In this document: positions 1-64,000 of the stretch, in pieces
Layout of the letters: each line of letters starts with the position of its first letter
How positions within the stretch are numbered: position 1 is the first letter of the stretch
DNA from: Eledone cirrhosa
Taxonomy: Eukaryota
Length of the DNA stretch: 64,000 bases
Direction: 5' to 3'
Assembly: GCA_964016885.1 (NCBI GenBank)
Contig: OZ024740.1
Span: 236,964,001-237,028,000, forward strand
Notes under the pieces: generated by a model
What the model was told of the DNA's origin: nothing
Databases searched by the model: none
What the model saw: only the letters and a program-made list of their open reading frames with translations
Translations under genes and position numbers: made by a program

Positions 1-814
1 ACTATGATTTTTTTATCAAGATGACATCCATCCCTGATTCATTTCCCTAAATGATTTATTGTTTTTGATTAGCCTAAATTTTGTATACATTTTTGTATAT
101 CTAGTTAATGATTCTCTCATGCCAACAACAGATGAAGTTTTATGTTTCATTTAGGAAGTCTAATAAGAATGAAACATGTCCAGAATTATTTCCTATTCTT
201 GCTAAAATGATTAAAATAGTATTAGTCATTGAGCTAAATGTTGTTTATCACCTCACCACAAAATTACTTTTTAATAGCTTTTTGATGCTCATTGCAATAA
301 ACATATTAACAGAGATTAGTTAGCTGGATAACTGATGCATTTAATGACTAAGAGATACATTAGAAGATTTTTTTTTCTGAAACTCATGATTTGAGAATCA
401 AATGATTGAACAATTTAGAAAATTATAGAAACTACAGTTAATTAAAGCTTTGAGTGAGCAGAAATGTTCATCTATTAAATATTTATTTCTGTATCATAGA
501 TTGAATGTTCAATCAAAGTACACCACACCTTCCTCCTTTCAGTCTGGAGACCAATGGACCACAAGTATACTGAAAATTAATAAATCAATAATCAAGTGCT
601 TTTCAATGATTGATTGTGATATAGTTGATTTATGCCAAAACTGAACTTTTCTGTAACACCTACACCTGAGAAAAATACTATTCACTGGTGTCAGCGTAAA
701 ATATATTATCATTGACACTTATGATAAGTGACACAGCTGACATACTTATTTTAGAAATTATATCATCATCATCATCATTAATTATGTTGATGATGATCCT
801 CATAATGACAATAA

Positions 815-1020
815 TAGTAATGGTTTCTGATTTAGACACAAGGCCAGCAATTTGGGGGAGGGAAAAGTCGATTAAATTGATCCCAGAACATTACTGGTAT
901 TTTATTTTATCGACCCCGTAAGGATGAAAGGCAAAAATTTCAACTCAGAACGTAAAGAGCAGTAACTATGCTACACAGCATGTTGTCTGGCACCCTACCA
1001 ATACTGCCAATCCACGGCCC
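815..1020 (-). mobile_element. tRNA-derived SINE, family A (older, longer variant)
   Basis: Matches the other family-A copies (ggcacaaggccagcaa...ttattttatcgaccccgtaaggatgaaaggcaaa...tactgccaatccac); pol III A-box/B-box-like head on the minus strand. Confidence 0.8.
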
Positions 1021-1029
1021 TTATAATGG

Positions 1030-2950
1030 TTTATTAGTCACCAGAGCCTAAGACATTGGGGACAGTGCAAGGATAAAAAACAACACAATGGAAGTTTACA
1101 TGAAACAAAATTAACAATAATTGTTTCTACTATTGACACAAGGCCAGCAATTACCCAGTACATTACTGGTACTTTATTTTATCGACCCTGTAAGGCAAAG
1201 TTAACCTCGGCGGGATTTGAACTCAGAATGGTAAGGGCCGTAACTCTATGCGTCAAAGCATGGCGTCCGACCCTCTACTGATACTGGCAATTCACCGCCC
1301 TTAACAAAATTAACAATAATAGATAACAATAAGGTGTTAACAAAAAAGACCCCAATACAAGGGAAAACTACCTGGATAACTCAAGAGAACTCCCCTCCCC
1401 CCTACACACACACAAAGTCCTGGATTATTCTACTAGTTCAAAGTATCTAAAAAATGCCCTTTTCTAGTTTCTTGCCTTAGGTTTATAATCAAATAATAAG
1501 AGTAGGCCCATTTAGTGTTGTCAATTTTGCTGCTCTTACTAACCTTTCATAAAACATACTAGAGGTTGGAGCTTCCAACTCTAACTTCTCCTTCAAGTAG
1601 TACTTGAAGTTGATGAGTGCTGAGCCAGAGAGGAAAAACCGTTCTCAACCCTTTTAAACATGTCTATCATACAACTTCCCTCATCATAGCCACCGGGAAG
1701 GAGAAAACTAACCACTCTTCTTTGCCAAAGAAAGACAGTAAGTAAATCTTCACAATAGATTTGGCTGATAGCTGAATCCATCACATTGCTATTAGCAGTT
1801 GTTTGACACAAGTCCACAGTTGGTAATGCATAGATACTGAACAATAGCATACATGACTGTTTTGTTGCTCTGAGCACATCTCAGGCAGGATCAGTTGTTG
1901 AAGCTTGTGTGCCAGTAGAGCTAGTCCTGCTCAAGCAACATCCACCTGTATCATTGTTAGGATGGGGAATTTGTGAAGTTGTTCATAATCCTTGACCTGG
2001 AACCACCTCAGAAGAGACTGCCAAGACTGTCCTAGTTGATGTCCATATTTATTCCCAGAGCATTAATGCTCATATCTTTCACTTACACTTTAGAGATATC
2101 TAAAGTTGACTCTCTACTAACTGCCAAAGTAATATGGGTTTTTGCTATTTCTGCTCAAGCTTTCAAGGATGGCTTCTTTTCAGTTCATTTCTGAACGAGA
2201 CTGACCACACTGCTTGCAACCTCTTTCTAGTTTTTCTCCACCAAGAAGTCTGTTTCAGATCAGATCCCAAGTATCGTAATTAAACCCTAGGTCCAGTAAC
2301 AAAAGAAGCTGTTGACTTGGATTTACCTCTCTATGTGGTGAGTTGCAAGCCCACAGACTTGCCCTGGTTGATGCATCACTCCTGTCTTAACTTCCAAAAT
2401 ATCAAACATCATGACAGTAACAATGCCCAGGTATGCAAACATAACTCTCTTGTGCCACAGATCAAATGAGAGGCTCTGAAAAGACACCAACCACCAAAAC
2501 AAGGTCTAATCCCAAAATGTAGAGAAAAGAGAAGATCATGCTTGATTGACTGAGCTTGTGATGCAAAATGCTTTCAAGGTATGGCTATTTAGTATGGTCT
2601 ATAAACAAATGCCATAGACCAGCTTCTGAAGACAGTACCACCAGGTAGTGACTGTTGACCTTACCATAAACTTTAGATTGATTCAAATTGTTCAGGGCTC
2701 CACTATAGCCAGATCTATTACTGACCAATTCCATAATATATTGCATGAGATGGATGTTGTTGAGGATAGATTTGTCAGAGGTTGCATAAGTTTGCATGCA
2801 TCCAACTACATTACTGATGATAAACATCAACCTCATGGTGAGCACCTTTGCCAACATTTTTGAATTTGAATTTAGCAGAGTTATGAGGCTGATGTTATCT
2901 TTTACATTCCCACTCCACATCTCACATGCCATGAAATGCTCCCAGTCTGC
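1030..2950 (-). mobile_element. Degenerate Tx1/L1-clade non-LTR retrotransposon (RT to 3' end), interrupted by a SINE
   Basis: ORF 2585-3013 reads ITLLNSNSKMLAKVLTMRL...QTYATSDKSILNNIHLM...NLNQSKVYGKVNSHYL, a decayed Tx1-type RT (ITLLN.D.K.LAKVL..RL...DQ.KAFDRV.H.YL). The 3' end near 1030 resembles those at 60985 and 62762. Confidence 0.7.
1117..1301 (-). mobile_element. tRNA-derived SINE, family A, with TSD
   Basis: Near full-length copy flanked by the duplicated target aacaaaattaacaataat. Confidence 0.85.
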
Positions 2951-3029
2951 TACAAATTGCAGAAGACAGCTGCCAATAAAAATAAAAAAACATGCAGACA
3001 AATACATAACCAAAAATCAAGGACCTACA

Positions 3030-4790
3030 AACTTATAAATACACACAACATGCTACTAAGCACTGCACACATTATGTCAAATATTTCAATACAATCGAAA
3101 ATACTAAATGAAGACAAAAAATTGCTCATACTGAAAGCACACAAAACTGTGCATGGTAATGCAATGAAAGCACGCAATAAAAATAAGTCTGTTGAAAAAT
3201 TATATCAACAAAACTAACAACAATGATAATAATGTTTAGAAAAATGTGCCAAATCAACTTTGAAGAGAAAGAAAAATTAATAAAAGAAACTCTTAATATC
3301 ATGCTAGATAAAAGAAACAAAGATAAGAGAATTAGATCAAACAGACAAGTTACAAATACTAAGGAATTAATGAACTAAACAGAGTACAACACACAAATGA
3401 AAGAAACACTTAGGAAAAAATATTATAGATGCTTTAGATTAATCCTCAAAATATATCAAATTATGGCAATATGTATCAATATTGCAAGCATTCAAGTATT
3501 AAGTTATAGCTATGATATATTCCACTGGAAGCTAAGTGAATTAGTAGGACTAGACATTAGTAGGACTAGACATAAGAAGAAGAATGACTACATTTCTAAT
3601 GTACTCCCCCAAAACTGACACCTAGGTATTATATTTATCACAAGTACAAATTTACTATAAAATATCTACGGCAAGACTAGAAAAATGTATAAGTAAAGTA
3701 TAATCAAAATTACTACAAATAGCTATATCTAGGAAGCATGATCCCACCACCTCCTTGCAAAACAAAAACAAAAAACAAATAAAAACTTATCTATCTTCAA
3801 GGAATATAATAGATATAAGGTAGATGTCGAAGTACAATACATCTGTGAGGGAAAAAGGAGAAAAAGCAAGATAAGCTGTTAAAAAACAAAAAAACTAAAA
3901 TCTAAACTGAAAACGAGATTAGAAAAGGTTATGTTTAAATGTTTGCTAGAAAAAAACTTCTGCATGGTCAATACTTGACAAGACTGAACAAAACAGAAGT
4001 GGATAAAGATCTCAACACTAGCTGAGAAATGCAAAACTTGAGAACAAAAGATTTTTTATTGCAGCACAAGACTAAATTTTCCAAGAGGAAATTATGCCAG
4101 CATTATGAAATAATAAGTGTTTTAATACAGTTTTCCCTTCTAAAACAAGAGTTAGCTTCTTCATGTTGCCCTATCCTCTGCATCTCCTTTCACCAACCTC
4201 TCCACCATCATCTTCAGCCATGTCTTTCTTGGTATTCTCCTATTTCCTTTCATTTACATTTACATCACTCCTCTCATCCAGTCACTTTCATCCTTTCTCA
4301 GCATACAGCCCAGCCATTTCATACCATGTTTCTTCACAACATTCATCACCCAACAATTCATTATTTCTCTCCTTGCAGAGCAATACTTTGCTCATCTGCC
4401 AAACAGTTTTTATTTCTGTTCTTTTCAGGCTTCATTGATGCTCCATATTCATCACAAATGTGTTGTTCTCATTACGAAACACCAACAGAAAAGAGACATT
4501 ACAATCATATGCGACAAAAGGTCTAATAGAATGACAAAGTGACTTTACTCTGGAATATGCCAATTCATACTGACAGGGAAATTAAAGCAAATCATCCAGG
4601 AAAGTAAATTTATATTAATTTAGGTATTAATTCCAACAAACAACAATATATCTCTGAAAGATAAACTATCCAAAATATAAAAACCTTGAAATAGAAATGT
4701 TTCGAAGATGAAGATTGAAAACAGAAAATAATCTCCATGTTAATAGGTGTCTTGGGAACAATAAAAGAAGAGATAAAGAAAAAAAGAAAA
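3030..4790 (+). mobile_element. Degenerate R4/Dong-like (restriction-like endonuclease) non-LTR retrotransposon
   Basis: Frameshifted peptides KKYYRCFRLILK..INIASIQVLSYSYDIFHWKLSELVGLD, LHGQYLTRLNK and LWNMPIHTDREIKANHP; homologous to 60025-60370 and 61945-62378. Confidence 0.65.
4130..4465 (-). mobile_element. RTE-like LINE C-terminal fragment nested in the R4-like element
   Basis: Minus strand reads KWLGCMLRKDESDW...RRIPRKTWLK, resembling the RTE C-terminus (RWFGHV.R...GRP.KTW). Confidence 0.5.
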
Positions 4791-4871
4791 AGAAGAAAAA
4801 GAGGAAAAGTATATGATGACATTGATGATGGTGATGAAGATGATTCACTTATCTATAATCTACTCGATTAA

Positions 4872-5065
4872 CCCTTCAGCATTTAAACTAGCCACATTCC
4901 ATCACCTCTTTCTGTTCAAATTGGCTGTAACCAGTCACTCATACTGATCTTAAGGCATTCTTCTCAAAATAAATAATATCAAAATCTTGTAGATTCGATA
5001 TGTGAGATAAAGCCTTTACTGTGAAAATACAATAGTATATATAGAGTAATGTAAATGCTAACGTG
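4872..5065. mobile_element. piggyBac-type MITE
   Basis: TTAA on both sides; ends cccttcagcattt / aaatgctaacgtg; inverted homologue of 7989-8206. Confidence 0.7.
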
Positions 5066-5837
5066 TTAAGAGTCGAGAATGGTTCAATTTCTACTCCTCT
5101 ACCCAGCAATGAACCTTGTCAATACCCATAGTTTTTACTTCACACAAAACGTGCCATTTGTGCTATATTTGAATGGAATAAAGAATCATGGAGACTTGCC
5201 TATTTGTTCAGATTTGTAGCAGAGTAGTGTAGGGTACACTAAAAAGTGTAGAAGTAATGTGATTCTGCTTCAATGATAAAGGATGATATATATTTATTAA
5301 AAAGAAACATATATTTATTAGTAAGACACCAGCTCCAATCACCATCTAGCAATTTTGATTACCATCAAACATAAATGAAAGCAATGTTTGATATGTAATG
5401 AGCAGGTAATGTTTCAATGATCCTAATGATGATGTGTGTATATGTGTGTGCATGTCTTTAGATTTTTATATCAGTTCAGAAACTAATATTTATGTTGTGT
5501 CCCTCCGTGTACTTTAGCAAGAGAGAAAAAAAATATGTACCAGGACAAAATAAGTACTGAGGTTGGTATGATCAATTAACTCTATTGAAAGTGGTGTCCC
5601 AGCATGATTCCAGTCCAATGAATGAAATGATGAAAAGACAAAAATGTGTATTTTATACGATAAATACAACCATTTTGAATAATGTGAGAACATCCATATC
5701 ATTTGAAACTAGTAGGTATATAAGTGTTTGCAAGTATTCTGGGCCAGGTTTAATCTTAGAATTAGTGATGATATATCTCAATTGGTAGATGGATGCTTTA
5801 ATGAGCTTTTATTTTTTAAAGCATCAACTGCTTTAGC

Positions 5838-5955
5838 ATGCTGAGTGCCGATCCACTTCCTAACATTAACAAAATTGTGGAAAAAGTTGCAAAATACAAA
5901 GTATTTAGTACACTGTTCATGAAAAATGCTGACCATCAAATTTGTATAAAAGTAA
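5838..5955 (+). mobile_element. Ty3/Gypsy RT relic
   Basis: DPLPNINKIVEKVAKYKVFSTLFMKNADHQI resembles the Gypsy RT motif YPLP.I......A..KVFSTLDL..AYHQI. Confidence 0.55.
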
Positions 5956-6720
5956 ATGAAGTCATGAGTGATCTGCTAGACATTGGACATTTACAGAGTT
6001 TAGTTACAGCTTCCTTTAAACACATGTTTCAAATTCTGGACTGCAATTTACACTCTTATTCTACAGAAGAGAGTAAAAATGAACACTTTCAGGGTGCTTT
6101 CATGTGAGGCATCAATTCAAACTATATATAACATCATCTCTCAGAGAAGGAGACTTTGAGCTTAGAATCAACGTTGTACCAAGTTGCATCTTTGGATATT
6201 GCAGAGACAAAACAAGTCTTACACTTGGCCTAACTATTCAATACAGTAACACAACTCATAACTGTAATACTTATCCAGGACAAAGGCAAACCAGAAGAGT
6301 TCATAACTGACCAAATAACCATGATGGCGCTAAGGCCCAAGTATTTTTGTCACCTCACTAGACATCCAAGAAGCTAAATGCAATCTCTGTCATATGGTTA
6401 GGCACCAGAGTCTGCCAGTCTAAAAGAAAACATACAGCAGCCTCTCAGTTACATCACCCTTTAACCTAACAAAAACTGTCTTATTGACATGTTAATGATT
6501 AGGTTCATTAAGCGTAGTTGTAGCTACTTTTCAAACACACACATCAATCAGTTCCACTAAAAGTTACTTATTGGGTTTGTGGAAGTTATTACAATACCCT
6601 ATTTGAAAAGTTATTCAAATCCAAGATAAAAATTCTAGTTTTTATATAAACAGCAAGAAATCAAAATGAAAACAAATATTACTACCAAGCCACTGGATAT
6701 ACATGACTACACAGATTATA

Positions 6721-6911
6721 AATAATTGTTTCTACTTTAGGCACAAGGCCAGCAATTACCCAGTGCATTACTGGTACTTTATTTTATCGACCCCGTAAGG
6801 ATGAAAGGCAAAGTCAACCTTGGTGGGATTTGAACTCAGATCATAAAGGAACGTAACTATGCTGGAAAGCATGGTGTCCGACCCTCTACTGATACTGCCA
6901 ATCCACCGCCC
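6721..6911 (-). mobile_element. tRNA-derived SINE, family A, full length with TSD
   Basis: Minus-strand head gggcggtggattggcagtatcagt (A box) and gagttcaaatccc (B box); about 19-bp TSD tacacagattataaataat. Confidence 0.9.
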
Positions 6912-7988
6912 TATATTATACACAGATTATAAATAATGTTGCTTGAAACCAATTTCTATGCATGGTTATATAACAACTAAACAATAGGTTCTATACAGTA
7001 AATTTAGAATAGTTTGGTATTATACCAATAATGTTTCATCTATCAATCAGTTGGCAGGAGATTATGAAGCAGCTTTTGAATTTTGGTAAAAGCCTATTTA
7101 ATCTGAGACAGTTTGACATGATAGCTGTGGGTGGAGAAGGTAGAAATATATCATTTCCAGGAATTAAAAATAATCAAAAAGCAATGCATTCAACAAAACT
7201 CATCTAATATCATTTAAATTTGTTCAGTGAATCTTATGAAGTTGATAATTATCTTTTACTTAATCATCTTTTGTGTCAGGAGATTTAAAATGTTACTTGT
7301 CTCTATATATTATGTAAATCAAAAATTATTTTAAAATGAAATTATATTTTATAGCAGTAAAATAATGTTTTGTATAGCAGTAAAATAATGTTTTGGGAAG
7401 GCAAAGAATTCATAAAGAACAAATTTATTATTGGGCAGCATCAACCAGCAGCTCTGAATGCAGCAACTTTCTTTGACAAGGGCAAAGTATTTATACTTGG
7501 TAGGTTTAATAACTGATAGATTGAAACATGTTTAACAAGTTTGAAATGACCAAGCACAAACCTAACCCTGTTGAATAAAGATGTCATCATTTGTCTTTTT
7601 TTTTAATTCAGTCAAAGTAGGAAACTGTTTTCTTGGTATATATATAGGGATCATATCTTTGTAACGTTCAAGGTCATTAGGGTGTCAGGCCCCTGTTGAA
7701 ATACAGTTTTGAGGTCTTGTTCATAGAAACAGTATAAGTCTGGCAAGATATATTGAGATTATATATGTGCAAGAAATTATAAAAGGAGAGTGAAAAATAT
7801 AACCAAAACCAGTGATACACTACAGATGATAAAATATAGGTGAGAGCTGTTTTGACTCATGTGATTGATTAATAAAACTTAAATTTCTTATCTAAATAGT
7901 TAGAGACAAATAAATTTTATAGGCAAGCTAATTTAGCTAAGGACATTCTCATTCTAGATGACATGCTTGAAGGCTTAGTTGATATTAA

Positions 7989-8206
7989 CCCTTTAGCATT
8001 TACAATACTCTATATTTACTATTGTATTTTTATGGTAAACCCTTTATTTCACATAATTATCTCACATAATATTGAATCTATAAGAATATGATATTTATTT
8101 GGAGAACAATACCTTAACATCAGTATGAGCAGCCAGTTACAGCCAGTTTGAACAGAAAGAGGTGAAAGAATTCTGGTCAGATATAGCTGGTCTGAATGCT
8201 AATGGG
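7989..8206. mobile_element. piggyBac-type MITE
   Basis: TTAA TSD at 7985-7988 and 8207-8210; TIRs ccctttagcatt / aatgctaatggg. Confidence 0.8.
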
Positions 8207-8520
8207 TTAAAGTAACATTACTTTGTCAAAGTTCTTAATGGCAAGAGAGTACAGGCATATGATGAAGATGGAAACATTTACAGAAGATCAGTCTCTATAG
8301 ACACATACAGGTGGTTAATGAGATATTATTTAAGACAAATTTAACAAAAGTCTACAGTGTTTATGGTGAGCACCCTTAAACTGAAATTCTAATATATTTT
8401 TTAGATTATTTAGGGTTACAAATATCTCTAATGTTTTACTTAGGAAAGACAATTTGTTGAATATTATCATTAACTAAATAATTATTATTTCAATTAAAAC
8501 GTTGAAATTATAAAATCAGT

Positions 8521-9464
8521 ATGTTGATGTAACAGAGCGTTGATATTACAGAAGTTGATGCACATGGCATTGCAATCGAAAGGTTGTGAGTTCAATTCTC
8601 AGACTGGGTGATGTGTTGTTTCCTTGAGCAAGACACTTTATTTCACATTGCTCCAGTTTACTCAGCTGTAGAAATGAGATGATAGGGACTGGGGTCCCTA
8701 TCATTCCACTGCAAAGTGGTCGTGTAGGCGCCACGGCAAAAGAAAGCACCCAGCACTCACTGTAAAAAAATGAGGTTGGTGTTAGGAAGGGCATCCAGCT
8801 GTAGAAATCAAGCCAGAATCAGTTCCCGTCCCACCCTTGCAAGCAGGGAAAAGTGGACGTAAAAAAAAATGAAATAAATGAAATGAAATGAAAATGATGT
8901 AACAGAATGTTGATGTAACAGAATTGGAACATTGGCATTACAGAATGTTAATGTAACAAAATGTTGATGTAACAGAATGTTGATGTAACAGAATGTTGAT
9001 GTAACAGAATGTTGATGTAACAGAATGTTGATGTAACAGAATGTTGATGTAACAGAATGTTGATGTAACAGAATGTTGATGTAGCAGAATGTTGATGTAG
9101 CAGAATGTTGATGTAACAGAATGTTGATATAGCAGAATGTTGATGTAGCAAAATGTTGATGTAGCAGAATGTTGATGTAGCAGAATGTTGATGTTGCAGA
9201 ATGTTGATGTAGCAGAATGTTGATGTTGCAGAATGTTGATGTTGCAGAATGTTGATGTTGCAGAATGTTTATGTTGCAGAATGTTGATATTGCAGAATGT
9301 TTATGTTGCAGAATGTTGATGTAGCAGAATGTTGATGTAGCAGAATGTTGATATTGCAAAATGTTGATGTTGCAGAATGTTGATATTGCAGAATGTTGAT
9401 ATTGCAGAATGTTGATGTAGCAGAATGTTGATATTGCAGAATGTTTGTGTTGATGTTACAGAAT
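8521..9464. repeat. 16-bp minisatellite (gtaacagaatgttgat), split by a CORE-SINE
   Basis: About 35 units at 8895-9464 plus 2-3 degenerate units at 8521-8560, upstream of the SINE. Confidence 0.95.
8560..8898 (+). mobile_element. CORE-type tRNA SINE with RTE-derived tail
   Basis: B box gagttcaattc; CORE-like ccttgagcaagacactttatttcacattgctccagtttactcagctgtagaaatg; tail shared with the RTE 3' end. Confidence 0.85.
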
Positions 9465-11208
9465 CAGGGGCAGACAGTTGAATGAATTTAAAAAAATTCT
9501 TTAGAATTTATAATTCATTTAAGAGTCTACCACGTATATATACAGTTATCTCTTAATGTTATATTCTTGTATTAATTTATGAGTTTAGATCTTCTCTTTT
9601 GTATTTTGATCAGCAGGTAAATAAAAAGGAATGCTGTATTGTCTGTGAATTGATCTACACCAGAGAAATGGCTATTAAGTTTTTTTTTTATTACAGTCTT
9701 TGAACTCTGAACAAATTGACTATTGACCCAATTAAATGTCACAGCACACAGGCACTGAAGTTATTTTGTCTACAGCCATGAGAAATGACTGAGTATTATG
9801 TGTGTTTAACACCATATATACTAGTTTATTAATTGCACCTCCATTGTATCCATAATGGCTTCTACCTTTGATTTGAACATGTCACATTTTGCTTTTCATG
9901 TATACTGTTTGTATCTTTATTTGCTTTTAAAATTAAAAACAAAATCCGAAATAATCCCATTCAATGCTGAAGTACAGTCTAGCAAAGTCCTGGAGCCATA
10001 GATATCATAGCAATGTGTTTCTATTAGCTCTGTCCAGAATAAATATATTAAACAGTGCTTTTAAATCACCACCCCTGATTGACTGACTGTATGCAATATG
10101 TAGCATTGTGCATTAGGATTACAATCATCTGATAGATAACTCTGCATCTATGTTTCACACATGGGGAAAGCAAGTATCTACAAATACACGAGACTGCATA
10201 TTTTCACTGATGGAGTAGAATCAAATTCTACTTAAGCATTTATTTCATGTGAAGTGCCATCAACATACATTTGTTTAGAATACCAATATTCATATAGTCT
10301 GAGTAGTGATGTAACCAGCCTACTCTACATGCTCAATAATTTGCCAGAGAGGGGGGGGGGGATATGTGTGTGTGTGTGAAGCCCAGAGTATGGTTTGGTA
10401 AATGATTTTTGTGCAGTTTTTTGCACCAATTCACCCCCCTTTCTTTTTATAGTAAAATAAAATATTACTTATCTATGAGTATATATGGTATCTTCTTATG
10501 TGTACTACATATTTTCTAGGGTATATAACTTGAATTAAAAATTACTATGTTCTGAGTTATGTTTGCCCTCTTTGAACATTACACTGCCAGTTTTTGATAA
10601 TATTTTTCCATTTATTGGAAGCCAACAGAGTCCTAAAGACAATAGATTGTCATACTGTGTGGTTGCATAATACAATTTACAATGCAATATGACATTTGAA
10701 TAAATAGCAATGTTCTTCCATTGTGTATGAGAATTTATCTGAAGTGTTCTGGGAGACTAATATTCAATGGATTTATTTGCTCTTTTATTACTGGTTCAGT
10801 TCTTATAGTAACACTATATAATATACATACTGTTAATTCCTGATAGGGTTCCTAATGTTATCTGCTTCCATTTGAATATACTGGCAAAATTAGATTGAAC
10901 AATTTCTAGTTCTTCCATATACAGAAATATTTGTTAAGGCACATTGAATACCATAATCCTAGATATACTGTGTCTAAATACAAGATGAGAAAAATGTTTT
11001 TGATAATAAGTCAGCTTGATTATGGCTGACCTAGGCTAAACAACTACATAACTAATTTTTCTTTACTATTTGAATATCATATCGTTTGGAGTTTTTCAGG
11101 TAAGTTGCTTGAATAAGATTAATCTTATTGTCTTTCCTTTTCTTCTCTATTGCAATAATAGAAACTCTAACTTTTATGGGTATTTTTCTTGTTAAATAAG
11201 GCACCACA

Positions 11209-11408
11209 GTTGGTCATTTATTTTCTTAGATATTCCTAACTATATTTTCTAATGATGATCCATATAGTAGAGAGAGAAATAAGGTGAAAATAATTTATTG
11301 CTGATTTAGTCAGTAATAAATTATGTTCATCTTATTTCTCTCTCTACTATATGGATCAACTATTATTGGAAAACGTAGTTAGGAATATCTAACGAATTAA
11401 TGACCAAC
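11209..11408. repeat. About 200-bp inverted repeat (long hairpin)
   Basis: gttggtcatt...gatccatatagtagagagagaaataaggtgaaaataatttattgctga pairs with tcagtaataaattatgttcatcttatttctctctctactatatggatc...aatgaccaac across a loop of about 5 nt. Confidence 0.9.
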
Positions 11409-11409
11409 A

Positions 11410-14400
11410 AGAATTCATTTACAAGTGCAACCACTGTTCATCCATCTCACACCATTATAGAAACTGCTCTGTAAAAAATGGTCCAACTAAGGCAAAGTGC
11501 CACAAATGCAATGGTGCCCACTCTACAATAAACATTATGCAACTGAAAACAACAATACAACAATCACAACAACACTAGAAAACCAATTTCCTAACAACAA
11601 TGTTTCCAATAAAAACCAAAACGACTGAAAACAAAGGGGATTTTAAAAAAGTAGCTCAAATACAAACACTTAAAAAGTCAATAATAATAATAACAATGAA
11701 CCAAATTAATAAATGCAACATCAACCTAAACAAACAAGGTGAACTAATGGAATTGTATTTAAAACCTTTATGACTCAACATTTGATATATTTCTCTTTCA
11801 AGAACCCTTACTAAATGATTTGAACTTGTACAAAAGGGAATACACAGAATTCTCTTTTTTATATCCAATACATGCTATCAAGGAGCACCAATGTGTCTCA
11901 CAGTGATTAGATCAGAATTAATTTCTAAATTAGGCATAATACAAAGGGGTTGCTACTGCATAGATATTGTGTATAGTCATCAGAAAGTTAGACTTCTATT
12001 TAATAAATGTTTATAACCCTTCTCCCCTACAAAAAAAGCAAAGACAATAACAAACATTGAAGATTTCCTAGACAAATCTAATTCAAAAAGCAAACTCTAA
12101 TTTCAGGGGATTTCAATGCACATCATCCATTCTGGAATACTAACATAGGAAAAACAGTATAAAAGGAGAATATCTCAGAGATTATGTATAAATACAAATT
12201 CATTTTACATACAGTACATACTCTCCTATTTACAGATATTTTAATAACAGAATTTTACAATAGATCATTTATCGACTTCTCTCTCAGCCTCTACTTTTGT
12301 AGAAAACTGGAAATTAGGCAATAATATGGATCTAGGTTCAGATCATGCCACCAGAACTTAATATTACAATTCCTTTTTTAACCAACAAAAACACTAACAA
12401 TTGCCAAACTCACCAAATAAAGCCTAAAGTAAGAAAATATCAATTTCACAAGACTGACTGGATTAAGTTTACTAATTATTTAGAACCCTACAACACATTT
12501 TATAATATCCAATCAACTTAAGAACTAAAAACCAGTCTACAAATATTTATCGACAAAATACAAGATACAATCACTGAAAAAGTACATTTGACTTATGTCA
12601 ATCCAAATAAAAATAACAACTACAATAAGGCATGGCAAAGTGAAAAATTAAAACAATTAAGAAAATAAATGACCCAATCATTAGAAAAGTGGAAATACCA
12701 ATCAACAAATTCTAATTATGAAAATTATAAAGGGTTAAAGAAAAAGTCTGATATAACAAGCCAAAAGAGATTTCTTGTCTAGCAAAGCTAATCTGGAGTC
12801 TATGGCCGATATATGGAGCAATGCTTCCCCCCCCCCCCCCCCCACCCCACCACCACCTCCCCAGCAAATCAAGAGCTATTAATATATGATCACAATAGTG
12901 AGATAATCTCAGACACTTCCAAACTTTTATCACTATTTGCAGAATTGTTTTTCAACAGCTTTTCATTTATAGAATCAAATACTAATTACAAAGCTCCTAT
13001 GCCTCTCACTCCAAATGTAGACATTCTTCCTATTTAGTGAACAAGAGCTACTAGCAGCTAACGATGAGATAACAGAGGAAACAGCCACAGGTCTAGAAGG
13101 AATATAAAATTTAATATAAATGAAACATGGTGTGCTGAACTTATTTAATAATATTATTAAATTTCAACATCATCCAGATATATGGAAATTTACCCATACG
13201 TTAGTAATACCTAAACCAAATAAGGACAACTATCACTCTACCAGATCATATCGTCCAATAGTTCTACTAAATAATCTATCTAGAATAGTAGAAAAAATTA
13301 TGGGAAATAGATTATCTTACTTAGTCCTGCCCATGCTAGCATGGAAAATGGAGGTTAAATGATGATGATGATTATGAGGAGAGAGAAAATGAACATTTTC
13401 CCCAAATCTCAGTTTGGATTTTCAGTGAATACTGAGATTTGTGTACATTCATCAGAAATTAAAAACTCATGACAAAAAACCAGTTAGATCTTATTAGACA
13501 TAAGAGGAGCTTGTGATAAAGTGGTCCATGACACTAATTAAAAATTACATCAATTTGAAATTCCCAACTATTTTTGCAACTGGGTTGAAAGCTTTCTTTC
13601 TAATCATAGACAAGCCTGATTCTTGGAAACCAAAAAAAAAGCAAAATTATTTACCTTCTAAAGGGCCTGTTTACATCTCTAAATAAAATTGTGGAAGTAC
13701 TAGCTTTGCATATGATATTAACTTATATACTTTATCTCGTATCATAAACATCATCATCATTTTATGTTCGCTTTTCCCTGCTTGCAAGGGTGGGACGGGT
13801 CTTATTCAGCACAGCATCTCTCCACTTGTCACGGTCCTTCGTCATCTCCACCGTGAGCTTCAGTGATCTGAGGTCTGATCTCACCACCTCCGCCCATGTT
13901 TTTTGTGGTCTACCTCTATCACGTCTTCCTTCAACTGGCATTTCCTGGCACTTTTTCACCCATCGGTCATCCTCCATGCACATCACATGTCCATACAACC
14001 ACAGTCTCCTCTCTCGCACACTACAGATCCAAATTATGCTCAACCCTATCAACTAAATGGGAAAAAGAAAAATGGTCAACAATTTGATCCTTGAAAACAT
14101 AATTGATTTACTTCCATAATCCTGAACCTATCAATTATCAATGTGATGAAATATACTTAATGAATCAACTATTGATACCACAAAAATCCATCAAGATCCT
14201 TGGTATTTGGTTACAATCTGATTTGAAATAGGGAAACTCATCTCAAGCATTCACTGAAAAAAATGACCTCAACATGGCAGGTAGTTAAAATTATTTCAAA
14301 GAAATTTCACTGCCTAACATACAACCACTTGAGATTGTATAAAATAAAGGAGTCATCAACACTCAATTGTTCTATGGTGGCTGGGTTTGTGGGGGCACAC

Positions 14401-15418
14401 AAGTACTAGCTATCTTCAAACTATTGATAGATTCCATACCCAAATTGGCAAAACTAAGATCTTCTCCCAAGAAAGCTATTTTCCATGTAACAGGGTTAAC
14501 CTCCTACTCACTTGTTGATAGGAGAGTCTAGGAAATGTAAACTGCTAACTGCTCAGTTTAAATGCAAAAGAAAACAGCATAGTAGTTGGCTTCCTCCATG
14601 AGTAGAACAATTAAAATTGTTTAAAATAACAATTAAAAATGAGGAAGCAAAATAATTCCATAACATTATGACACAGTCAATCAGTTTTAGTAACTGGGTC
14701 ATACACACAGATGAGGCACACTCAAACAAGGGAGTTGGATGTGGAGCTACTTGGTCTTTTGAAAATAATAATAGATATAAGCTTCGGATTACATTATGAT
14801 TTCACAATATTTGATGCAAACTTTAGGAAGAATCTGGAGATAAGCTCTCAGATTTCAATCCTCCACATTCACTACCAAATCTGACAACATTTAAAGCATA
14901 TCAGACTCTGAGCAATGTTAATAAAAAAAAAAGACTATGCTTGCTTCAAACTGGACATATATCATTGAATTACATTTTATCATGAACTGGTCATAGAGAA
15001 TCACCTCTATGTTCTTGTGGTGACTTCCCAGAACCTCTTTGGCACTAATTGTTCCAATGTAAAATCTATCAGTCTGGTGGAGAGAGGAAATCTTGAAGAC
15101 AATCCTTAAAAAAGTACTAAGATTGAAGATACAATAGATTGTAAAATATCTACCAACTATAAACAAAATCTTTGAGTATATGGAGGTTACAAAAAGATTC
15201 AACAGAACCTAGCTGCTTTACAGCATCCCTTGCTTTCCATTTTTTCTTTATCTTTTTTATACTTATTTCACCTTTTGTTGGCCTTCCTTATTTAATTTTT
15301 TTATTTTATATTTTTATATTCACTTATGACTCTATATCTTGTTTTTTTTTATTCTCAACTGTAAGAAGTAGTCTATCATGGCTTAAATTGATTAAATCCA
15401 ATAAATAAATAAATAAAT
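11410..15418 (+). mobile_element. Degenerate I-group LINE (ORF1 CCHC knuckles, APE, RT, RNase H)
   Basis: CNHCSSISHHYRNC and CHKCNGAH knuckles (about 11425-11522); GDFNAHHPFW and GSDHA (APE); SYRPIVLLNNLSRIVEKIM (RT); HTDEAHSNKGVGCG (RNase H-like, about 14705); ends in (aaat)n at about 15400-15418. Confidence 0.75.
13750..14050 (-). mobile_element. RTE LINE 3' fragment (short-tail subfamily) nested in the I-group LINE
   Basis: ORF 13762-14052 RERRLWLYGHVMCMEDDRWVKKC...GRPQKTW is nearly identical to the end of 47040-47648; (ATG)n tail. Confidence 0.9.
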
Positions 15419-16569
15419 CAAGGAGGAAATACTTTCCCCAGATGCATTCAGATACATTGATATATTTAGTGATAAATAATAATGAGAATACAATTAGCTT
15501 TTAGCTCAGAATTAATATATGAATCACTATCACGAACTGATATTCACTTGATTGATAAGAAATGCTGGTGTAGGTCTAAAGTCAAACATTAGTCCAGCAA
15601 AATTATACCGATTTCTGGTGATCTCTTATAACATTGCCAAAGCTGCTTCTTAAAGACTAGACTTATTCTTTCTAAGGAGTCAGGAAATACTCTGTTCCTC
15701 CACAAAGCTCAAGTAAAACTCACGTTGGGTTACACCTAACAACTATAGAATGCTGCAGTAATTTGACTATTTAACAAATATTCAATCACCAATGCATTAC
15801 AACTATTGATTTATAGATGTGCTGTTTCTTCTTCATATCCCTTCTGCTACAAAGACTTCTGCTCTTCTGAACTAATAAGCTGCTTACCTCTCCATTACAG
15901 ACTACCTGTTTCTCTTCCTCTCACCACTCCTATTTTATCATACTTTCCACATCCTGCACTAAATCACTGTTTTCCTACAAACTTCAATCTATAGATGTTT
16001 ATATTATACATATACTACATCAATTTGCCCTAACTTCAAAGGTCAATTCCACCTTTGATTATCTTCTAAGAAAAGGGAGGGATATTAAATGCAAATCTTA
16101 AACATTAACTGGACACGTTAAAAAAAATATTTATTGCAAAAACCATGAAAACTACTGTTCCACCTTTGAATAATTTATATAAAAACGTCTTCAAATGTAC
16201 ATTCATGCATTATGACAGATTTATTTTAACTGAACACCTCAATACATTTTTCATCATAGTTTTACTCAACAATTTTAGTTTAATATTGTAGTATAATAGA
16301 TTTTATGATTTACTATAAACATTATTATAATTAGAACTGAATTATACTGAATCAAAGTTATAAAACATATTACAGGTGTAATAATAATTTTTCATAACTT
16401 GATACTCTAGAAGCTGCTGTATTAAAAAAAATAAATGTGTAGTCTTGAATGTTATCTTCTTCCCAGGTGTACAGTCATTTAAATTACTAACATGCCTTTA
16501 CAGATTAAGAAGAACATATTGAATTTTAAAAAATCATGAAGCAAATTAGAAAGAAGTAATTAGAAGGGC

Positions 16570-16571
<2 letters not shown>

Positions 16572-16620
<49 letters not shown>
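16572..16620. repeat. (GA)n microsatellite
   Basis: Direct reading. Confidence 0.95.
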
Positions 16621-16624
<4 letters not shown>

Positions 16625-16959
16625 GATAATGTCTTTATAGATCTGCTACTATTTATCAAATATTTCCAACAAGTATAGTGTTAGTATGGAGAAATGCTTA
16701 AGTAAATATTATCGTTTTTGCATGTTCTTTTTTCTCATGCTGACATGGATTGAATGGGACATTTTGAAGCAATTTTTTGATGCCTAAGTGCCCTTCCAAA
16801 TGCCAACCCATACTTTATTTATGGATAAGATGTATAACAACAGTCACCTTTATCAAACCACTATGCTGTGGGATGTATTGTTTTTATGGGACACAAATGC
16901 CACCAGTTGCTTTAAACATTGATTATGAGACACTCATGGTAAATTCATACATACAAACA

Positions 16960-17100
16960 CAGGTTTATTTGCAGTTTCTGTCTACCAAATTCACTCACAA
17001 AGCTATAGTAGAAGACACTTGCCAAAGATGCCATGCAGTAGGATAGAGCCTCAAATCCCACAGTTGCAAAGCAGACTTATTAACCATGCAGTCATGCCTA
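16960..17100 (-). mobile_element. Degenerate tRNA/CORE-like SINE (related pieces near 34490-34610, 57905-58035 and 59200-59265)
   Basis: Shared motif aaattcactcacaaag...ctatagtagaagacacttg...aaccatgcagtcatgcct. Confidence 0.5.
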
Positions 17101-18271
17101 TCAGTTTAAATTTGATTATTCAGGAATATCAAAGCAAATTATATTGTGCCTATTTTGATGTGAAGGAACATACATTTGCCAAATATCCATATCAGTTATG
17201 GTAGAGTTAGTGTTAATTTACCTTAATTATTTTGAATTTGTTCAGCAAAACTTCTGTTAATCCTTGCAATCATCTTTCTGTCAAATAAATCAATTCTTTT
17301 GAAATATTGGAAGTGATTGAAATTGAATTTTTAATAATTCATATTTGAAATTCCTACCCTTTTTCTGTCTTGAAGGAGCAATTTGAAATATCAAATTGGG
17401 GAGAGAATGAATTTGTTTGATTCTTATAAAGTTGAATAAATTACTAGCTGCTGTCTGATGAATATTTATCATTCTGATCAGTCAAAAATTGATTTAACAT
17501 CTTCAAAGCAGCCTCGAAATTTAAATTATCTACAAGAAATCATGTTAAGAACTCCTTGCTACTACCTCAAGATTTGAAACAATTTAATGCCTTAATAATG
17601 GGATTACCCGATGCTCTAAGTTGAAACTATACTATTAATGATTTTTTTTTTTTTTAATACAAGACAAATAGCTGCTGCCAAAATATATGATCTTTGGCAA
17701 TTGAAAACAAAACCTCTATCAATACCTCTTTCAGTTGTACAAATAGATACAATTATTTGTACAAAGTAGGTTTCCAACTTGTTAATCTAGAAATATCTTA
17801 TAAATCATTGCCAATTTTCAGACAATGTATTGTTTTCTTTTAGTAAAGCACTAAAGCTGATGTTCACAGCGGCAATGTATATAGTCGGGTGAATTAAGCT
17901 CAAAGTACTATTTAGATTTATATCATTGACTCGGGAAGGATGAAAGACAAAGTGAATTTAAAATAAAAAATGTAGAGAAATGAAATGAATTGCTGTTTTG
18001 ATAAGGCACTCTGCCATTTCTGATTGTTCTGATCTTAAACAGTGCATACCTACAAAAAAAACAGTCAACAAATATAAATGATAAATCTAATGCAAGGGTT
18101 TTAGATAGTGGTAAATGATAGTTGAATTAAGAAGTGATTTAGGTATGCCCAATACCTGGGTATTTAGCATCCTCTGCTTCATCCTGGTTATGCACCCCAT
18201 TTTTCCAAATAAAATAATTTCAACTGTCAGTTGGGCAAACTGGTGAACACAGTTTTTGACACTTTTCGCTG

Positions 18272-18396
18272 TATATATATATAAAAATATATGCAAGTGT
18301 ATATATATAAAAATTTGCAAGTGTATATATATATATATATATATATGCAAGTGTATATATAAATATATGCAAGTGTATATATATATAATATATATT
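18272..18396. repeat. (TA)n minisatellite with gcaagtg interruptions
   Basis: Unit of about atatgcaagtgtatatatataa; the same unit recurs at 26140-26250 and 26600-26780. Confidence 0.9.
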
Positions 18397-18397
18397 G

Positions 18398-18706
18398 GGC
18401 TTGCAATCAAAAGGTTGTGAGTTCAATTCTCAGACCGGGTGATGTGTTGTTTCCTTGAGCAAGACACTTTATTTCACATTGCTCCAGTTTACTCAGCTGT
18501 AGAAATGAGATGATAGGGACTGGAGTCCATATCATTCCACTACAAAGTGGTCATGGAGGTGCCACGGCAAAACAGCACCCAGCACTCACTGTAAATGAGG
18601 TTGGTGTTAGGAAGAGCATCCAGCTGTAGAAATCAAGCCAGAATCAGTTCCCGTCCCTCCCTTGCAAGCAGGGAAAAAGTGGACGTAAAATGAAATGATG
18701 ATGATG
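18398..18706 (+). mobile_element. CORE-type SINE with RTE-derived tail (5'-truncated)
   Basis: Near-identical to 26251-26591; ends aaatgatgatgatg inside (TA)n. Confidence 0.9.
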
Positions 18707-18831
18707 ATATATATAAATATATATATATAAATATATATATAAATATAAATATATATATATATAAATATATATAAATATATATATATAAATATATAAATAA
18801 ATATATATAAATATATAAATAAATATATATA

Positions 18832-20453
18832 TCATCATCATCATCATCAACGTTTAACGTCCGTGTTCCACGCTTGCATGGGTTTGGACGGGGGTAGTCC
18901 CATTTGAGGCAAGAGTGATTATCTTGCTCGCATAGGACTGTCTGGCAGGTTTTCTACAGTTGGATGCCCTTCCTAACACCAACCACATTTACAGTGTGGG
19001 TCTGGGAGGTTTTTACCGTGTTGCCTACACGGCCACATTACAGCGTGGACTGTGTGTCTTTTTGTCGTGACACCTACACGATCTCATTTGTTTCGGCCTC
19101 GATGGCGCGGCACCAACATAACTTTACATAGAACGGGGTGGTGTGGATGGGGTGGGGGTGGGGGTGGTGGGACGGGGTGTATTTTGTTAGAGATGCCTAC
19201 TGGCTGGAGTAGGTTTTACTATATATTTAGGTAAGGCGGGTCTTCTCTGTTACTGAGTACCGCCAAAGGTCTCGGTCCAGTGACATTGTCTTGGAGAGGT
19301 GTAAGTGTGTGATGTCGGAGTTTATCAGCTCGTCCCAGGTTTTTCTAGGTCTGCCTATTCCGTGACTACCGTCTATCTTTATTGCCCTGCACTTTGTTAT
19401 ACAGCTATCGACTTTCATGCGCATCACGTGTCCATACCAACGTAGCCTTCTCTCGAGTAAACAACATCTGATCCCTCTTATCTCTAATTTTTTCCTTAGT
19501 TCGTTTATGCTTTGCCGTTCACGTATATTACTGTTACACATCCAGCGGAGCATGCAAGCTTCGTTCCTCTCTAGTCTGCGTATATCCTCTGCACACAATG
19601 CCCAGGTCTCACTGCCATGCAGCATTGCTGTTCGTATGCAGGCATCGTACAACCTGCCTTTCATTTTTAGTGAGAACCCTTTAGCAGCTAATAGTGGTAT
19701 AAGCTCTCTGAACTTTTTCCAACCAGTTCTGACTCTAGCTACAGTACTTTCAGAGCACCCTCCCCCACTGCTGATTTTATCGCCCAGGTAACGGAAGCTG
19801 TCCACTATTTCTATAGAACCCTCTGCGCAATTGAAAGAGCTAGTAGTTTGTGGGCACTTGCTGCTACTTATTGCACCAGAGCACCGGCCACATGTAAAAT
19901 CTATGTTCTTAGTTAGCTTACCTGTGATCCCACTACATCTTTTATGCACCCATACTTTGCATTTAGGACATAAAATGGAGTTTCTACCTACGCCTTTCCT
20001 ACACACCGAGCACGACCATTTCCCAGAAGGGACCGCCGCCTTGTTTTCTTTCCTACAAACTAGTACTTTGGTCTTAGCCAGGTTAATTTTAAGTCCTTTT
20101 GACTCTAGGCCGTGCTTCCATGTTTGGAATTTCTTCTCTAGCTCGGCCATTGATTCCGCTATGAGTGTCAGGTCGTCTGCGTATAGGAGTTCCCATGGGC
20201 AGCCTGTCTTGAACTCCTCTGTTATAGCCTGAAGGGCAATAATAAATAGTAGTGGGCTGAGAACAGAGCCCTGATGGACGCCAACTTTTACGCTAAACTC
20301 TTCACTATATTCGTTGTTAATTCTAACCTTGCTGACTGTTTCTTTATACATGGCTTGTATAGCCCTCACAAGCCATTCGTCAACGCCTAGTTTTCTAAGA
20401 GCCCACCAGATAATGGAGCGGGGGACTCTGTCGAAGGCTTTCTCCAAGTCGTT
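18832..20453 (-). mobile_element. 5'-truncated RTE-clade LINE (long 3'UTR subfamily), copy A
   Basis: Open frame 19227-20447 followed by a 3'UTR of about 390 nt and an (ATG)n tail; flanked by (TA)n. Confidence 0.95.
19227..20447 (-). CDS. RTE ORF C-terminal part: RT ([24 protein letters not shown]), PHD-type zinc finger and C-terminal domain; truncated TE copy
   Basis: 406 codons without a stop; no upstream endonuclease domain, so it is not autonomous. Confidence 0.85.
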
Positions 20454-20742
20454 ATAAATATATAAATAAATATATATATATAAATATATATATAAATATA
20501 TATATATAAATATATATATATAAATATATATATATAAATATATATATATAAATATATATATATAAATATATATATATAAATATATATATATAAATATATA
20601 TATATAAATATATATATATAAATATATATATATAAATATATATATAAATATATATATATAAATATATATATATAAATATATATATATAAATATATATATA
20701 TAAATATATATATAAATATATATATATAAATATATATATATA

Positions 20743-20788
<46 letters not shown>

Positions 20789-20807
20789 TATATATAAAAA
20801 TATATAT

Positions 20808-20906
<99 letters not shown>

Positions 20907-20974
20907 TATACATATAAAAAAAATATATATATATATATAAAAATATATATATATAAAAATATATATATATATAT

Positions 20975-21006
<32 letters not shown>

Positions 21007-21303
21007 ATACATAAAAAAATATATATATATATATAAATATATATATATAAAAATATATATATAAAAATATATATATAAAAATATATATATAAAAATATAT
21101 ATATAAAAATATAAATATATATATATACATATAAAAAAAATATATATATATATAAAAATATATATATATTTAAAAATATATATATATATATATATATAAA
21201 TATATATAAAAATATATATATATATTAAAAATATATATATATATTAAAAATATATATATATATATATATGTATATAAATAAATATATATACAAAAAAATA
21301 TAT
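20454..21303. repeat. (TA)n-derived array with periodic aa interruptions
   Basis: Direct reading; source of the spurious YI-repeat ORFs. Confidence 0.95.
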
Positions 21304-21616
21304 ACTGAGTAGAGCAGGACATGATATTCCTACACTTATTTAACTCGAAACATATTTGGATCTTAAAGTTTAAACTTATCTACGGAACAGGTTTGATTTT
21401 GAAATTTAAATGTGTCTAAACATCACGGCCTCTTGGCAATACAGTTCGTCTTCGTTGATTTATTATTTTAAATCGATATGGACAAACTGTAGTATAATAA
21501 TTAGTATACTTCAATCTGGCTAAATTTTTCTTTTGCAATATATATACAGATGTGTTGGTATCTGTGTTTCATCACATACATATTAATTTATATTTATTTA
21601 TATATATATCTATATA

Positions 21617-21655
<39 letters not shown>

Positions 21656-21672
21656 ATAAAAATATATATATT

Positions 21673-21704
<32 letters not shown>

Positions 21705-21723
21705 TATATATATATATAAAAAT

Positions 21724-23746
21724 TATCATCATCATCATCATCGTTTAACGTCCATATTCCACGCTTGCATGGGTTTGGACTTGAGGCAAGAGTGGTTGTC
21801 TTGCTCGCATAGGACTGTCTGGCGGATTTTCTACGGCTGGATGCCTTTCCTAACACCAACCACATTTACAGTGTGGGACTGGGAGGTTTTTACCATGTTA
21901 CCTACACGGCCACATTACAGCGGGGACTGTGTGTTTTTTTTGTTGTGACACCTACACGACCTCATTTGTTTCGGACTGGATGTTGTGGTACCAACATAAC
22001 TTTACATTGAAAGGGGGTGGTGTGGATGGGGTGGGGGTAGTGGGACGGGGGTGTATTTTTGTTAGAGGTGCCTACTGACTGTAGTAGGTTTCACTTTGTA
22101 CTTAGGTAAGGCGGGTCTTCTGTATTACTGTGTAGCGCCAAAGATCTTGGTCCAGTGACATTGTCTTGGAGAGGTGTAGGTGTGTGAGGTCGGACTTTAT
22201 CAAGTCGTCCCAGGTTTTTCTGGGTCTGCCTACTCCGTGACTACCGTTTATTTTTATTGCCCTGCACTTTTTTATACAGCTGTCGTCTTTCATGCGCATC
22301 ACGTGACTATACCAATGTAGTCTTCTCTCAAGTAAACAACATCTGATCCCTCTTATTTCTAATTTTTCCCTTAGTTCGTTTATGCTTTGCTGTTCACGTA
22401 TATTACTATTACACATCCAGTGGTGCATGCATGCTTCGTTCCTCTTCAGTCTGCGTATATCCTCTGCACACAATGCCCAGGTCTCACTGCCATGTAACAT
22501 TGCTGTTCATATGCAGGCATCATACAGCCTGCCTTTCATTTTTAGAGAGAACCCTTTAGCGGCTAATAGTGGTATAAGCTCTCTGAACTTTTTCCATCCA
22601 GTTCTGACTCTAGCTACTGTATTTTCAGAGCACCCTCCCCCACTGCTGATTTTGTCACCCAAGTAACGGAAGGTGTCCACTATTTCTATAGAACCATCTG
22701 TGCAATGGAATGAGCTAGTATTCTGTGGGCACTTGCCGCTACTTATTGCACCAGAGCACCGGCCACATATAAAATCTATAATCTTAGTTAGCTTACCTGT
22801 GATCCCACTACATCTTTTATGCACCCATACTTTGCATTTGGGACATAAAATGGAGTTTCTGCCTACTCCTTTCCTACACACTGAGCATGGCCATTTCCCG
22901 GATGGGACCGGTGCCCTATTTTCCTTCCTACAAACTAGACAGGTTAATTTTAAGGCCTTTTGATTCTAGGCCATGCTTCCATGTTTGGAATTTCTTCTCT
23001 AGTTCAGCCATTTATTCAGCTATGAGCGTTAGATCATCTGCATATAGGAGTTCCCATGGGCAGCCGGTCTTGAACTCATCTGTTATAGCCTGAAGGGAAA
23101 TAATAAATAGTAGGGGGCTAAGAACAGAGCCCTGATGAACACCAACTTTTATGCTAAACTCTTCATTATATTCGTTGTTAATTCTAACCTTGCTGACTGT
23201 TTCTTTATACATGGCTTGTATAGCTCTCAAAAGCCATTTATAAACATCTAGTTTTCTAAGAGCCCACCAGATAATGGAACGGGGGACTCTGTCAAAGGCT
23301 TCCTCCAAGTCGACAAAAGCTAAGTATAGGGGTTTACTTTTAGCTAGGTACTTCTCCTGTAGTTGTCGTACAATGAAAAGAGCGTCTGTGGTAATTTTCC
23401 CTGACACAAACCCGAACTGCATTTCATCTAGATCAATTCGCTCTCTGATTAGTTGCGCTATTACTTTTTCTGTGACCTTCATGACCTGGTCAATCAATTT
23501 AATGCCTCTATAGTTACCCCTATCTAGGGCATCACCTTTACCCTTGTAGCAGTTAATGATGAAGCTGCTAAGCCAGTCCTTCGGAACAACCCCATTCTGT
23601 ATGACTTGGTTTACTATCCGGGTGACCATAGTGTGTCCCACCGTTCCAGAAGCTTTCAGCATTTCAGCAACTATTTCCGAAGGCCCAGCCGCCTTACCCG
23701 TCTTCATATCTTTGATTGCCTTACTTATTATACTACCTTCAACTAA
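21724..23746 (-). mobile_element. 5'-truncated RTE-clade LINE (long 3'UTR subfamily), copy B, with stops and frameshifts
   Basis: ORFs 23012-23749, 22507-22881 and 22102-22500 are closely similar to copy A; (ATG)n tail at about 21725; flanked by (TA)n. Confidence 0.95.
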
Positions 23747-23754
23747 CACTGAAA

Positions 23755-23958
23755 TATATATCTATGAAAATATATATATATAAAAATATACATATATAAA
23801 AATATATATATATAAAAATATATATATATAAAAATATATATATATATAAAAATATATATATATAAAAATATATATATATATAAAAATATATATATATAAA
23901 AATATATATATAAAAATATATATATATATATATACATATATAAAAATATATATATATA

Positions 23959-23989
<31 letters not shown>

Positions 23990-24403
23990 TTGTTATATAT
24001 ATATATATATATATTGTTATATATATATATATATATTGTTATATATATATATATATTGTTATATATATATATATATTGTTATATATATATATATATATTG
24101 TTATATATATATATATATTGTTATATATATATATATATTGTTATATATATATATATATTGTTATATATATATATATATATATTGTTATATATATATATAT
24201 ATATATTGTTATATATATATATATATATATATTTTTATATATATATATATATATATTTTTATATATATATATATATATATTTTTATATATATATATATAT
24301 ATTTTTATATATATACATATATATATATTTATATATATATATATATATATTTTTATATATATATATATATATACATATTTATATATATATATATATATAT
24401 ACA

Positions 24404-24468
<65 letters not shown>
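23755..24468. repeat. Compound (TA)n array including (ta)n-ttgt units
   Basis: Direct reading. Confidence 0.95.
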
Positions 24469-24472
<4 letters not shown>

Positions 24473-25495
24473 ATTGTATTAAATATTTACTCTTGATTGG
24501 CCAGAGGTGTTTATTTCCAGGTACCTTATGAATTTGACTTTCCGTATTTATTACTGTTGTGAAATATTGTGGCTTTTTTTGGTTGTAACTTCTCTGTTTT
24601 TTAGCCTAAGAAAATATATATATATACCTACGTATATAATTACATGCATATATGTATTTATTTTCTTTTATTAATTGAGTTCTTTACACGAGGAATTGAT
24701 ATTGGTTTAGAAATAACTAATTAACCCGCGTGTGTTTTATATTTTACTCTTAATAATTCGGCCGGAGAATTATATTCCCATTTGTCCTTTATAGCATAAC
24801 TTTCTGCATTTACTGCGGTTATGAGAAGCGGTTCTTATTCGGGTACAACTTCTGATTTAGCCTAAGAAAATATCTATATGCGTGTGTAATTTTATACAAT
24901 CATATATTTATTTTTTTATTTTCAATTGAGTTCTTAAACACGTTGGATTGATAATGTTTTCATAAAAACTAATTAACCCGCGTGTATATTATTATTTTTG
25001 GTCCTCATTTCGTGGATCGTGGGTTGTCTCCCCTTCCCGCTTCGTGTCGCTACGATACTTCCTCAGTCAAAAACTGCTGGAATTTCAAATTTGGCGGTCA
25101 TTCGAGGTGAGAGAGAGCAACTTTACGGACACGATTTTTAACAGCGGTAAGAAATTGTTTTCTTATATCGATGCTTAACGGGCTTCCACTGATGATTTAT
25201 AAGTGCCCACCTAAATATATTCTTACATGAATATATATTAGGCTTCTACATAAACTGGAAACATTCTCCCAACTTGTAGAAAACTTATAATGAAACAATT
25301 GTTTGGAAAGAGATATACTTTAACTTTAATTATATCTCATAAAATAATACAACTGGTTTTTCCACATTATACATATTGTTAGCACCCCAAACACTTAAAT
25401 TGGGTTTATATTTTAATATAACCTAATGTTTGTTGAGTGAGATGGTTACCAGTCAGAGTTTAGCTTTAAACTATCTCTGTTATTGTATTAAATAT
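24469..25495 (+). mobile_element. About 1.0-kb non-coding hammerhead-bearing element with a short terminal direct repeat (retrozyme or Penelope pLTR-like)
   Basis: tgttattgtattaaatat at both ends; internal diverged duplication (about 24585-24745 and 24845-24995); CpG-rich core; hammerhead at 25184-25308; inserted in (TA)n. Confidence 0.55.
25184..25308 (+). ncRNA. Type I hammerhead ribozyme with a large branched stem II
   Basis: ttcca-CTGATGA-T-ttataag...cttataa-T-GAAA-caattg-TT-tggaa: stem I of 5 bp, stem II of 7 bp enclosing about 80 nt, palindromic stem III ACAATTGT, GUU cleavage triplet. Confidence 0.6.
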
Positions 25496-25512
25496 ATATA
25501 TATATATATTTT

Positions 25513-25646
<134 letters not shown>

Positions 25647-25725
25647 AGCCCAACGGCTTATTTTAAATTTACTTTTTTCCGTTACATTTTTTCCGTTTAT
25701 AGTTTTCGGTGCGCCCGGCCGATTA

Positions 25726-25786
25726 ACTCACTTGATATGCAAATTAGGCTGCTCAGCCGTTAATATGCATAAGGAAAGTATATACT
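25726..25786 (+). promoter_or_regulatory. Putative snRNA-type promoter module (octamer ATGCAAAT 25737-25744, conserved spacer, TATATA 25779-25784)
   Basis: The motif is conserved in the diverged homologue at 45368-45429; function is inferred only. Confidence 0.4.
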
Positions 25787-25818
25787 TTCAGACGTTCAAT
25801 CATCTGGCAGGAAGGTAT

Positions 25819-25861
25819 ACGGTGCTGATGATAGCTAATAAGCTTGAAACTAGTACATCGT
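25819..25861 (+). ncRNA. Minimal type I hammerhead ribozyme
   Basis: acggtg-CTGATGA-T-agct-aata-agct-T-GAAA-ctag-TA-catcgt: 6-bp stem I (one G.U), 4-bp stem II, palindromic ACTAGT stem III, GUA triplet. Confidence 0.75.
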
Positions 25862-26067
25862 TCCTTTGTCAGTGTTGAACAAAAGGGTAACGATGGTTGC
25901 GAAACGCTGTACGGCTTAATTCGGGATGTTTGTTTGTTTACAAACAAACCAGGCATTATAATAAATGTTCGGTAAATCATACGTACATATATATATGTGT
26001 GCATGTATGTTTATATATACATACTACTCTACGTCTGTATACATATATGTATGTACGTATACATACT

Positions 26068-26099
<32 letters not shown>

Positions 26100-26141
26100 A
26101 TCATCATCATCATCGTTTAACGTCCATCTTCCACGCTTGCA
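26100..26141 (-). mobile_element. Extreme 3' tip of an RTE LINE/SINE with (ATG)n tail
   Basis: catcatcatcatcgtttaacgtccatcttccacgcttgca matches 21730-21770. Confidence 0.8.
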
Positions 26142-26250
26142 TATATATATATATATATGCAAGTGTATATATATATAAATATATGCAAGTGTATATATAT
26201 ATATAAATATATGCAAGTGTATATATATATATAAATATATGCAAGTGTAT

Positions 26251-26591
26251 GGAGACACATGGCTTAGTGGTTATAGAATTGGCCTTGCAATCGAAAGGTT
26301 GTGAGTTCAATTCTCAGACCAGGTGATGTGTTGTTTCCTTGAGCAAGACACTTTATTTCACATTGCTCCAGTTTACTTAACTGTAGAAATGAGATGATAG
26401 GGACTGGGGTCCATATCATTCCACTGCAAAGTGGTCGTGGAGGTGCCATGGCAAAAAAGCACCCAGCACTCACTGTAAATGAGGTTGGTGTTAGGAAGGG
26501 CATCCAGCTGTAGAAATCAAGCCAGAATCAGTTCCCATCCCACCCTTGCAAGCAGGGAAAAAGCAGACGTAAAATGAAATGATGATGATGA
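26251..26591 (+). mobile_element. Full-length CORE-type tRNA SINE with RTE tail
   Basis: A box tggcttagtgg, B box gagttcaattc, CORE-like domain, (ATG)n tail. Confidence 0.9.
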
Positions 26592-27239
26592 TATATATAA
26601 TTATATGCAAGTGTGTATATATATAAATATATGCAAGTGTGTATATATATATATAAATATATGCAAGTGTATATATATATAAATATATTCAAGTGTATAT
26701 ATATATATAAATATATGCAAGTGTATATATATAATATGCAAGTGTATATATATATATATAAATATATGCAAGTGTATATATATACACATACACAACAATA
26801 ATTTAGCTCTGTGCACAATAATATAAACCTTGTTGCTCAATAATCGCTTAATGAAAAATTGTTGTGAAATAAACTGTAATTCAGAGTGCATTCATAAAAG
26901 ATAATATTATAGAGACAACATATTTAATATCTTGCATAGACATAAAACAAGGCATAGGAAAAGAGGTATGTATGTATGACATGCATAGATGTAATCTATC
27001 TATCTATATCTATATATATATATCATATATACATGGAAAGAAATATGATAAAACTGAAAGTTCTTTGAAGTTTGTATCAAAACAATTTTATGATACAAGA
27101 ATGGACAACTTTTCAAATGACAAAAAATAAGCTACTTTTCAAAATATTGACAAATTTAATTATTTGGATTTCCCATGATCTTAAAATGAAAGTCAGTTTC
27201 ATCCGCAAAATTCCAGGATAAACAAAATTGCCCAACAAA

Positions 27240-27476
27240 GAGAGAAAGAAGATGTTAGACAAGATGCTAGACCTCATTCACCTACCAAGTGGGGTGGAAC
27301 TCATCCATTAGTCTTTCTATTGCTGATACTATCTACTTGTCACAACTCCTGGTAGAGAGAGCAATGTGAAATAAAGTGTCTTGCTCAAGGACATAATGCA
27401 TCAACCGGCCCAGGAATTGAACTCGCAACCTCACAATTGCAACTCCAATTCTGTAACAACTAAGCCATGCACTTCT
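27240..27476 (-). mobile_element. CORE-like SINE, second tail variant (also 33294-33530 + and 41140-41356 -)
   Basis: Same tRNA head and ccttgagcaagacactttatttcac core; different tail. Confidence 0.7.
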
Positions 27477-28083
27477 TGACCAGCATAATAAAAACCTAAT
27501 TGTAACCTATAAGGCATACTGATGGTATTACTGTTGTGAAAATATGTTTTACTAAAGTTAAATGTTACCTATTTAACTTAGACTGATGAAAATTTTCAGT
27601 TATAGAATGTATCTGTAATAACTAGTAACCTTGCATGTTGATTTGGTTTATCTTGGGAATACGACAGTAAATAAATTATTGAGGGCTGGTGATAGGAGAT
27701 AAGACACTATTTATGATACTGATTGAAGTGAAATAGAATGTATGAAGAAGAAGATAAGCTGCTGTTACATTATAATGTAAATCTGGCTAAACTTTGTCTA
27801 AATCTGTTTGTCTCCACACAACTGGCTAGAAGGTTTAGTTTACTTTCTTCTAAGTTCAAATCATATCAGACCTGACTTTACCTTTGCTCCATTGGTAGCA
27901 TGCTGGAATAGATTAAATATATCTCACAAAAATACAGTTGTATTCAAGCAATAAATCATTATGATCAATGGTTGAATTGACTACTAAGCAAGGGAAAATG
28001 ATGACAAACTTCAATTTAAACTTGAAACTTGTGCTGACTGAAGTATGGATGTCACATTAAGCTATTAAACATATCTAACATCT

Positions 28084-28274
28084 AATAATTGTTTCTACTT
28101 TTGGCACAAGGCCAGCAATTACCCAGTGCATTACCTGTACTTTATATTATCGACCCCGTAAGGATGAAGGGCAAAGTTAATCTCGGCAAGATTTGAACTC
28201 AGAATGGCAAGGGCCATGACTATGCGTCAAAGCATGGCATCCGACCCTCTACCGATACTGCCAATGCACTGCTC
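28084..28274 (-). mobile_element. SINE family A
   Basis: Near full-length match to the family-A consensus; degenerate TSD ctaaca..aataat. Confidence 0.85.
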
Positions 28275-28800
28275 CTAACAGCCAATAATGATCTGACACC
28301 TTTATAAACTTACTGTGTGGGTACAGTTCAGCCAAATGGTTAGGAAGTTGACTTCAGGTTAGATCCAACACTGTAGCATCTTTAGCAAATATAATTGGAT
28401 GTACCTGAGCTTTAGAAACCCAATAGATGGACTGCCCTGACATTCAAAGGGACAGCCTTGTCACACATTGTGTCATGCTGAATCTCCCTTCTTCTTTGCC
28501 CACTTATACTTGAGAGTGTTGAGGGGAAAGAGTCCTCAAACAATCCCTCCAGCAGGCCCTGTCAGAAGCAACCATCTCCAACTGATCCGGCTGGATCCCC
28601 AAGCATGACCAGCCAAGCTCATGAATCTCCATGAGAATTAAATAAAGTGTACATATATCTATGGAATGCTCAGCTATTTATACAGGCTATTTCAAAGATT
28701 AAACAACTGGAGCACTTGTTGAAATTGATACAAATCCTTTTAACTTTACCTTTCACCTTTTTTTTTTTATAGACTCTCAGTAGGATAAATATGACACAGA

Positions 28801-28952
28801 CAGTGCATTACTGGTGCTTTATTTTATCAACCCCATAAGGATGAAAGGCAAAGTTAACCTCGGTGGGATTTGAACTCAGAACATAAAGGGCTATAACTCT
28901 AAGCTGCAAAGCATGATGTCCGGTGCTCTAGCGATACTGCCAATCTACCACC
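28801..28952 (-). mobile_element. SINE family A (partial)
   Basis: Match to the family-A head and central domain. Confidence 0.8.
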
Positions 28953-29689
28953 TTAACATACCCATATAATAAGCATTGTTCCAATATAACATTAAATAGC
29001 ATCAACTTGTCAGTTTATACACAGCAAATACTCCAAGTCACAAAACTCTAAACACCCACGAATTTACATAAAAAATACACAACATATCCAATTCTTCTCA
29101 AGATTCAGAATAAATTTGATTGACAATACTTCACTGACAGAGAAACTATGGAGCCAACAGCATTGACAAAACAAATGAAATTCTCATAGGAAGCATCTTA
29201 GCAGACATAAAATACATTCCAAAAGAAAATTACATAAGCACCTGTCATTAGCAGAACACATAAAGAATACTTATTTAACAAGATGATAACACAATGTTCA
29301 CTTAGCTACACTCAAATACTTCAAACTTAAACACTAACGTATATATAACCATTCAAGAACAGAAACACATCATGGAAGCATCTAGAATAGCATTTCTATC
29401 AGAGACATTTACTTTTGACTACCATTTCATTCTGTTAGAGAAAAAAATCTAAATAACTCAGACAGGATAAGAGCTGACACAAAAGATATTCTTGTCAAGT
29501 ATTAGAGTTGATCTAATCAGCTATTCTCACTGTTTCCCAAGAAGCGGTAGGAAAAATGTATTGAGATATATCTTTCATGTTCCAAGTTCAAATCACACTC
29601 AGGTTGACTTTGCCTTTTATCATTCTGGAATCAGTACCAAGATTCATATATTCAATCATTCCCTCTCAAAATTCATATAAGAATTATAA

Positions 29690-30130
29690 GAGCTTTGAAC
29701 AAAATACCTTACAGTATTTAGCTATGGATCTTTAAGCTCTGAGTTCAAATCCCACCAAGGTCAACTTTGCCTTTCATCCTTTTGAGGTCAATGAATAAAG
29801 TACCAGTCTGAAACTGAGATTGATTTAATTGTCTTTCTTTTCCCCACAAAAATGCTGGCCTTGTGCCTAAATTAGAAACCATGATTATAATTATTAGAAC
29901 ATTGGACAAAATGCCTTGCAATATGTAGGTATATAACTTTATATATTGAATTAAGATCTCACCAGCACCAATTTTATCCCCCAAATTAATGGCTTTGCGC
30001 CACAATTAAAAACATTCCTCATCATTACTGGTACTTTATTTTATCTTCATCCTTACGGGATTGATCAAATAAAGTACCAGTAATACACTGGATAATTGCT
30101 GGCCTTGTGCCAAAAGTAGAAACAATTATT
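29690..30130 (+). mobile_element. Two family-A-related SINE pieces (29690-29890 and 30023-30130)
   Basis: ctgagttcaaatcccaccaaggtcaactttgcctttcatcc...; the second piece ends gtgccaaaagtagaaacaattatt. Confidence 0.7.
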
Positions 30131-30611
30131 AGTAGCTGTCCACAAACATAGCTCAATTGATAGGGTATCAGGCTTTCACAATAAAGAAATCAAGTCATAT
30201 TTTAAATATGTGCTTTCAATGCACAACCAAGCACAGCTCTGTGTGTCTTGGATCCATACAGCATATTGTTTGGATTTGGGATGTTTTACTGTATTGAAAG
30301 TAATGTATGTAATATATGTACAGTGTCTAGTAGTGATATTTTCTGTATATTATGTATATATTCAAGTCCTGAGTGAGTTGGCTCTATATTTGTCTGCTAC
30401 ACTGTGATTGTTGGTAAGGAAGTTTAATAGGGACAGCATTAGTGGCATCATACTGTAAGAGTGACAGAAGGGAGATAGTGTGATAGAAAAAGAATGACTG
30501 TGAGAGAGAGAGGGGGGGAGGAGGAGAGAGAGAGGACAGTGTGGGGAGGATAAAGAAAAGAGAAAGTGTGAGTGGAGGTATGAAAGAGAAAAAAAATGCT
30601 TACCCTTATAT

Positions 30612-30663
<52 letters not shown>

Positions 30664-30699
30664 AACACACACACACACATATATATATACATACGTGAA

Positions 30700-31480
30700 A
30701 TCTACACATACACATGAAAACGAAAATGTATGTATAAAGAAATAAATCTACACATACACATACAAATACAAATGAAAATGTATGTATATATATAAAAAAA
30801 TAAATCTACACATACACATACAAATGAAAATGTATGTATATATATCAAAAAATAAATCTACACATACACATACAAATGAAAATGTATGTATATATATAAA
30901 AAAATAAATCTACACATACACATACAAATGAAAATGTATGTATATATATAAAAAAATAAATCTACACATACACATACAAATGAAAATGTATGTATATATA
31001 TAAAAAAATAAATCTACACATACACATACAAATGAAAATGTATGTATATATATAAAAAAATAAATCTACACATACACATACAAATGAAAATGTATGTATA
31101 TATAAAGAAATAAATCTACACATACACATACAAATGAAAATGTATGTATATATATAAAAAAATAAATCTACACATACACATACAAATGAAAATGTATGTA
31201 TATATATAAAGAAATAAATCTACACATACACATACAAATGAAAATGTATGTATATATATAAAAAAATAAATCTACACATACACATACAAATGAAAATGTA
31301 TGTATATATATAAAAAAATAAATCTACACATACACATACAAATGAAAATGTATGTATATATATAAAAAAATAAATCTACACATACACATACAAATGAAAA
31401 TGTATGTATATATATAAAAAAATAAATCTACACATACACATACAAATGAAAATGTATGTATATATATAAAAAAATAAATC
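30700..31480. repeat. 52-bp minisatellite, about 14-15 copies
   Basis: Unit aaatctacacatacacatacaaatgaaaatgtatgtatatatataaaaaaat; period seen at 30909, 30961 and 31013. Confidence 0.95.
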
Positions 31481-31633
31481 ATTGAGGTTAATTACCCAGG
31501 GTTAATTACATATAAATAACTATAAGGCCACAAATAGATACTTAAACTTAGTCATCACAAAAGAACACATGTTGATTTATAACTTTGCTGGTAGTGTCTG
31601 AGAAAACAAGGGAACATTAATATGTACTATATA

Positions 31634-31982
31634 TCATCATCATCATCATCATTTCGTTTTTAAGTCCGCTTTTTCCCTGCTTGCAAGGGTGGGACGGGAA
31701 CTGATTCTGGCTTGATTTTTACAGCTGGATGCTCTTCCTAACACCAACCTCATTTACAGTGAGTGCTGGGTGCTTTTTTGCCGTGGCACCTCCACGACCA
31801 CTTTGCAGTGGAATGATATGGACCCCAGTCCCTATCATCTCATTTCTACAGCTGAGTAAACTGGAGCAATGTGAAATAAAGTGTCTTGCTCAAGGAAACA
31901 ACACATCACCCGGTCTGAGAATTGAACTCACAACCTTTCGATTGCCAGGCCAATGCTCTAACCACTAAGCCATGTGCCTCCA
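31634..31982 (-). mobile_element. Full-length CORE-type SINE with RTE tail
   Basis: Reverse complement of the 26251-26591 type; (TA)n flanks. Confidence 0.9.
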
Positions 31983-32104
31983 TATATATATATATATAAA
32001 TAAGTGTGATGGACAAATGTAATGGTCTCTTTTTTAAAGTCTGTTTTGCATTGGGTATATAGGGGTTCCCTGAGACATGAAAACTATTTCAAGGGTGCCA
32101 CAAG

Positions 32105-32290
32105 CGTAATTTGCCTCTAACTCCTCCATGGATTCAACTATAAGGACCAAATTCTCAGCACACACAAACGTCCACGAAGTGTCAGTCACAAACTCCTCTA
32201 TTATGGCCTGAATAACAATGGGAAATAATGTGTGTTGCTCAAATACACCACATCTGGCATGGTCCACATGACCGAATGCCCCTCCCAATG
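32105..32290 (-). mobile_element. Degenerate RTE RT fragment
   Basis: LFPIVIQAIIEEFVTDTSWTFVCAENLVLIVESMEELE versus [38 protein letters not shown] in copy A. Confidence 0.7.
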
Positions 32291-32399
32291 CCCACCATCT
32301 CTTGTCTCTTTTTTTCCCTCAAATAATTGCTTTATTCAATACTATATTTGTAGTCAAATACAGGCATAGTGAATTAATCATTTATATCCATACATATTT

Positions 32400-32550
32400 A
32401 GGTGGTGAATTGGCAGAGTCGTTAAGATAGAATGCTTTACGATATTCGTCCCACCTCATTGCACTCTCTGAGTTCAAAACCTGCTGGGGTTAACTTTGCC
32501 TTTCATCCTTTCGAGGTCGATAAAAAAAGTACCAGTCCAGTACTGGGGTT
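32400..32550 (+). mobile_element. SINE family A-related copy
   Basis: ggtggtgaattggcagagtcg head; gcctttcatcctttcgaggtcgataaa domain. Confidence 0.75.
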
Positions 32551-33702
32551 GAGTCTTCCTCTATAGAAAAAAATTGACTGTGTTCAGACCTGGAGAGGGT
32601 TGGGCTCCACCAGGTTTAAAAGTGCCCTAGACACACCATATGACGGTGCCTCTACAACTCCACAAGAAGTTATGGGGATGTCTATTCATACACATATACA
32701 ATTTTATGTATTTACCTGTGGTAAATGTACTTATAAATTTACCTACTGTTTGGCAGTATATAAAATAAAATGCATACACACAATAAGTTAACTGCAAATA
32801 GTACAAGATTGTATGATATTAAATTTAATTCTTGTATTTGCTGAACAGCTTAATGCTTCTTATATACATATATATTTTGACTTGAAAATATGATGACAGT
32901 AATTCCTCGCTTTCTATTTTAGTACAGTTCATAACTGAAGCAACCAGAAAAGTATCTTACACGTCTTAAATATTATTTAATGTCCTTTCAGCAAAAGGAA
33001 AACCATAAAGTCATATAAAACACAAATCCTCATTCGTATTTATGTTTATGAAACAAGTCACCATGTATGTGTTTACAAATCAAAAAAGAACCAAAGATGA
33101 ACAAAATGAAGTTTGTTTTAAGAGATGTGAGAATTTGATGTAATCTGTTTATTCTAGGTGATTTGAAAGAAACCCATGGAAAACAAACTTACGTAAGAGC
33201 TAACAGAAACAGTTGAAAGTTGAGATACATGTTAAAAGTATAACAGCGAAAGAATTTTTATTTTCTGATTTAAACTTGCATTATAACTAATAGTGGAGGT
33301 GCGTGGCTTGGTGGTTAGAGAATTAGATTTGTAATTGTGAGGTTGTGAGTTCAATTCCCAGATCAGACAATGTTATGTCCTTGAGAAAGACACTTTATTT
33401 CACGTTGCTCTTTCTGCGAGGAGTTGCAACCAGTAGATAACATCAGCAATGGAAAAACCCATGGAAACATTGTTTCCTTGGTCCAATTTAATGAGGTCTG
33501 AGATCTTGTCATTCAACTACCTTCCTTTCTGTAACTAATACTGTTCTAAAGTTAAAAAAGAATACAAAATTTTAATTGATATATCTATATTCTAGATATT
33601 TAATTTACTGATTTTAGATTATAACAAGCCAAATATTTGGACTAGCACTTTTTCTTTTGATCTCAGTAGTGGTGAAATCACATTGGAATGGAAACCAGAT
33701 AC

Positions 33703-33985
33703 ATCATCATCATCATCATCATCATTGTTGTTGTTTCACGTCCATTTTCCACGCTAGCATGGGTAGGACGGGCTGTCCTTTTGTGAGAGATCAGGTTGGA
33801 GGACCGTGTTTTGCTCATACAGAACTGGTTTTAGCTTGGTTTCTATGGCTGGATGCCGTTCCTAAACCCAACCACATTTACAGTGTGTTGGGTGCGTTTT
33901 GTCATGACATCTACACGACCACTTTACAGTGTGGGTTGGGCACTTTTTGTCATGTCACCAGCACAACCACTTTACAGTGGGGTGC
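33703..33985 (-). mobile_element. RTE-type 3'UTR/tail fragment with internal 48-bp repeats
   Basis: Homologous to 58437-59021; (ATG)n tail at 33703-33725. Confidence 0.75.
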
Positions 33986-34255
33986 CTCTGTTGGGTGTAG
34001 TCTCTCTTCCTCCTATTCATTCTCTGCATTCATCAACCTCTCATATTAAGAAAGTGGTGAGGGATAAAATAACATGTGGGAAAAGAATAACAACAGACTA
34101 TTTTAGCAATTTAAAGACTGAAAATAACTGTGGAGATGCTTGGGTGATGAGAAGTAAGGGAGAGAAATCCCTTGGTCTGAGGAGATCCGAATCTTTTGGA
34201 ATAATTTGTGACAATGTAGCGGGAATGGACCTTGTCTATGAACCAACATGATGAA

Positions 34256-34298
34256 AACAACCGATATGTTTCAATCTTATTAGATCTCCTCAGTGAGC
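34256..34298 (-). ncRNA. Probable decayed minimal hammerhead ribozyme
   Basis: Minus strand CTGAGGA-gatct-aata-agatt-GAAA-cata-TC; core and stem II are good, but stem I does not pair convincingly. Confidence 0.45.
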
Positions 34299-34657
34299 AT
34301 ATTCACTTAGTGAAGTGGCTAGACTAGAATATGCCTAAATATATAGGAAAAGGGAAAGAAATTATGCACTGATTATGTGAGTCAATAAATGGTGGAGAAG
34401 AAAATTCTCCTGACCTACCTTTCATTATATTAACATTAATGGTGGCAGCTGCCCTAAAATTTATATATATGTACATACATGTGTCCAATGAGCTTCTGCA
34501 CCAGTTCTATCTTAATAAACTTCACTCACAAAATCAACCAATCAAAGGTTGAGAGAAAAAAAACACTTGTTGAAAATGTCATCCAGTGGGATTGAATCTA
34601 GAACCATCTTATGTTTGCTAAACCTGTATATTTTAACTGCAGAAATAGTACTAATAT

Positions 34658-34850
34658 CGGTGGATTGGCAGTATCGGTAGTGGGTCGGATGCCATGCTTT
34701 ACAGCAAAGAGTTACGGCCCATTATTGTCTGAGTTCAAATCCCGCCGAGGTTAACTTTGCCTGTCATCCTTACGGGGCTCGATAAAATAAAGTACCAGTA
34801 ATACACTGGGATAATTGCTGGCCTTGTGTCAAAAGTAGAAACAATTATTA
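34658..34850 (+). mobile_element. SINE family A, near full length
   Basis: cggtggattggcagtatcggtag...gagttcaaatcccgccgagg...gtagaaacaattatt. Confidence 0.9.
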
Positions 34851-35574
34851 CATTGATCAATGAATCAATCATAACTCTACCCCAACTGAAATGTTGTCTT
34901 CCTAACAATAAAAAGCCTTCACAAGTAATGAAATTTCACATCTATTTAGTTTGTCTTCTGTTTTATTTTCAATGTATTAAAGAAAACCCTGACTCTCAAG
35001 TGTTCAATCGCCTCCCAGCTCAAATAGAATCAGCCTTTAAGTGTCTTGAATAGAAACAGTAAATCTTAACTCAAGTAGTTTGATGTCAGAGTAAAGAAAT
35101 GAAATCTATACTGGATCATGTATTTTGATTTTAATAGGGAAGTGAATATATAAATTGTGTAGAAAGAGGTTAATCCCTAGCTTGATGCTGAAATAAACTG
35201 AAAAGAATGTTGGCTATGAATAGTAAGTCTGTTGTAGCTTTACAGTGCTTCAAACTCTGCCTATACAACACATATTTTGACTGTATATAATATATTTTAG
35301 CCTTATTGTGTCTAATATATAAAAAAACTGAAATAATCAATGCAGAGTGGCATAGTGAATTGGAAATTATTGCACGGAATTCTTTGTCATGTATCATCAT
35401 TAAAATACAATATTATTGTATATAACGACCACTGCCATACAATATTTTAATGTCATTGTTGTATTTGTTCTGACTCTTTACATTCTGAGTTTAAATCCTG
35501 CTAAGGTCATTTTTGCCTTCTGAAAAAAATAAAGTACCAGTCAAGTACTGGGATTTATTTAATCAACTTTAGAT

Positions 35575-35910
35575 ATATGTATATTTACATACATGTATAC
35601 ATACATATGTGTATGTTTACATATATGTATATTTACATATGTATATACATACATATATGTATGTTTACAAATATGTATATTTGCATACATGTATACATAC
35701 ATATGTATTCATACATATATGTATACATACATATATATATATATACATATATACACATACATATATATATATACATATATACACATACATATATTCCTAC
35801 ACATATACATATATACTCATACATATACTTATATATATATATATATATATACACATATGTCTCCAATCATCATCATATGTATGTGTGTATACATATACGT
35901 ATATGTACCT
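35575..35910. repeat. Degenerate (TA)/(CA)/(TG) low-complexity tract
   Basis: Direct reading. Confidence 0.9.
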
Positions 35911-36974
35911 TTCCTACATGTAACTATTTCCTATTTATTGATTTTAATTGTTTCATTTTCATTAAGATCTGGAGTCAAGGGAGTGTATTACCAGTCACTT
36001 ATTACATTTTGGGTGTGGCAGAAACAGTTGATCATTATAACCTAGAGAATATGTATTTATCATTCCTATAAAATTCTGTACCAAATCACTGGACAGATTC
36101 TTTCAACTGATTAACCAGCTCTGTTGCCTGATTAATGAAACCTTGTGTCTGTTTGTCTTAGAATAAACAGAGAAACACAGCTAATTATTCCACTAATTAT
36201 TCATCCATATTTCTAAGTTTTAACATCTCAACTTTTGGAAAAGATAATCAATATTACACAAAATTATTTCCTCAGCATCTAATGTAATTAGATGGACCAA
36301 AACATTTTTTATTTTTATATATTTCATACAATAATTTAATTGGTAAAGATAAGTGACACCTTTCACTTGCAATATCCTCATATTCTAACACTTTCTAATT
36401 AAAATATATTTGTCCCTTAAAGGCTTGACTACAGTAATATAAAGTCATGGAGGAGGGGAATTAGTATATGCTACTGAACCTAAAAACCCAGTCCTCATTG
36501 ATAGGTGTGACTGTGCTCATCATTTGTCACCTCATCAAAAATTAATACATAAGTTTATGAAGGCATAGATTAAATATAGATTGAGAAATATGTGTGTTCG
36601 TTTCAATGTATGCATACATTCTTATATATACTTCATGAGTATGTATGTGCATGTGTTTGTCTATATTTGTGTATAAGAAAGAAGTGATGTCACCAGGCAA
36701 CAACAGATATACTTAATTGGACTTGCTCAGATATTACAAGAAGCATGTCTTATCAATTTTCTCAGAAGTTCAGTCATTCAGTCAATATGTGAATTGAAAT
36801 GAGGTCAGATAACCAACTAATAAAGTGCTTTTAAAATAACCCTTGTTTTTCCATACCTTGCTGTCAAAATTACTGCAGTAACTAGTTTGTTAATGGCTAA
36901 ATTGTCAGAAAAATATTTGATAGTATTTTGAACAATCATAAGGTCAGTTTTGTTGGGAATGTTAGTAATTTACC

Positions 36975-37110
36975 TGATGACAACAATAAAACTGACAACA
37001 ATGTTGACAACAATGACAAGAATGGTGGGTACAACAACAAAGACAATGACAACAATGGTGGGTACAACAACAAAGACAATGACAACAATGGTGAGAACAA
37101 CAACATCAAT
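36975..37110. repeat. AAC-rich low-complexity repeat with a 30-bp duplication
   Basis: aatggtgggtacaacaacaaagacaatgacaac occurs twice. Confidence 0.85.
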
Positions 37111-37219
37111 CTTAGCAATGGCAATGATTGATGTTAATGATGAAAGTGATGTTCATTACATGATGATGATGAAAATAAATTTATAGAAAAACCAGGAAGA
37201 GTAATATAAGGTCTAAACA

Positions 37220-38442
37220 CCTAAAGTCTGTCTCAACCTAGTCTAAAGTCAGTCTCAACCTAGCCTAAAGTCTGTCTCAACCTAGCCTAAAGTCTGTCTC
37301 AACCTAGCCTAAAGTCTGTCTCAACCTAGCCTAAAGTCTGTCTCAACCTAGCCTAAAGTCTGTCTCAACCTAGTCTAAAGTCTGTCTCAACCTAGTCTAA
37401 AGTCTGTCTCAACCTAGTCTAAAGTCTGTCTCAACCTAGTCTAAAGTCTGTCTCAACCTAGTCTATAGTCTGTCTCAACCTAGTCTATAGTCTGTCTCAA
37501 CCTAGTCTAAAGTCTGTCTCAACCTAGTCTATAGGCTGTCTCAACCTAGCCTAAAGTCTGTCTCAACGTAGCCTAAAGTCTGTCTCAACCTAGCCTAAAG
37601 TCTGTCTCAACCTAGCCTAAAGTCTGTCTCAACCTAGCCTAAAGTCTGTCTCAACCTAGCCTAAAGTCTGTCTCAACCTAGCCTAAAGTCTGTCTCAACC
37701 TAGTCTAAAGTCTGTCTCAACCTAGTCTAAAGTCTGTCTCAACCTAGTCTATAGTCTGTCTCAACCTAGTCTAAAGTCTGTCTCAACCTAGTCTATAGGC
37801 TGTCTCAACCTAGTCTAAAGTCTGTCTCAACCTAGCCTAAAGTCTGTCTCAACTTAGCCTAAAGTCTGTCTCAACCTAGCCTAAAGTCTGTCTCAACCTA
37901 ATCTAAAGTCTGTCTCAACCTAGCCTAAAGTCTGTCTCAACCTAGCCTAAAGTCTGTCTCAACCTAATCTAAAGTCTGTCTCAACCTAGCCTAAAGTCTG
38001 TCTCAACCTAGCCTAAAGTCTGTCTCAACCTAGCCTAAAGTCTGTCTCAACCTAATCTAAAGTCTGTCTCAACCTAGCCTAAAGTCTGTCTCAACCTAGC
38101 CTAAAGTCTGTCTCAACCTAATCTAAAGTCTGTCTCAACCTAGCCTAAAGTCTGTCTCAACCTAGCCTAAAGTCTGTCTCAACCTAGCCTAAAGTCTGTC
38201 TCAACCTAATCTAAAGTCTGTCTCAACCTAGCCTAAAGTCTGTCTCAACCTAGTCTAAAGTCTGTCTCAACCTAGTCTAAAGTCTGTCTCAACCTAGTCT
38301 AAAGTCTGTCTCAACCTAGTCTAAAGTCTGTCTCAACCTAGTCTAAAGTCTGTCTCAACCTAGTCTAAAGTCTGTCTCAACCTAGTCTAAAGTCTGTCTC
38401 AACCTAGTCTAAAGTTTGCCTCAACCTAGCCTAAAGTCTGTT
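37220..38442. repeat. 22-bp minisatellite, about 55 copies
   Basis: Unit ctaaagtctgtctcaacctag(c/t). Confidence 0.97.
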
Positions 38443-38716
38443 TCAAGACCGGAGTCCATTTAAATCAGTGCTTATCCCAGTTTCCAAGGCGTGAAGCAAC
38501 TGAGAGTACAAGACTCCTCCCTGGACATGATGCCAGTCCATTGCAGAGTTACAGCCCCAGCTACTGCTGGTACTCATTTTCAGCTGAGTATACTGGAGCA
38601 ATGTGAAATGAAGTGTTTTACTCAAGAATACAACACACAACCCAGTTCAAGAATCAAACCCATGACATTATGATCATAAGTCTAACACTTTTTACCACTA
38701 GGCCAAGCACCTCCAC
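38443..38716 (-). mobile_element. CORE-like SINE, third variant, abutting the 22-bp array
   Basis: Minus strand ggaggtgcttggcctagtgg head, CORE-like domain, gcaatggactggcatcatgtccaggg segment; ends ggtcttgaaacagacttta. Confidence 0.75.
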
Positions 38717-39036
38717 CTATTTGAATAGTAATGACATATATACTAAAGCAGTATCCAGCTTTGATGGGGAGAATTTATTATGAAGACCATAAATGAATAT
38801 TTTTTTTATTATTTTGAAATACAGCTGAGACAAATTAAACAATAAAAAATTGGAAAATAAATACATTTCATCAACGTTATCAAAACTGGGACTGTAGATG
38901 TAATAAGATTTTAGTTATAATAACTGAACATTGATCAGCTTTGGATGATTACTTATAAAACTATCAATGACAGCTGCTAAAGAGAGTCTAAAATTACACA
39001 AACATTTATAAAAGTCATATTTATGTCTATATAGAT

Positions 39037-39320
39037 CACTGTTTTTCAACCTTTTTACCCTTGTGGAACCCTTGAAATAGTTTTCATGTCTCAGGAAACC
39101 CCTGCATAAAAATGATTATATACCATTAGGTTGAAGCCTTTCTTATAATAGCCAAGAATTTTCCAACTATATACCATACATGTATAGTAAAATTACAAAT
39201 ATCAAATTAAACAAAAATTTCTCAAAATTAATTAACTTATTTATTACTGTTTCTCATGGAACCTTGAGCAATCTCTTGCAGAACCCTAGGGTTCCAAGGA
39301 ACACTGGTTGAGAAACGCTG
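39037..39320. mobile_element. hAT-type MITE
   Basis: TIRs cactgtttttcaacc / ggttgagaaacgctg; perfect 8-bp TSD atatagat (39029-39036 and 39321-39328); related fragment at about 32060-32105. Confidence 0.9.
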
Positions 39321-40409
39321 ATATAGATAGTGAAGCAAACAAAATGATTAAAGTTAAAGGGGTGAGCAAGATATATTTCTATGAACAGTCTTGTTTCAGA
39401 CCATGATTGCCTATCTTACTTGAGGAGGAGGAGGAGGCCGATGATGATGATAAAATATTTGTATTTATCAAGTCAGATAATCTTTTAATGCAGCTATTTA
39501 ATGAATTGAAATGTAGGAATATTTATGGTGGATAACTGAACATTTTAGATTTATTTTAAAAAAAAACTGATTTGCTTCTTTTTCTCTTTATATGAATGAT
39601 TATCTGTTTTCCACTAATGTTCTATAGTGCACTGATCACACTAGCTCACTGTTCTTGTCAGAACCAGTTTTGTTGATTGATTGATAATGATGTTGTCTTT
39701 TATATTTATTACGATAAGAATCAGTGATCAATTTAAATTATTTTTCCAGTCTTGACCTATAGTCAATCTAATTCTATTATATACTAATTGTAACATAGTC
39801 TTGACTTTAACATTAACGATTCCAGTGCTATGAAGAGAAAAATAATTTTAGGAAAATTCCAGTAAACTCAAATGTCTTAATTTATTTAAAAGTCCTTAAT
39901 TTAAATTTAATATATTTTAGATATAATTAAATGTTATATATATAAAAACCAGGCCAAATCAATGTACATAAAACGTAGGTTTTATTTATAAAATTCCAAG
40001 ATAAACAAAAATTACGGTGAGTTGATTTGCCATGAGAGGTGAAAAATCCATTTTCAACATTTGTCTGCCTTTCGGGGGGGGGGGGGGGGGGGGGTTAAAG
40101 TGATATGGGGGGCAGTACATGTGGACAGAAGAAAAAAGTAGATGAGAGGTTGTTAAGGTAATAGGTAGAGGAGATAGAAATAGAGAAAGCTGGCCAAATA
40201 TATGAAGGGACAAAGAGACAAAAATATGAGGTTGGGGGATGGCAGGAGTGATCAGAACAATGGAAAATATAGGATGGTAGGAAAAGAATGCAAAAAACTG
40301 GTACAGAGAATGGAAGAAAATGCAGTATTATATGAAGAAAGATATGTGCTACATCTTATGTATCATGTCCATATCAGTGCAGCCTTCTTTTTTTTCTACA
40401 CTCAATCTG

Positions 40410-41050
40410 ATTTCTCTTATATCCATAACATATCCAAAGGAGCATGCAGGCCTCATTTCTTTCTAACCACTGCAGATCTTCTGCATTCAAGACTTATGTT
40501 TTGTTATGTAGCATCATACATCAAGCATCATTGAGTCTGCCTTTCAATCAGAGAGAAAATCCTTTGTTGCCAGCAGAGATAACAGTTCCCTAAACTTTTT
40601 CCACCCTCTTTTGGCCCAATATGCATTCAGTACATCCTCTTCCACTACCTTTGAGATCACCAAGGTAACAGAAACTGTCAACTACTTCTAAAGTGCTTTC
40701 CAAGCATTTGAGAGAATTTACTTTTGTCTATCTTATTGCTAATTATTCCTGTGCATTTTCCCCATATGAAAACTACCTTTTCAATCAGCCTGAATGTAGT
40801 CCTAGTACACCTCTTGTATGTCTATAGGTTATACTGGGTACACCATATGGAATTTCTACATACTTCCTTTTTTCATATCGTGCAGGACCACTTCCCTGAG
40901 AGTATCAGACATGTTTTGTTTTTTTCCTACTTACTAAGACTTTGGTTTTTCCTGAATTTAATCTGAGGCCTTTTGATTCCAGGTTTTGCTTCCATGTCTG
41001 GAATTTCCTACTTCTAGAGATTCCACTATGAAAACTAAGTCATCAGCATT
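40410..41050 (-). mobile_element. Old degenerate RTE LINE fragment (ADD motif to post-PHD region)
   Basis: Nucleotide similarity to 19540-20180 with many stops. Confidence 0.75.
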
Positions 41051-41704
41051 TTTATACACACACATTCATTACACAGAAAAAGCATATATATATATATATA
41101 ATACACATATCTACGAAACGTATAATTATATGTATCAACATTCAATCGACATTCGTCAAATTGGACTGAGGGAACAATGTTTCCATTGGTCTTTCCAATT
41201 GCTAATACTATCTATCGGTCGCAACTCCAGGTAGAAGGAGCAACGTGAAATAAGTGTCTTGCCCAAGGACATAATGCATCGTCCGGTCTGGGAATCAAAC
41301 TCACAACCTCACGATTGCGAATCCAGTTCTCTAGCCACTCAGCCACGTGCCTTCACATTATATGTATACAGTGTTTTATTTATTGTAGCTACCAATATAA
41401 GGTCAATAACCGAATTTGTTTATTGCTTCTCAAACACAGAACTAGGTGAATATGCTTGTTAGAATAGAAAAATTGATGTAACATTTAGTTTATTGGTTGG
41501 GAGTGGCTATACCACCTTAAAAGATAAAATAAAATTGATTTTATTAAATGAAAGACTTTAATATTTCTGTAATTACAAGACAATTTAGATTGTAAACACT
41601 AGTAAACAGTAAGTAAACACAAACATTGTTTAAAACTTTACACCAGCATCATAGATATCTATCACTTTTAGTATTTCAACAGTCAACTTTATATTCTTAT
41701 AGTA

Positions 41705-42030
41705 GTACAGGCACTCCGTTGGTTATGACTACGAGTGTTCCAGTTGATCCGATCAATGGAACAGCCTGCACATGAAATTAACGTGCAAGTGGCTGAGCAT
41801 TCCACAGACACACATACCCTTACTGCAGTTCTCAGGGCGATTTAGCATGACCTGGAATGTGACAAGGCTGGTCCTTCAAATTACAGGTACAGCTCATTTT
41901 TGCCAGCTGAGTGGACTGGTGCAATGTGAAATAAAGTGTCTTGCTCAAGATAACGTGTCACCAAGAATCAAACTCACGACCTTATTATTGTGAGGTGAAT
42001 ACCCTAACTACAAAGCCATGCACCTTCACA
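41705..42030 (-). mobile_element. CORE-like SINE, fourth tail variant
   Basis: gcaatgtgaaataaagtgtcttgctcaag core; the tail is related to 28430-28720. Confidence 0.7.
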
Positions 42031-42169
42031 TACTTCTGACACTAACAGTGTTTAAATAACTAGTATAACTGTTTAGGACATGAACCAAAGCCCCAATTAT
42101 GTCTGTAAAAGCTAACAACAATCTTCTATAGATATATTTCAATTTTGAATTTTTTTCTCAGATGAAAAT

Positions 42170-42472
42170 AACCTTACACTTGCCAGTCATGATACCACTT
42201 CCAACCCGGCTGCATGCACATGTTAATCCTTTTCATGTAAATAATGAACAGGAGAGGTGACAGTATGTGCCCTTGGCCGAGTCTGACTCCCACAGTGAAT
42301 GGTTTCGATTTAGCACCATTTATCCAAACACAAATACTTGGGCATTCATATAGAGACATCAGGGCAGCAAGGAGCTGAACATCGATTCCATACTCCTGCA
42401 GAACCTTGCACAGCAGGTCTCGAGGAACATGGTCATATGCGTTTTCAAGATTGACAAAACAAGAATATACAA
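42170..42472 (-). mobile_element. RTE-like RT fragment (different family)
   Basis: CFVNLENAYDHVPRDLL...[19 protein letters not shown]. Confidence 0.75.
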
Positions 42473-43680
42473 TCACATTTCAACTAATAATTGTTTCTAC
42501 TTTTGGCACAAGGCCAGCAACTACTGAGCCAGATGTGAAATGCAGACTTCATTTCAACTTTTTCCACATATGGGTTATGTATGAATGTAAATATGGCTTA
42601 TGTATGGATTACATACATATGTAGTGTAAATTATGAACATAGAAGTAATAATAAAATAGTTTCAGTTCTTTGCTTCTAATGGGGGGGGGGGGGGGGTAGC
42701 TCCCCTCAGAATTATAGTCTTATGCCAAGTGGCTCATCTGACATACTCCTCTCTTGTCTGGCCTGCTTTCCTCCCACATACTTTTACTCCAGACATTAAT
42801 CTATAGATGTTCAGACTGGCATTCACCACACTTGTCTAACTAGATAGGTTAGACACAATATATACCTATATAATCCTTCTTAAAGTTACCGATCAGTTAA
42901 ATCAAATTCTTCATAATTTATTATTTTTATTCATGGTTGGTGATAGGAAGGCCATCCAGCCATAGAGAACTTGTCAAACAAAGGGTTGGGAGGGATCTTC
43001 AGCTATGCCATAAACATGACAACTTCCCTAGTGTCAGTGCTAGAATAAAATGCACTCAGTAGAGCATTGGGTCATATGTCAAGTCACAAGCCTACCTGGA
43101 GGTCAGAAAGAGCTCTGCTTGAGTACTGACCAGTGTGTGACATTATATGCAACCCTTGCTAGGAGGGAAAATGGATGTTAGATGATGATGATGATGATGA
43201 TGATGATAGAATTTGCCAATTTATACACACCTTCCTTCTAATTTTTCTATTTTAAACACTCCTTGCATTTTGCTTTTCTTTTTAACCCATTCAGTGTGCA
43301 GAAACATGTTTTGCCAGTAAAATAGGTTTGTTTTCTAATCTTGCTAAGTCTCAAAGTCCATATATCTGCTCTAATTATTCCCACATAACTGTTGCCCTAT
43401 TTGACTCCACAGTTAAAGAATAATAAAAACATGTACATAATAAATGAACACTTCAGTCTGTCATATCAGATGATATTGTGTTGCAGTTGCAATGAAAATA
43501 TAATTATGTGTCTAATCAATAATCCAAATCACAGCAATTGTAGGAAACTAATAACATGATTTTTTACTATGAAAATCTCTTTCATTCTGAAATAATTTAA
43601 TTATATATGTTTATAAGAAAATTAAGTGAAATTATTCTAACCAAACATTACACTAAAAAGAAAGTAAAGATGTATTTTAC

Positions 43681-43729
43681 CTCGATGGAAAAGTCTCTGT
43701 CAACACTGTATCGTGTTCGTAAATATTTC
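43681..43729 (-). CDS. Candidate 49-nt internal coding exon of an unidentified gene ((R)KYLRTRYSVDRDFSIE)
   Basis: atatttttcag|GAAATA...ATCGAG|gtaaaa; one frame is open; CpG-containing unique sequence; phase-compatible with 55122-55165. Confidence 0.5.
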
Positions 43730-45279
43730 CTGAAAAATATTAAGTCAAATTTATTAGAGATGAATTTATCTCACATATTTTGATTAAAAAGAATTAGACT
43801 CAAAATTTATTATTATTAGATCAATAATGCATTACAATAATGTGGGTACCATTTGAGAGAAGAAAGAAAAGGAGAAGACAAAGACATGGTAATATACTTT
43901 TAAAGAAGACTTAAAAGAGCTTAACATCCCATGAGAAGTGACATGTGACCGAGCATAGAACCGGGATAGTTAGGGACTTCCTATACCAGATGTGTAGCAT
44001 GTCTGTTGGGAGGAAGTAACAACAAAGATAAGAAAAATGTTTTTAAAAATATTTTTCAAGAAAACTTCAGTTTTCGCTTGAATATATTGGTTTTTACATA
44101 TCCCAATGTATTTTTAGTTTTATATTTAAATATTCTGTTTATACCGGCATTCCACAACTTATCTATCTAAATACACAATATTCATTTTCATTAGACATTA
44201 CTATAATATAAACATGAACATGCAGTTAATTATTAGGTGGGATAGAATTTTTTCCTAGCATTGGTTTCCTTTATCTTTTCAGCCACATTATTGGAGAATG
44301 CCATAATTTTTGTTGGCAAGTAAGAAACCTAAAAATGACAAATGACATGAACTTCAAAACAAACTCTAGCAGTCTACTATTCTGTGCTAGTTATACAAAA
44401 TGGTGTCGAAACAACATTGTTCACAAATGTGGACAACAGAATTAAAAATGTATCTCCTTTAATCAATTTTTATTAAAATAACTGTAGTTTTAATGAACAT
44501 AATGCATTCAATTAAGACAAATAAAGGATTCTTTCCCTTCCTAAACAAAAAAAGCAGAGATATTCATACACATATTGTTTCCTAAAAAGTATTGCATCAT
44601 ATGTGTACTTGTGTGTACATACACATACACATGTCACACCCTACTGTCTTAAAAAAGTGAAAGAAACATTGTATAGTGTAGTCTTAGATACACTATATCT
44701 GGACAAAAATAAGAGAGGATGGCAAGAATAATTTGCAGCTAAACAAATACAGTATTAGTATTCCTGTACTTTCTGGAAATGTTCCATCACCCCCCTACCA
44801 TTCTCAACAAGAAATTCTTCACACAGAGATGAAAACTGAATTTCTTATATCTGATATCATGAATATGACAGATATTTGTTCTTTAACCCTAATGAGACCC
44901 TAATCAAACAGACCTATGATCACAAGCATTCTGGTTATGGCCATCCTATTCTCTTAGCAGTTTATAAGATTAAATTATTTTAATGTAAAAACAAATAACG
45001 AAACGAAATTAAATTTCGTTTCGTTTGTAACTCACTTTTGTATGACTGACGCTTAAACAATTAAGTTAAAAATGTACATCCACATATGTATACTGAAATA
45101 CTAGTATGCATATGAATACACACACGTGTACATATGTAGATGTACCGAGTTTTTCACTGGACACTTTACTGTGAGTGTCCAGCTATTCTGTATGTAAACA
45201 CACAGACAAACCGGTTTTTAGAGTCATACTGGTTTTCGAGGAAACACCTTTCCTCTATTCTCCAGAAAGCCAGACAAGG

Positions 45280-45324
45280 AATATTGGACTAGTTTCGATG
45301 TTGTTACATCTCATCAGCAATATT
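45280..45324 (-). ncRNA. Minimal type I hammerhead ribozyme (canonical)
   Basis: AATATTG-CTGATGA-GATGT-aaca-ACATC-GAAA-ctag-TC-CAATATT: perfect 7-bp stem I, 5-bp stem II with G10.1-C11.1, palindromic ACTAGT stem III, GUC triplet. Confidence 0.92.
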
Positions 45325-45367
45325 TACCTATCTTCCGGCCTTTCTAGAGAATCGTAAAAGCACATAT

Positions 45368-45429
45368 CGTTATATGCTTTTTCTATGAAAATTAGTAGTG
45401 GGCAGACTAATTTGCATAGAGCGTGAGTA
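45368..45429 (-). promoter_or_regulatory. Putative snRNA-type promoter module (octamer 45410-45417, TATA-like catataa at about 45370-45376)
   Basis: Conserved with 25726-25786; function is inferred only. Confidence 0.4.
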
Positions 45430-45689
45430 CGTACCGGTTCAGCGGAGACGATAAAAACAAATAACGAAACGAAATTAAATTTTGTTTCGTTTGTAACTCA
45501 CTTTTGTATGACTGACGCTTAAACAATTAAGTTAAAAATGTACAACCACATATGTATACTGAAATACTAAATGTGTTCTTCATTTAAGATGGCAGGGCAT
45601 CATTTGCCAGAGATCTGGCTGTTGTTCACATGTTGAGCGACCATATAGTGACTCATTCAGTTGTAGTTTTATTATATAGTTAGATTGAG

Positions 45690-45900
45690 GGTGGTGGTTT
45701 GGCAAAATTATTAAAGTGTCAAACAAAATGCTTTGCAGCATTTGATTACAGCTATTTACATTCCAAGTTCAAATCCTACCAAGGTCAACTTTGCCATTCA
45801 TCTTTTGAGGTAATAAAATAAAGTACCAGTGAAGTACTTGATATAATCGATTTTATCCTCCACCCAAAAATTGCTGGCTCTGTGCCTAAATTGGTGACCA
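45690..45900 (+). mobile_element. Degenerate family-A-related SINE
   Basis: aagttcaaatcctaccaaggtcaactttgccattcatc...aaataaagtaccagt. Confidence 0.65.
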
Positions 45901-46029
45901 TTTATATAGTCAAATAGGGTGCAGCATGGAATTTTTCATCAGAAAAGATGTTCTGCCCCAGCATCTGACATAAGTACCCCACAGGTATAGTGTTAAAATA
46001 ACAACAAAATATAAAGTAGAATATAATAA

Positions 46030-47664
46030 AAAATGGTAAGGCTGCTGGACCATCGGGTATAGTTGCTGAGATGCTGAAGGCATCAGGGGACGTAGGCACT
46101 AAACTGGTTGTACGCATCATCAATTAGGCTCTATATGGTGGTGTCATACCCAAAGACTGGTGCAGCAGTATTCTCATAAATTGCTACAAAGGTAAAGGGG
46201 ATGCTCTGGAGAGGAGCAATTATAGGGGTATAAAACTGATGGATCAGGTTATGAAAGTGGCAGAAAGGATATTAGCACAACTAATTAGAGAAAGGGTCAA
46301 ACTAGATGAGATGCAGTTTGGTTTTGTGCCTGGGAAGAGTACAACAGATGCCCTCTTCTTGGTGAGACAATTGCAAGAGAGGTTCTTAGAGAAAAATAAG
46401 CCACTATACTTAGCCTTTGTTGACCTAGAGAAGGCCTTTGATAGGGTACCCCCGATCGGTCATCTGGTGGTCCCTAAGGAAACTAGGTGTTGAGGAATGG
46501 CTTGTGAGGACAGTGCAAACTTTGTACAGAGGTACTCTCAGTAAAGTCAGGGTAGGAATGGAATTTAGTGATGAATTCCAGATACAAGTAGGAGTACATC
46601 AAGGTCCGATCCTCAGCCCGCACTTGTTCATTATAGTCCTCCAAGCCATAACAGAGGAGTTTAAAACTGGCTGTCCATGGGAACTTCTCTATGCTGATGA
46701 TCTGGTTCTTATAGCAGAATCAGTAGAGGAGCTAGAGAAGAAATTCTGGCTATAGAAACAGCAGTTGGAAGCAAGAGGACTGAGAGTGACCCAGCTAAGA
46801 CAAAAGTGTTGATGAGTAGAAAAGAGCACAAAACTCTGATTCCGTCAGGGAAATGGCCATGTTCGATATGCAGAAAAGGAACTGGCATAAATTCTATAAA
46901 ATGCACACAATGCAGATCCTGGGTACACAAGAGATGTAGCGGGATAGCAGGCAAACTAACAGGTAGGGAGAAATATGTATGAAGTAGATGTACAGGGAAA
47001 TTAGACAGTAGAAGTCACATTGATAGACACATTTTTCAAATGCAGGAGGGTGCTATAGAAGTGGTAGATAGCTTCCGGTACCTAGGAGATCAGATTAGCA
47101 TGGGAGGAGGGTGTTCCGAGGCCATAGTATCTAAAATAAGGACAGGTTGGAAGAAGTTTAGGGAGCTGCTTCCTCTGCTGACGAAGAAGGGTTTCTCCCA
47201 TGTTATGCACTCCCAGTTGTATGATGCCTGTATGAGGAGTGCGATGCTGCATGGTAGTGAGACATGGGCAGCAACTGCAGAGGATATGCGACAATTGGAG
47301 AGAAATGAGGCATGCAGTGTAAATGTGCGTGAACGACCCAGCATAAATGTGTTGAGAGAGAAACTGTGTCTGAGAGGGATAGAATGTAGTGTACGGGAGA
47401 GGAGACTGAGGTGGTATGGACATGTGATGCGCATGGAGGATGACCGATGGGTGAAGAAGTGCCAGGAAATGCCAGTTGAAGGAAGATGTGGTAGAGGTAG
47501 ACCACGAAAAACATGGGCGGAGGTGGTGAGAACAGACCTCAGATCGTTGAAGCTCACGGTGGAGATGACGAAGGACCGTGACGAGTGGGGAGATGCTGTG
47601 CTGAATAAGACCCGTCCCACCCTTGCGAGCAGGGAAGAGCAGACGTAAAATGATGATGATGATG
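46030..47664 (+). mobile_element. 5'-truncated RTE LINE (short-tail subfamily), copy C
   Basis: [40 protein letters not shown] remnant, [12 protein letters not shown]; the stop codon is followed directly by (ATG)n. Confidence 0.95.
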
Positions 47665-47891
47665 AATACAGTGATTCCCACACTAACAAATCTATCATAG
47701 CTTCAGGTAAGGTGTAATGAGATTCAGTAGGTTAGAATAACTCTCTAACCGGCCATTCCACAAATAGTTTTTTAATATTTTCATATCTTGCTAATTATCA
47801 TTCATCACAGTATTATTCTTGAAAATGTTTTTTCCCCCCAAAGTGATATAATTCAACCCTCAGCTGATTTATCCCTAATCACAAGAAAGTG

Positions 47892-47926
<35 letters not shown>

Positions 47927-47987
47927 TGTGTGTGTGTGTGTGCGCGCGTGCGCGTGCGCGCGCGCATACTTGTGTGTGTGTGTGTGT
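47892..47987. repeat. (TG)n-(CG)n alternating purine-pyrimidine tract
   Basis: Direct reading. Confidence 0.95.
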
Positions 47988-48514
47988 AACATTGAAATCC
48001 AAAGTGCATGATATATTAGTCAACCAGTTCACGATTCTCTCAGAAAGCAATAACAAGTGGGTGATGGTAGAGGAGGCTGTGGTGATGATGGTTGCAGTGG
48101 TGGTGGTTTTAGTAGTAAACTTCATACACAATGTACTTTACTTTCATTCCAGCATCAAATCTACTTATATTTACTGAACTATAAGTTAATTTTTGAATTT
48201 CATTTCTATTCAAACAACTTAAAAAGAGAAGTGTCCAACCGAAATTACAGCAGCTATTTATAACATCTTATTGTGAATGAATTTAGTTGTGAAACGGTAT
48301 GAAACTAAATCAATAATTAATCTTATTAAAAACATCATAAGACAATGTACAGTGAATATTATTATTATCATCTGTCAATAAAAATTAGTTGAACATGTAA
48401 AAATAACATAAATTTGACAGTATATTTTATTCATTCATGTAAAATAACAATTCACTTATCTACATCCTCTAGTATATTCAAAGGAATATTTTAAAAGTAA
48501 AGTCATGGAGTATC

Positions 48515-49005
48515 TATCTATCTAGGGCAGGTAAAATTCCCAAGATCCATGGATGAGTTCTCTCCAGTGGTCTCTGTCCCTCATTATTGCTGCCCTGTCC
48601 TGCGTCTCCAACAGACCAGTGTCTGTCCTTAGGGCATCAACATACGTTAACCTTGGTCTTCCACTTCCAGTGTGTCCATGCAGGGGCTCCCACAGGAGCA
48701 CTGAATGTAGTGTCAACTCTGGATGTCATTGAGCATGTCCAGCTAACCTCAGTCTCCTCTGTGTCACTTTTGAGCTGACTTTTGGGAGACTTCCGTACAG
48801 CTCTGAGTTTTTCATCCTCAGTGTATACTGATTAATGTTCAGAGCCATCCTCAGCATTGTCGTGTAGCACCCATGCACCATCTGAGTGAGTTTCTTGGTC
48901 AGTGTCCAAGTCTCAGACCTGTACAGCAGCACAGACTCCACTACAGCAATGAAGAGGCGGATCTTCAGGTCTCACGAAGGTCCGACTTCCACACCAATTT
49001 CAAGC
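48515..49005 (-). mobile_element. RTE-like LINE C-terminal fragment (third family)
   Basis: ESVLLYRSETWTLTKKL...RRLRLAGH; LLWEPLHGHTGSGRPRLTYVD. Confidence 0.85.
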
Positions 49006-49229
49006 TCTCATGGAGTATATAGTGTTGAAATATCCTATTATCAAGACTAGCACGGGCAAAGATTGTGTGGCATATAACTTCAGAATATTTTTGTGGTTTA
49101 ACAGTCAGTGACTCCCACAAACATTACTTAAGGTTTCTTAGACACATGTTCTCCATATTGCCAGAGGAAACCAAAGAATAGATGTATTTGCATATTTAAG
49201 AAACTCTGAGAATATCCATGTCTTATGAG

Positions 49230-49480
49230 GTTTAGTTTTATGAGGTCGTCTTCATCCCAAGTTTTTCTGGGTCTACCTTTTCCTTGGATCCCACCCATTA
49301 CTGTTTCACTGCATTTTTTTATGCCGCTGCTATCGTCTATACCAACAGTCTTTTCTCTTGCACACTACATCCAATTCCTCTTACGCCAAGTTTTTCTCTC
49401 AGTTCACTTATGCTATGTCATTCATGCAAACTAACATTACACATTCATTGGAACATACTCACTTCATTTCTTTCTAGTTT
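49230..49480 (-). mobile_element. Degenerate RTE C-terminal fragment
   Basis: Nucleotide similarity to 19320-19570. Confidence 0.6.
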
Positions 49481-49549
49481 CGAGTTGAAATGGCCAGAGC
49501 TGAGCCGTCGGAGTCCTGACTCTTTTCCTATATATATATATATATATAT

Positions 49550-49600
<51 letters not shown>

Positions 49601-52600
49601 AGAGAGATGTTGTATCAAGCATTATGAATTATTTTTAGTCTACAAACTAAGCATCTCACTTTGTGCTAGAATCTTCCCATAGGATATATTTTGAAGATAA
49701 TTGTGCACGTTATCAACGTTTTATGCTTTAGATAACATATATTCTTTTCTTTTAATATTCAGAATATATAAAGAAGAACAATTCCAATGGAAACATGTCT
49801 GAACAGTTTCTCCCATTGTATCTATCATTAAAGAACATTTTACATAAAAAAATCAATAGTCTATAAAAATCTTAACAGTAAATGGAATTATATGCTACAG
49901 CCAAGCAAGTAGTCAAATGATTCTTCTTTTATCAATGATGGATATCTAGATGCCAACATACTAATTCTTCAGCAGTTCACTATGTTTATGAAGATACAGG
50001 CTTTAGACAAAAATCAAAATCAAGTTAGTGTGATTCCTAAAATCCCTAAAGACTAAATTTCTTGATAAATTATAGCAAGTATTGTCTCTACTTCCAATTA
50101 ATGCTCCTGTCTTACTAGAAAAATACCAATGATAAATGTTTCTATCTGTAGTAAACAAGATTAATGAATCAGTGTAAAAGGAAACAGGATTCGGTTTTGA
50201 TTAAAGAGAAGACTTAACTATTCAGTTTTGTCTAATTCAACAGGCTATATGTCACAAAACTTTACAAGAAACTTTAATAATTTTAATCCTTTTATAGTGT
50301 CTCAGAATTGAAGAAACATTTTCTATTAGACAATTGACAAGAGATAATCAAATGAAAAGGATGTACTTCTGATTGCAATACTTGGCATGTGTTACTTCAA
50401 TTGTCAGATTGAGTTTAGGTAGAGACGAAAATGTTGAATATGAATAAATCTCTTTCAGACTTCATATTGAAATGAGAATTAGCTGAAGCAGTGACACAAC
50501 TAGAATATAATATCGTGATATACATTAAAAATTCATCCACACACACACACAGTGACAACAGCTGCAAATATAGTGTAGCATAAAGAGAGAGAGAAAAATC
50601 AATTTCTTGTTAAGTGAACATTTTACATATCACAAAAGTTTCTAAAGAAATCAATGACATTAAAAATATTATGTATCCCACATTTCCTAATGAAACTAAA
50701 AATATATAAGATAGAATTCAAGTAATATATTTTATTTCAGTCAAAACAAATTATAAATATTTATCCATGACTTCTGAATAAGTGTTCACAACATTAACTC
50801 CTTACTACTTTCAAAAAACAAATCTTACTGTGATGAGTGTAAAGTAAGAAAACATGGCAATTATTTGTGACATTTAAAATCTGTGAGTAATATAGATAGG
50901 ACAGTGCTAATATATAATTTCTCTTGAGATAGCTGCGAAAAAATATCAAGTGAAAACAGGACAAAATAACTTAAAAAGGAGAAAAGTGAAAGTAAAACTA
51001 TAAATTGCCAATTTATACATCCAATAAGCACATGACTTGCAAATCCTTTACTCAAGTTAAATTACAATAATATTTTCATTTCTGTCATATATTAGCTTCT
51101 TGGGAGGATTAAATTATTATAGTTTTGTGTATATTTATTTCATCTAAAAGCCCTCCAATAATTATTGCAACTGTAAGTCTTTTAATAATCATAACAGCAT
51201 AATAACAGTGATTTCTTAACAAGAGACAAAATATATTTATAGGAAAGAGTAAATGAAAAGTCTATGGTTATTGCTAAATAAGTGAACCAGTTCCAACCGA
51301 GAATGAAGCATAAATTGTGAACTCTTTCTGCTGCAAATGTATCCCCAACCCTATCACCTTCCATTGAGTAAAAGAAAATGATAAACTAACACTGGGTGGT
51401 GCTCAAGCATGGCTGGTGCTACCATAGATCACACCAACTAGAGAACCTAAATCTGCACTTGGAATGTAATAGCTTATGAAAAATTCCTCCTATTATTGTA
51501 TTATTTTAGAATATCAGCATTTACACTATATGCGATATATTCTTGCATCATATTTAAATCTCTTGCTCTGTATATGAGATATAGACATTTCTTTCAAGAA
51601 CCAAAGATTAATACTAACCCATAGGGATGTACAGTTTTGACTCCTTTATATGAAATATTGAATCCAAAATAAATTACATATAAATAAGCCTTTTCAATTT
51701 CTAACCAGAGCTAAGTTATATTTTCTCCTTATTTCTTCGCAATGGTTTTTGCTCCTCTTAGGTTGCTTACTTCAAGCTTCCCAATTTTAACATATCATCT
51801 TAACTATTCCAACTTCAACTGTTGATTCCAACCTCTCCAACATCTTTCATCTTTTACTCTCCACCTAGTAATGAGATCTCCAAACTTCTTTAGAGATGCC
51901 CACAGCATCTCTGGATACAAGTGTGGGTGTTTGTGCAACAGACTGCTGTATGGCTATACTTGTTTCTGTATGGCTCTGCTGCAAAAGCCACATGCATATG
52001 TACTAGGCAGAGGGCTCCATGGGCACTCATTTATTGATTGTGTTGATGTTAACCTAATATCAAATCAAATCAGATCAAAGCATTCCAGCTGTAACCATCC
52101 TGTATTTTCCCTATATGCAAGACCACATTATCCAATGTGTTCTATTCTAAAATTGTAGAGCAGGATTTGAAAGAGATTTGGTTGAAATTTCCAGCAGTTT
52201 GAGCAAGCATGTAGATGCTTCAACCATGCTGGGCCCACTGGTAGTTGTTAGTGTGGTTGGGTACAGTGCCCACATAACATCTGAGATCTTTCAATTTTCA
52301 TCTGACAGCTATATTAAACACATTAGCCAATTATTCATCAATACAACTACATTTCTCTAAAACTTCTCTTCTTTGTTCACATCTTCAAATTATATATTAT
52401 TAACACAATTTGAACTCGTCAGAATTTCACAAAGTGAAAGTATATTTAATATTTATAAATTAATAATACACTTCAAACACAGATTACTCTGAAAATAATG
52501 ATACTTTAGTTAAACCCCAAATATTTGCTACATGATAACTTATTGGCTCATACTTCAAATGGAATTGTAGTCATCACATAACTTGAGAGTAGTGAACCAC

Positions 52601-54599
52601 CACCACTACTTCTGGGTATAGATCTAACAAAATTTAATAACATAAAACAACACAAATTTTATGTGTTAGAAAAAAAAACTCCATTTTTATATTTCAAAAA
52701 TGGCAGCTTAAGAGTGACAAAAATATATTCACTTCCGAGTTAGTTTCCTCAATTAATCATTTTATGAAACGATTTTATTCTGAAATATAAGGGCCAATAA
52801 ACAACTGAAAGGTAACATCCCAACACCTTTGTTATCATATTTTTAACAACTAATACCCAATTCACATTGTAGTAGTCTTCAAATAAAACACTACTTTCTA
52901 CACTTTATACAATGCTTCTAGCAAGCTACAACACCATCATAAAAAGTATATTGTTTCCCTTGTGGCCTGCCAACACTATTTAGGGTTTAAACCCCACTCC
53001 TTCCTTCATCATAATCATTTTCAAAACAAGAGTAAATATGTTTTAAGTATATTAATATTTTATAAACATTAAATGTACTTCCGCATAATGAAATATTTTG
53101 TTATAATGCTGTACAATACATATTCCATTTAATTTTGTATAATCAATAACTATAATAACTATATTCACCTATCTACCTCATTCCACCACTATTACTTCTA
53201 CATCGATCATCCTAACCAATACTATAACTACAACCACTACAACAATTTCAACTGCTACCACCGCCACAATTATTACGAACACCATCTCAACCACCACCGT
53301 CACTACTAACTCCTGCATCACTTTTTCTGTTGCACAAAATCCTATAATATGAAAGGCATTCATTCTTAAGCAAGCCTTGTGAAAAAACAAATTAAATTTC
53401 TACATATTAAATGTAAATTTCAACATTCCTTAAACAGTAAATAACAGTACCATCTGGTGCTCATTTCCTCTCAACCTCCTCTATCTAGTTATATTCTATA
53501 AACCAGAAGTTCAGATCTTCTATAAAGTTTCTTTCATTTAAATCATTATAACCTTTCTAGAAGAAGAGTAAATCATATCTGAGCATGTAACATTATAGAA
53601 AACAATATATGAGAACTTTGAAATGGCAGCTGCAAGTATTTTGTGGGCAAATTTTACTTTTATTGATCCAAAGAACACAGTAAAGTTTTCAAACTATTCT
53701 ATACGAATAGAATATATGTAAAAGTCCACAAAATTACAAAATATTGCATGCTATAAAGTAGGTACCTCTTTGGTAGGATGCATATAATCATATTTCAAAA
53801 GTAGTCTTTAGAAATGGTGTGTATCTTTTAAGTGTGGATAACAAAGCAGTTTAAACTGTTGATAGAGATCTAAAACTGATATTATATAAATGGAAGCAAT
53901 TCTCACGAACCTCATTTTTTATAACTAAAAAGTTGTTTGTTATTTTTTTACCTTTTTGTCCTTGCTGAGAAATGTTTCATAAGAAATTGTTGAAAAATCT
54001 ATCTTTAACAAGCATCCCCTTAAAACAATAGATTATTTTATTATGTTTTTATGTTTCTTTAACTTTTTCAAATGAAAGCTTACATTACTGTAAAATCCAT
54101 ATTTTATTGTGTTGGTCTAACAAGAGTATCATGTTATCTTTATCACAGAAGAAAGTATGTGAAAATATTGATTTATTGCTTAGACATGGAGGCTATGTAT
54201 TTATAAGGGAAAGGAATGAGGTTGAATAAAAATTTATGAGTTCCTCAATGTCATTAACAGCAGAAGTAATTGGATTTTATATGCCTGGTTCTACTCACTG
54301 GATGCTGGCCTATTGTTCTATATCATTATAATTATGGTGATTACTAATTACTTTCAACTGAAAGGTGTATTAATAACTTAGGATTGTAAAAAAAGGTGTT
54401 CATACAATCACCTAAAGTAGGAAAGAAAAAAATATTTAAAGCCTTCATTAAAAGTGACTTCCCCCATGACTCAAAAAAGATTACGATATGTTCAGTAACA
54501 TCCATATTGACATAAATACACAGTTGAAACAGCTGTGTAGTTAACATGCTAGAACAGCTATCACCCTAATCCTACGAGTTCAAAATAGATAATATTGAT

Positions 54600-54785
54600 T
54601 TTTAATTTAGGCACAAGGCTAATTTAGGGGAAGAATGAAGCAGATTAAATCAACCCTAGTACTTGACTGGTACTTCATTTTATTGACCCTGGAAAGATGA
54701 AAGACAAAGTTAACCATAGCAGGTCTTGAACACAGAATGTAAAAAGCCAGAACAAATAGCAATTCTGCCAATCCACTAGCCCCCT
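54600..54785 (-). mobile_element. Degenerate family-A-related SINE (others at about 55368-55600 +)
   Basis: ggcacaaggc...ctggtacttcattttattgaccctggaaagatgaaagacaaagttaacc. Confidence 0.65.
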
Positions 54786-55121
54786 AGACAATATTGATAA
54801 CATTTCTAGTGAAGTAGATAGTAACATAATATTTTAGTGAAATAGGTGGCAACATAAAATGAATGCCAGATGCTGCTGGCTCATTCTCTATCTCCATGAC
54901 TACTGCCCTGACCCAACACTTATCCCCCTCTGCTCACTTTCCTGAAATTATCATTGAACTCCCACCTCTTTGACCAACAATGTTATGCACTCCCAAAGCT
55001 GTCAGATGTCACTCACTCATCTTAAGGCCAGCCCTCACAAGCAACAGGTAGCCTACTTACTGTAAAACAGTAATGATGATGACACCTGTAGTTAGAGGGG
55101 GAAAAAAAATCAATTACTCAC

Positions 55122-55165
55122 CGATTGATTTTGATTAAGGAAAGCAAAGGAGATAACTCCTCTAG
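55122..55165 (-). CDS. Candidate 44-nt internal coding exon of an unidentified gene (LEELSPLLSLIKIN(R))
   Basis: cagcttttag|CTAGAG...AATCG|gtgagt with a consensus donor; ends in phase 2, matching the next candidate exon. Confidence 0.45.
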
Positions 55166-58100
55166 CTAAAAGCTGTTAAGGTTTTAGTCCTACTTCATTA
55201 AAAATGGTGTCCAATTGTAAAAATATTTGCTTTAATAAAGAATATTTACCAAAAATTACATAAGCAAATATCTAATCAAAGGTTACAAGGCACTCTTGAA
55301 ATAAATAATTGTAGAGGGAGTATAATAGTTCAGTTCTGGATTAAAAATTAAAAATAGCCTATCATAGGCGCCAAATTGGCAAAGTCATTACAGCAAAGCA
55401 CAAAATGCCCTACAGTATTAGTTTCTGTTCTCTGCAATCGGAATTCAAATTCCACTGAGGTCAACTTTACTTTTCAACCTTTTAGGCTTAATAAAATAAT
55501 GTAAGAGTCTAGAGTGGTGTATTGGCAGAATTATTTGAGCATCAGACAAGATGCTTTGCATCATTTGTTCTGGCTTTTTGCATACTGAATTTCAATCCTA
55601 TTGTGGCCTATTTAGGTCGTAGACATAATCCATCTGCTGAGTGCCTTTAGTAGAGTTGAGTCTGTTGCAAGCATTCAAACCAGGTCTCCAGTCTGAGGAC
55701 ACCTTCCTTCTACTTTCCCATTAGACTCAAGGGCCTTGAAAATGGTTATGGACACAACTCTTCCCTCTGATTAATTAGCAAAAATAATTTCCAACAGCAT
55801 GTGTAAATGCAAAAAAGTAATCAGTGTTAAGATATAGATTCGTGTAGAGTGTTACAAATTGTTAACATGGCCTTAAAATCCAATTTAAAACAAAAGACTT
55901 GACAGTTATAGATTACATAGACGTTGAAAAATGGTATTTGTTTTAAAATGTATCTATGCTAAGGTTAATGGAAAATTTAGAAGGTAAAGATAAGATTATG
56001 GCACAAAATCTGTTATTGAACTAAATCTTTGCTTGAAAAAAAACTAAATCTGTATTTAAATAAACTAAATGTATTTGGATAAAATTTAAAAAAAAACACC
56101 AGCAAAAAGTCCATCCATTACAAGCTCTAACTACCTCTGACACTGACAAATCAGGATAAAATATTAGAAAATAGTTACCACTTAAACAGAGCCTCTAAAT
56201 GATCATTCAACCTCTTAAAGTATACAGTCAAATGTTCTTCAAATCAGGCATAATAGTTTAAAAAAAAGAAGGATCTAATGGACAATGCAGTCATTGGTAT
56301 ACAAAAAGATGAGATGGTTAAGTTTGGAACACTTCTGATTATAAGTCTGCTTCATCAAGGTTGACCTAGAGCTAAACAAAAATAGCAAAATCTAATATCT
56401 AAAGATTTCCCAATTTGGTTATAATGTTGTATAACATAACTAATCTATGAGGTGACATATTGTTGAAAGTGAGGTTTTTACATCTACACTCTAATCCTTA
56501 TAGCTGGCTGGTCCTGTGCCCTCTCTTCCTTTCATCATCCTTATAAAGTCTAACATGCAGACACTGTACAACCACTATACCCAATTTTTCCTCCTCAGAA
56601 TATCAACCATCTGGATTTCCCTCCCTGTCCATATTTTTTTCTGCAGTAAACCATGAACTACATCAGTCTCATCTCTTTAGGAAGGTTTGCAAAGGACATG
56701 AGCACAAACCGTTTGTTGAAACCAAATTATTAAAAAAAAAGAAAAGAAAACAAGAAAACAAGTTAATTGGTTCTAATAGACAACAAGCTATTATTTTCAA
56801 GTTTAAAATGTATGTTTAGAATATTTTATATCAACACTGTTTTGACAAGTAGTTTGTTATCTGATCCTCATCAGGTATCATACTCTTGAATATTAAAATA
56901 TCCCAGTTAGGATTTGAACATTCAATTCTAAACCAATAGCAGTAACATCTTTGATTATCACCATTTGGTGATAATCAAAGGTTAAATTCATCAAATGTAG
57001 TGTAAACAAGCACTCTATAAAAACAAGTATCATCATAGCAAAATAAATAACCTCAAAACTTTATACTTTTTAAGAATATCTCATTATGTAGATTGAAAAT
57101 CATCATCATCATGACATCAATAAATATTTGGTGATAGCTAAGATAAACTAACAGATTGGTTGTGACATTTGAAACCTCTTATTTGCAATGTCTTCATTTT
57201 CTGGCAGAAAGAATCATCTGTCTAACAAGGTCTAACAGCATCCCAAGCATTTACCAGGAATAGTGATACAAATAGACCAGAAGACCCATTCTTCCCTGCT
57301 ACAATAATAAGCTATAAGTGTTGTATAACATTATAATATAAGCAGGAAATATAAAATAAAGGCTTGCTAGCTTCATTTCCCAGATGAATGATTCTTGAAA
57401 TAAAATTTGATCTTATACTTAGATATCTGGAATATTGTTTGTATGCAGCTGATAATGGATTCTTTCTTCAATCCATTTGTATCTCAAGTCTTATTTTTGA
57501 GATATTTTGTTCTATTGTGAAACCTTGCATTCAAAGTTCTATAAATAGAGAATTTATATTGTAAATTCCCAGATTGCTTTAAGGGAGATACATGCTGTTA
57601 CTGACTAATTTCTTCTCATGAATCCGATTGTCACTTCTATTTCTTTCTCTCTATTTTATTTCTCCATGTGTGTATGTGTGTACATATACATATTTACACA
57701 TACATGCATATTTATATATATAAATATTTACAAGCATACACCACAGAGATGTACATACATAACCTCATACACAGATGAGCCATTTTCCCTTTAAATGTTT
57801 CCAGTTATATCTACATTAACTAGAGTTTCTTTGTGATTCAGTTGAAATAGAGTCAGTTTTTTACTCTGCTAGGAATTCATTTTAGCAAATATAAGTGAAT
57901 TAATATAGGCACAGCCATGGTTCTGTGGCTAAGAAATCTACTTTGTAACCATGTGGTTTCAGGTTCCATCCCACCTTAAGCAAGTCTCTTCTGCTATAGC
58001 TTTGGGCTGACCAATACTTTGTGAGTGAAATGTGAAGTTTATATATATATACATATATATATATATGTATGTTTGTTGCCATGTGTCTACACATTGTCAC

Positions 58101-58436
58101 ACTTAAGCAGCTAGTGATAGTTGCTTAAGTTCCACATAAATAAAATGCCCAACTGCTCAACAGTTGAACATGTGAAGAGTAGCAACAAATAAGTACCTTA
58201 CTTAAAAACAAATAAAAATTGACATCAAGAAAGGCATCTGGTAATAGAATACTGTCACAAGAACTCTCATCCAGCCCATGACAGCATGAAAAAAGCAGAT
58301 TGTTAAATGGTAATGATATATATTACAAAGAAAATATTATATAGGATTGAAGAGATATTGTAAGATAAAATTAAATGTTACAAAATATCACATATTGTAG
58401 ATATAGTATTACACATCACACAGGATATATATCATA

Positions 58437-59021
58437 TGGCAACACGACAAAAAGCATCTGGCCCACACTGTAAAGTGGTTGTAATGGCAACACAACAAAA
58501 AGTTCCCAGCCCACACTGTAAAGTGGTTGTGATGGCAACACGACAAAAAGTTCCCAGCCCACACTGTAAAGTGGTTGTGATGGCAATACTACAAAAAGAG
58601 CCCAGCCCACACTGCAAAGTGGTCGTGATGGGAACACAACAAAAAGTGCCCAGGAAATACTGTAAAGTGGTCGTGATGGCAACATGACAAAAAGTGCCCA
58701 GCCCACACTGTAAAGTGGTCGTGATGACAACACAACAAAAAGTGCCCAGCCCACACTGTAAAGTGGTCGTGATGGTGTCACAAAAAAAAAAAAGCACTCA
58801 GTCGACACTTTAAAGTGGTCATGTAGGCATCATGACAAAAAGCACCCAGTACTCACTGTAAATGTGATTGGCATTAGGAAGGGCATCCAGCTGTAGAAAC
58901 CAAGCCAAAATCAGTTCTGTATGAGCAAGGCATGGTCACACGATTTAGCATTGCCTACAACAGGACAACTCGTCTAACCCATGCTAGTGTGGAAAAATGG
59001 ACATAAAATGATGATGATGAT
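58437..59021 (+). mobile_element. RTE-type 3'UTR/tail with a 48-bp unit expanded about 8-9 times
   Basis: Unit aaaagtgcccagcccacactgtaaagtggtcgtgatggcaacacaaca, then aggaagggcatccagctgtagaaa...catgctagtgtggaaaaatggacataaaatgatgatg. Confidence 0.85.
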
Positions 59022-60024
59022 TAAATAGGTATGAATGAAGATTGAATAAGGAGATATTCTTTCATTCATTTATGTGAGGTCATCATGATACTTCATAAGA
59101 GACTGTTATACCAAATATTTATAAAGAATGAGGATATAAAGCTTTTTTTTTATTTCATAATAAATATGAGTGGTATATTGCAGAGTAATTATTATAAGTA
59201 TAAACAGTGGGAACAAACCTGAAACCATGTGGTTGTGAAGCAAACTTCTTAACCACACAGACTGACAATAAACAATCATATCTCAAATGAAGGGAAATTG
59301 ACTGCAAAAAACTGTAACACTTAGAACTAGAAACTGACCACAACAATTTGTAGTATCTAGAGTGACAGAAACAGACTCACTATTTGTAGTACCTAGAGTG
59401 ATTAGAAATTGACCATAAGCAGATGTAGTATCTAGACAGATAAAATATCATTTAAAGACTCAGCTAAATTCAACCATTCCCAAAGAAATAAGACAAGACA
59501 GGTTGAATAGCTGACTTAGAATAGTGTAAGTTATATTCATCCAACAATGATACATATGTTCAGGATGAATAAATAACCTCTCCACATTGTGATATGACAC
59601 AAGGAAGCATTTCAACAGTATGTGTGTAAGAGAAAGGGGAGGGTTAGAGGAATCTGGCAGAGGAGAAATGTGTTCAGAGATGCAAGTAAAAAACATCACA
59701 GGTTCAAAGGAAGTGATGGTTAAATGTAATTTTGCTATACATTTGAAAAAAGAATATTTTGTGTGTACTATAACATCAGTAACTTTTTCATTTTTTTTTT
59801 TTTTTTACATATTATAAATGAATATCTCAAAATCTATTTTTTGCTTTTCTTTCGAAAGAGATATATAGTATGAAATCTGTTATTTCAAACCAAGATGTTA
59901 TAAATTAACATAGGAGTGTTCTGGTCACTAAGTTAATGCAGTTAGTAATAGTGAATTATCATTTCTTATAAAAGCTAATAATATAGTTTCTCAGCCAAGA
60001 TGGTAAAATAAGCGACACGCTCAC

Positions 60025-60370
60025 AAATGACAATATAGCTGCCAAGGAAATAGAGAAACTATCTAAATATAAATATCTAGAGATAAAAATAACCTGAATG
60101 TGGATGATGAAAACAGAAACAATACCTATAATAATAGGTGCTCTGGGAATAATAATATAAACAGACAGAGAGATACATAACCAAAACCCTAGAACTTAAA
60201 AATGTATACATCATACAGAAAATAGCACTACTGGAAACAGCACACATATTACAAAGTATACTCTGAATACAAAGGAAACAACACCACCAAAAACTATGCT
60301 GCATATAAACAAGATGCACAGAGCTGTACTCAGTAATGAAGTGATGACACAATAAAAATAAGACTAAAAA
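60025..60370 (+). mobile_element. R4/Dong-like LINE 3' fragment
   Basis: NDNIAAKEIEKLSKYKYLEIKI..MWMMKTETIPIIIGALGII...IQKIALLETAHIL (end of a REL endonuclease) plus 3'UTR. Confidence 0.8.
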
Positions 60371-60374
60371 TATA

Positions 60375-60966
60375 ATAATAATTGTTTCTACTTTTGGCAC
60401 AAGGCCAGCAATTACCCAGTGTATTACTGGTACTTTATTTTATCAACCCCGTAAGGATGAAAGGCAAAGTTAACCTCGGCGGGATTTGAACTCAGAATGG
60501 CAAGGGCCGTAACTCTATGCGTCAAAAAATATAATAATTGTTTCTACTTTTGGCACAAGGCCAGCAATTACCCAGTTCATGACTGGTACTTTATTTTATC
60601 GACAACCAAAAAAAATCTGGTAAAATTATATAATTGTAAAAAATTATTGATATTTAAACATCTACTGACAAAATTTCAAGCCTGCACATAGAAAATTAAG
60701 AAAATGACAAACAAATAAATTTGATAACCCTCTTGAGTATGATTAACTCAAAATAATTGGTTTTGGCACAAGGCCAACAATTTTTGGATAGAGGAAAATC
60801 AATTAAATCAACCTCAGTGCATTACTGGAACTTTATTTTATTGACCCTCCATAAGAATGGAAGACAAAGCTAATGTGGTGGGATTTGAAATCAGAATGTA
60901 AAGGGTCATAACTATGCTGTAAAGCATGTTGCCTGGCACTCTACTGATACTGCCAATCCACCACCC
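60375..60966 (-). mobile_element. Three family-A SINE copies (60375-60523, 60533-60603, 60752-60966)
   Basis: Repeated aattgtttctacttttggcacaaggccagc start on the plus strand. Confidence 0.85.
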
Positions 60967-60984
60967 TAATAACAATAACAACTA

Positions 60985-61735
60985 TTATTTCTTTATTAGC
61001 CACTAGGGCCAAAAGAAAAGACAATATAAAAATAGGGACAGTGGGGATTTACATAAAATGTGTAAAAAAAATTAACAGGTAACAATTAACAATTAATAAC
61101 AATAAAATTTCCCAATAGGGAAGTACCACCCAGGGGTAACTTAGGAACCACACAGATCCTAAACCACTTTCTTCTCTAAACTCTCCAGTATACAGGCACC
61201 TGGTGAGAGTAGTTCATTCACTTGGGCCATCCTCGCTACATTCACCTACCTTTTAACAAATGTACTGTGGGAGCAGCACTTCCCTCTCTACCCTCACCTT
61301 TCTTTCCAAGTAGAACTTGAAAAAGTTGATGAGGGCTTGGCCAAATAGGAAAGTGGCAATAATAATCATAATAATAATTTACAGGCCCATTCACTCAGAC
61401 CACACTCACCACTCTCACCCACCTTTCAACAAATTGGTTGGAAGGTAGCACTTCTAGCTCCACTCTGATTTTTCTCTTCAAGTGAGACTTGAAAACATTA
61501 ATCAAGGCTTCGCAGAAGAGGAAAGTACTGTCTTCAACCCTTTCAAACATGTCCACCACATCACCTCTATCGCCATGGTCACCAGGCAGATTAAACTGCC
61601 TGTCCTTCCCAGCTAAAAGAAGAGGGTGGGGTGATCTTCACAATGGACCAAGATTGATAGCTGGATATTCGTTCTACACATGACAGTAGATGTTTGACAT
61701 AAACCCACATGTTAACAATACTTGGACACTTGACT
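60985..61735 (-). mobile_element. Two Tx1-like 3' fragments (about 60985-61355 and 61380-61735)
   Basis: Similar to 1030-1850 and 62762-63192; separated by (aat)n. Confidence 0.65.
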
Positions 61736-61749
61736 CATAATAATAATAA

Positions 61750-61940
61750 TAATAATTGTTTCTACTTTTGGCACAAGGCCAGCAATTACACAGTGCATTA
61801 CTGGTACTTTATTTTATTGACCCTGTAAGGATGAAAGGCAAAGTGAACCTCGGCGGGATTTGAACTCAAACCGTAGAGGGACGTAACTATGCTGGAAAGC
61901 ATGGCGTCCGACTCTCTACCGATACTGCCAATCCACCGTC
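61750..61940 (-). mobile_element. SINE family A
   Basis: Near full length, preceded by (taa)n. Confidence 0.9.
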
Positions 61941-61944
61941 AATA

Positions 61945-62378
61945 ATATGCCAATACATACAGGTAGAGAGATCAAAGTCAACTGACCAGATATTATAGTC
62001 AAAGACCACAAAGAAAAAAATGCCTTCTAATAGTCCCACAGACGACAATATACCTTCCAAGGAAATAGAGAAACTCTACAAATATAAAGATCTAGAGATA
62101 AAATAACTCGAATGTGGAAAATGAAGCCAGAAACAATAGCTATAATGATAGCTGCTCTGAGAATGATAAAAAACCCACAGACAAATACATAACCAAAACC
62201 CCAGGAGTTACAAATATATACAGCATAGAAAAAAATAGTACTACTAGGCACTGCAAACATATCATGAAAAATATTATCAATACAGTAGAAACACCACCAG
62301 CAAAAACTATACTGCTCATACCCAAGGTGCACAGAGCTGTACTCAGTAAAGCAGTAATGATGTGCAATAAAAAAAAAA
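61945..62378 (+). mobile_element. R4/Dong-like LINE 3' fragment
   Basis: PIHTGREIKVN*PDIIVKDHKEK..PTDDNIPSKEIEKLYKYKDLEI, the REL motif (RPD..D..P..K..KY..L). Confidence 0.85.
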
Positions 62379-62740
62379 TAATTGTTTCTACTTTTTTGGT
62401 ACAAGGCCAGCAATTAGGCCAGTGCATTACTGGTGCTTTATTTTATCGACTCCGTAAGGATGAAAGGCAAAGTTAACCATGGCGAAATTTGAACTCAGAA
62501 CATAAAGGGCCAGAACTCAATGCTGCAAAGCATGGTGTCTGATGCTCTACCGATACGGCCACTCCACCAATAATAATAATAATTGTTTCTACTTTAGGCA
62601 CAAGGCCAGCAATTACGCCAGTGCATTACTGGTACTTTATTTTATCGATCGGCGGGATTTGAACTCAGACTGTAAAGGGACGTAACTATGCTAGAAAGCA
62701 TCGCGTCCAACCCTCTATTGATACTACTAATTCACCGCCC
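62378..62740 (-). mobile_element. Two tandem family-A SINEs (62378-62568, 62578-62740)
   Basis: Separated by (aat)n; the second has an internal deletion. Confidence 0.9.
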
Positions 62741-62761
62741 TAATAATAATAATAATGATGT

Positions 62762-63192
62762 CATTTATTAGCCACAAGAGCCAACATGTAGGGGACAATA
62801 CAAAGGCACAGACAGTGGGAGTTTACAATAAGCTTGAGTAAAAGTTCACAATGGCAAGACCAATTTAACAATGAAAATATAAAATAAAGTATGCATAAAT
62901 ATAACAAAATAAATTCCCCAAGGGTGACTCAGGTACCCCACCAATCCTGAACCACCCTGCGCTTCTAGGGCACCCGGGGAGAGCACCCCTCTCCTCCTCA
63001 AATTAGCCAGCCTATAGGCGTATGGTCAGAGTAGGCCCACTCACACAGGCCATTCTCACCACATTCATCCACCTTTTAACAAATGAACTGGGGGCAGCAC
63101 TTCTCTCTCCACACTCACCTTCCTTTCCAGGTGAAACTTCAAGAAGTTGATAAGGGATTGGCCGAAGAGAAAAGTGTCTGTCTTCAGTCCTT
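62762..63192 (-). mobile_element. Tx1-like 3' fragment
   Basis: Homologous to 60985-61355; minus-strand ...SSFVKRWMNVVRMA C-terminus and an aataaa near the end. Confidence 0.65.
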
Positions 63193-63194
63193 AT

Positions 63195-63723
63195 AATAAT
63201 AATTGTTTCTACTTTTGGCACAAGGCCAGCAATTACCCAGTACATTACTGGTACTTTATTTTATCGACCCCGTAAGGATGAAAGGCAAAGTTAACCTTGG
63301 CGGGATTTGAACTCAGACCATAAAGGGAAATAACTATGCTGGAAAGCATGGCGTCTGACCCTCTACCAATTCACCATAATAATAATAATATACTATTACT
63401 CATATATTTTATTATATATAAAGTTAGAGTAGTTTTGATGTATCAAAAAGCCAATGGATTCATTGTATCCTACTTTAATTACAAAAAACAATAATTTATT
63501 AATTAAAAAAGTATGTAAAAAATAACTTTATGTGGTCTAATAATTGTTTCTACCTTTGGCACAAGGCCAGCAATTATCCAGTACATTACTGGTACTTTAT
63601 TTTATCGACCCCGCAAGGATGAAAGGCAAAGTCAACCTCGGCGGGATTTGAACTCAGATCGAAAAGGGACGTAACTATGCTGGAAAGCATGGCGTCCGAC
63701 CCTCTACCGATACTGCCAATCCA
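63195..63723 (-). mobile_element. Two family-A SINEs (63195-63377, 63539-63723)
   Basis: The second copy has the TSD atgtggtctaataat. Confidence 0.9.
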
Positions 63724-64000
63724 TGTGGTCTAATAATATCTGCTAACAAAAGTTTAATGATATGCAAATTTTATAACAAATGTGTATGTAAGATACCCTT
63801 CTAGTACCAGCCTAAATCTTCTCAACTCAGTGAAGGTAGTACATACTTAGGATGACTGAATCAATATCTAAATTGAAATTGACCATTTAGCCATCAGTAC
63901 TCAATATAAATTAATATAATACAAATCAATCAATTATTAAAATTAGTTTTAAATGGACTGAAACCAAGTTGTATTTCTAATACACCAGAGTAAAAGATTT

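What the first reader, a model, noticed from the sequence alone, without database searches (positions are those of the whole stretch)
25726..25786. Conserved octamer + spacer + TATA-like module about 90-100 nt upstream of both hammerheads
Seen: actcacttgatATGCAAATtaggctgctcagccgttaatatgcataaggaaagtatata (25726 onward) versus actcacgctctATGCAAATtagtctgcccactactaattttcatagaaaaaagcatata (minus strand from 45428). The octamer lies 88 and 100 nt before CUGAUGA. This is among the best-conserved stretches between the two copies. Established: octamer, PSE and TATA elements drive snRNA/U6/H1-type transcription, and newt satellite 2, a hammerhead-encoding repeat, is transcribed from an internal octamer/PSE snRNA-type promoter. 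Inference: the element carries its own snRNA-type promoter, which a tandem or circular replication cycle would regenerate. That would be a satellite-2-like system in an invertebrate.
Basis: partly seen in the sequence, partly recalled or inferred. Interest (0 to 1): 0.8.

Follow-up and report, generated by a model that had tools for sequence, protein, structure and literature searches.

The report
Self-cutting repeats carrying snRNA-type promoters
These are short mobile DNA repeats with a hammerhead (self-cutting RNA) motif, and each unit carries a block whose sequence and spacing match this animal's own small-nuclear-RNA promoters, so the repeats likely switch on their own transcription, which has not been tested.

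Summary
The two copies belong to two families (62% identical) of non-LTR retrozymes: type I hammerhead tandem repeats with over 40,000 ribozyme cores in this 3-Gb genome.

The octamer extends to TATGCAAATTAG, which matches the upstream block of host U6, U6atac, MRP, tRNA-Sec and U3 genes (0-2 of 1000 shuffles in four of five units). The octamer-to-TATA distance (41-42) fits U3 (40-42), not the pol III genes (46-48). In 12 representatives of seven diverged families, a PSE-like CA is invariant at +17/+18, while the octamer's hairpin partner changes. Three octamer-less families carry the U1/U2-type PSE and TATA spacing instead; one has a copy in this window.

Against: the youngest family (copy 2) scores no PSE, TATA matches are weak, both motifs sit in hairpins here, and no RNA data were available.

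Best reading (0.62): an internal pol II snRNA-type promoter, regenerated by rolling reverse transcription with Penelope-like integration. The precedent is newt satellite 2; a 2020 review says animal retrozymes seem to lack promoters. The scan noted the same system earlier elsewhere in this genome.

The parts
25677..26075 (+). Family A retrozyme copy, about one unit (units 422-502 bp elsewhere), flanked by (TA)n, one hammerhead only
25736..25749 (+). Extended octamer block; matches the upstream block of host U6/U6atac/MRP/tRNA-Sec/U3; 5' arm of a predicted hairpin
25753..25756 (+). PSE-like TCAG at +16 from the octamer, 26 nt before the TATA-like box (weak-to-moderate score, background tail 0.011)
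25760..25771 (+). 3' arm of the octamer hairpin (families A and B only)
25777..25786 (+). TATA-like box at +42 from the octamer, inside a short palindrome
25809..25809 (+). Predicted transcription start (TATA +30, octamer +72); not observed
   Evidence: inference from host positions
25819..25861 (+). Type I hammerhead with palindromic stem III and U-U at the base of stem II; predicted cleavage after 25855 (GUA)
   Evidence: sequence; no Rfam hit at gathering score
44986..45569 (-). Family B retrozyme copy, 1.25 units of a 466-bp repeat, 99.7% identical to array units; an empty-site contig exists in run X1
45405..45418 (-). Extended octamer block of copy 2; 5' arm of a predicted hairpin
45398..45401 (-). 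CCAC at the PSE position (+16); keeps the family-invariant CA but does not score as a host PSE
45383..45395 (-). 3' arm of the octamer hairpin
45370..45376 (-). Degenerate TATA-like box at +41, inside a hairpin
45345..45345 (-). Predicted transcription start (octamer +72); not observed
   Evidence: inference
45280..45324 (-). Type I hammerhead with palindromic stem III; predicted cleavage after 45287 (GUC)
   Evidence: sequence
34200..34405 (-). Third, decayed hammerhead element (old family J, no octamer) with host-type PSE at 34374-34367 and TATA 27 nt downstream; core at 34293. Extent approximate

Best explanation
These repeats are non-LTR retrozymes whose units carry an octamer, a PSE-position motif and a TATA-like box spaced like the host's U3 promoter, and this block likely works as an internal RNA polymerase II snRNA-type promoter. 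Inferred cycle: a POU2 (Oct-1-class) factor and SNAPc would start transcription about 72 nt after the octamer, just 5' of the hammerhead. With no strong 3' box, polymerase would read through an array. Successive hammerheads would release a monomer that contains the next unit's promoter block in its 3' part, and the monomer would be circularised. A Penelope-like reverse transcriptase would prime about 35 nt upstream of the octamer at a (TA)n target and copy round the circle or along a multimer, restoring the promoter in front of the ribozyme. Shown: sequence matches, spacing, conservation, array and end structure. Inferred: transcription, polymerase, cleavage, circles, identity of the enzyme.
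For: Host map: 7 pol III-class loci have the octamer block at -76 to -79 and TATA 46-48 nt on. 4 U3 loci have a variant block at -71 to -74, TCA at -54 to -57 and TATA 40-42 nt on. U1/U2/U4/U5/U11/U12 have YCA at -55 to -58, with TATA mostly 24-27 nt on; 7SK and RNase P have 32-33. Elements: best PSE score at exactly +16 in 18 of 19 representatives when +15 to +17 was allowed. TATA score is positive at +40-43 in 15 of 19 and negative at +46-48 in 19 of 19. Positions not fixed by the search pattern are conserved across 12 representatives (50-75% identity): -1 T 12/12, +17 C 12/12, +18 A 12/12, +9 A 11/12, +10 G 10/12, against a flank mean of 5.9/12. 0 of 36 chance pattern hits in metagenome/viral contigs have CA there. 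The octamer's pairing partner differs between families. A register-free PSE+TATA score is in the top 5% of random DNA for 13 of 18 retrozyme rows and 0 of 9 other hammerhead loci. Octamer-less families H, I, J, found without conditioning on a promoter, have YCAG with TATA 26-27 nt on. T5-T7 runs lie before the module in all 5 units, which would stop pol III. 3' ends pile up at two fixed sites, mostly in (TA)n; 5' ends are scattered. A POU2-class domain is encoded in the genome.
Against: No transcription data. Family B, young and with many identical copies, has no PSE score (background tail 0.58-0.69) and a T-to-C change in its TATA-like box that is matched by a change in its hairpin partner (alignment), as an RNA-structure constraint would give. 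TATA scores are below nearly all host boxes. One array of 8 units mostly carries a mutated octamer that improves the hairpin (L163). Within family A1 the octamer is not clearly more conserved than the rest. Insertion 5' ends do not pile up at the predicted start. Family rows share ancestry, so they are not independent. Families C-G were found with an octamer-containing pattern, and I noticed the U3 fit after trying other host genes. Host polymerase assignments come from general knowledge and T-runs, not from data.
Confidence: 0.62

Rival explanations
1. The block is an inherited promoter relic or is kept for RNA structure or reverse-transcriptase recognition, and present-day families, above all B, are transcribed by read-through from host transcription units.
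For: Octamer and TATA-like box lie in hairpins in A and B. Family B has no PSE score. An octamer-mutant array exists. A review proposes read-through for retrozymes (PMC7761336).
Against: The octamer's pairing partner changes between families while its sequence and spacing persist. Spacing matches host promoters in two different layouts. The block scores far above background.
Confidence: 0.18
2. The block is a type 3 RNA polymerase III promoter like U6 or tRNA-Sec, with leaky termination allowing multimers.
For: The exact extended octamer is that of 7 pol III-class loci. The first 214-325 nt after the cleavage site lack T4 runs on the ribozyme strand in 5 units. Family B 3' ends fall at a T5 run.
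Against: TATA score at +46-48 is negative in 19 of 19 representatives. T5-T7 runs before the module would end a transcript before it includes the promoter. Most family A ends lie about 7-9 nt beyond the T-run. Lack of T4 over about 280 nt has roughly 13% chance per family (hand estimate).
Confidence: 0.1
3. Only the octamer works, as a POU-bound enhancer that raises transcription across arrays from dispersed or neighbouring starts; PSE and TATA resemblances are incidental.
For: The octamer block is the only part that is individually strong in both window copies.
Against: Invariant CA at the PSE position and octamer-less families with PSE and TATA.
Confidence: 0.1

Closest known systems
Newt satellite 2 (Coats, Zhang, Epstein 1994, PMC308520; paper not held; seen only as a passage and reference in PMC2220036; octamer + PSE detail recalled)
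   Same: Tandem hammerhead repeat with an internal snRNA-type promoter for pol II; short palindromic stem III (described for amphibian ribozymes in PMC7229834).
   Different: Here octamer, PSE position and TATA are packed into about 50 bp and copy this host's own layout; many families and two promoter layouts; no experiment yet.
Metazoan non-LTR retrozymes (Cervera and de la Pena 2020, PMC7229834; abstract, results and discussion read, supplement unreadable)
   Same: Tandem non-coding units with one type I hammerhead, GC below 50%, highly self-paired predicted circle; U-U at the base of stem II in family A as in axolotl HHR_Amex2.
   Different: Units of 422-502 bp are above the 170-400 nt reported. 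A review from the same field states that retrozymes do not seem to harbour promoters (PMC7761336, passage).
Penelope-like elements and their pLTRs (Craig et al. 2021, PMC8557442, passages; Li et al. 2026, bioRxiv 10.64898/2026.07.22.740005, parts 1-3 of 5 read)
   Same: 5' truncation, partial tandems, inverted 5' copies, two alternative 3' ends (tail), (TA)n targets.
   Different: No ORF. The tail here is about 56-74 nt rather than 30-40. The 9 other hammerhead loci tested, including one Penelope-like pLTR, show no snRNA-type core. The preprint has 0 occurrences of promoter, octamer, snRNA, octopus or mollusc.
Host U3 snoRNA promoter (this genome, 4 loci)
   Same: Octamer-like block at about -73, TCA at about -56, TATA at -31; U3 loci rank first in ungapped comparison for both copies.
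   Different: U3 has T instead of C in the octamer, an extra upstream AATTA block and PSE at +17 rather than +16. The similarity (29 of 58 positions at best) does not prove descent.
Schistosome hammerhead satellite (Ferbeyre 1998; not held; passage in PMC2220036)
   Same: Invertebrate hammerhead satellite with an internal promoter.
   Different: Its promoter is reported as pol III; this one has snRNA-type upstream elements.

Membership tests
Metazoan non-LTR retrozyme | Type I hammerhead in each unit | tested here: met
   Core and stems read directly; 40,359 core matches, control 14. Rfam gave no hit at gathering score.
Metazoan non-LTR retrozyme | Short tandem non-coding repeats, dispersed, no LTR/PBS/PPT | tested here: met
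   Units of 422-502 bp in dispersed arrays, one of about 30 units at C1:5.74 Mb. PBS/PPT not searched explicitly; no LTR-internal structure seen. The window copies hold one hammerhead each.
Metazoan non-LTR retrozyme | Highly self-paired RNA | tested here: inconclusive
   301-nt pieces: family B z -6.8, decayed family A copy z -1.6; circular folds -127 to -173 kcal/mol without shuffle control.
Metazoan non-LTR retrozyme | Self-cleavage and circular RNA in vivo | not testable with these tools
   No RNA run listed.
Penelope-mobilised non-autonomous element | Fixed 3' ends with tail, 5' truncation/inversion, microsatellite target | tested here: met
Penelope-mobilised non-autonomous element | Identified autonomous partner sharing terminal sequence | tested here: inconclusive
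   Fragments with a GIY-YIG-like motif (recalled; no Pfam hit) share TA targets with family A at L128 and L036; no shared terminal sequence was evident by eye.
snRNA-type pol II promoter (satellite-2-like) | Octamer matching the host element | tested here: met
snRNA-type pol II promoter (satellite-2-like) | PSE matching the host consensus at the host position | tested here: inconclusive
   Met in C, D1, E7, J; modest in A, H; not met in B. CA invariant in 12 of 12.
snRNA-type pol II promoter (satellite-2-like) | PSE-TATA spacing of the host pol II class (mostly 24-27) | tested here: met
   25-27 in A, B, C, D, H, I, J
snRNA-type pol II promoter (satellite-2-like) | Initiation at the predicted site, SNAPc dependence, alpha-amanitin sensitivity | not testable with these tools
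Type 3 pol III promoter (U6/H1-like) | Octamer-TATA spacing 46-48 as in host U6, U6atac, MRP, tRNA-Sec | tested here: not met
   Negative TATA score at +46-48 in 19 of 19

The most novel reading that the evidence does not exclude
A host snRNA-type pol II promoter is the general engine of animal retrozymes. In this genome about ten families carry one, in either of the host's two layouts (U3-like with octamer; U1/U2-like without), while the other hammerhead loci tested, including a Penelope-like pLTR, do not. Acquiring such a promoter would be the step that turns a Penelope-dependent fragment into a self-transcribing circular-RNA parasite, a pol II counterpart of SINEs, and would explain why retrozymes are so highly expressed in all tissues.
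Probability: 0.3. Interest if true: 0.75.

Novelty: new variant of a known kind. Interest (0 to 1): 0.58.

Why it matters
How retrozymes are transcribed is open: a 2020 review says they seem to lack promoters, the 2026 preprint does not address it, and the newt case has stood largely alone. A promoter block that tracks the host's own snRNA layouts across many families gives exact predicted start sites and mutations to test. It suggests why these circles are abundant in all tissues, and it places tens of thousands of Oct-1/SNAPc-type sites in one genome. The host promoter map (PSE-TATA 24-27 vs 32-33, octamer-type U6 promoter) is also useful for small-RNA expression tools in this animal group. 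No paper on this turned up in searches of an open-access library; subscription papers, repeat databases and the supplement of PMC7229834 were not visible and may bear on novelty.

Tried and rejected
Rfam scan of the window: no hit.

RNA evidence: no RNA holder listed. Laying contigs of unlabelled runs on copy 2 and on 7SK could not show expression. The 466-nt wrap-around contig in X4 fits a tandem array as well as a circle.

A-to-G excess as a sign of editing in family B: none, 13 A>G vs 12 T>C sites.

Pile-up of insertion 5' ends at the predicted start or cleavage site: none (clusters at +100 and -238 are query-end and microsatellite artefacts).

Same layout in other organisms: 35 metagenome and 1 viral pattern hits lacked hammerhead stems and were treated as chance.

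U6-type spacing: rejected. Reading the reverse-strand hairpin arm as a second promoter: no TATA at the host distance (by eye). Host 3' box inside units: best 5.1-7.7 bits vs 8.6-15.4 in 10 host boxes, from a crude matrix built on 10 of 17 loci.

Host loci left out of the matrices: pseudogene-like copies without upstream elements (L074, L075, L106-L112, L199, L200, L202), SINE-interrupted U6 copies, and near-identical cluster members; 32 loci kept. Two U5 rows were mis-anchored and corrected.

Primary papers on newt and schistosome satellites were not held.

Full report
OBSERVATION. Each is followed by a complete type I hammerhead with a short palindromic stem III; Rfam does not detect them at gathering score. 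The copies belong to two repeat families. Family B has a 466-bp unit; all 40 scored matches were 100% identical over 291 bp, of 817 candidates. Family A has units of 422-502 bp; the 42 other long matches were 92-96% identical, of 3110 candidates. The shared ribozyme pattern occurs 40,359 times (control 14). Full units are 62% identical, and TATGCAAATTAG is their longest identical run. The host is an animal with a 3.0-Gb genome and five POU-domain matches in four genes. It is probably an invertebrate, and its repeats look like those of an octopus; that is recalled, not tested.

WHAT THE ELEMENT IS. Arrays are dispersed, sit in (TA)n and often have an inverted 5' part. Mapped 3' ends cluster at two sites: -33 to -37 (17 ends) and -103 to -108 (14 ends) of 36 in B; -37 (20 ends) and -93 to -97 (28 ends) of 70 in A1, relative to the octamer. 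5' ends are scattered. These are the features described for Penelope-like integration (PMC8557442, passages), and the whole fits non-LTR retrozymes (PMC7229834). A contig in run X1 skips copy 2 entirely, so an empty allele exists. Because copying starts about 35 nt upstream of the octamer and copies still contain the module, the template must be a circle or a multimer (inference). Each window copy has one hammerhead and so probably cannot release a monomer itself; arrays elsewhere can.

HOST PROMOTERS. I retrieved the host's own small-RNA genes and kept 32 distinct loci. Nearly all have a TATA box at about -30. Three U6 loci, U6atac, MRP and two tRNA-Sec genes carry TATGSWAATKAG at -76 to -79, 46-48 nt before TATA. 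U1, U2, U4, U5, U11 and U12 carry a PSE-like YCA(G) at -55 to -58, mostly 24-27 nt before TATA, and most have AATTA near -90. 7SK and RNase P carry the same PSE 32-33 nt before TATA. Four U3 loci combine an octamer variant at -71 to -74, TCA at -54 to -57 and TATA at -31/-32, so 40-42 nt from octamer to TATA. U3 is taken as pol II from general knowledge and from an internal T6 in one copy. Fixed spacing in snRNA promoters is established for insects (PMC1761439, abstract and passages).

THE MODULE AGAINST THE HOST. The octamer block scores 20.1 bits in A1/A2 and 16.8 in B/B2 (0-2 of 1000 shuffles; background maximum 11.7 in 125,500 positions); the A3 unit used, with a mutated octamer, scores 11.8 (23 of 1000). 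Octamer to TATA-like box is 42 (A) and 41 (B), the U3 value. U3 loci rank first in an ungapped comparison for both copies, in a register I chose. In the window copies alone, PSE and TATA are weak (A) or absent and weak (B).

OTHER FAMILIES. A pattern for octamer plus hammerhead with another stem III gave 2,991 hits (control 5) and exposed older families C-G. In 19 representatives the best PSE score among +15 to +17 fell at +16 in 18. Family C carries ATCAGTCACT, as in one host U2. TATA scored positive at +40-43 in 15 and negative at +46-48 in all 19. In 12 representatives (50-75% identity, where about 50% is alignment noise), columns not fixed by the pattern were invariant at -1, +17 and +18. 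None of 36 chance hits from other collections had CA there. In a sample chosen on the ribozyme alone, 11 of 16 family C copies had the octamer; the other 5 are truncated or rearranged before it. The same sample yielded family H and a young 310-bp array (family I) without octamer but with YCAG and TATA 26-27 nt apart. A third, decayed element in this window (34293, minus; family J, 253 candidates) has AATCAGTG with TATA 27 nt on. With the PSE position left free, 13 of 18 retrozyme rows and 0 of 9 other hammerhead loci fell in the top 5% of random DNA; B did not (0.69). Rows within families are not independent, and H and I rows were picked after I saw them.

THE HAIRPIN RIVAL. In A and B the octamer pairs with a downstream arm, and the TATA-like box lies in a second hairpin with one compensated change between families. 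One array mostly carries a mutated octamer that pairs better. In C-G, however, the octamer pairs elsewhere or weakly, so the sequence outlasts the structure. Both constraints may act, since the RNA must fold compactly.

MECHANISM. Most likely (0.62) a pol II snRNA-type promoter, bound by SNAPc and a POU2 factor (a POU2-class domain is encoded, E 4e-64 to Oct-1), starts about 72 nt after the octamer and reads through arrays. Hammerheads, probably acting as dimers given the palindromic stem III, would release monomers that carry the next promoter, and Penelope-type reverse transcription would restore it. Pol III is disfavoured by spacing and by T5-T7 runs in front of the module. Rivals: relic or structure with read-through (0.18), pol III (0.10), enhancer only (0.10). 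No RNA data could be had.

NOVELTY. An snRNA promoter inside a hammerhead satellite is known for the newt (cited in PMC2220036; original not held). A 2020 review says plant and animal retrozymes seem to lack promoters, and a 2026 preprint on animal retrozymes does not mention promoters. New here: a probable invertebrate case, about ten families, both host layouts, and a spacing-based call for pol II. An earlier unchecked note of this scan reached a similar reading on another piece of this genome; I saw it after my tests, and it is not independent evidence. Verdict: new variant of a known kind, interest 0.58.

Noticed in passing
L061, L062, L064, L093-L098, L105, L113, L182-L185, L190-L198: Host small-RNA promoter map: TATA at about -30 in pol II and pol III classes alike; PSE-TATA mostly 24-27 for U1/U2/U4/U5/U11/U12 and 32-33 for 7SK and RNase P; U6, U6atac, MRP and tRNA-Sec use an extended octamer at -77 instead of the ATCAGT PSE.
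   Followed up: yes
L067, L068, L070-L073 (U6 cluster, C19:31.78-31.84 Mb): In 6 of the 16 cluster copies fetched, a SINE-like repeat of about 190 bp is inserted at the TATA box, moving the octamer block from -78 to -270; the insertion has spread with the array.
   Followed up: no
window 34200-34405 (-): Old decayed hammerhead family J with a host-type PSE and TATA and no octamer.
   Followed up: partly
L277:1-887: Young tandem array of a 310-bp hammerhead unit, copies 100% identical, about 70% similar to family H.
   Followed up: partly
L224, L228, L274 upstream of the octamer: Family C carries two or three tandem octamer+PSE-like modules upstream of the main one.
   Followed up: no
L128 and L036 (minus strand): 3' end of a Penelope-like element with a minimal hammerhead and a YY1-like motif (recalled) sits in the same TA run as a family A copy, tail to tail.
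   Followed up: partly
L281:1320-1420: A short reverse-transcriptase-like motif (Penelope type by recall) is joined directly to a truncated family C promoter block.
   Followed up: no
window 44981-45570: Copy 2 appears polymorphic: a contig in run X1 spans the empty site, with about 5 ambiguous letters at the joint.
   Followed up: partly
3' flanks of L093-L098, L173-L178, L205: Candidate host snRNA 3' box, AAAWCAGA, about 10-20 nt after the mature end.
   Followed up: partly
window 8815-9534, from 37088, 58388-58837: Minisatellites with 16-, 22- and 48-bp periods; also many copies of a SINE-like repeat, dense at 60300-63800.
   Followed up: no

What the first reader, a model, noticed from the sequence alone, without database searches (positions are those of the whole stretch)
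44986..45569. Retrozyme-like element: 1.25 copies of a 466-nt monomer carrying a perfect minimal hammerhead ribozyme
Seen: 44986-45103 recurs at 45452-45569 with only 2 substitutions. On the minus strand, 45280-45324 reads AAUAUUG CUGAUGA GAUGU aaca ACAUC GAAA cuag UC CAAUAUU. Stem I extends through internal loops (ctctagaaaggcc...gatagg pairs with ccttgtc.ggctttctggag). There are two further hairpins (about 44997-45025 and 45156-45183) and no meaningful ORF. Established: minimal type I hammerheads with a palindromic stem III typify Penelope-like element pseudo-LTRs and animal non-LTR retrozymes, and they cleave best as dimers. Inference: the terminal redundancy is what reverse transcription more than once around a circular 466-nt RNA would leave, so this may be a recent insertion of a circular-RNA retroelement family in this lineage.
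Basis: partly seen in the sequence, partly recalled or inferred. Interest (0 to 1): 0.9.

Follow-up and report, generated by a model that had tools for sequence, protein, structure and literature searches.

The report
Hammerhead retrozyme with Penelope insertion footprint
A 466-base non-coding repeat with a predicted self-cutting RNA motif sits here as one of thousands of near-identical copies, at a site that is empty in another sequencing run; it is a known kind of jumping element, likely copied from a small RNA circle by a Penelope-type retrotransposon enzyme, and its insertion pattern makes that copying mechanism testable.

Summary
Observation confirmed: 118-nt redundancy, 2 substitutions, period 466, hammerhead on the minus strand. 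It is one insertion of a large young family (1,491 exact hammerhead cores; 7,392 copies of an adjacent 18-mer). A public run holds this site empty, with a 5-nt target duplication.

The hammerhead is not minimal: stems I and II covary across two families while the loops stay fixed, like the extended amphibian type with 1-bp stem III.

The 118 nt prove nothing alone: copies have a fixed start and random truncation. The family shows a Penelope-like (PLE) footprint: TA-microsatellite targets, two fixed starts about 69-74 nt apart, and 51 of 51 clean two-armed insertions pairing one of each. Both arms share one haplotype and read through the cut site, which favours repeated copying of one monomer (a circle); a few came from mixed multimers. 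A young Neptune-type PLE follows the same rule with 68-nt spacing, but shares no sequence with it.

Verdict: new member of the animal non-LTR retrozymes. Cleavage, circles and helper identity are untested. This scan noted the same pattern on other DNA (21 notes).

The parts
44982..44986 (+). left copy of the 5-nt target-site duplication AATGT; its last T also matches the first base of the unit
   Evidence: sequence; empty-site contig joins 44981 to 45570 with 5 letters fitting either side
44986..45451 (-). one full 466-nt unit of the retrozyme (RNA sense is the minus strand)
45452..45569 (-). first 118 nt of a second unit, ending at a random truncation point
   Evidence: truncation points spread over the whole unit
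45570..45574 (+). right copy of the target-site duplication AATGT
44985..44987 (-). fixed end A (unit position 466/1): inferred reverse-transcription start; the end used by this copy
   Evidence: 56 of 113 arms end at 465-1
45053..45060 (-). fixed end B (unit positions 68-75, mostly 69 and 74): second inferred start; not used as an end here
   Evidence: 50 of 113 arms end at 68-75
44986..45053 (-). PLE-type 'tail': the stretch between ends A and B, present on one arm only
   Evidence: concept from PMC11167929
44997..45025 (.). perfect 14-bp hairpin inside the tail (second copy 45463-45491)
45074..45145 (.). long imperfect hairpin (20-nt arms), similar in the second family
45156..45183 (.). short hairpin
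45280..45324 (-). type I hammerhead core; predicted cut after GUC, between 45287 and 45286; stem III is one A-U pair capped by palindromic CUAG
45250..45352 (-). extended stem I with the conserved UAA/U internal loop and GG/CC pairs

Best explanation
This is one insertion of a large, young, non-coding hammerhead repeat family (an animal non-LTR retrozyme), likely pasted here by the reverse transcriptase/GIY-YIG protein of a Neptune-type Penelope-like element that would copy a 466-nt RNA circle made by predicted ribozyme cleavage and ligation. Shown: family size, fixed ends A and B, random other ends, TA-microsatellite targets, target duplication, empty allele, one-A-one-B rule, shared haplotype of both arms, read-through of the cut site. 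Inferred: arrays are transcribed on the minus strand; hammerheads cut as dimers through the palindromic stem III; monomers are circularised; the PLE protein makes a staggered cut in AT-rich DNA; one 3' end primes at A and the other at B on the same template; each cDNA runs round the circle a variable number of times; the two cDNA ends join head to head. This window's copy is the one-armed outcome: start at A, 1.25 turns, 5-nt duplication. A minority of insertions used a mixed multimer as template.
For: Copy number: 1,491 exact 45-nt cores, control 0; 7,380+12 copies of an 18-mer. Empty allele at flank depth (13.4 vs about 13.6) with 5-nt overlap. TA targets at 97 of 106 A/B ends. 51 of 56 inverted pairs have two clean ends, all 51 one A plus one B, none AA or BB. 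Arms of one insertion share 108 of 198 variant sites, arms of different insertions 384 of 13,538. Units deviate 0.27% within an insertion against 1.9% between insertions; rare variants fixed in all units of both arms in 13 of 43 insertions; only 7 of 127 unit-specific variants recur in the same unit of the other arm. Copies do not stop at the cut: 7,380 continue, 12 differ, of which 5 break there. PLE family A has 142 of 142 scored copies at 98-100% protein identity, RT plus GIY-YIG, a CxxxxCxxC linker, TA targets and the same one-of-each rule in 11 of 11 unambiguous two-ended loci with 68-nt spacing; three other PLE families have 47, 37 and 37 nt. Literature: two internal RT starts define the PLE tail, dimer predicted (PMC11167929); circles and PLE mobilisation proposed for retrozymes (PMC7229834).
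Against: No RNA or cleavage data. No sequence link between the retrozyme and PLE family A (local score 34, best shuffle 35); only four Neptune-type and one Poseidon-type family were looked at among 10,596 GIY-YIG candidates. Some insertions carry unit-specific variants in both arms in the same register (L053 three, L066 two, L151 one; L058 partly; L054 and L164 out of register), which a monomer circle cannot give; L066 does not fit a dimer or trimer circle either. Higher-order periodicity in single arms (L040, L041/42) shows that arrays also change by local duplication. In PMC11167929 hammerhead cleavage was not needed for PLE insertion in vitro and no strand difference in start site was seen. 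In the Xenopus preprint only 1 of 9 predicted retrozyme dimers cleaved. Loci were chosen by best match or as the first matches on contig C1, all containing the hammerhead region.
Confidence: 0.62

Rival explanations
1. Same PLE-driven insertion, but the template is a linear, uncut read-through transcript of a young homogeneous array; the hammerhead and any circle are dispensable, and arrays regain length by local duplication.
For: In-register unit-specific variants in both arms of L053, L066, L151; period-4 duplications inside arms; uncut RNA was the main substrate for a PLE in vitro (PMC11167929); most copies genome-wide appear to have the GUU triplet, usually a slower one (my own knowledge).
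Against: Only 7 of 127 unit-specific variants are shared in register, while rare variants are fixed across all units of both arms in 13 of 43 insertions, up to 19 units: this needs a single-unit bottleneck followed by reiteration. Hammerhead stems covary and the core is kept across two families.
Confidence: 0.22
2. The enzyme copies self-cleaved linear monomers and jumps from one molecule's 5' end to the next one's 3' end, building arrays without a circle.
For: In L053 the three variants lie within one cut-to-cut monomer, as a switch at the cut would give.
Against: No pile-up of ends at the cut (1 of 112 within 6 nt, 2.9 expected; 12 against 7,380 genome-wide); junctions at the cut are exact in the common hammerhead variants; units of one insertion are mostly alike.
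Confidence: 0.08
3. The helper is not PLE family A but an unseen PLE whose pseudo-LTR is homologous to this repeat (the repeat being its deletion derivative), or a LINE.
For: In Xenopus 24 of 57 retrozyme families matched known elements, 21 of the 22 being PLEs; my survey of PLE families was small; the 68-nt match could be chance.
Against: No coding sequence continuous with the unit in the loci read; 30 second-family loci gave one PLE RT hit, a truncated neighbour across a microsatellite; two fixed internal ends and inverted arms do not fit LINE poly(A)-type priming (my own knowledge). This rival changes the helper, not the mechanism.
Confidence: 0.3
4. A satellite DNA spread at DNA level (unequal crossing-over, rolling-circle DNA, or a one-off local duplication).
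For: Tandem arrays of up to about 31 units and local higher-order duplication.
Against: Empty allele with target duplication, dispersal over many contigs, two fixed ends and the 51-of-51 rule, the same geometry in coding PLEs.
Confidence: 0.02

Closest known systems
Animal non-LTR retrozymes (Cervera and de la Pena 2020, PMC7229834; parts 2-4 of 6 read)
   Same: Small tandem non-coding repeat with a type I hammerhead, low GC, target duplication longer than 4 bp, strongly self-paired predicted circle; PLEs or LINEs proposed as helpers
   Different: 466 nt is just above their usual 150-450 bp; that paper (parts read) does not describe fixed ends, inverted arms, microsatellite targets or a matched helper; here circles and cleavage are untested
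Axolotl/newt HHR_Amex1 hammerhead (PMC7229834)
   Same: Helix III of a single pair capped by a palindromic tetraloop, loop 1-loop 2 elements kept, expected to work as a dimer
   Different: Different sequence and host; activity not measured here
Li, Clavereau and Pollet 2026, bioRxiv 10.64898/2026.07.22.740005 (parts 1-3 of 5 read; supplements closed)
   Same: Retrozymes as non-autonomous partners of PLEs
   Different: Their evidence is co-occurrence and pseudo-LTR homology, mainly in vertebrates, and they favour local tandem amplification; here the evidence is the insertion footprint, and no pseudo-LTR homology was found
EN+ Penelope-like elements, Neptune type (Craig et al. 2021, passages read; Frangieh et al. 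2024, PMC11167929, parts 1-2 of 4 read)
   Same: 5' truncation, adjacent inverted copy, tail on one end, microsatellite targets, two internal RT starts 3' of the hammerhead
   Different: No ORF; tail about 69-74 nt rather than 30-40; starts lie about 230 and 300 nt 3' of the cut; extended rather than minimal hammerhead

Membership tests
Animal non-LTR retrozyme | Short tandem repeat with a type I hammerhead in each unit | tested here: met
Animal non-LTR retrozyme | No protein coding capacity, no LTR pair | tested here: met
   longest ATG frame 50 aa; ends are one fixed and one random. PBS/PPT not searched for
Animal non-LTR retrozyme | Low GC; target duplication longer than 4 bp when present | tested here: met
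   33% GC for 44001-46000; 5 nt here, 11 nt at L063, about 12 at four interrupted microsatellites
Animal non-LTR retrozyme | Highly self-paired predicted circle with the hammerhead free to fold | tested here: met
   circular fold -156.5 kcal/mol, z -14 against 40 shuffles; stems I and II form, core is misfolded in the MFE
Animal non-LTR retrozyme | Self-cleavage of the RNA | not testable with these tools
   sequence and covariation only
Animal non-LTR retrozyme | Expressed as linear and circular monomer RNA | not testable with these tools
   no run on record as RNA was available
'Active' retrozyme locus as defined by Li et al. 2026 | [quoted passage not shown] | tested here: not met
   this locus has one hammerhead; many other loci of the family meet it
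Minimal type I hammerhead of PLE pseudo-LTRs | Short helices, no conserved loop 1-loop 2 elements | tested here: not met
   loop UAAYAA, bulge UA(A/U)/U and GG/CC kept while stems I and II covary: 7 of 13 pairs with double changes, slid controls 1-2; the tertiary contact itself is inferred
PLE-mobilised element | 5' truncation, inverted adjacent copy, tail on one end only | tested here: met
   51 of 51 clean pairs; random head ends
PLE-mobilised element | Microsatellite or AT-rich target | tested here: met
   97 of 106 ends in (TA)n, the other 9 AT-rich
Derivative of a PLE pseudo-LTR | Sequence homology to the pseudo-LTR of a coding PLE in the same genome | tested here: inconclusive
   none in 30 GIY-YIG loci, 17 longer PLE loci and 12 downstream regions except separate retrozyme copies in shared microsatellites; genome not searched exhaustively
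Autonomous Penelope-like element | ORF with RT and GIY-YIG endonuclease | tested here: not met
   no PLE protein match anywhere in the window

The most novel reading that the evidence does not exclude
One dimer of the family A Neptune protein binds one retrozyme circle and starts both target strands on it, one subunit at end A and one at end B, both rolling round the same molecule; the retrozyme exploits this helper with no sequence homology, by matching the roughly 68-nt spacing of its two start sites, so tail length would be a helper-specificity code (the older second family has about 51 nt, nearer the 47 nt of PLE family B).
Probability: 0.3. Interest if true: 0.78.

Novelty: new member of a known kind. 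Interest (0 to 1): 0.52.

Why it matters
How animal retrozymes are mobilised, and how Penelope-like elements make their tandem, inverted and tailed insertions, are stated as open in the papers read (PMC7229834, 10.64898/2026.07.22.740005, Craig et al. 2021). This family gives a young, polymorphic, many-copy record with a strict rule (one A end, one B end, one haplotype) plus a named candidate enzyme in the same genome with the same geometry, so the circle-template and two-strand-priming models can be tested directly in an existing in vitro format. The element class itself is known, and this scan has met the pattern repeatedly.

Tried and rejected
Search for a coding PLE with a homologous pseudo-LTR: GIY-YIG family search, 30 loci, 17 longer loci, downstream alignments with shuffles, second-family loci against five PLE proteins; matches were separate retrozyme copies sharing a microsatellite. 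The 5.8-kb gap between inverted hammerheads at L158/159 holds no PLE-like frame that I recognised; not classified.

Expression: no RNA holder listed; no evidence either way. Single circular contigs of 495 and 496 letters in runs X4 and X8, and fragments in runs labelled as other organisms, were not taken as evidence of circular RNA or horizontal transfer: tandem DNA gives the same contig, the library kind is unknown, and trace DNA of a very high-copy repeat would explain them.

Head-to-head junctions: 3 or more shared letters in 9 of 34 measurable junctions against 6% at random, but 15 of 34 scored as filler, partly because variants stop the exact extension, and 6 of 40 could not be measured: suggestive only. 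Arm lengths correlate (rho 0.44, p 0.004, 40 pairs), confounded by selection.

My first reading that templates are mainly multimers (from L053, L066) was dropped after the full count. Weak Rfam microRNA-type hits are hairpin artefacts. Homologue search with the family A protein gave 852 relatives, mostly unnamed; it did not place the host. A look-up of earlier findings by sequence gave nothing. Literature searches for the insertion footprint or a cephalopod retrozyme listed no paper describing it; the library lacks most subscription papers and preprint supplements were closed.

Full report
OBSERVATION. The repeat is real: 44986-45103 recurs at 45452-45569, spacing 466, two substitutions, no extension on either side. 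On the minus strand lies a type I hammerhead with an intact core; Rfam Hammerhead_HH9 matches 45264-45335 at E 1.9e-7, below its gathering score (nothing at gathering level in the window). It is the only such motif in the window. The unit has no useful frame (50 aa on +, 19 aa on -), and as a circle it folds far better than shuffles (z -14, 40 shuffles). The predicted cut follows GUC, between 45287 and 45286 (unit positions 302/301).

THE RIBOZYME IS EXTENDED, NOT MINIMAL. Hammerheads collected from the loci in hand fall into this family and a second, 66-77% similar family. On 16 variants that I picked from the 57 listed, stems I and II change on both sides in 7 of 13 pairs, 93% of cells pair, slid controls give 1-2 such pairs (relatedness inflates the shuffle control). 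The loop UAA(C/U)AA, the UA(A/U)/U internal loop and the GG/CC pairs beyond it stay almost fixed, which is the layout of the HH9 model and suggests loop-loop contacts (inferred). Stem III is one A-U pair capped by palindromic CUAG; two copies can pair into six base pairs. PMC7229834 (parts 2-4 read) describes this design for axolotl HHR_Amex1, which cleaves poorly as monomer and well as dimer.

FAMILY. The genome (3.0 Gb) gave 571 candidates for the 584-nt query; 40 were scored, with 162 matches mostly 99-100% identical, in dispersed arrays. The exact 45-nt core occurs 1,491 times, control 0; an adjacent 18-mer 7,392 times, most of the listed ones with the base that makes the triplet GUU. These are lower bounds.

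THIS INSERTION IS RECENT. Run X1 holds a contig joining 44981 to 45570, skipping 588 letters with 5 fitting either side, at depth 13.4 where the flanks have about 13.6. That is the empty site: 583 inserted bases plus the duplicated AATGT visible on both sides. One run only; not confirmed by PCR.

INSERTION ANATOMY. I mapped 113 arms in 62 loci and a further 18 loci of the GUU subfamily. Loci were best matches or the first matches on contig C1, so they are not a random sample and all reach the hammerhead region. One end of an arm is fixed: 56 of 113 at unit position 465-1 (end A, the end used here), 50 at 68-75 (end B), 7 elsewhere. The other end is spread over the unit. 97 of 106 fixed ends abut (TA)n. 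Many insertions are two arms back to back with fixed ends outward: of 56 such pairs, 51 have two clean ends and all 51 are one A plus one B (30 BA, 21 AB; none AA or BB); 5 are rearranged or run off the stretch. Independent equal choice would give this with probability 2^-51. Several apparently one-armed copies have a second arm of only 8-14 letters of the other type (seen by eye; not counted). Duplications of about 11-12 nt are seen where the target is not a pure repeat. Hence the 118-nt redundancy is only a fixed start plus a truncation 1.25 units later.

THIS IS THE PLE FOOTPRINT. Craig et al. 2021 (passages) list 5' truncation, an adjacent inverted copy, a 30-40 bp tail on one end and (TA)n targets, and link a CX2-5CxxC linker to Neptune/Nematis. 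Frangieh et al. 2024 (PMC11167929, parts 1-2) show that a PLE protein cuts and extends both strands, starts at two internal RNA sites 3' of the hammerhead, that the tail is the stretch between them, that a dimer is predicted, and that hammerhead cleavage was not needed in vitro. Here A and B lie about 300 and 230 nt 3' of the cut.

CANDIDATE HELPER. The genome has many GIY-YIG elements (10,596 candidates, 150 scored). Five families were read: all have RT, four of the five proteins scored GIY-YIG in Pfam; A-D carry the cysteine linker, E does not. Family A is young (142 of 142 scored copies 98-100% identical, many with 775-codon frames), ends in (TA)n, has a minimal hammerhead variant in its pseudo-LTR, and shows one end of each type in 11 of 11 unambiguous two-ended loci among 19 examined (one more has a third arm). 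Its two ends are 68 nt apart; families B, C, D give 47, 37 and 37 (D from one case). The retrozyme's are 69 and 74, the second family's about 51. But there is no sequence similarity to family A, and few families were sampled, so the helper is a candidate only (about even odds).

WHICH TEMPLATE? Both arms come from one source: 108 of 198 variant sites shared within insertions against 384 of 13,538 between. A self-cleaved linear monomer would cap arms at the cut; genome-wide 7,380 copies continue past it and 12 differ, of which 5 are point changes, 2 internal deletions and 5 true breaks (breaks followed by a purine are hidden, so roughly double). Units deviate 0.27% within an insertion and 1.9% between insertions; rare variants are fixed in every unit of both arms in 13 of 43 informative insertions (49 variants, 25 of them from one distant subfamily copy), up to 19 units; only 7 of 127 unit-specific variants recur in the same unit of the other arm. 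This is what repeated copying of one unit gives, most simply a circle. Against exclusivity: L053, L066 and L151 share unit-specific variants in register, L058 partly, L054 and L164 out of register; L066 fits neither a monomer, dimer nor trimer circle; and single arms show period-4 duplications. So some templates were mixed multimers and arrays keep evolving locally. The two substitutions in this window do not decide the matter: one is a recurrent CpG change, the other private.

MECHANISM. Shown: everything in the four paragraphs above. Inferred: minus-strand transcription of arrays, dimer-assisted cleavage, ligation to a circle (host RtcB-type ligase by analogy, PMC7229834), staggered cut in AT-rich DNA, priming of the two strands at A and B with 1-2 nt of match to the TA target, rolling copying, head-to-head joining. 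This locus has a single hammerhead and so is likely a product of the cycle, not a source of monomers.

KNOWN AND NEW. It is a new member of the animal non-LTR retrozymes by every sequence-level criterion testable; cleavage and circles are untested. A PLE link is already proposed (PMC7229834; 10.64898/2026.07.22.740005, parts 1-3 read, where only 1 of 9 Xenopus dimers cleaved). The strict one-A-one-B rule, the haplotype test and a spacing-matched helper were not found in the papers listed (listings and abstracts only, apart from the four papers named); supplements were not read. Earlier AI notes of this scan report the same two-armed pattern for other units in this and other genomes (21 notes, 8 shown); I had reached the reading before seeing them and count them as no support. 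The host group is not established by my calls; a cephalopod is a guess from recall and from those notes' titles.

VERDICT. Real, young, known kind, with an unusually testable footprint. Interest 0.52.

Noticed in passing
L144:1880-2450, L139:8600-9850, L128:1580-2570, L167-L196: Second, older retrozyme family (units about 420-510 nt), 66-77% like this one, same hammerhead layout, homologous ends about 51 nt apart, in (TA)n; a degenerate motif that mostly matches it has 1,317 hits.
   Followed up: partly
L129 (G000:C1:145868000-145877900) and L200-L211: Young Neptune-type PLE family A; its pseudo-LTR holds a minimal hammerhead variant with U3:A8 in place of C3:G8 and palindromic stem III; start codon about 22-25 nt past its end A.
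   Followed up: partly
family-wide, window position 45287: Most copies appear to have GUU rather than GUC at the predicted cut; a subfamily has a compensatory double change in stem II (45298, 45309).
   Followed up: partly
runs X4, X6, X7, X8, X10, X14: Runs labelled as other organisms hold the unit at about 97-98% identity and low depth, twice as one circular contig; trace DNA, related species or RNA cannot be told apart.
   Followed up: partly
window 46000-47300: Broken LINE-type reverse transcriptase fragment on + (RTE-like by recall), about 430 bases from the insertion.
   Followed up: no
window 19230-21224 and 22510-23761, minus strand: Two RT plus PHD-finger retrotransposon frames (Pfam RVT_1, PHD).
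   Followed up: no
L134:1684, L138:8633-8644, L142:6265: A short palindromic element carrying a CUGAUGA...GAAAC hammerhead-like motif, next to (TA)n.
   Followed up: no
L158/L159 (G000:C1:154711700-154718100): Two inverted pieces of the retrozyme with the same truncation point, 5.5 kb apart, around a 735-codon frame that was not classified.
   Followed up: no
L032/L033 (G000:C28:43234500-43245700): Three identical 702-nt insertions with the same flanks: later segmental duplication of one insertion.
   Followed up: no
L169/L197 (G000:C1:26542200-26543700): Truncated PLE RT only 32-35% like families A-D, a further PLE lineage in this genome.
   Followed up: no
window 45690-45750: Another repeated sequence starts about 120 bases right of the insertion (depth rise and loose ends).
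   Followed up: no
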